From: Bispira polyomma
Lineage: Eukaryota
Reading direction: 5' to 3'
Assembly (NCBI GenBank): GCA_965649765.1
Contig: OZ287749.1
Location: 46,128,001 to 46,192,000, forward strand
Length of the DNA stretch: 64,000 nt
Part shown: piece after piece, positions 1-64,000 of the stretch
Position numbering within the stretch: position 1 is the first letter of the stretch
Layout: each line of letters starts with the position of its first letter
Notes under the pieces: model-generated
What the model saw: only the letters and a program-made list of their open reading frames with translations
What the model was told of the DNA's origin: nothing
Database searches by the model: none
Position numbers and translations under genes: made by a program

Positions 1-409
1 TCTGCTATACTTTTTTTTTGCAATATGTACCATTTGTTTACAATATACATGACATCAGATATGTATTACAAATTTCATATAGCATCATATAACATTCCAT
101 ATTTGACATAAATCATCAATTCTATACATACAGTCGACAGTACAGTCCTGTGTCTCTCTGGAACATTTACCATTGTAAAAATTTATCTTTTGATTCCCCT
201 TTATATTTTTCCTTCAAGATAGCAATTAAATTTCATACCAACATGTATTTTCTCATTTTTTGAAATATATACACTCCCATTTTTCCATATTTCATAAAAA
301 AAGTTTCTGCTATAGATTCTACTTGGCTCCCTCCCTTGGGAGTTTATTAAATCAAACATTGAATAATACAATACAATATAGAAAGTTTATCACTTGTACT
401 GCTTGACAG

Positions 410-729
410 GGTTGAAAGGCCTGATGTTGGCTGCTCTCTTAGCTGCCCTCATGAGTTCACTCACCTCCATGTTCAACAGCTGTTCTGCCATGTTTACCAT
501 TGACATCTGGAAGCTGGTCAGACCCAAGGCCTCCGAGAGGGAGGAGGTGCTGGTGGGGAGGGTGTCTGGTGGGGTGATGATTATCCTCAGTGTACTCTGG
601 TTACCCATCCTTACAGCCATCCAGGGATCAAGTTTGTGGGATTATCTCCAAGCTGTATCCTCTTATATCACACCACCCTGGGTAGTGGTCTTCATGTTGG
701 GCATGTTCTGGAGGAGATGCACTGAAAAG
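410..729 (+). CDS. SLC5A: SLC5 sodium/glucose(myo-inositol)-type cotransporter, internal exon (gene starts upstream of window)
   Basis: Acceptor ttgacAG at 407-409. Encodes GLKGLMLAALLAALMSSLTSMFNSCSAMFTIDIW...GRV...LQAVSSYITPP...FWRRCTEK, typical SSS-family motifs. The donor falls at the edge of the N-gap. Confidence 0.93.
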
Positions 730-730
730 G

Positions 731-896
731 NNNNNNNNNNNNNNNNNNNNNNNNNNNNNNNNNNNNNNNNNNNNNNNNNNNNNNNNNNNNNNNNNNNNNN
801 NNNNNNNNNNNNNNNNNNNNNNNNNNNNNNNNNNNNNNNNNNNNNNNNNNNNNNNNNNNNNNNNNNNNNNNNNNNNNNNNNNNNNNNNNNNNNNNN
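731..896. other. Assembly gap (N run)
   Basis: Run of N. Confidence 1.
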
Positions 897-1154
897 TAAT
901 TTTATATATTTATATATTTAGTTGTTTAGTTGTTATATATATATATATATATGCTTCTGGAGTATTGTTTTCAACCAGGTCATCCAGATGAGCATCCAGA
1001 TTGGTATGGTTTCATTTCACACAAAGGCCGAAGGGTTTTGATATATGCATGGCATATATATACATGGCAGTTAAATTCAATTGAAATAATTGTTTAAATT
1101 ACTGATAGCGTAAATATAATATAATTCCTTCACATCTTAGAGGTTCTGCTGCCT

Positions 1155-1228
1155 TTCTGTACAGGGTGCCTGGTGGGGTCAGATAACTGGTCTAGCTATA
1201 TAGGGGTGACCAGAATGGTTCTAGGTAT
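1155..1228 (+). pseudogene. Degenerate duplicate of the acceptor and 5' end of the next SLC5 exon
   Basis: tttctgtacAG GGTGCCTGGTGGGGTC...GTGACCAGAATGgTTCTAGGT parallels 1246-1318. A 2-nt insertion gives an in-frame TAG. Confidence 0.8.
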
Positions 1229-1256
1229 GCTGCACTACTTATATATTTCTGTATAG

Positions 1257-1478
1257 GGTGCCTGGTGGGGTCTGATGGCTGGTCTGGCTGTAGGCGTGAC
1301 CAGAATGATTCTAGGTGTGGCGTACCAGGGTGTGGACTGTGGTGAATTAGGAGAAGACAACCGACCTCCAGTCTTGGCCAAGGTCCACTATTTGCACTTT
1401 GCTATCATCCTAGCCTTGTGTTCTCTGTTTGTGGTTGTTGGTGTCAGCCTAATAACACAGCCAAGAAAACCTGAACAG
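1257..1478 (+). CDS. SLC5A: SLC5 exon (GAWWGLMAGLAVGVTRMIL...HYLHFAIIL...PRKPEQ)
   Basis: AG at 1255-1256, GT at 1479. GAxWGL and HYLHFA motifs of SGLT-type transporters. Phase 0 fits both neighbours. Confidence 0.93.
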
Positions 1479-2031
1479 GTATCTAATATGTGAAATTCAT
1501 AAAACCTTGAGACACTTTTTCTGTATTTTTTATCCAACTCCTATGCCAAAAATAATTTTTGTATTTCTTATTAGTTTATAAAACATATTTTAACTTAAAC
1601 CGTTATTTCTCTATTTGTCATTCAATTGATTGAGCCATAAGGCACTTCTGTTTTTGTGATCTAATTCATTATCCCGAATTTATTCTATGACGTAATTCTG
1701 CATTTATTTATTTTACTTCATGAAAGATACTTGTGAGGTCACACTTTTATCCTCTTAGAAGACTAAGATATAATTTTACTTTTGTGTAAATGTGTGGTTA
1801 AATAAGATATTCAGTTAGAAATAATTCATATTAATCCATAGATTATACCAAAGTGTATGCCAACTAATACATATTCACTGGAAAACAAGCTCCATATAGA
1901 GTAAAAAGGTTAAAAAAATAATACATACAATATTTTAGAAGATAAATACCTCTGAATACTGTTAAATTATAAAATCCGCATGTCATTTATTACTATGCCG
2001 ATGACATTGGCCTAGCTTCTTTTTGTTTAAG

Positions 2032-2137
2032 TTACGGCGAGTCACCTGGTGGACAAGACAGTCTGAACTAGAACCGGAACTGACAGAAGAAGAGGAACCT
2101 GAGGATGATGATGAGGGCTGGGATCCTGATGCTCCAG
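2032..2137 (+). CDS. SLC5A: SLC5 exon (LRRVTWWTR...acidic loop...WDPDAP)
   Basis: Acceptor ttttgtttaAG, donor G|GTAAAG. The LxRLTWW-like motif is conserved in SGLT-type proteins. Confidence 0.88.
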
Positions 2138-2159
2138 GTAAAGTAACTAAAATTACCAT

Positions 2160-2780
2160 CAATTACCTATACAAAGTACCTCAAAGGTACCTACTTAATG
2201 CAAAGTATCCAGGTAAAGTGACTAAAACTACCATAAAGTACCTACTTAACACAAAGTACCTAAAAGGTACATACATAATACAAAGTACTCCAAAGTAATA
2301 ATTTAATTAGTAGTCACAAATGTTTAGTACCTCAAAAGTACACACTTACAGTACCTACTTAATACAAAGTACCTCAAAAGTACACACTTAAAGTACCTAC
2401 TTAATACAAAGTACATCAATAATACACATATAAAGTACCTAATTACTACAAAGTACATCCAAAGTACACACCTAAAGTACCTACTTAATACAAAGTACCT
2501 TAAATGTACACACTTAAAATATGTACCTACTTAATACAAAGTACCTCAAAAATACACACTTAATGTACTTAATTAATACAAAGTACCTCAAAGGTACACA
2601 CATTAATTACCTACCCAATACAAAGTACCTCTTACATACTTACATTGCCTTCTTAATACAAGTAATCACAAATAACCAGATGAGGGTCACTGGGATTCTG
2701 ATGCTCCATATACTTCGGTAAGTACCGTTAGTACCTACTTAATACAAAATACACAAAAGTAATCACATAAATAGTACTCA
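2160..2780. repeat. Intronic minisatellite, unit about 42 bp (aagtacctacttaatacaaagtacctcaaaagtacacactta)
   Basis: About 10 imperfect head-to-tail copies, each built from AAGTAC subrepeats. Confidence 0.85.
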
Positions 2781-3647
2781 CAAATGCTTTGATGAAGATC
2801 GGTGGGATCATGATGCTCCATGTTTTCGAGAAAATACCTACTTTATGCAAAATACTCTAAAGTAATATCACTTTGTATTACTCAAAGTACTCACTTAGAC
2901 AACTAAACAGTTTAAAGTAATAAACTATAACAAAAAAAGTTTTTGCATAAAATTATACCAAAATGTCCCAAAGTGAAGACCTTGACCACCAAACTTCCAG
3001 TACTTACCTAGTACAAAGCCTACCAAAATACCTCAAGGTATTGTTCAGTAAAAAAAAAAAAAAATTTAAACTACTTACATAGTCTGAAGTATTCCCTAAT
3101 TAGCAAAGCACTTGGAAACTTAAGAACTTATCAACTACTTTGTGTGCAAGCTATTTTACAATATCGACTTTTTAAATCATACTCTATGGACCTAAAATGT
3201 TCACAGAAAGTATGTGGGAAATATTATGCAAAACATTTCAACTTTGAAGTTCAAACCAAGTTGGGTTATGTATGATTGTATGTTAATTTAACATCGTTTA
3301 ATGTTTAGGTATACTGAATCACCATCACTTTGGCCACATTTTGCAAGGAAAATAAACCTTCACCGATACTGCTTAGAATTCTGGAAATTAACAAAGTAGT
3401 TCCAACATGTGCTTTTTAGAATACAGTCTGGTATCCTAAGAACATAGGTAAAATGTGTTAGAACAGTAAATAGTAAGACAATTTATCTAAAGAAATCGCT
3501 TAATTAAGTTACCCTGCCCTTTGTTTAGAATTGTGACGATGTGTACATTAGGTCATATAGGCATTAGGGATATACGAGAATACTTTACTGTTTACTAAAG
3601 TACCTATCCACGAGAATGTACATTAAATATTTATGAACCTATTTTAG

Positions 3648-3850
3648 CACCACCAATACACAAGAGGATGTACAACTGGATTTGTGGCTACCAAGATGGT
3701 CCAAAGCCGAAACTTACTGCTGAAGAGGTCGCAGAATTTAGGAAAAAACTGACAAACATTGACGAGAACCCACAATGGTCACATATCTGTGATATCAATG
3801 CAGTTATAGCTGTGGGACTTACATGTTTTATTATAGGATTTTATGCTTAA
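3648..3850 (+). CDS. SLC5A: SLC5 terminal coding exon (PPIHKRMYNWICG...INAVIAVGLTCFIIGFYA*)
   Basis: Acceptor attttAG at 3646-3647, phase 1 matches the preceding exon. WxCG motif and last TM helix ending GFYA* are typical of SLC5. Confidence 0.92.
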
Positions 3851-4191
3851 ATATACAACTAATATTGCCTTCAGGCTAGTATGGACATGCTGCAGTAAAG
3901 CAAAATGTGATTTATGCCAGTTTAATTTATTTCTGGTTCATATTTTCAATGTATATATTAAATTTGTAACTGTAAATATCACAATGCCTTTTTGTTTTCT
4001 TGGAGCTTCTCAAGCTCACAATTTAAAATAATTAGAAGGTTAAGCATCATATTTAGTTATGGTCCTCAATATTCACAAATGGGATTCATTAATTATTGTT
4101 CTAAAAATTGTATATGTTTATATTTTATTAATGTGCAAAGTGTGAATGGCCAAAAAAAAAAAAAAAATGTCACGTTTTGGTGAGAAACTAG

Positions 4192-4197
4192 AATAAA
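4192..4197 (+). promoter_or_regulatory. Candidate poly(A) signal of SLC5 gene
   Basis: AATAAA about 340 nt after the stop codon. Confidence 0.4.
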
Positions 4198-5319
4198 AGT
4201 TTCTGCTTTATACTAATTCAAATGATTTCAATTCTGCTATGTTCACTTTTATTAACAAAGTAAAGTCTAACTTTGCCAATAATTTTTTTTATAAAGTTCA
4301 CACTCAAGTTTAATAAAAAACTTACAGTTCCGGTGAAAATAACAAAGAAGATACTTGTCCCAAACATCTTTGTCATAATAAGACAAACTATAAGCATACG
4401 ACTGTATTCTCAAAATTATCTCTTCTGAAGGATTTAGACATTCTTGTGTTATCATTGTGTTAAAAGGCGGGTACTTGGTATTTTGTAGATTTGTTTTTTT
4501 ATCGTTTTATTATTATAACACTTAAATAAAGTGCTAAGATATATATCATTGTGTTATCATTGTGTGAGCAATACGTGTACGGCCGTTTTCCTGAAACGGT
4601 TGGTGCGTTCACGGGAAACGTATCACATATATATGACATATATTCAATGCGTGTATGAATTAAAGGACGGCAGTAAAACGAACTAAACATCCAAATAATA
4701 TTTAAAACGAGAACAAGAACAAAACAGGTTTAGAAACGTGGTTTTAAGAATTAAAACTTACTAGACCGCACCAGAAGTTAGTGGTAACTTGCAATGAGAC
4801 TGCATTAAATCACATAATGCGAGTAAGCATAAATAACTTGCCTTCAAGTTCGCCCATAAACGTTTAGGTTTTTCAAATTGTGTGTTTGGTAAGCTGTATC
4901 AAATAAAGTCCTTCTCTGAACATATTTCATGGATATTTTCAGTCTAATTCCCACATTACTTTACACACTCATTATAGTAGATACTGTCAATTACTTTGAC
5001 ATATATAGATTGTGTCAGGGTGTCCATATGGACCACACACAAAATTTTGTTTTTACAACAACAAAATAACGTTTAACATAATGCATCGTCTCTTTCCTGA
5101 TTGATTATTTATTTATGAGTTTATTTTTTTTTAAAAACAAAACAAAAATATAAATGTGGGTTTAGGTAGACCTCGCCTGTATTGATCAGCGATAAAAACC
5201 CCTTTCATAAAGATCCACTTTGAAAGTTGGCTAGTGTTTTCACCTAAGAGTAATATAAGTTTAGAATAACTTGATTGTCTGAATAAATAGTACTTTATTT
5301 TTTAGCTACCAATATTTTT

Positions 5320-8300
5320 TATGACTGTTTACTTATTTCCATGTTTTAAGAGTTGCACACCTTCATTATTCTTCTTTAATAAAGGGAATGTTATAGATAT
5401 TGGGTATGACAGCTTAAGTAAGTCTTTAAAGTTTTTAAAACCAGTAACACTTTCAGCTCTTTTTATATGCACTGGAAGTCTATTCCAAAGAAGCAGAGCA
5501 GCCACAGTAAATGAACGGTCACCATATCTATTGTATGATCTGTACTTAGTCAGTCTGTGCTGTTTTTAAGATCTTAAATGGCATGTTAGCTTGTAAGGCT
5601 TAACAACTTCTGACAAATATTAAGGTGCTGTATTGTGTAGACAGTTATAAATATGAACACAGATTTTGAAGTCAGTTCGATGATGAATGGGTAGCCAGTG
5701 TAGTGATCTCAATATGAGAATGACATGATCACAATATGCAGCTTTACTAATAATCTAAGCTGCAAAGTTTTTATTTTTCTGAAGTTTTGTAGTATGTGAC
5801 TTGTTTATTCCAAATAATAGATTATTTGCATAGTCGAGTCTAGATGTTACAAAAGCATAGATAATGGATTTACAGGCATCCTGACATAGATACTTTCTAA
5901 GGTGAGATTTATGCATCTGTAAGGAGCATACATGATTGAAACTTTAATGACAGAAACTTCTCCATGGATAAAGAAGAGAATACAGCTCCTTGGTTTCTAA
6001 CACTTGAGGCACTGATGATATTCACATCACCGACCGCCACAGAAATGTTGCTAGTATTTCTGAGATGATGTGGAGAGCCAACCAGTAGTACTTCTGTTTT
6101 ATCATCATTGAGTTTTAGTAGGTGACAAAGCATCCAATGTTTGATATCATTGACACATCCTGTTATCCTTGTTAGTTGATCATTCATTTCCTTGTTTTGA
6201 AAAAATGCATACAACTGGGTGTCATCAACATAGAAATGATAGTTAAGGTTATGTTGTCTAACAATGTCTCCAAGAGGTGTTCTGTATAAAGTAAATAAAA
6301 TAGGTCGAAGACCTAAACCTTGTGGAACCCCGAAATTTAATGTGGCAGGATAAGATGTAACCTTTTCAATTTGTACAGACTGTGTTCGATCACTGAGATA
6401 AGATTTGAACCAAGGTAGGGCTTTTCCACAGATTAGAAAACGTTTTTCTAAATGATTTATCAAAAGGGTGTGATCAATTGTATCGAAAGCTGCTGAGAGA
6501 TCCAGGAGAATAAGTGCATCCATCTTTTTTTTCATTCAGTGCCATAAGGAGATCATTTTGGACATGTAGTAAGGCTGTTCCAGTGGAGTGAAATTATCTG
6601 TATGCAGACCGCATGTGCTGGGTGAGATTATTTGAGTTTTAATGTTCAATGGTTTTGCTGGCAACCACTTTTTCAATGATTTTAGATATAAGTTATGAAT
6701 TTGACACAGGTCGGTAATTCTTAAACTGTTTTCGGTCTATTGATGCTTTTTTCAGGAGTGGTGACACAAGAGCCTTCTTCAGTTCAGTAGTGAGCATTCA
6801 GTAGTGAGCATTTTTTCAGTAGAGATGTAGGTATTGGATCTAGTAAACATGTTGCTGATGATACATTTTTTATAAGCTTTGTAACTTCAGTGATGTTAGC
6901 TGGATGAAAAGATGTGAGTGAAGTAACATCAGATGAACACATTTCAGGAATCTCTGTGTTGACGGTGTCTTTCATTGTCGACCGGAGTTTGATCATTTTG
7001 TTGATAAAGAATTCATTGAAATCCTTTGGCAGTACTAATCGGTTTAGATGGCAAGGAAGCATCTCCAATAAAATACAAAAGTTGTTTACAGGTGTCAAAT
7101 AGGTTATTTTTGTCATCTTTGGAATTTAGAATCTTTTTGCTAACAAACTCAGCTAATAGATGATTAATATATTTACTCTGATTTTTATATAATTTAAAAT
7201 CTGATAATAAGCCAGTCTTTTTCAATTTGCGTTCAACCCACTTTCGGATAACTTTCGCCTTTCTAATGTTTGCATTATACCATTGTGTATTTGGCTAAAC
7301 AGTCACTACTTTGAGTATTGACCACATTATATATGAGTATATCAAACTTTTTATATTGCTCAGTGGCTGGTATATAAGTATTAATAATTTAAATTTGTGA
7401 TATTTCCTGCTTAAACTTGATCATATCTAAGGATTATACATTCCTAAATGTCCAAGACTACCTGGTGGAGGTTTATTGTCAATAATGTTGAAAAGAATTG
7501 CAGCATGGTCAGATATTCCAGAATTGTGAACTGATACAGAATGAATAAGCGTGCATCACTCTTGGTAGTGACCAAATCCAGACATTGGCCAACAGAATGA
7601 GTTGGTTCATGAGTGTGAAGATCTAATCCAAAATCGTCAAGTATGGATACAAATTTAGCTGAGTTAGGACATACTGTATCTTCAAGGTGGAGATTGAGAT
7701 AACAAACCAAAAGTAAGTGACCATTATAAATGGAAAACTGGTGAATAGCAATGTGAAATCTTCAAAAAATTCGGTGACAGTAAAAACATTGGCCTTACTG
7801 GGTGGGGGCGATAGGCAACAATAACCCTTAAAAAGTTATTGTCCAGAGATACTGTGCGTTCTAGGAGTTCCAGAGTTTTAAAACTATGAATAGTATTGAT
7901 CTTAGACAATTTTATATTTTTTTTGAAAAGTAATCCAACTCTCTCACCACTTGCGTAAGTTCAGGGAATATGAACAAATGAGTATCCATCAGGAGTTAAA
8001 TCTCCAATGATATCCAAATCTCCATCCTGTTTTAGCCAAGTCTCTGTAATTGACAGAAAATCATAATCCCAAACAAAGCCAGCTATATATAGTGACTTTT
8101 TTTATTGAGTGAACATTCAAAAGAGCACACTGCAAGATTTTGTTGATCGATTGTGTACATTTAATTAGAATAATATTTCTCTGGAAAACTCCATTTTGTA
8201 TGTGTTTAGGAGAAGAACTCCTCAAAGTGACATTGCTTAAGGTATGAATTTGGTTTTGTTGTTAGTCTTTCCACCTTTAGAGCCAGTGACTGTTCTTTTT

Positions 8301-8430
8301 AATCCATGCTGAATTATTGTGGTGTCTGAATCATTAAGCTTACACCACTTTTTGGTAGCAGTGTATTTCTATCCAAGTGCTAACAAGAAATTGCTGGAAT
8401 ACTGTATTGTGTTTCTATTAGAGCTAGGCA
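5320..8430 (-). mobile_element. Decayed near-full-length L2/CR1-group LINE ORF2 (APE endonuclease + RT)
   Basis: Minus-strand fragments: ALLNVHS, ITETWL, VAYRP, PTH...LDL (APE); LDPIPTSLLK, LLDLSAAFDTIDH, FGVPQG, YVDDTQLY, LKLNDDKTE, LHWLP, LKTYL (RT and C-terminus). Many stops and frameshifts. Confidence 0.92.
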
Positions 8431-8866
8431 TTCAATCTTGCAAGACTAATACAACCTTTTCATGAAAGGCAATGTCTATTAAATTAGCAACAAGGGCCGC
8501 TGAAGTGAACAATAGAACAATAATCACATGTAACAACATAGAGGTATCCACTTTAGAATGTCATTAATTAAACCTCCAATGCAACTATACTTCCCAATAT
8601 GGTAATAAAAGTGAAATGAATATCTGTTATTTTTCTAAAAACGACTTTATGGCCCTTTTTCAAAACAATTACTTGTTTTAACCTAATAGTTTCATGCTTA
8701 ATAGTCCTGTCAACATAAATACTATGTAATGCAAGTGGGATCAGAAAGATGCAATGTCAATTATTTTATTTCTATTAACTCCTACCATATATTTTATCAA
8801 TTTACTTGCAAAATAGCTTGGAAAACAAACATACTTAATTCATCCTCTCTATCTCATGCGAGACAT

Positions 8867-9122
8867 AGGGACCGCGGTGGCTCAGTGGTTAGCAAGCATT
8901 GCGCTTCACAACTACTGGTCTCTCACCTCTGGGCGGCGTGAGTTTGACTCCCGTCGATGCCTATGTGGGAAAGGTGGTAGTTCCTTACTGTGGGCCGCTG
9001 GTTTCAGTGCAGAACCTTGATAAACTGTATGCAGTGTTTTCTCCAGCGTTTCCAACTACCCGTCCCAATATAACCTAAACAGGTACTAGAGTGAACGTTA
9101 AATGTCCAAATTCAAATTCAAA
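8867..9122 (+). mobile_element. tRNA-derived SINE (family A) with 14-bp TSD
   Basis: A-box TGGCTCAGTGG, B-box-like GAGTTTGACTCC, (AATTCA)n tail. Flanked by CTCATGCGAGACAT at 8853-8866 and 9123-9136. A second copy lies at 13926. Confidence 0.92.
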
Positions 9123-9475
9123 CTCATGCGAGACATGTGACTTGGACATACAGCTCTTCACCTGTTCCTGTCACATGCTGTGTGCTCTACCAATGCATAA
9201 TAACTTGACTCTAGCAAGCTCAACTTTCATGGTTCTCCTCCATGTAGTTCTTGGGAATCCCTTCCTATGTTTTTCAGGTTGAATCCATCTAAAAACAATG
9301 CAAGAAACTGCTAGTTGTTCTATCCTGAAGACATGACATAGCCAGACTAATAAATAGCTTGATTCTAATAATCTGATGCTAGTTCTTGATTCCTGTGCTG
9401 GAGGTGTGGTAATTTAATATATGCTTGGGTTAGATACATTGTTAAACCACTCAACAGGCCTTGCTTTTGAACCAA

Positions 9476-9948
9476 GGACCATATTCACGAACTAGTGAAA
9501 TACTTTTTTACTTACTTTCCTAAGTTAGTAAATTTTTCTAAAGATTTCCTTAGAAGTGGTATTAACAAACAAATGAAAAAGTCTGCTTGCATCCAAGTTA
9601 GGAAAGAAATGTAATGTACCTCATCTGCTTACCTATAATCTGAGTTATTTTTTTTCAAAGGTAACGAAGTTATATTTCTTAAATACCACTTGGATCTAAG
9701 TTAGTAAAAAAAACAAGAAAATACTTAAAATATAAGTTACACAGGCAGTCACAATACCGTCCGTTGCATTTTAAAAAAATTTAACAACGGATATTAATAT
9801 TAAAAACACATGGTACCAAATCCCTATAAATTTATTTTAAAGAAATCTATGTTTTAGATATTGAAATGTGCATTGAATAGTATTATGAACTGACCGGTAT
9901 TATGACGCTCATGTAGTGATGGAACTTCACTTCTTCATGAATAGTCCT
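9476..9948. mobile_element. Harbinger-like MITE containing a nested second MITE (about 9741-9912)
   Basis: Outer imperfect TIR aggaccatattcacgaactagtgaa / ttcacttcttcatgaatagtcct. Inner imperfect TIR gtcacaataccg / cggtattatgac. Confidence 0.5.
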
Positions 9949-10549
9949 CTATGTCCACAGAATATATATGCAAATTTTATACATGCAATTATAATTTAAA
10001 CAAAATGGTTGTATAATTAAAGTAGAGTAGCTATACCAGATATTGGTGTTGCATTTCAGATTACCAATCACCGACAGCTACAAGTAAAAATTATTGTTTC
10101 TGTTACAAAATATTTGCGAAATGTGGTCACCCGGATATATTAAGCATTAGCATTGGCCAATTGGAGTGGCTAAATTTCAACAGATGGCCATAAACACAAT
10201 AAATCGTCACATATTTTCTTCCCTTCGAAGATTTTCCACAAGCACCATACACTTAGCAAAATTAAAAGTTTGTTACATTTTTATTTTACAGATGCTTGTT
10301 TATTTAGTATATTTCCACTAATACATTGAATTATCGCCCATGTACTGGTGGCACATAGTGCTGAAGCCCATTTGCCAAACGACGTCCGCCCAGATAAAAC
10401 GGTGGATATATCTTAAAAAGAATATGTATTTGAAATATTAGTTTTGTAGAGCAAACATAAAATACACCTAATTGATTTTAAATGATAATTGCTGAATCGG
10501 CGAGTATATATGCATGGATACAATTCCTGCTGTGTAGCATTTTGGCTTA

Positions 10550-10576
10550 ATGCCGGGAAATGCTAAATTCATAAAA
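10550..10576 (+). CDS. PRDX5: Candidate first coding exon of peroxiredoxin-5 (MPGNAKFIK)
   Basis: ATG preceded by an in-frame TAG. Ends AAA|GTTTGT in phase 0 and joins to give ..FIKAGDPLP, like the PRDX5 N-terminus PIKVGD. CCAAT boxes upstream at about 10064 and 10157. Confidence 0.5.
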
Positions 10577-13087
10577 GTTTGTTTCAGGAAGTAATTTTCA
10601 GTCAAATTCGTCCCACGAAGTATGTTTTAATTTGATTTAAAATAACTCATTTAATTGTGGTTATTTATGCTTTTTGTTTCATCAAAATCTGTTTAGAAAT
10701 GGCTAAGATATTTAATTAAGTTTAAATACAAGTAGCCATTATTATATTTGTTTATTTACTTTCTAGCTTTTGCAGGGTGTCGCCATCTAGGGAGTAACTT
10801 TGAAAACTACAAAAACATGCGCACAATGCAAATTAAGTACCAACTTCCATTTCGGGATATTTAACTGTCTTTAAACTTTTACTCGAGGAGACCCTCAAAA
10901 TGTTTTGTGTTCAAATTGACATAACTCAGTTTATAAAAATATTTACTTCCTGATATGCTTCCCGATGTGCACTTTCCAAAGTCAATTAATTTGTTAATTC
11001 CTGTCGCTTAATGTTTCCGCTACACGCCAGGACTTTTATCCATGTATTTAACCACAACGTTGCTTAATTGTGTTTAGATCATTACAAGTTTGGCATTTTA
11101 TGATATACATTTACATTAAGAACATTTGAATAATATGACATATTAAACATAAGCCTCAACAATTTAAGGTAGCCTTAAAGTGAAACAACCTTAAACTCAA
11201 TAAGTTAAGGTAGTCTTAAGGTGCAGCAACCTAAACTAATTTAACTAATTTGCACTTTGTGTTGCTTCCATCAGTCGAAAAATGGTGAGAAAGCCTTGAT
11301 TTTTTTGTATAGACAAGGAAATCTCAGAAACAGCCGGGAGTTTAATTTTAGATATATATGCTGTCAGGTATGAGGAGCTCACAACCTAATATTCGTAACC
11401 ATATCCACAGTACTTTTCAAGAAATTAAGTTTTTTTATGCTTAATTGACAATTTTATGTGTATCGACAAAGTATTCTCAGGAACTACTAGAGCTAGTATT
11501 TTAAAATTGTTGTCGAGTGTACTGTAACTATTAAGGATGGTTCATTTTAGAATTTAGAACGATTCCTTTTTCCAGAAAAGAAATATTGCAGTTTATATGG
11601 AGCATAGATTGAAATTTAAAACCCACCATTGTTGTTTACGTTTCAGAATTTTCATCTCTAAAATATCTTCGGTTATTTCCGTAAAAGCATGAACATATAA
11701 CTGGTCAGTCACAAAAATGGGATGGTATAATGTAATTTCCTAAGATAGCTTAGGCACTTGTCGGAATATCTCGAATGAGTACATTTCTATACTTGTCATG
11801 CTTGAATTGTATGGTGGCTGATTTGGAGGTGAAGGGCCTGAGTTCACATCCTGCTTGGGTAGAATGTATTTTTTTGCTAGCAAATCTTTAACTTAGGGAT
11901 TATAAAAAATTAAAATTAGTGTCATCTTACACAGAAACATGTGATGCTTCTATATAGTGATGTATTAATGAAAAAAGCCAATATATGTTCAATATTATCT
12001 GGATCAAAATTATTCTGGGCAGTTATCTTAACCAGGAGTGGGAATTTTTTTTTAAATTCTTGGATTTAAACTTTGTCCTATTTAAAGGTCAGCTTACCCT
12101 GGGGGTGTAAAATTGCTTGTCACTAGGTTTTTTCAGAAAGTATTTGCCAGAGCTTAACAAGCACATTGGTAAGGCAATTTTGTGGATGGGAGAACGGGAA
12201 GATCAATCAGATGATAATTGACTGATTGACAGCTGATTGACATGCAAAAAAATCGGTACTTTTTGTTATCTCAGAAACTATTGTTATTTTCGGCTTTTTT
12301 TTTTAATTTTAGACCAGTACATGCAGGCTCAATTTACATTTATTTTTTATACCGCCCGAAAATTTTTAACGATTTAAATTTCCAAAATGTCGAAAATTCA
12401 GGGTTCAATATCTCGATTTGGAGCCCATTTTTGACCCACAGACTTTATTCTGCACATGTCAACTTTTTAAAAAACATTCTGACTTTGGCGGCCATTTTGA
12501 ATTTCTGTGTCTTTTTAAAAAACGTATTTATCTAGGAAACAGTTCTAAATGGAGTTATTCAAGCTCAATTTCGACCTACAGACTGTGTTCAATACACAAT
12601 CAAAGGCTAAAAAGAAAGATTATATCTTGTTTGTAATAGGTGCCGTGTCAGATTTGTAAAGTTTTGCTTATTGTAGTCGCTCTGTCGGTAAGAGCCGCAC
12701 GTCAATAAAACACGGCTGTTTTAGCGATAGAGAACTTGTTCTACGTAATTATATATATATATGGAATCATATTTAATATGTTACACCGAGTTTTATGCCA
12801 CTGTTTCATGGCTTTTAATTTGCAGCAACCACCGACAGAGCGGGTACAATTTGTTAAAATTTTAAAATCTGACAGGGCAAATTTCTATGTTTTATACAAA
12901 GGCAAAACCTGTAAATATTTTCAAATAATGATATTTATGTAAATAAGTGCTTATAGGTTGGTTATAATTAAGTTATAAAATTGTGTATGGTTATTGGATT
13001 AAACTATTAATCAGTTAACAATTCTAGTCTAACATTTCCACTAATTCATTGAGTTGTTCTCTTTATTGAATCTGTTCTTTGTCTCAG

Positions 13088-13258
13088 GCAGGAGATCCAT
13101 TACCAGACTCTGTTCTGTATGAAGATGACAAGACTGTACATATAAGGGATGTGTTTGCTGGAAAGCGGGGTATTTTATTCTCAGTGCCTGGTGCCTTTAC
13201 TCCTGGTTGTTCCCAGGGACATATTCCAGAGTATATTGTAAACTATGACAAGTTTAAA
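13088..13258 (+). CDS. PRDX5: Peroxiredoxin-5 exon with peroxidatic motif PGAFTPGCS
   Basis: Acceptor tctcAG, donor GTAAGC. Encodes AGDPLPDSVLYE...VPGAFTPGCSQGHIPEY...KFK. Confidence 0.95.
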
Positions 13259-26115: not shown

Positions 26116-26502
26116 TCAGGGAACCTTGAATAACCACATCATATGAATTAACGCAAAATTTGAGAATAATTTCTATAATTCCTTTAAAGTGATGTTATAG
26201 TTAACATATACATGAATAACAGGATTTGATGTTAATTGCCACACTCTTGATGATATCCTTATTATTAAACCTTTCAACTGATATTCTAATCATTAAATCT
26301 TTCAACCAGCAAGCAATGGATGTTTGTAGTTGAACCCTTTTTAGTAAAATTCTGTTAAGTTGAATTCCCTTTTTTTGCAGAGAAAATATGTAGTCCACTA
26401 AAGCATTAAAATTTTACAAATGTACCTTGTTAAGTAAAAATCCTGCTTAAATGGGAGATATTTCAACAATGTAAACACTCTATTAGCCACATTCAAAATC
26501 AT

Positions 26503-26758
26503 GGTGAATATGGCCCAGTGGTTCCCTGGTTTAACTGGTGAGTTGGTCTTGTGATAAGATCTCCAATTCAAGTCCGGGTAACACCATAATGGTCATTAGT
26601 GAATAACATCCTTGGGGAAAGAGGTGAACATGCCAATGCCTACTGAAGACAACCAACTAGCTATGTATTAGGGTCAGGCTTAAATGTTATCTTGATTCTA
26701 AAGAATTTTGAAGATGCCTAGCATCAATAAGGAATCTTCAGAAATATACAATACAACA
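26503..26758 (+). mobile_element. tRNA-derived SINE with CORE-like box and L2-derived tail
   Basis: A-box tggcccagtgg, B-box-like ttcaagtcc. catccttggg box as in the 42903 SINE. Tail gaagatgcctagcatcaataa matches the L2 3' end at 58.4 kb. Confidence 0.6.
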
Positions 26759-27519
26759 CACGAAAATGTGAACTCTATGCCATATTGAGACCTGAGGTCA
26801 AATTTGAAAACACAAAATCAAATGGCACATCTCACTTTGGCAATGAAAGCTCTGCAGGTCACCCTACCATGTTCTTCTTCAGTGTTTGTAAACTTGAGAC
26901 ACTTTGTAGTGACCACATGCTATATGCAGGTATCTGTATCTATAAAGTAGACACAGATAAAGTAGAACCTCTATTATCTAAACATGCTAGGAAAGCAAAA
27001 TTTTGTTCAGATAATAGAAGGTTTTAAAAAAGCAGAAATATTTATGTATAAAGCAATTTAGGAGAGTGGAAATGAGTTCATAAATTAACCATTGAGATAA
27101 TTCAATTTTAGTTTTAACTTTCATATTTCTTTTAATATGTTTGTGCCAGATCACTGGTGGAGGAAGTCAGAATTTGATAGTGGGTCAAGATTTTTTTCCT
27201 CTTCAAAACACCAACCTTCAGCAAGTCTACTGGCAACTTTCCTGCCGCAATATTCGGATAATAGAGGTTCTATGACATCTTTGTATAAAAACTATAGAAC
27301 CTCTATTATTTGAACTTCTGTTATCCGAATATTCAATTTAATGAACTCAATTTAACCCTTTGGAATTTTTATTTTCCTTGTTGATTTATACCTTAAATAC
27401 CTCTTCTTTGTGATAAAGATTCTATTATCCAAAAAGAATTTCACTCTCCCAAGGTGTTTAGATAATAAATGGTTCTGTAGCTGTAAATCATGTATATTCT
27501 ACATACATCTAATTGGTCC

Positions 27520-28542
27520 TCAGTCCTCGTCACTATCCAAACTACTGAGCCACTGTAAACACTTTGTCCTGGCGTTCTCTGCACTATCATCCCTGTACAG
27601 CTTCCTCTCTGAAATCACCCTTTCTGTCAGGGATGAGGGAATATCCCCAATGTTCACATAAGACGGCTTCATTACTTTACATTTGCTTTTGGCTTCGGGG
27701 ACAACATAAGCAGGGGGAGTGTCTGTGATGCGCCATTCATTCCTGCTACTAGTATTAAGACGCCTGGTATGCATTGGCTTCTGTTCAAACTGTTCGGTCT
27801 GGACGTTTACACTGGATTTCTCTTGGTCACTGGAATTTTTGTGCATGTGATGATTGTGAAACCGTTCATTTGGGTTGGTCGAATCTTTGAAATCATGTTT
27901 GCCATCTGGCTTATAACTACCGCTACTACCACCATTTATGCCACCAGTCTGATAATTAAACTGCGGCTTTTCGTTCCTACTACTGTTATTCCCAAGTTGA
28001 ACATTCTTTGGTGAGGTGGGTGAAGTGACTCTGGAATTAGACCTTAGATTCCTATGGTTATTAGCCATGGATGGACAGGATGTCGATCGGGACACTAGTC
28101 CAGGAGACATCAAAGAGGTCATCTTGTGATGAGGATTCGGGGATAGAAACGGGATGAACCTGTGATGTATCCTGTCTGTCGGAGCCAGGTGATACTCTCT
28201 GGCATTCGGAATCATGTGTTTGCCATTTGTATCTGCCTGCTCCCTGGCTTCCTCTCCATGCAGTGCCAGGTTATCCAGACTTACCCGAGGTGATACGGAG
28301 TCAGTGAAGCTTAGACAGCTCAGGTGTGTGTTACTGGCACTCTGGGACGAAGGTCCATTCTGAACCAGGCCTTTAACTGAAGGACGAACCATAGAAAACC
28401 TTGGAACATTGGCACAGTCAGAGCAGAAATGGTCTACCTTTCTGCTAGTGTCCATCTTTGGTTCTACTCTGTTCTGTCCATCTGGTTCTATGTCGCTGGA
28501 TGATAATCGTCTGAATGGGATTTTCAGTTTGCGACTATCCAT
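27520..28542 (-). CDS. Uncharacterised intronless 340-aa Ser/Asn/His-rich protein with PRR18-like C-terminal motif
   Basis: 1023-nt open frame with GC higher than flanks and good start context (aaaaatATGG). The C-terminal ..ISERKLYRDD..ARTKCLQWLSSL resembles the PRR18 ..KCxEWL motif (inference). Confidence 0.82.
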   Translation of the reverse strand: MDSRKLKIPFRRLSSSDIEPDGQNRVEPKMDTSRKVDHFCSDCANVPRFSMVRPSVKGLVQNGPSSQSASNTHLSCLSFTDSVSPRVSLDNLALHGEEAREQADTNGKHMIPNAREYHLAPTDRIHHRFIPFLSPNPHHKMTSLMSPGLVSRSTSCPSMANNHRNLRSNSRVTSPTSPKNVQLGNNSSRNEKPQFNYQTGGINGGSSGSYKPDGKHDFKDSTNPNERFHNHHMHKNSSDQEKSSVNVQTEQFEQKPMHTRRLNTSSRNEWRITDTPPAYVVPEAKSKCKVMKPSYVNIGDIPSSLTERVISERKLYRDDSAENARTKCLQWLSSLDSDED

Positions 28543-30300
28543 ATTTTTCTATCCACTAATAACACCTTCCCTTATTAATTGTCTACACTCCTTTGTTCTC
28601 TATATAGACTTTTTTTTTACAATATTTTACAACTTCAATTCTTTAAAATAGTCAATACGAATTGTGTGTGAACACCATTATATAAACTCACACACAGTAA
28701 TAAGAGACTACTATGGGACTACCCATGTAAATGCATTCAGTCAAAGACATGTACAACTATCACGCAATCCTCCAGGTCAGTTATCACCAGACAGTTAATT
28801 GTAGGTAATATGACTTCAGTTTACTCCCTTTTTGCTTATATTACTCAGCTTGTTTAACTATGCCTTGTTTTTTTACCTTCAGTTTTTTCCCACCCCTTCT
28901 TACATTTTGCTGCAGCAGTGTAACAGTTAATACAGGTATCACGATCTTATAGTGACGTCTATTAGAGCTCAGCACTTGCCAGAAGCTGCACTAATTAGAG
29001 TCTGGTGTAGTAGTCAATACACTGCAGTGATACATCCAGGGGAGGGGGAATAGAAGATTTATACAAAAACTACTCAATCCCAATACTAAATGACATTTTC
29101 TTGCAACTTGGTATTCATGGCAAATGAATAGTCAATCCATAATTAATCAGTGTGCCATACGTTCTCTGCCTTCTCTTCTCCATCAGCTGATGGACAAACC
29201 ACAAGGCAATATAACTATCTACATCCGCACCATAGTCATTCTCTCCTGTTGCTTTTTTTATATTGCTCTCTTCTATATATTCATCAGTACAGGAGATCCA
29301 ATCACATGCTCTATTAACAAAACCCTACTTTTTTTTTGTCTATTTCTAAGTGTCTAACTCCTATTAATAATGCAATCCCTCTCTCTCTATCTGTCTCTAT
29401 ATTATGAAATATATATTACATATCTATATTACTATAGGGGTGTATTATTTCTATATTATATACAGAATAATGAGCTGCTATTGCTATCTCAACATCAGTG
29501 AGTGTATTACTCAGACATGCAGCACACGGAACGCACACATTAAAAGATGGAGAGACACACAGAGCCCTGAAAGCCCCACTACCACCAGTAGTTCCTATAT
29601 ATGTCCTCCCCCACACTATACCACAGCAGTACTGAGCACATCACACTACACACTGCCACCACCAGCAGTAGCAGAACACTGCCACACAGTTGCTCCCCCT
29701 TCCCCCCTCTCCCTTCTTTTTCCCATGTCCCCCCCCCCTCATAATCAATAGAATGCATCTATGTCTGTCCTTTGGTACACACACACACCATACACACACA
29801 CTAACACTGTGGTTTGTAGGTTTGTATGGTTACCAACCAAGTCATTTTCTGTATGTGTTAGTGTCCCCTGTTGTATATAAGAAGGTGCAGCTGCCTCCCC
29901 ACCCTCTTCCCAACACACTTACTTTTCATCTCCTCCTCATTTCCCCTGTAGGAGCCCCCCAGCACTTATTATGGGTTCTCCCTTTGGTGACAGCAGGTAG
30001 TTGGGGGGTATGTATGACAGGCAGCTAAGAGCCCCTAGTAGGGGGTGTGTAGCTGATGGTGGAGGTGGTTTGGGAGAAGGGGGACACATTACCATAAGCC
30101 TTATAACTTTCGCCGGATCTCTGGTGGGTTTTTTTATTTTGTAACATAATTAGATATATAGAGAGACTTGGCAAAGGGATAATTATGTAACTTTTAATTT
30201 GCAAGAAAATTAGTAGTTCTATGTTAAGCTCCAGCGATATACCAAATGATTAACTTTCTAGTAATTCATTCTAATTCCATTCCATTTGAGATTATAAATA

Positions 30301-30472
30301 CAGTAGACTCTGTACAAGTAGAAATAGTGTAAGTCGAATTTAGGTATGTGGAACCAGTTTTGAGGTCCAAGCATCAGAAAATGCTGTATTTTTGTAGGTA
30401 GAAGTGTAAGTTAGCTATAACCAGAACCAAATCCTGTGAATATTGGAGGTTCTAGTTATACAGAGTCTACAG
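30301..30472. mobile_element. TA-flanked Tc1/pogo-like MITE (CAGTAGACTCTG TIR)
   Basis: TA|CAGTAGACTCTGTA ... TACAGAGTCTACAG|TA. Related partial copy at about 15851-16035. Confidence 0.7.
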
Positions 30473-31949
30473 TAGTGGTTTTTTTTACCAATACAGAGTA
30501 GACATGAAGCATCGCCAGCGACAATGTTAATTGTATTCACTAATATTTACCAGCTCACAATAACTGTAACTTGTCATGTGCCTATTATTTTCTTCAGGCA
30601 GGGTTTAAATACTCTGGGTTACCAATTGCCCTTTCTGTCACAAAAAAAAAGGGAAGAGGAGGTGGATTTACTGTTAATTATTAATACAGCTGGTCAGCTG
30701 GGGAAGCCACTTAGCTCTATATTGTATGCATATGGTTTGAGAAGGTTGACTTTGGAACTTGAGGTGACCTTAATTAATGGGACCCCTTATTAAAGTCATC
30801 CTAACAATTAATTCCAATCATGACATTATTTTCGAAAAACGTAAAACTATTTTCTAAATTAGAAATGACATTGTTATTATATGCATTAAAAAGCTGGATT
30901 AAAAGTGATCTCCCATATTTCAAACCAATGTGTTTTTTTTCTTTTCAATGTTTGACTTTTTGCTTGGTCCAGAAAGAACAGCTATTGTCCATTGGGGCAC
31001 AAATGGGTGTTCATACAAGGAAACTGTAGTTAGGCCTCATACTGAGAGAGTAAAAGGGGACATGCTGTGTGTTAGCCTGGGAGGGACTCTGTTTCAAGAC
31101 AATTATCACACAGTTTATCACCTTATTAACATGTATATAATTATAGCTGGCTTTTTAGTACATATTATTATTATTATAGGCATTTGTTGTTAACCCCCTA
31201 CCAACACACCTGATTTTTTTTTATGGAATCAGAAACACACTGTTGAATATAATGGCTACCTTTAATTAACACATGTGGACTGGAATAATGGTACAATGAA
31301 GCAACAATGAAACAATGAATTGACTAGCCAGGTGCCAGTAACATAAAAACATTCTTATACATTAAGGCGGAGCATAAGCTTTTGTCTCAGTAAATAAACT
31401 TTCTAACTATTTTTCACAAAAGATGACTTATTTGAGTTAGCAATTGATGATGGCCGGCCTTCTAAAAATAACAAACTTCAATTACAGCCTTTTAAAATGT
31501 GCACATATAAAATTGGTATATGTAATAGGGACACATTTTGTTCCTCGATATGTCAAATAGCACCTGGATTAATATTGTTCTGAAGGACAGGTAAACTCAT
31601 GATAAAAATTCTCACAGAACAAGGATGCAAATACAAAGTTGTTTTACATTATCTAACATCAATATTAAATGGTACCATCATTCAGATAAATATTGCATAG
31701 TGGTTTAACATTATACATAGTCTCATACAATTTTTTTTTAATTATAAAGAGCATAGGATATAAAATATACATGTATACGATTAATATATCAAAATACCAG
31801 GGTATACGAAAGGTCTAAATCTTAATTTAGTCTAAAGCTTAACCTGTATGTCTAAAATATTTAAGACTGACAACTGTTAGTCTTTGTGTTAAGAGCAAAG
31901 TTAACACTAATTTTGAACAGACTTAATGTTAAATGTCCACTTTTTTAGA

Positions 31950-34900
31950 TATTTTTATATTTTGTGGCAGTTCTTATTGTAATAAACGACAGATTTAAAT
32001 AAAACAATCTTTCCAAAAGGCATAATAGGAATTTCTGATATTTGACATTATTTATATTTTAAAGTCACTTTGAAACAGGAATCCTCTCGAGACTAAAGTC
32101 AATTCACATACCAAATCTGAATGAAATCCGTGCAAAAGTTATTGTGCAGAAAGCAGAATCCAATTTTGTTAACTTATTTTAATGTCACCTTGTAATATGG
32201 CTGTAGTATTACTAAGTTTAAGGTTAGCTTAAAGTGGGGATCATAACCAGGCCGAAATCCATTAAATTTAATCAGTGATATACATTTGAGTAATTGTAAG
32301 GCAACTAGATTACCTAAAAGTTGAATTATACCCACCTGTATATCAAGCCATACCCACCTTAGTCCTAATCATCCCCCGGGCGTTCTCTCTGGTGCTTGAC
32401 CTTTTTTCTGTCTCTGGATATTGAAATTGGATCACTGTCCTTAGTGCTGTTGTGCCTTAAAATCCCCTTCGTTAAGTGGAGATTAAGTCCTATAAAAGTC
32501 TAATAACAATTACAATTATTGTCTGTAAAGCATTTTGTGACCCTAAAGTTGCGGATTTTCCTAATCATTAGAATTTAAGTTCCCCTTAAGGTAGGGATCT
32601 CTCTTATGTTCACATACATCCAAATACCAAGCTTGAATTAAATCTATGAAAAAGTTTTGGAAGTTATTCTCCGGAAAACAAAAAGTGAACTCTAAAACAG
32701 ATGTTGCCCCTACCAATGGACAGAATGACCCCGATATTTGTGCGCCTGTAAGCAGACAACACAAAAATGTCCTTCCTTATTGTAACATCCACAGATAGTT
32801 ATACCAGCAAATACAATTTAATGTAATCAGCCATTTGCATTCTTTAAGGGAAAACAAAAAACACCCAGTAACTACTGGTCCTACATCAAAGGAACCCCAT
32901 TAGGACTAATCAAGGTCACTTTATTTGTAAAAAACCAGATCAATCTCTGTGTTCTTGGTCTGGATATTGCATGAAACCACAGCAGAGTTACAGCTAGAGT
33001 TGCTGGCTTCTTTGCTGTCCTTTTTTTAATGAGAAAATATAGGGGTAATACAAATGTAGTAGGAATATCATCTTGCATTGCAGTTACCTTGAGCATGGAG
33101 CCAGGTTGCTATTGCCTGAATTGATGAATACTTCTACTATTGGATACTGACTGAATGATTCCACTTTAAATTTGAGTTCTAATTTGTTGTATATTAACAA
33201 GGGTTTTAATCTTTGTTTAAAAAATTCCATATAAGACAGAATATTTTTGCAAAAAGGGATGATTTTAGAAACATTTTTGCATACAAATGATTGATGGTGG
33301 TACTTGGCTGCTAAGCATAGGTTAGGATACATGTTGGTGTTCTCTCCTTAGATAATAAAGGACAGTTATCGAGGTCCCTTTTCGTAACCTACTTAAATTA
33401 CATACCAACATTTTTTATATAGATGGCTTATATCCTATTTACTTTATGGTTCTCTTTGATGATATAAACAAATGTACACTCTTTGAAAAAATAGTGCACA
33501 TTTTTTACAAGAAGAAAATTCACTGGTGTAATTTAATGGGCATTAGTCTTTGAACCGTATGTGACAGCAAGGCTAGTATGCTCAACAGGGAGCCGAGCCT
33601 GACCAATCTGTTGACAAAGTTGAAAAAATCAGACTGAGGCGTAAATTTAAAGTCCGCTTAGATCCGATTTGGGCCCTATATCAGGATCTTAACATTTAAA
33701 TGTTTTTTCAAGTTATAACTTAAACGTTGTAGATTACAATGATTTTGGGGCAAGACAATACACATTGGAACTCCCTGACAAATATCTGCTTACAACTCAC
33801 AAATAGTTCCTAAGATATACTCCAAGTAACATTTGAAGGCCATAATTTTGTCATAGGCTGGTTAGACCACGATGCTAAAATACTGTTGTGGCCCCGAGTG
33901 AATATTTTGTATCCAGTCTGAACTTTCTCTGATAAGTGGGCATTCAGACCTGCCCTACACAGGAAACACCAATACCCTGACAGTTAGAAATGCCTGGGAG
34001 GTACACTATTGTATAAAAAATATATTATTTTTCTCACCATTTTCAGAATTTCGGAAATAGAAAGTACAATATGGTTGCCAGATAAAAGGATATTTCATAG
34101 TTTTCAGAATGAATTTCTAATACCATGGAAGATCAAAATCCAAGTCAGTGAAATATTGATCCACCACTATGGTTACATGTTTAACAATTTACCTGTGGTA
34201 AAGTATACATGTTTAAACACTTTACCTGTAGTAAAGGAGTTGTGAAAGTTTCTGATGTGAAGTTTATGCAGAAAAGAATAATTTGAAAATTTTTATATTA
34301 GCCTGTATTACACTTTTGTTACCCTTAGACTAGTGGGTCAAGAATTTGCTCAAAATCACTTGATTTCTTCCCATTCCCATGATATTTGCGATTTTATGAA
34401 AAAAATTATAAAAAGTCAAACTGGCACCAAACTTAAAAAATTTAAATTTCAATATTAGTCCATATTACTGCATTTCGACATCAATGAATTGAACAGTAGC
34501 TCGAAATCACTCTAGCTTTTACCGTTTCCAAGATACTTGCCATTTTATGAAAATCCCAATAATTAGGTCAATATGACCTTAACAATCAATCGTTTCACCT
34601 GCTAAATCAACCTAGATAACAAATTGGGTCATTCCAGCAGAAGTACTTTGGCTGGTAATGACCACATGACTATTTAAGAAAAAGTCACCATAGAGGTAAT
34701 ATTGTTTTTCAGATATGGTGGAAACTTGTGTCATCAACATTTATATTGACCTATCAACATGAAAAGGCCCCTTACAAAATATGATTCAATGCTACACAAC
34801 TTGGCTGTAAGCCTATAATCAGACAAATGTCACAAAAGGACGAACGAATATGGCATAATTCGATATCCCCCGCCAGGGCATAAATATGAGGATGTGTGTA

Positions 34901-35950
34901 TCACCTATAGTTTTAAAGGAGAGGTTAGTGTGTTTACATAAGAGTAGACAGACCCATAACATAATATCGGCAAGTTTGTGAGCTGACAATATTCAATACT
35001 TTGTTTGTTGGATGTTAATACGAGCAGTTGCACACTTATAAATATATTATATTTGTGCCAAATTCAACTTTCAGGAATTGTATTAATATAATATAGTTAT
35101 AGTATCATGTTACGGTCAATCTCAAAAATCAAAACACTCCAAACTCAGTTTGCCTAAACAGAAGCCAAATTTTCACGTTATATAATATTTATACATTATT
35201 TTTAAGCAAAATTCATGCATCTCTTTTTTTAATGATCCATCTTTTTTAAATACCTAATAATCCCCACCCAATCTTTGCTTTGCTATGTTTTATAATTTGT
35301 AAAATTCAAGACAAAATCAGAGTAGTACTAAATGTAACATGTTTAACAAGATAATCAAAGATAATAACAGCATACCCCAGCAGAGATATATGTTTAAAGA
35401 CAGTGTCCGAGATATTTATATTACAAATTTTCAGTAAGAGTGAGTAGAATTAATCTAATATTGTTGCATATAACCCTAAAAGTTGTACGGATTTGTTTTT
35501 AGGTTTACAGGCCTCAAAAATTTGACCTCTATCTTACATTTACAAAAATTAAGATGGCCGCCTAAACTTTGCACAAGAACTTAAAATGGCTGCCAAAATT
35601 AAATATTGTTATTTGGGGCCATGACACTGGGTTATGTGACCTTTAATTTCAACAAGCTATGTTCATGTTGATTTAGGGTAGTATAGGGCAATATATTTTT
35701 ATAATTTTTGATTTTAAGGCCTTGTGATCTCTTTTGAACTTTGAACTAGAACCCTAAAACATGACCTTGAATAACAACACCTCCAATGATGAGTTGTAAA
35801 AAGTATAAACCAACAAGCAACAGTTTGCTGAGAAACTAGGTAAAAAATTCCACACCAATGACCAGCTATACCAACAGACAAGGCACAATCCTATATCATC
35901 TATCCTGGCAATTTGGAGGGCAGGAGCAACAACATAGACAGAGATACACA
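31950..35950. repeat. Cluster of decayed Helentron/HINE-like non-autonomous repeats
   Basis: Recurrent gtcacct/tgacctt and aaaatggc(g/t)gcc motifs, GACA/GACG-like tracts and 3' hairpin-like ends (about 32700-32765, 34830-34885, 35875-35945). Similar relics at about 12240-12640, 21490-22000 and 24270-24470. Boundaries unresolved. Confidence 0.35.
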
Positions 35951-36397
35951 AAATATACTGTTTAGAAAAAAATTTATTATCACAGATTTACTCCGAGGTT
36001 AACCATATTTAATTAATCTTTTTTTAGGGAATAATCACAATAAATCCAGGGTTTAGTAACATAAGTACGCCAAATGTCAGTGACTAAATCAGGCTACACT
36101 GGATCAAAGTCCTTATTTTTCTCTACCATGTTTTTTAGAAGTGTAAATACATGTACACATGTAATGTCAATGTTGCATGTTTTAAGTCACTAAACCCTTC
36201 AAATGTAAAACTTCCTATATAAGCAAATACATTCTGTCATTCAGTCCCAAGCAATAAAGCAAAAAGTAAAACCACTTATAATAAATAAGTATAACTAACA
36301 CATACACAATATTAAAATATTTAGATCTTCTAAAACTCTAAAGTGAATCACTATTGAAAACGCTGACAAGTAAACAACATGACATATTGCTGAGTAA

Positions 36398-36628
36398 TAT
36401 TGTAAGCGATCTAAAATTTACCACAGTATCTGAAATTCAGCACCCCTCAAATTTAAGCCAACAAATAAAAATGGCCAAAAATGACTAGAATTTAGGTAAG
36501 CAGGGCAAAATAGTGACAAAAATCTCAATTTTGTTAAATATTACCCACAATTCTACCACAAATAAAACAGGTTCTAGGTGGCAAGTTTCAGATATAGTGC
36601 CATGGTAAATTTTTCATTCTTTACTCTA
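36398..36628. mobile_element. MITE with TAGAGTAAG TIR (copy 3)
   Basis: Colinear with the 16344 and 19489 copies (ggcaaaatagt.acaaaaatctcaattt..., attacccacaattctacc). Confidence 0.75.
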
Positions 36629-37553
36629 TCAATTGACAATAAAGATATTAATACCTAGTTTCAAAACACTAGCAGCACTACAAAATTAATAAATATAGAT
36701 CATTTATGAAAACTAACTTTAGAAATGGAAAAATTCATACAAGTAGACAACAAACCCATCTTTGCATTAACAAAGTAAACATCTGGATTGTAGCACAATT
36801 TCAAGATTTTATCATGCCATAAACTTAAATATTGAGAGGTAGGAATCTTCTATTTCATGAACCTTCTAATATCCGTACAAAACATGTTTAGATAGTAAAG
36901 GTTCTACTGTAAAATGTGTAAATATACCAAGAAAATATTGCCTCGCCAGTATGCAAATTTAAACTTTTTAACCAAAATAGAGAATATTTTAAAATATATT
37001 CCTGTGCTTAATGTTGTTCTGCTTAATGTTATTTTGCAGAATTTTTGTGATGTTGCAAATCTTATATTTGTGGTTTACTTAAAGATTCTTAACTGAAAAA
37101 TATGTCTAAAATAAGCAGTGTTAATTGCAAAAAGTTACTTCTGCTGTATACAAACGGAACCTCAGTGGCCAGTGACAGTCTTTAGCAAATATGCCATCTT
37201 ATAACTTGTCCAAATTATGTGAATCATTCAGCTTTTAAGGTTACAGCAATGACTCACACGCAGTTTTTTTTTCCACTGTTAACATCGACAGCCCCCCCTC
37301 CCCTCCCAATTTTTTCAAACGTGCGTGTAACAATCGAAATTATGGTCAGAATAGACTAGCGGAAAAGACCAATCTCACCACTACCCACCACCTATTTCCA
37401 AGATCCTGGATCCACCTATGGTTTCCTTATATCACCAGATATATGTTCCTGAGAGTGACCTATCACAATGTACATACAGTAGAACCTCTATTATCCAAAT
37501 ATTGAATTCCATAAGCTCATGGCTTTTAAAGTATATTTTCTTATTGCAATGTA

Positions 37554-37728
37554 CAGTTGAACCCTTTTAAGCCATACAGGAGACGAGAAAAATTACCTCT
37601 ACTTAAGCAGGGTTCCACTTAATAGGAAAGATTTTAAAAGAGAAGGCTTTTCTTGGACTACATGCATAAAATTTTATCCACAAAATGCGAATGGACTTAA
37701 TAAGAGTTCTACTGAATGGGGTTAACTG
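37554..37728. mobile_element. TA-flanked Tc1/pogo-like MITE
   Basis: TA|CAGTTGAACCC ... GGGGTTAACTG|TA. Confidence 0.55.
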
Positions 37729-37941
37729 TACTAAAACATCGCTTCTATGTTATGAACATTCTATTAACTGAAGAAAGACTTACCCACCAAAGTACTTAGT
37801 CAACAGAGATTCTACTCTTAAATAGTAATTTCAACAATACATACATACAAATATTAATAAATATCAGAAGCACCAAAAAAATTTAATAATAATTTGCACA
37901 TCACAGAATTTAACAATAAGTAGACACTACACAAGACATGT

Positions 37942-50814: not shown

Positions 50815-51740
50815 TAATATGTTATGTCACTATTTAGATCACCATATATTATTCAGCTTTTCAGCAATGTACTGAGAAAAGTAGTGATAAATGGGTACTT
50901 ATTTAAACCGGTATCTTATGTTGCAGTTATGTATGTATATTTGCATGTTAATTGACCATTGGAGCGTATTTTATGTCATTATTTACAAAACTATCCATTA
51001 TCAATGCCATTGACCAAAGTACTGATAAGTGGGTAACAGTTGTCACATGTAATGTACTAAAATGGGTACTGGTTGTCATATGTATGTATATAGGTATTGT
51101 AAGTAAGTATTTATGTATGTCCCTATAATTGTGTATTTTTTATGTTTGAATATATGTACTGCCACTATATATATCCCCAGGTATGTATCTCCCTGTGCAG
51201 TTATTTATGGATATATGTGTGTCAATTAACCATTCAAGTGTATGTTATGTCATTACTTACATAGCCATGTATCATTAATTGCCATTGAGAAAAGTACTGA
51301 TAAGTGGGTACCAGTTGTCACGTGTAATGTACTGAAATGGGTACTGGTTGTCATATGTATGTATATATGTATGTATGGATTGTTATTATATAATTGGCCA
51401 GGTATTGGCAAGGTATGCATTTCCTATTCTATGCCAGTGATTACTATGTTCTAATCACTTTTTGTTCTAATTTACAGCTGAGGGTCAGTACTGTCACTTC
51501 CCCTACAGTCGTTGTTTCGGACACACTGGATGCCCTCCAGTACGAAGGGGGTCCACCCTTCTTTGTCGCCAGGTATTAGCCAGGTATGTATTTTCCTATT
51601 CCATGCCAGTGATTACTATGTTCTATTCACTCTTTTGTTCTAATTTACAGCTGAGGGTCAGTATGGTCACTTCCCCTGAAGTCGTTGTTCCTGGCCACAC
51701 TAAATGTCCTCCAGTACAAAGGGGGTCCACCCTTCTTTAG
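50815..51740. repeat. Tandem segmental repeats inside the MADF gene intron, including a duplicated acceptor + exon (51398-51564 and 51569-51738)
   Basis: aaagtactgataagtgggta..agttgtcac.tgtaatgtact blocks recur. ttctaatttacAG CTGAGGGTCAGTA...GGGGGTCCACCCTTCTTT occurs twice. Confidence 0.8.
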
Positions 51741-52849
51741 GGTCAGATTTCACAGAGGAGTCATTCCAACTCACGAGTGGTTACATCCGCAAGTTAAAGC
51801 TGCTGAGGGAGAAGAAGGAACAGTACTATTACCACACTGTGTCTCCGACTCGTCCCACTATAACTTTTGTTAACCCGGCAGATGTTACAATTTTAGGTAC
51901 AGGTGCTTCCACTGCTGGCAGTAGTACACTTACGGGTCACAGCCCTAAACCCTCAGAAATGTTTACTATGGCCTAGACTGATACTCCTGGTACCCATTAG
52001 ATTTCTGAGTTGAACAACATATCTTTCAACTTCACGCCCTACAAAGGAATTGGAAGAAATGAATTGCAGATACTGTTTTTCTTGTAATTTAATTATGTTG
52101 TTGTGTTATGTGTTGTGCGGTTTCAGTGAGATTGTGTGATCGCATACATGTAAGGATGGCCATGCTTACATGATCACACTTTATCACTGGAAATGCACCA
52201 CGTGATATAGCTTCTTTTCGGTAACCGAATCGATTAACTGTAAAAAAAGTAGGCGGAATACAATTTCTGTACCATGTCATTATCAGTATTTCAGTTAGTA
52301 TTATTTCATTTATTACTATGTCTCTCCGGGGAGGTTTTTTTTACTGGCACTGCTGTCAGACATTGGTAATCTCATTTAAACTTGATATGGGCTTGTAAAA
52401 GCTTCAATGATATTGTAAATAATGTAAGTGTAATAGTTTAAGCTGGCAAGTGAACCACAATTTTACTTCTGTGTAACTGCTTGATTGTTTCAGTTGGTTT
52501 ATAGTGTCTATTGTGAAGATGGAATAATTTTATTTTTTTAAATAGCGTAATCTCACTTATAACAGTGTAATTGTTTTATTTTTCTCTAGTGTCTACTCCC
52601 AAAGCTTTAATAAGTGTGTGAATAGTCTATATGATTTGGGACCGGTGACTATTTTAGTTAGTAAATATTTAGTTAATCGACATGGTTTTTATTTAGTAAG
52701 TCAACACAGTTGTTATTTAGTAAGTTGATAAGAGATGTAAATGACTGATGGTTTAATAGTAAATGACTGATGGTTTCACAGTAAATTTCTGATAGAGTCA
52801 TAGTAAATGGTTTGTCTTAGTAACTTGTGATGAACAGGTAGTAGTAGAC

Positions 52850-55800
52850 GGACCCGTAGGGAGAGTTTAACGAGGTCCTAGAACCAGGGCATTCCCGGCC
52901 ACCCTGGGGCTATTAAAAGTATCCGGCATCTGTTTGCGCGAACCTTGTTGATCACCTTGGTGATCAGAGTTGTTGGGGGTGATAACAATAGGCGTCCAGC
53001 CTGTCCCAAGAGATGTTGAGAGAGTCTACTGCCCAGACCCGAGGGTCTGGCAGGGGAGATACATAAACTGGAAGTTTGTTGTTCATGTTCGTGGCGAACA
53101 TGTCCACATGTGGAATGTACCACTGGTGACACAGGGTTTTGAAGATCTGAGGACAGGGGGACCACTCTTTCTGGATAAATTTATATTTCCTGGAGAGCAT
53201 CAGCGATGACGTTTCAACATCCGGGAATGTGACGTGCTCTGAGAGTCATATTTAAGTTGTGACACAGTGTTTGTATCCTCCAGATTAGGGCACACATCTC
53301 CAGTGATTGTGTGCCTCCCTACTTGTTGATGTAAGCTACCACTGATGAGTTGTCTGTCGATAGGAGAACTCTTTGACCGGTGCACTGAACTTGGAAGGCC
53401 TTGAGAGCCAGATAGACGACCTTTAGTTCTAAAACATTTATGTGAAGATCCTGTTTGCACACTGACTACTCGCCTCATGCTATGTCGCCATCCAAGTGAG
53501 CACCGTTTGAGGCATCTGTAAAGAGCAGCGTATTGTGCTCTAAAGGATGGAGAGAATCTCCCACTAACACATTGTTTGGATCCGGTCACCAAAGTAGGTG
53601 AGACTTAAGGAACGGGTCCACTGGAACGAGCTTGTTCAGAGTCTCGGGGAAGGTCCAGTGAGTCTTCAGGTGCCACTGTAGAGGGCTCATTTAAAGGGGA
53701 CCTCCTGGTACTAATTTCTCGGTCGAGGCTAGTAGACCGATGAGGGACATCCAAGTCCGAGCTGACACCTGAGAGGTTTGTAGTATCCGTTGGATTGTCT
53801 GTTGTAGCTTGTACCACCGGTCCGGAGTAGGAAGTACCAACCCCCTGTATAGGTCGTATTTGTAACCCACAATCGCAAAGTTCTGTGAGGGGGCAAGTTC
53901 CGACTTTTTGTAGTTTATGATCCAGCCTAAATCCATGATGAGGGTGGTTAAGGTCTCTGTGCTGGACTGGCATTGTTGGGCTGAAGGTGTTCTGATCAGC
54001 CAGTCGTCCAAGTACTGATGCATCCTCACTCCTAGGGAGAGGGCCATCAATTTCATTTCTTTGACTAGCAGTGTAAATTCGTGAGGGGCTGTTGCTAGCC
54101 CTGAACTGGTAGGACTTTCCTTTGTGGTGGCACCTGAGGTATTTCTGAGACCTCGGGTGAATGGGTATATCCAGATAAGCGTCCGTGAGGTGGAGAGATG
54201 TTACCCATTCCCCTTTCTGTAGAGCTTTGTCTTTTAATCCCCCTTTGTAGCCACTTACTACATATGAATAACGGGATAGAGGAGGTTTTTGCTGGAATGG
54301 AAGCTGATAGCTCTGAGTTATTATATCCAATTCCCTCTGAATTGTCCCTTTCTTCTTCCATTCGTGCACAAAATGAAGCAAACGCGCCCCAACCCCTAAG
54401 GGCGTTTGATCCAGTGGTTCTTCATTGTTTGTTTCCACTACCGTGGCCTCCACCGCAGAAGAAGGGCTTCTTGAAGCCTTCTCCAGATCCACCACCGCCG
54501 CCTCCACGGCCACCTCTGTTGGAGTCGTTACTCCCCGAGCCCCACCCCAAGGATAAGACCAGCCTCTGATCTCTTGTTTAAGCCCCCTTGGCTTTTATAA
54601 TTCCCTGAGGAGCTGCGGTGCTGAGTGTTATACCGCTTGTCACTCTTAATAGCGTCCTGCACCTTGGTGACAATGGCTGGGTCAAATAGGTTACCTGACT
54701 TGTAACAAGAGGACCTAAGGTCAGTTTTTAGGTGACCTGGTACAAATGGATGGAGATTGGTCAACACAGCATTCCTCCTAAAAAGGATTGTTGGCCATCA
54801 TGGTCATAATGTCCGCATGTAAATGTCCCATAACCCTGGACATGCTAATCATGATTCGATGTGCAACGGCCAGATTCTCCCCTCTTTAGGTAGGATCGGT
54901 TAATAATGGCTATTTCAGCCGCACGGGAGAAGTGAGAGTAGTGTTTGAGTAAGGCTAGCCACTCCTTTTGTCTCCCTCCCCACTGACTTATTTGCTTCTG
55001 GGACACATGGGTCTGGGCAGTTTGAGTATTTCCCCTTGTTGAAGGCGTCTCAACTCTCCACCAGTAGGGTGGGCTGTTGTAGCCAGAGATAGAGCCTTAA
55101 ACTTAGCTTCCAAGTCCAACCTAGGTAGTTTCAGTGAGGGAGGTGGGTTAGCTTCCTGCACTGAAGGCTGAGCCCGGAAAAGTGAGGTAGAGGAGTCCTC
55201 CTTAGGAGACTGTGTGGGTTCAAGGATGTCCAAAATTTTCCGTACAGTTTTTAATGTCTCTACATAAGTAAGGAAGTAAGTATACTCGTCCCTAGTGGTG
55301 GCTGCATTGTCATCTTCCGACCAAGCACAGTGAGAACGAGAAGAGGACTTCTCCCTTGGAGGAGAAGCGAGTGATTTTGCAATCTCCTTTGCCCGTTAAA
55401 AGGCGGCTAAATAGCCTGGGGAGTATTCTTCCTCGTTTCCGTCAGAGATTTCCCATGCCTCGCATTCCTGGTCCCGGTTGGGAAGAGCCCTTCGGGAGGC
55501 TGAGACCTTACTCTTATGTTTGTCTTTGACCGGTGCCTTAAGTACCGGTTCAGAGGAGTCCGACGAAGAGTCCGAGGATGGCGGTTCAGGTGTCCTCTTC
55601 CTCTTATGTTGGCTTTTTTTGTCTTTTTTGTACTTATGATGTTTACCATGCTTATGTCTACGATAATTCTTCTCATAATGAGTTAGTGTATCCGGAGACA
55701 AATATTCACTATTCTGAGGTTGGTCAGGTTTCTCTGACTGTTTATCCGGTTTTGATGCCGGTGCCTTATCCGGTTGAGAGGTATCCTTTGTGAGCTTTGT

Positions 55801-57270
55801 GTGGTGTGGCCTATAAAGGATATCCGGGTCTCAAACATGGGTTTCCCTGTAACCTCTGTCATGGCCTTGTTGTTGAGTAGACACTTCCAAAGTGTCACCA
55901 TACTGATCTGTGGCGTCCTCTTCAGGAGCCCAGCCGGTACGTGAGGAGACTGAGACACTGTCTCTAGAGGATCTTAAGTCCCTATTACGATTCTGACCCT
56001 TGAGAGCTGTAAGCTCACTCATTAAAGTTTCTAGCATCAATTCAGACTTAGCAGCCTGTTGTTGCATTAAGTTATCAGATCGTTGTTGTTGTAGATCCAT
56101 CTTGCAATGTAAAAAAAACAGTTCAGTCAAGAGCTGAGTTCTCAGGTCATCAACAAGGGCACGTGATTGTGTCATCGGTGTAGGAGGGGGAAGGGGGGTG
56201 GTGGTGGTAATTGCTGGATACCGGGCATGATCAGTACTGGTCCAAAGCCAGAAACATTTGTGAAGGGGATCTGAACGGGCCTCTACCCTTTGAGGGTTAG
56301 GTGGACTAGACTGTCCACCGGAAGCCAGAGATGAGGAAGGCTGGGTGTGAGCCAGTCTTTCTGGTTCGGCCAATAGTTCGTCCGCTCATTGGTCGAACAC
56401 GTTCATCGCCTCGGGTCCCTGACTGGTACCAGCTACGCCAGACCAGGCCGGAGAGTCAAGAAGTACTTCTTCTGGTGTGGCCAGAGGTGCCTTCTTTTTG
56501 TTCGACCTGCCCTGCGGCTGACTGGGTTAAGAACCACCTGAGGCCTAAGCTCTCGGGGGTTTAGGAGGCAGTGTAGGAATACACGCCAGGGCCAAATCAC
56601 TAGTATTATGGATACTGCAATTAGGGCCAGTAAAATGATAGGTGAGAGTTGTTGGGTGGACTGCTGGCCAGAGGAAGCTCTGTCCTCCACCGAGCCAAGC
56701 AAGCTCAGTAATACAAAAGTCCAGAGTACTGCACTTCTTCTCTCACTAGTAGAGGGTACATCTATCCTAATCAAATGCAACAAACTTGGGAACCAAGTAG
56801 CCATTTTATGTCTGTAGCAGTACCTGAGGCCAGAACTGAAAGTTTTGATGTAGGCTTAGATATCTGTCCAGTAAGAACCACAAAGGCTCAAAACGATCCA
56901 CATATAGAAGTAAAACTCCATAGTTGTAGATAATCCAATAATTCGTTGAGAAACTCAAGAAATATCTGTTTAAAGTTTGTGACACGAGACTCGATGTCTT
57001 CGAAATGGCGACCAGTAAAAGAATGGTCATTGTGCAGCTTCTCGCGCAGCGTCACGTGATGTTCCGGAAGGAACGAGTGTCGCCAGAGTCGACCAATCTG
57101 GCCCACCTTTTCTCTTAGGGTCTGGTCAGCACCGGCAGGTGCGCTACCAGTAAACATACAGTTTCACTGGGTAAGCAGTATTGCAATAAAAACAAACTTT
57201 TATAAATTTGGTGTTTTCAATATGTGCTTACTAAAATTAAATGATTTCCGGACATATGTTTTCGCTCGAT
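52850..57270 (-). mobile_element. Decayed, 3'-truncated DIRS1-like retrotransposon (gag-like ORF, RT, RNase H, MT-like domain; recombinase absent)
   Basis: VGARL..F..EW, DAY..IPIH, QYLDDWLI, GWIINYKKS; RNase H LFTDAS, HINVLELK, TDNSSVVAYINK, HIPG; DIRS-specific VDMFAT..NNKLPVYVSP..AVD....W..AY..PP..LIAP.WP...WF. Many frameshifts. Confidence 0.9.
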
Positions 57271-58038
57271 GCCGGGAAATTATATATGCATACAACCTCG
57301 CCGGTATATTATAACATAAAACAATATATGTGTTCTCTGTCATATGCATCTGTAGCAAACAGTAAAGTTTCTCTGTGATGTATTTTGCAATTTAGAATCA
57401 TTTTATTGAAATATCAAAATTAATGTTTCAGTATTTTTTCTTTTTTTCTTGGACCTTTATTTATATAAACAATATTGACGTTCACAGCATAATATAATTT
57501 TTTAATTATTGCCTTAGTTTATTTATTACCCTTGGTAGTTTTACTAGTTCTTCATTACCAGGACTGCTGTCATAGGTTTCTACATGAAAGTTCCACATGC
57601 ACAAAGATGATATAATTTTTATATTTTATCACATTCTGATTGTCAACAAGGCATGTAGGGCTGTTGCAACTGACATTTGAGTGTAAAAAGAAATGTACAA
57701 TAGATAAGGGTTGAATGCATTCATAAAAAACATTCAAACAGAAATGCGCGAGCTTGGTACAGACAACGAAATGTATTTTAAAGTGTTTGATCATATTTGT
57801 CTCCTCACATTTTCTTGTGAAGTTATCAACCAGCCCTTTTATATCAATGCTTTATCTGTTGTGCCAGTCTAGGCTGTATGTTTGGTCCATTAATCCGTAA
57901 CAGCATTATATAATATGGTACTAGTAATAAAGATTCAATCAACCATCAATGATCATATTTAAAGCAAATTAGTATTTTTATGCATTGCTAGTTTAATTGT
58001 CGTCCAATTATTTTGAATTACTATATGCAATAATGAAC

Positions 58039-58259
58039 NNNNNNNNNNNNNNNNNNNNNNNNNNNNNNNNNNNNNNNNNNNNNNNNNNNNNNNNNNNNNN
58101 NNNNNNNNNNNNNNNNNNNNNNNNNNNNNNNNNNNNNNNNNNNNNNNNNNNNNNNNNNNNNNNNNNNNNNNNNNNNNNNNNNNNNNNNNNNNNNNNNNNN
58201 NNNNNNNNNNNNNNNNNNNNNNNNNNNNNNNNNNNNNNNNNNNNNNNNNNNNNNNNNNN
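58039..58259. other. Assembly gap (N run)
   Basis: Run of N. Confidence 1.
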
Positions 58260-58372
58260 CGTATTCATGTCAGACAGAAGACAGGTGAGTGCAAATACTT
58301 CAAATAATCTAGGTTGTTATTGTAAATTTAACTCGAGAATAGATGGGTTAATTTTGGATCAAATCTAACGCA

Positions 58373-58735
58373 TATTATTATGAATATTTTAATGCACTTT
58401 ATTGATGCTAGGAATCTTTTAAAGCACAACAACAGAATGAGTCATCCAATCGTGTAGTCCATGGGCATAGCAAGGTCATAGGGAAAGGTGTCGGTGTGTG
58501 TAGCAGGGAACTGAGGTAAGGTTGAAAAGATAGGTTTGAGCTTTTTCTGTGTATCTACTGATCTGATGGATCGACCTGGAGACTGTTCCATAACAAGATA
58601 GCTGCAATGGAGAAGCTTGGGATCCCGCCAGAAAGTCTATTGCCTCTCCTCGGGTTACTAAAAGAGAGAAGGGAAGTGAGGTAGGAAAGACTACAGCCTT
58701 GAATGTGGTAACGTGAATTTTGAACAACATTCTGG
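58373..58735 (-). mobile_element. 3' end of an L2-clade LINE with 3' UTR and (ATT)n tail
   Basis: Reverse strand SFSIAAILLWNSL and QTYLF motifs, followed by ccttgctatgcccatggac...cctagcatcaataaag. Confidence 0.75.
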
Positions 58736-59268
58736 AGTGAATGGGAAGCCACTGTTGCTTTTTTCAGATAAGGAGTGATGTCAGTGCGACCGCCCAGGTG
58801 AAAAATCACCCTGCATAGGTAGTTTTAAATGGACAGGAGCTTTTTAATCTAAGAATAGGAATACAAAACGGAAGGATCATTTCAGGAAATATAATTAATT
58901 GATGGTAATGCTGGCTGTGTTTTTGCAATTAAGTAATAACAACTTCTTGTTGTGTGGCAATTTGACTGTAAATCCAATAAAATACCACTTGAAATAAATT
59001 GATTGTAACAATATTTACTAATTTATTCGACAAACTGATGCTGTTTCAGCAAAATAGTGATGCTGTTTCACTAAGTTATGTCATCAAGAAATACTTTTTT
59101 ATAAAATAATTTTTTTTTTCTAAATGGCAAACAGTAAGTTAAAGTGCCATTTTCAAAGTGTTAGTTCACAGTAAAAAAAGTTAACAGCTAACTTTCCCAC
59201 ACACATATCACTGGTTTATTGGATTTGATAAGTGGTACAAGTACCAAGTATAGGCTGATAGTGGCTCC

Positions 59269-60129
59269 CAGACATATGTGAAAAGTATTCGAATACAAAT
59301 GCAAATACTTTCAAATTTTACGAATGCGAATACAATTACACAGATTTTAAAAGTATTCGAATACGAATACATTTGCAATGTATTCATGAATGCATTCATG
59401 AATACTTTAAAGACGATTTAATTTACTCTATTTTATATTATAAGTATAGTATTATTAAAGAAAAAATTTAGTGTCTTAAATATTTACTCAAAATAACCTT
59501 TGACATTAATTTGCATTTACTTTAACACTAAGAACAACAATTTACTGTGTGTGTATGAGGCTAGGACAAAAAGCCTTACCTATCTAAATTGCAATTAGTT
59601 AAACCTACTAAGGGCCTATTGATAAAACAGACGCTTTTGATCATTTTAGAACTTATTTGTATTATGATTCAGCTTTTATTATACTTTGAACTGCACCGAA
59701 AAATGGAAAAAAAATGATAAAAACGTTTGCACAATCCTAATTATGAATAATAGCTTTATACACTTGTATTCAATAGTTATGTTTTATTCAATACACAAAG
59801 TTATTCCTTTAGAAAAAGTGAAGTAAATACCATATTTTAGCACAGGTCTATCATTGAATGTATTTCTCTTAATATGGTAAATATTGCTCTTACCTGCATT
59901 CATAAACATTAAGCCTTCAAATACAAGAAATAGTGACACTAGTCACACAAATGTTTAATTAGAAGCCTTTCTATTTAGTGGTCTGCCACCTATTGTATAT
60001 GTACCCTTAATACTCTTTATTATGCACACTGGTTAATCCTTTTATTTACTGGACAAATTTTAAAATGCTTTGGGTTTGATATTGATTGTGACAAATACGC
60101 ATATACGAATGTCGAATACCCCATGTCTG
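59269..60129. mobile_element. Non-autonomous hAT element (861 bp)
   Basis: CAGACAT...ATGTCTG termini, perfect 8-bp TSD GTGGCTCC (59261-59268, 60130-60137), subterminal (t)attcgaatac repeats. Confidence 0.88.
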
Positions 60130-60405
60130 GTGGCTCCTTGCATTGCCACTTAAAATGGTGGTTCTTTGTCATTGTGTTTTTTTACCAGTGGTAGTTTAAA
60201 GAACCTTGCTGGCATTAATAAATGTTCATCCTCAAGTATCTTTCTTCAGTTGAGGGAATGGCAACTGCAAGTGCTACTTGGCTGTACTTGTTAGGCAGTC
60301 AAGGAAAGGTTACCTGAATACTAGACAAAAGTATACAAATGTTTATAAATTTGAATATAAAACTAATACTTTAAATCTGTTTTTTTTTTTAATCTTCCAG
60401 ACAGA

Positions 60406-60466
60406 ATGCAGAAACTGATTTTATTTTTGCTGGTTCTCTGTCCCTTGGCAAACAGCAAAGCTATAG
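60406..60466 (+). CDS. Signal-peptide exon of a putative secreted peptide precursor (MQKLILFLLVLCPLANSKAI)
   Basis: Strong acceptor (T)n-aatcttccAG at 60400, ATG at 60406, basic-hydrophobic-small residue signal pattern, phase-1 donor G|GTTTGT. Confidence 0.65.
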
Positions 60467-60694
60467 GTTTGTGGTTTCATGTTTATTTATCATGCCAATA
60501 TTATTGACATACTTAACTCTGTCAACCCAACGCATGACTTGTTTTTACCAGATGTATTAGAACCTTGTCTCAAGAGTACTTGCATGGTGACCCATTTATG
60601 TCGGAAATCAGAAGACATTAATTTAAAGAAAAATTAAAGATGGCTTAAATATTTTGCTCAAAACTGGACTATAATATAGATCTTGTTTTTTTAG

Positions 60695-60870
60695 ATGTTG
60701 TTGCAACAAATCCCCTTGAGAAAGAAGTGAAACATATAACTTTTATACATGATCGAAATATACAAGAAGATGCAGTACATCAGAGTTTAATTCCAAGAGG
60801 GACGAAGAAAAGCAATGAAAAAGACAAGAAAAGTTATTCAAAAGAACCAGCATGCTGTACGGGGAAGTAA
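60695..60870 (+). CDS. Second exon of putative secreted peptide precursor, copy 1 (DVVATNPLEKE...KDKKSYSKEPACCTGK*)
   Basis: Acceptor cttgtttttttAG; phase 1 gives an open frame to TAA; frame conserved in the paralogue at 62883-63061. Confidence 0.65.
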
Positions 60871-61089
60871 ATTGGCCATACTATTAAAGATACTAAAAGT
60901 ACATGCTTTTAAATAAATAACTATACTGACTCTTATTTCACTTTTGAGTTCACCAATATCAGAAAATGGGAACGAAATCCCACTTATACAACATGATAAC
61001 TACTTTAAACTAGATTGAAAACAATTATTTTATAATCTAATCTAGTTTATTTAAGCATCAAATCTTTTATCGGGGAAAATTTAAAATGC

Positions 61090-61735
61090 CATAACACAAT
61101 AATGTTAGGCAAAATCCATCAAGTGAGGGGCATAACCAAGGTAATAAACAACAAGATTATCATTCAGCAAACAAAAAGGAGGACTCTGTTGGAAAAACTT
61201 GGTTTTAAATAAATCAGACTTCAGATGGAAAAGCTTTTTGCTGTCCTGATATAGAGTGGGAGATTATTCCAGCGAGGAGCCATATATAATTCTGAGTTCC
61301 CGAAATGGCTACTGTATAGATATCTAAACTTTGCATATTTTGTAACCTGAAGAAAGTTGTAATGATGGTTACTCATAGGAGTTACTCTGGATGAACATAT
61401 TTCGTCAGGTCCCTTTGTTTGACTTTGTGTCCAATGATAATGAACTCAGTTTTGTCTGGGTTTAATTTTAGCTTGATTGACGACATTCAGGATTTGATGT
61501 CTTTAAGAAACTTGTTTAGAGCATCCATTGGTGTAGCAAAAATTTGGGAGGTAAGAGATATGTAAAGCTGTATGTCTTTAGTATAACAGTAATATCTTAT
61601 GTTACTGTGGGCAGCAAAAATAGTGTTTAGGGGCTAGTATATAGAAAGAAAAGTATGGGTCCCAGGACAGAGCCTTATGAGACTCCAAAGTGTAGAGTAT
61701 TAAATTTGGATAAAAGAAAGCCAACCTTTACACCC
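61090..61735 (-). mobile_element. Decayed, internally deleted L2 LINE fragment
   Basis: LHFGVS*GSVLGP, degenerate YADD region (YTKDIQLY), KLKLNPDKTEF, RWNNLP. Confidence 0.75.
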
Positions 61736-62651
61736 TGTGAGCAGTTTGACAAAGATCATTCTCTGTTCCTTGAGAAAATCAAAGCCTCCAGATCTTAACA
61801 TATATCATTTACAAAAAATAGCTAAAACCAAATATTTTGAACAGGAGATGTCGTCAAAAGTGAGTAATACCTATGACGGATTTAAAAGAAAATGGTTGAC
61901 ATGGCATGCTAGCACTTCCGAAATATAATTTCTCTAATAGTAGTATAATATAGTCTACAGCATTGTGAACCTTTTTTTCAGAAATTAATTAAAAAGAATT
62001 ATTGTACATGTATAAAAGTATTACTTTTTTGCGTGTATATATACATACAGATGTAGATGTACCTAGTTGTGATAATAACAGTTATGTTTGTAACAACAAC
62101 ACGTTTATTTAAGCTTACTAAACAAGTACACTTCATATGTCTTTATATCTATTTCACAACACACGCTCGTTTGCTTCCGCTCTTACTCGAACTCGACTCA
62201 ATCAACTAGCCATTTATACCAACACACTAGTTAATTTGAACTTTTGCTTCTAATGTAATTAAATGACTGTCTGAAAATTATACAGTCTGTAAGTAGGTAA
62301 ATGACTGTATTGAAAATTATTAATATGAATGTCCTTTGTTGTTTTTTCATTGAGGTTGAATTTGTGTCATATTTCTGTATTATATTTATGTAAACCAAAA
62401 AGAACAATAAAAAATAAAAAAAAATAGCAAAGCCATAGGTTTGTGTTTTCATGTTTCTTAGTCATGCTTAATTATTGATATAACTACTTCTGCCCAAACA
62501 TTATATCCCTTGAATTTACTAGATCTATTGGGTTTATAGAATTTGATACCTTGTTTCATTAGCAGTTGCATGGTGAGCCATTTATGTCTGAAATCAGCAG
62601 ACATTTCTTTAAGAAAAATTAAAGGTGGTTCAAATACTACACAAAATACAT

Positions 62652-62842
62652 TGTTATTATTATGTATTTTTAACACGCTTTATTGATGCTAGGCATCTTC
62701 TAAAGTGCAACAGCAGAATCAATGATCTAATCGTAAAGTCCATGGGCATAGCAAGGTTGTAAGGGTAGGGGGGTTCACGGCTGGTTAATCAGCAAGCAAC
62801 CAGACCGGGGGTTAACCTACCCCGTAGCAAGGGGCACAATTC
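62652..62842 (-). mobile_element. SINE-like fragment bearing the same 3' tail as the 58.4-kb L2, inserted in the intron of peptide-gene copy 2
   Basis: About 110 bp shared with 58373-58490, then non-coding sequence unlike the LINE. Absent from the copy 1 intron. Confidence 0.65.
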
Positions 62843-62882
62843 CCTTTCATGCTTAGCTATAATATAGGTCTTGGTATTTTAG

Positions 62883-63061
62883 ATGTTGTTGCAACAAATC
62901 TTTATAAACAAGCATTGAAACATACAACACTTATACATGATCAAAATATACAAGTAGATGCAGTATATCAGAGTTTAATCCTAAAAGGTGCGAAGATAAG
63001 AAATCAGAAAGCAGACAAGAAAAGTTATTCAAAAGAACATGCATGCTGTTTGGGGGAGTAG
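62883..63061 (+). CDS. Second exon of putative secreted peptide precursor, copy 2 (DVVATNLYKQA...KADKKSYSKEHACCLGE*)
   Basis: Acceptor gtattttAG. Aligns to 60695-60870 with only one 3-nt indel and the same stop position. The upstream signal exon survives only as ..agcaaagccatag|gtttgt (about 62426-62443). Confidence 0.55.
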
Positions 63062-63399
63062 ATATTGGTCCAAAAGGAACATGGTAGCAGTATATGGTAT
63101 TGAACAAATGAATATTCATTCTTGTTGTTCTTGTCAGTTAACCAATGTTACAAAAACTGGATCACACCCAAATCTATACATCATATATTAGTAACCTGTT
63201 GAAACTGCAGATTTGTGCTCAGCCATGGCATAGAGGAAGCAATTGCTTTATATATGTAGATATTTTGATTCAAAATTATGTTGATATAGGTTTTATGAGA
63301 AAAACTATGGAGCCAATACATCTAATATATCTTATTAGTCTTTGCTGGTGCTATATCTCAAAAATATCTATATCTTACATATTTGCAAATGTTAGTTCA

Positions 63400-63581
63400 G
63401 TGAAAGCATGATGGAATAGAAATGACTTGAGTCATCTAGTCCTATATCTGATCTAGTCAGCTTATCAGTTAGAGTATTGTAATATTGCATGGTGAAAGCA
63501 TGGTGGAATAGAAATGACTTGAGTCATCTAGTCCTATATCTGATCTAGTCAGCTTATCAGTTAGAGTATTGTAATATTGCA
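63400..63581. repeat. Near-perfect tandem duplication, period 92 bp
   Basis: gtgaaagcatg.tggaatagaaatgacttgagtc...gtaatattgca occurs twice. Confidence 0.92.
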
Positions 63582-63840
63582 CTTCCCATTATAGAAACCT
63601 TTGCTTTTACTAAGAGTGTATTATCGAACATATACTAAGCCATCAGTACAACATGTACAATGTGCCTGCAATAAATTATATAAATAAATCTTTATTTCAG
63701 ACACGGAATGTCTCGAAATATATGCTTTTTTATAATTTAGGAACATAAAGGAAGGCCCTGGGATGCAGTGGTAATAAAGTTTCAGTCCAACAATATCACC
63801 AGGAACCAATACTGTTAAAAGGGCAACTTAATATAGATCA

Positions 63841-64000
63841 ATTTAGTTGGGTTTTCATGTCGCCTTCAACAGCTTAGGTCATATCATAAAGGCCAGAATC
63901 AATGGTAGAGGAAACCATTGTAAATCACTGGCCTATGGCAAGTACCTGACAAACTATCCCACACAAAGGAATCAACAGGAATCTAACCCACACTGGTGAG
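63841..64000 (-). mobile_element. SINE family B, runs off the window end
   Basis: Reverse complement reads ctcaccagtgtgggttag...tgtgggatagtttgtcaggtacttgcc...gacctaagctgttgaaggcgacatgaaaacccaac. Confidence 0.75.

Follow-up and report, generated by a model that had tools for sequence, protein, structure and literature searches.

A candidate two-exon gene for a secreted pre-pro-peptide in a decaying tandem array of Bispira polyomma

A stretch of 64,000 nucleotides of the Bispira polyomma genome (assembly GCA_965649765.1, contig OZ287749.1, positions 46,128,001 to 46,192,000 of the forward strand; hereafter the window, numbered from its first nucleotide) carries, at 60406-60870, the sole intact member of a small family whose other seven copies are broken or headless. 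The family is confined to 37 kb and has four full units (A-D), with a partial unit (A'-D') behind each. We give an even chance to the reading that the intact member, unit A, is a lineage-specific gene that encodes a secreted pre-pro-peptide of 78 residues in two exons and belongs to a birth-and-death array; on this reading it would be expressed.

Results

Anatomy of unit A

Translation exon by exon confirms the model put forward in the first-pass annotation, in which 60406-60466 is joined to 60695-60870 across a canonical GT-AG phase-1 intron to give a 78-residue frame. The coding part of exon 1 (60406-60466, forward strand) consists of 60406-60465, which translates to MQKLILFLLVLCPLANSKAI, and the first base of the following codon, G/AT (Asp), which is split across the intron. 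The rest of the frame (60697-60870) translates to VVATNPLEKE...KKSYSKEPACCTGK and a stop, and the two coding exons of 61 and 176 nt make up 79 codons, the stop counted. The intron (60467-60694, forward strand, 228 nt) begins with the donor GTTTGT, with its GT from 60467 and sub-optimal at +3, and ends in a T-rich tract and TAG, the AG being 60693-60694. The coding part of exon 2 (60695-60870, forward strand) contains the pro-region, a conserved DKK, the peptide SYSKEPACCTGK and the stop codon TAA at 60868-60870. Unit A has all the signals of a complete model (ATG, signal-like leader, phase-1 intron, KK, stop and AATAAA). The leader has an n-region MQK, an 11-residue hydrophobic core LILFLLVLCPL and A-N-S at positions -3 to -1, and it agrees with both the n/h/c-region and the -3/-1 rules for a signal peptide.

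The flanks of the unit contain several candidate signals. A TATAAAA at 60356-60362 (forward strand), 44-50 nt 5' of the ATG, survives in units A and C, whereas B and D carry mutations in it; it may be a core promoter, of which it is weak evidence in DNA this AT-rich. The frame 5' of the unit A ATG is closed at 13 codons. Between the TATAAAA and the ATG, at 60381-60405 (forward strand), a T-run followed by cttccag/ACAGA is conserved in all four full units, and because this sequence resembles a splice acceptor there may be an additional non-coding exon 5' of it. Downstream, an AATAAA at 60912-60917 (forward strand) lies 42 nt 3' of the stop codon and is conserved in A, B and D. Inspection by eye gave no convincing conserved internal donor by which exon 2 might splice onward into a larger protein, and we do not favor that model. 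A run of N lies near 58.0-58.3 kb of the window.

The predicted peptide and its processing signals

The block D-K-K-S-Y-S-K-E-P-A-C-C (60821-60859, forward strand) is the best-conserved part of the copies that preserve the reading frame (A, B, D and A'), and DKK is the only basic site retained in all of these open copies. After removal of the signal peptide behind A-N-S, the pro-region would be cleaved at this sole conserved dibasic site, so that the last 9-12 residues, built around the conserved core SYSKEPACC, would be set free as a peptide; in unit A the T-G-K after the core would permit amidation. The amidation signal is not conserved across the family: GK is found only in A (T-G-K-stop) and D (M-G-K-stop), whereas A' ends in L-G-E-stop and B stops straight after CC. 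The predicted mature peptide has two cysteines only, one of them replaced by Tyr in D. One may conjecture that the adjacent pair forms a vicinal disulfide or an intermolecular disulfide, or stays as free thiols.

The downstream copy A'

A second exon-2 copy, A' (62883-63061, forward strand), lies 2.2 kb downstream and has an acceptor AG at 62881-62882 and an open frame, VVATNLYKQ...KKSYSKEHACCLGE and TAG, and is without a signal exon of its own. As the first-pass annotation had noticed, this paralogous exon has many substitutions relative to that of unit A (30 of 176 aligned bases, ~17%) and a single 3-nt indel, and the acceptor, KK, CC and stop position are common to both. The accompanying duplicated intron (62439-62882, forward strand) likewise bears out the earlier description: it differs from the unit A intron by indels of 1, 15 and 1 nt and by a SINE-like insertion of 206 bp (62652-62857), an element of very high copy number with a summed contig depth of >5x10^5 vs ~20 in unique DNA. 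What appeared to be an allele without the SINE and with an extra AT is in fact the paralogue C', mapping at 90% likeness.

The inference of a tandem gene duplication thus stands for exon 2 and the intron and falls for the start codon and signal exon, which A' is missing. All that is left of its exon 1 is a remnant of the last 12-13 nt (62426-62438, forward strand), followed by GT at 62439-62440; since the duplicate starts just 12-13 nt 5' of the donor, A' has neither an ATG nor its own signal exon. The truncated remnant adjoins an old non-LTR retrotransposon (LINE) fragment (61380-61790, reverse strand) with a GSVLGPILF-type reverse-transcriptase motif, which is common to units A, B and C. It is divided by a later, A'-specific insertion of ~620 bp of moderately repeated DNA (61800-62420, no strand assigned), which has an imperfect direct repeat of 12-14 bp at its ends. 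The LINE fragment and this insertion stand in place of the 5' part of A'. No AATAAA was found 3' of the A' exon, which may be a relic or may serve as an alternative last exon.

Copy history and lesions of the array

The remaining full units are disabled in different ways. Unit B has ATG changed to ATA and a TAG stop directly after CC, so that its exon 2 is open until three codons from the end; unit C has its donor GT changed to AT and a 620-bp deletion that removes all of exon 2; unit D has its acceptor AG changed to AA and one Cys changed to Tyr. As these lesions all differ, the common ancestor of the units had the intact structure. The exons of B', C' and D' have frameshifts, stops or truncations. 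Of seven exon-2 copies, three are open throughout, and open copies have no indels other than one of 3 nt in A and one of 27 nt in D; by eye, 7 of ~9 intron indel events in the alignment are not multiples of three.

The full and partial copies give trees of the same shape, ((A,C),(B,D)) and ((A',C'),(B',D')). The partial copies go back to an early tandem duplicate in which the LINE fragment took the place of the 5' half; the pair of full and partial copies was then duplicated twice to yield A-D and A'-D', and B, C and D were disabled later by independent lesions. Capture of an exon from another gene or as transposon cargo was rejected, exon 1 and its flanks being confined to the four units, as was a processed pseudogene, the intron being retained in all copies. 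The genome search for paralogues that had been recommended did reveal further copies; none lies beyond the 37-kb cluster, and frameshifts occur among them. The earlier picture of a fast-evolving family therefore gives way to one intact gene with seven broken or headless copies within 37 kb.

Tests of selection

Most tests cannot tell exon 2 from neutral DNA. In the three pairs among A, B and D, divergence of exon 2 vs intron is 0.136 vs 0.140, 0.141 vs 0.157 and 0.112 vs 0.118. The first-pass annotation had itself named exon divergence indistinguishable from that of the intron, together with frameshifted paralogues, as an outcome that would refute its reading, and both are what we observe. The dN/dS values suggested as a further check are 0.41-0.89 except for a single pair at 2.4 and come from few sites (28-36 synonymous), and a hand count against the B/D/A' consensus puts pro-region changes on the A lineage at ~3.5 non-synonymous to 1 synonymous, which is near neutral.

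Local constraint is nevertheless visible on the KK-peptide block, which had been named beforehand as cleavage site and peptide. In A, B, D and A' it departs from the consensus at 5 of 156 positions (3%), vs 155 of 1382 elsewhere (11%; Fisher p = 0.0008), and it is the lowest-change 30-nt window across intron and exon 2. The dead copies B' and C' do not share this conservation (10 differences in 76 positions).

We also simulated neutral decay. On the inferred tree, the probability that at least three exon-2 copies stay open is 0.02-0.10. For unit A, whose branch length is estimated at ~0.09-0.10, simulation on the concatenated exons gave a probability of being fully intact of 0.03-0.10 at t = 0.08-0.10; for at least one of the four units it is 0.12-0.35 at the same t, and up to 0.54 at t = 0.06.

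Searches for related sequences and for runs

The two exons were searched separately rather than as the joined 78-residue product. In Pfam neither exon product gave a family above threshold: that of unit A had no match, and a Baculo_8kDa match of the A' exon is due to chance (16 bits vs a cutoff of 25). A word-index protein search with exon 2 gave no predicted protein that shares words with it. A HMMER scan of 1.84 billion representatives returned four matches (E 4e-6 to 6e-4), all to long, internally repetitive proteins with reiterated short motifs such as DAVYQSL, which we regard as non-homologous. The ESM Atlas gave no usable match, and Rfam gave none over 60000-64000. A profile of the four exon products run against the whole genome found nothing outside the cluster once two matches with E >4 were disregarded. 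A degenerate back-translated pattern of the KK-peptide matched a single metagenome contig, by chance, as the match is out of frame within a bacterial ORF. Three sequencing runs match the locus; all are DNA unitigs, likely from the assembly's own species or sample, and no RNA run is among them.

Discussion

Alternative explanations

The reading that competes most seriously with an expressed unit A is that the whole array is dead: the ancestral peptide gene was real, all copies including A are now pseudogenes or unexpressed, and A and A' are open because little time has elapsed. The equal divergence of exon and intron, a dN/dS near 1 on the A lineage and independent knock-outs in three of the four full units all point that way, as do the word-index search and the locus-matching runs, which produced no related protein and no RNA. 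A' has been headless since before the units were duplicated and yet its exon is open, so retention by chance does happen in this array, and the simulated probability that some full unit is intact under neutrality is appreciable. However, A, B, D and A' have kept the KK-peptide block and B' and C' have not, which speaks for selection until recently, and under neutrality three to four exon copies would all be open with p ~0.02-0.1. We consider a wholly dead array unlikely, if far from negligible.

Still less probable, in our judgement, is that there never was a gene, only a chance frame with a T-rich, hydrophobic-looking leader in AT-rich DNA that was segmentally duplicated. ORFs of at least 50 aa are indeed very common here (30 within 8 kb), under loose criteria 23 ATGs in the window yield some model of a signal plus a second exon, and the protein, Atlas and genome searches gave no homologues, nor the locus-matching runs any RNA. 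But a strict signal-peptide heuristic, with criteria fixed after the sequence was known, selects ATG 60406 alone on both strands of the window (128 kb of strand); moreover, the open copies have in-frame indels only, DKK and the predicted peptide block are selectively conserved, and AATAAA follows the stop by 42 nt in A, B and D. A similarly poor prospect, perhaps slightly poorer, attaches to a single gene that ends in either of two exons, exon 1 being spliced to 60695 or, when transcription runs past the first poly(A) site, to 62883, to give peptides ...SYSKEPACCT-amide and ...SYSKEHACCLGE. A' retains a good acceptor, an open frame, KK, CC and the stop position despite its substitutions, and the peptide block is conserved in it as well; against this, the equivalent exons of units B, C and D are frameshifted or truncated, AATAAA is missing after A', the would-be intron holds a SINE and a 620-bp insertion, and chance alone could quite well have left A' open, at ~0.06 per copy by a back-of-envelope estimate from the simulation rates.

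Significance and comparison with known systems

If unit A is an expressed gene, it would add an unannotated, lineage-restricted secreted peptide to a tube-dwelling annelid group with a poorly known peptide repertoire, and the 37 kb would display a gene life cycle: duplication, 5' truncation by a retrotransposon, re-duplication, and independent knock-outs of start codon, donor, acceptor and cysteine. Without expression of A, what remains is an ordinary segmental duplication in decay. The locus also marks a limit of sequence-only gene finding, in that a copy can look perfect and its paralogues need examining before a "family" is claimed. As a long shot, an expressed A might yield a lineage-restricted SYSKEPACCT-NH2 with an eight-membered vicinal disulfide ring, or a dimer of it, with A' as an alternative last exon supplying a non-amidated isoform: a newborn signalling or defence peptide beside its decaying paralogues.

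Young orphan genes with tandem pseudogene copies are a general phenomenon. Unit A resembles them in its lack of detectable homologues, its short ORF, its decayed neighbours and a purifying selection that is weak or absent along the greater part of the sequence; it differs in its full set of secretory-precursor signals and its locally constrained peptide block, which point to a gene that has had a function rather than to a proto-gene.

Operational criteria for proneuropeptides comprise a signal peptide, at least one basic cleavage site with no other domain, and support from homology, cross-species conservation, neuronal expression or mass spectrometry, with a C-terminal Gly plus a basic residue, for amidation, as a hallmark of peptide modification (PMC3890597). 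Unit A has the signal peptide, by heuristic, and the basic site with no domain; as to support from homology, the word-index, HMMER, Atlas and metagenome searches gave no homologue. The nearest counterparts are the species- or annelid-restricted candidate proneuropeptides of Platynereis dumerilii, such as PCNamide, a 63-aa precursor ending ...CIPCNGK (Conzelmann et al. 2013, PMC3890597). Like precursors of this type, unit A is very small and consists of a signal peptide, a short pro-region with its basic cleavage site and the peptide, without a Pfam domain or orthologues outside its lineage, and like PCNamide itself it has a single C-terminal two-Cys peptide followed by G-K-stop. The two have no sequence similarity, and the cysteines are adjacent in unit A and spaced in PCNamide. 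Unit A also differs from this type in lying within a pseudogene array whose copies do not conserve the amidation signal, and it is known from genomic DNA, whereas the Platynereis candidates rest on transcriptome or mass-spectrometry data (PMC3890597).

Adjacent cysteines form a rare vicinal disulfide in the kappa-hexatoxins of the spider Shiva superfamily (PMC4029134). Conotoxin and Shiva families combine a conserved signal and a hypervariable mature part with a framework of six to eight cysteines, and a conotoxin-like pattern had been suggested for the present locus; we see the opposite, a mature block that is the most conserved part and a pro-region that drifts, with two cysteines and no homology found. 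What unit A does have in common with these pre-pro-peptides is the signal-pro-mature layout and a tandem family of birth-and-death style.

Organization and history of the locus

The locus is one intact gene model and one headless exon copy inside an eight-copy, otherwise decayed local array. In the 1.035-Gb assembly, in which the window is 46128001-46192000, genome-wide searches with the exon-2 protein, the DNA of exon 1, the DNA of the entire unit and a profile of four sequences found copies only at 46188-46225 kb of the same contig. In window-extended coordinates, full units begin at 60380 (A), 67173 (B), 87989 (C) and 96292 (D), each followed by a partial unit, at 62422 (A'), 68471 (B'), 88779 (C') and 96863 (D'); the repeat spans about 7 kb, most of the remainder being transposon debris.

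Exon-wise translation and direct reading confirmed the model proposed for unit A, a candidate secreted pre-pro-peptide gene. Exon 1 (60406-60465, +) translates as MQKLILFLLVLCPLANSKAI, an Asp codon is split by the intron (G at 60466, AT at 60695-60696), the intron has its donor GT at 60467 and its acceptor AG at 60693-60694 (+), and the rest of exon 2 (60697-60870, +) translates as VVATNPLEKE...DKKSYSKEPACCTGK*. DNA unitigs from three sequencing runs are identical to A, the sole "variant" contig being the paralogue C'; no RNA run containing the locus was found. A, B and D each have AATAAA 42 nt 3' of the stop, and A has TATAAAA 44-50 nt 5' of its ATG, with a similar motif in C; both turn up readily by chance in AT-rich sequence, and the window is about 33% G+C. 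A T-run and then cttccag directly precede the ATG of A and resemble an acceptor, so a non-coding exon may lie farther upstream. Unique DNA upstream of A extends only about 200 bp, with high-copy repeats farther out (58298-60070, summed contig depth about 10^4), preceded by an N run at about 58.0-58.3 kb.

The second exon copy claimed earlier, in A', was also borne out by alignment. It lies at 62883-63061 (+), translates as VVATNLYKQ...DKKSYSKEHACCLGE*, and differs from that of A at 30/176 bases and by a single in-frame 3-nt indel, whereas the introns differ by indels of 1, 15 and 1 nt and a 206-bp insertion in A' (62652-62857). Summed contig depth over this insertion exceeds 5x10^5, compared with about 20 in unique sequence, which implies a very abundant SINE-like element of tens of thousands of copies; the A' insertion had no Rfam or tRNA-family match. 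Homology of A' to A begins only 12-13 nt 5' of the donor, so A' has neither start codon nor signal exon. The features reported for a tandemly duplicated gene thus stand, and the duplicate gene itself does not: it is a headless exon copy beside one intact model. A segment of about 85 bp 3' of the A' exon is itself locally duplicated in tandem (63417-63560).

The tree built from intron and exon 2 together has the form ((A,C),(B,D)) and ((A',C'),(B',D')) with a long branch between, which indicates that the full/partial pair arose first; a two-unit block was then duplicated. B' and C' still carry about 35 nt of 3' exon-1 sequence, abutting a minus-strand non-LTR retrotransposon fragment with a reverse-transcriptase motif, and in A' a 620-bp insertion additionally interrupts the exon-1 remnant. 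The partial copies resemble a formerly complete tandem copy that lost its 5' half at a LINE junction. The decayed non-LTR reverse-transcriptase fragment at 61380-61790 (-), with GSVLGPILF- and LNPDKTE-type motifs, is common to units A, B and C and marks the breakpoint of this beheading. Between B and C lie two 1.76-kb stretches, 97% identical (46197797-46199555 and 46206181-46207930), probably either a young transposon or the product of a recent duplication.

Gene, relic or chance

Every signal is intact in A. B has ATG changed to ATA and a TAG codon directly after its two cysteines; C has its donor GT changed to AT and has lost exon 2 to a 620-bp deletion; D has its acceptor AG changed to AA, a 27-nt in-frame deletion and the first Cys changed to Tyr, and it is speculative that an alternative AG 18 nt upstream would retain its frame. 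Among the partial units the frame is open in A', B' has several frameshifts, C' has a 2-nt insertion and stops, and D' is truncated. The lesions all differ among copies and are therefore derived; the common ancestor of A-D had the complete structure. ORFs of at least 50 aa are commonplace here (30 in 8 kb), and a loose scan of the window gave 23 ATGs with some model of hydrophobic leader plus second exon. A strict signal-peptide heuristic (basic n-region, 10-residue uncharged core of mean hydropathy at least 2.6, small residues at -3 and -1) was passed, on both strands of the window, solely by the ATG at 60406, a result that is supportive rather than independent evidence because the criteria were set after the sequence had been seen. 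We consider it unlikely that the locus is a chance ORF that was never a gene.

No selection was demonstrable over whole exons. Exon and intron p-distances are 0.136 vs 0.140 for A-B, 0.141 vs 0.157 for A-D, 0.112 vs 0.118 for B-D and 0.170 vs 0.243 for A-A'; the three-way conservation profile is flat across 60330-60960; and NG86 dN/dS ranges over 0.41-0.89 apart from one pair at 2.4, on only 28-36 synonymous sites. Exon divergence like that of the intron had been named beforehand as evidence against a selected, fast-evolving family, and these results count against it. Frame preservation, the openness of copies and local conservation point the other way. Indels in open exon copies are confined to one of 3 nt in A and one of 27 nt in D, while by eye about 7/9 indel events in the intron alignment have lengths not divisible by three. 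Under neutral simulation on the inferred tree, the probability that at least 3/7 exon copies stay open is 0.02-0.10; at t = 0.08-0.10, corresponding to A's estimated branch of 0.09-0.10, that of A remaining fully intact is 0.03-0.10, but that of any one of four units doing so 0.12-0.35. The segment D-K-K-S-Y-S-K-E-P-A-C-C, picked out by the hypothesis itself as cleavage site and peptide, changes least of all 30-nt windows of the unit: 5/156 positions differ from consensus in A, B, D and A', against 155/1382 in the intron and remaining pro-region (Fisher p = 0.0008), and 10/76 differ in B' and C', both clearly dead, where it is not conserved. We give about even credence to A being the surviving copy of a lineage-specific secreted pre-pro-peptide gene that was ancestrally functional. 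That the whole array is a fully dead relic, as the whole-exon distances would allow, seems to us rather improbable; an alternative-last-exon arrangement using A', which is open and shares the conserved block, is very unlikely. Among copies, the intron segment at 60585-60652 (around ...GACATTAATTTAAAGAAAAATTAAAG...) approaches the exon ends in conservation, and neither an RNA family nor an obvious hairpin was found in it.

Predicted peptide and its relatives

DKK is the only basic site common to all open copies. The position after the two cysteines is hypervariable (T, L, stop, M), and the Gly-Lys amidation signal occurs only in A and D, so that amidation as a family feature is an unsupported extrapolation, as is the putative vicinal disulfide for the family as a whole; vicinal disulfides are described as extremely rare and, in kappa-hexatoxins, functionally critical (PMC4029134). 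The earlier likeness to conotoxins fares no better: toxin superfamilies pair a hypervariable mature part with a framework of several cysteines, whereas here the C-terminal peptide is conserved and the pro-region drifts, a pattern that recalls a hormone rather than a toxin. The layout of A resembles small orphan proneuropeptide candidates of Platynereis such as PCNamide, of 63 aa, with signal, pro-region, KKR site and, at the C-terminus, a two-Cys peptide that ends G-K-stop (PMC3890597). The sequences themselves are not similar, and the Platynereis candidates are backed by transcripts; the names CCAamide and CCWamide denote spaced, not adjacent, cysteines (PMC3890597). With each exon searched on its own, no Pfam family matched and no word-sharing protein occurred among 5.8 billion clusters; Atlas and Rfam searches returned nothing, and an exhaustive HMMER scan gave only chance matches to repetitive proteins. 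A degenerate peptide-block pattern matched one bacterial contig, out of frame.

Other features of the window

Two G+C-richer ORFs of 302 and 180 aa without Pfam match, at 53605-54513 (-) and 55831-56373 (-), are probably transposon-derived, and a reverse-transcriptase ORF (RVT_1) lies at 5909-6535 (-). About 20 kb upstream of the array, an uninterrupted 925-aa ORF (37942-40719, -) matches PF14924, the MAP10 N-terminal domain (E = 2e-10), as well as PF14925, and looks like an intronless MAP10-like gene.
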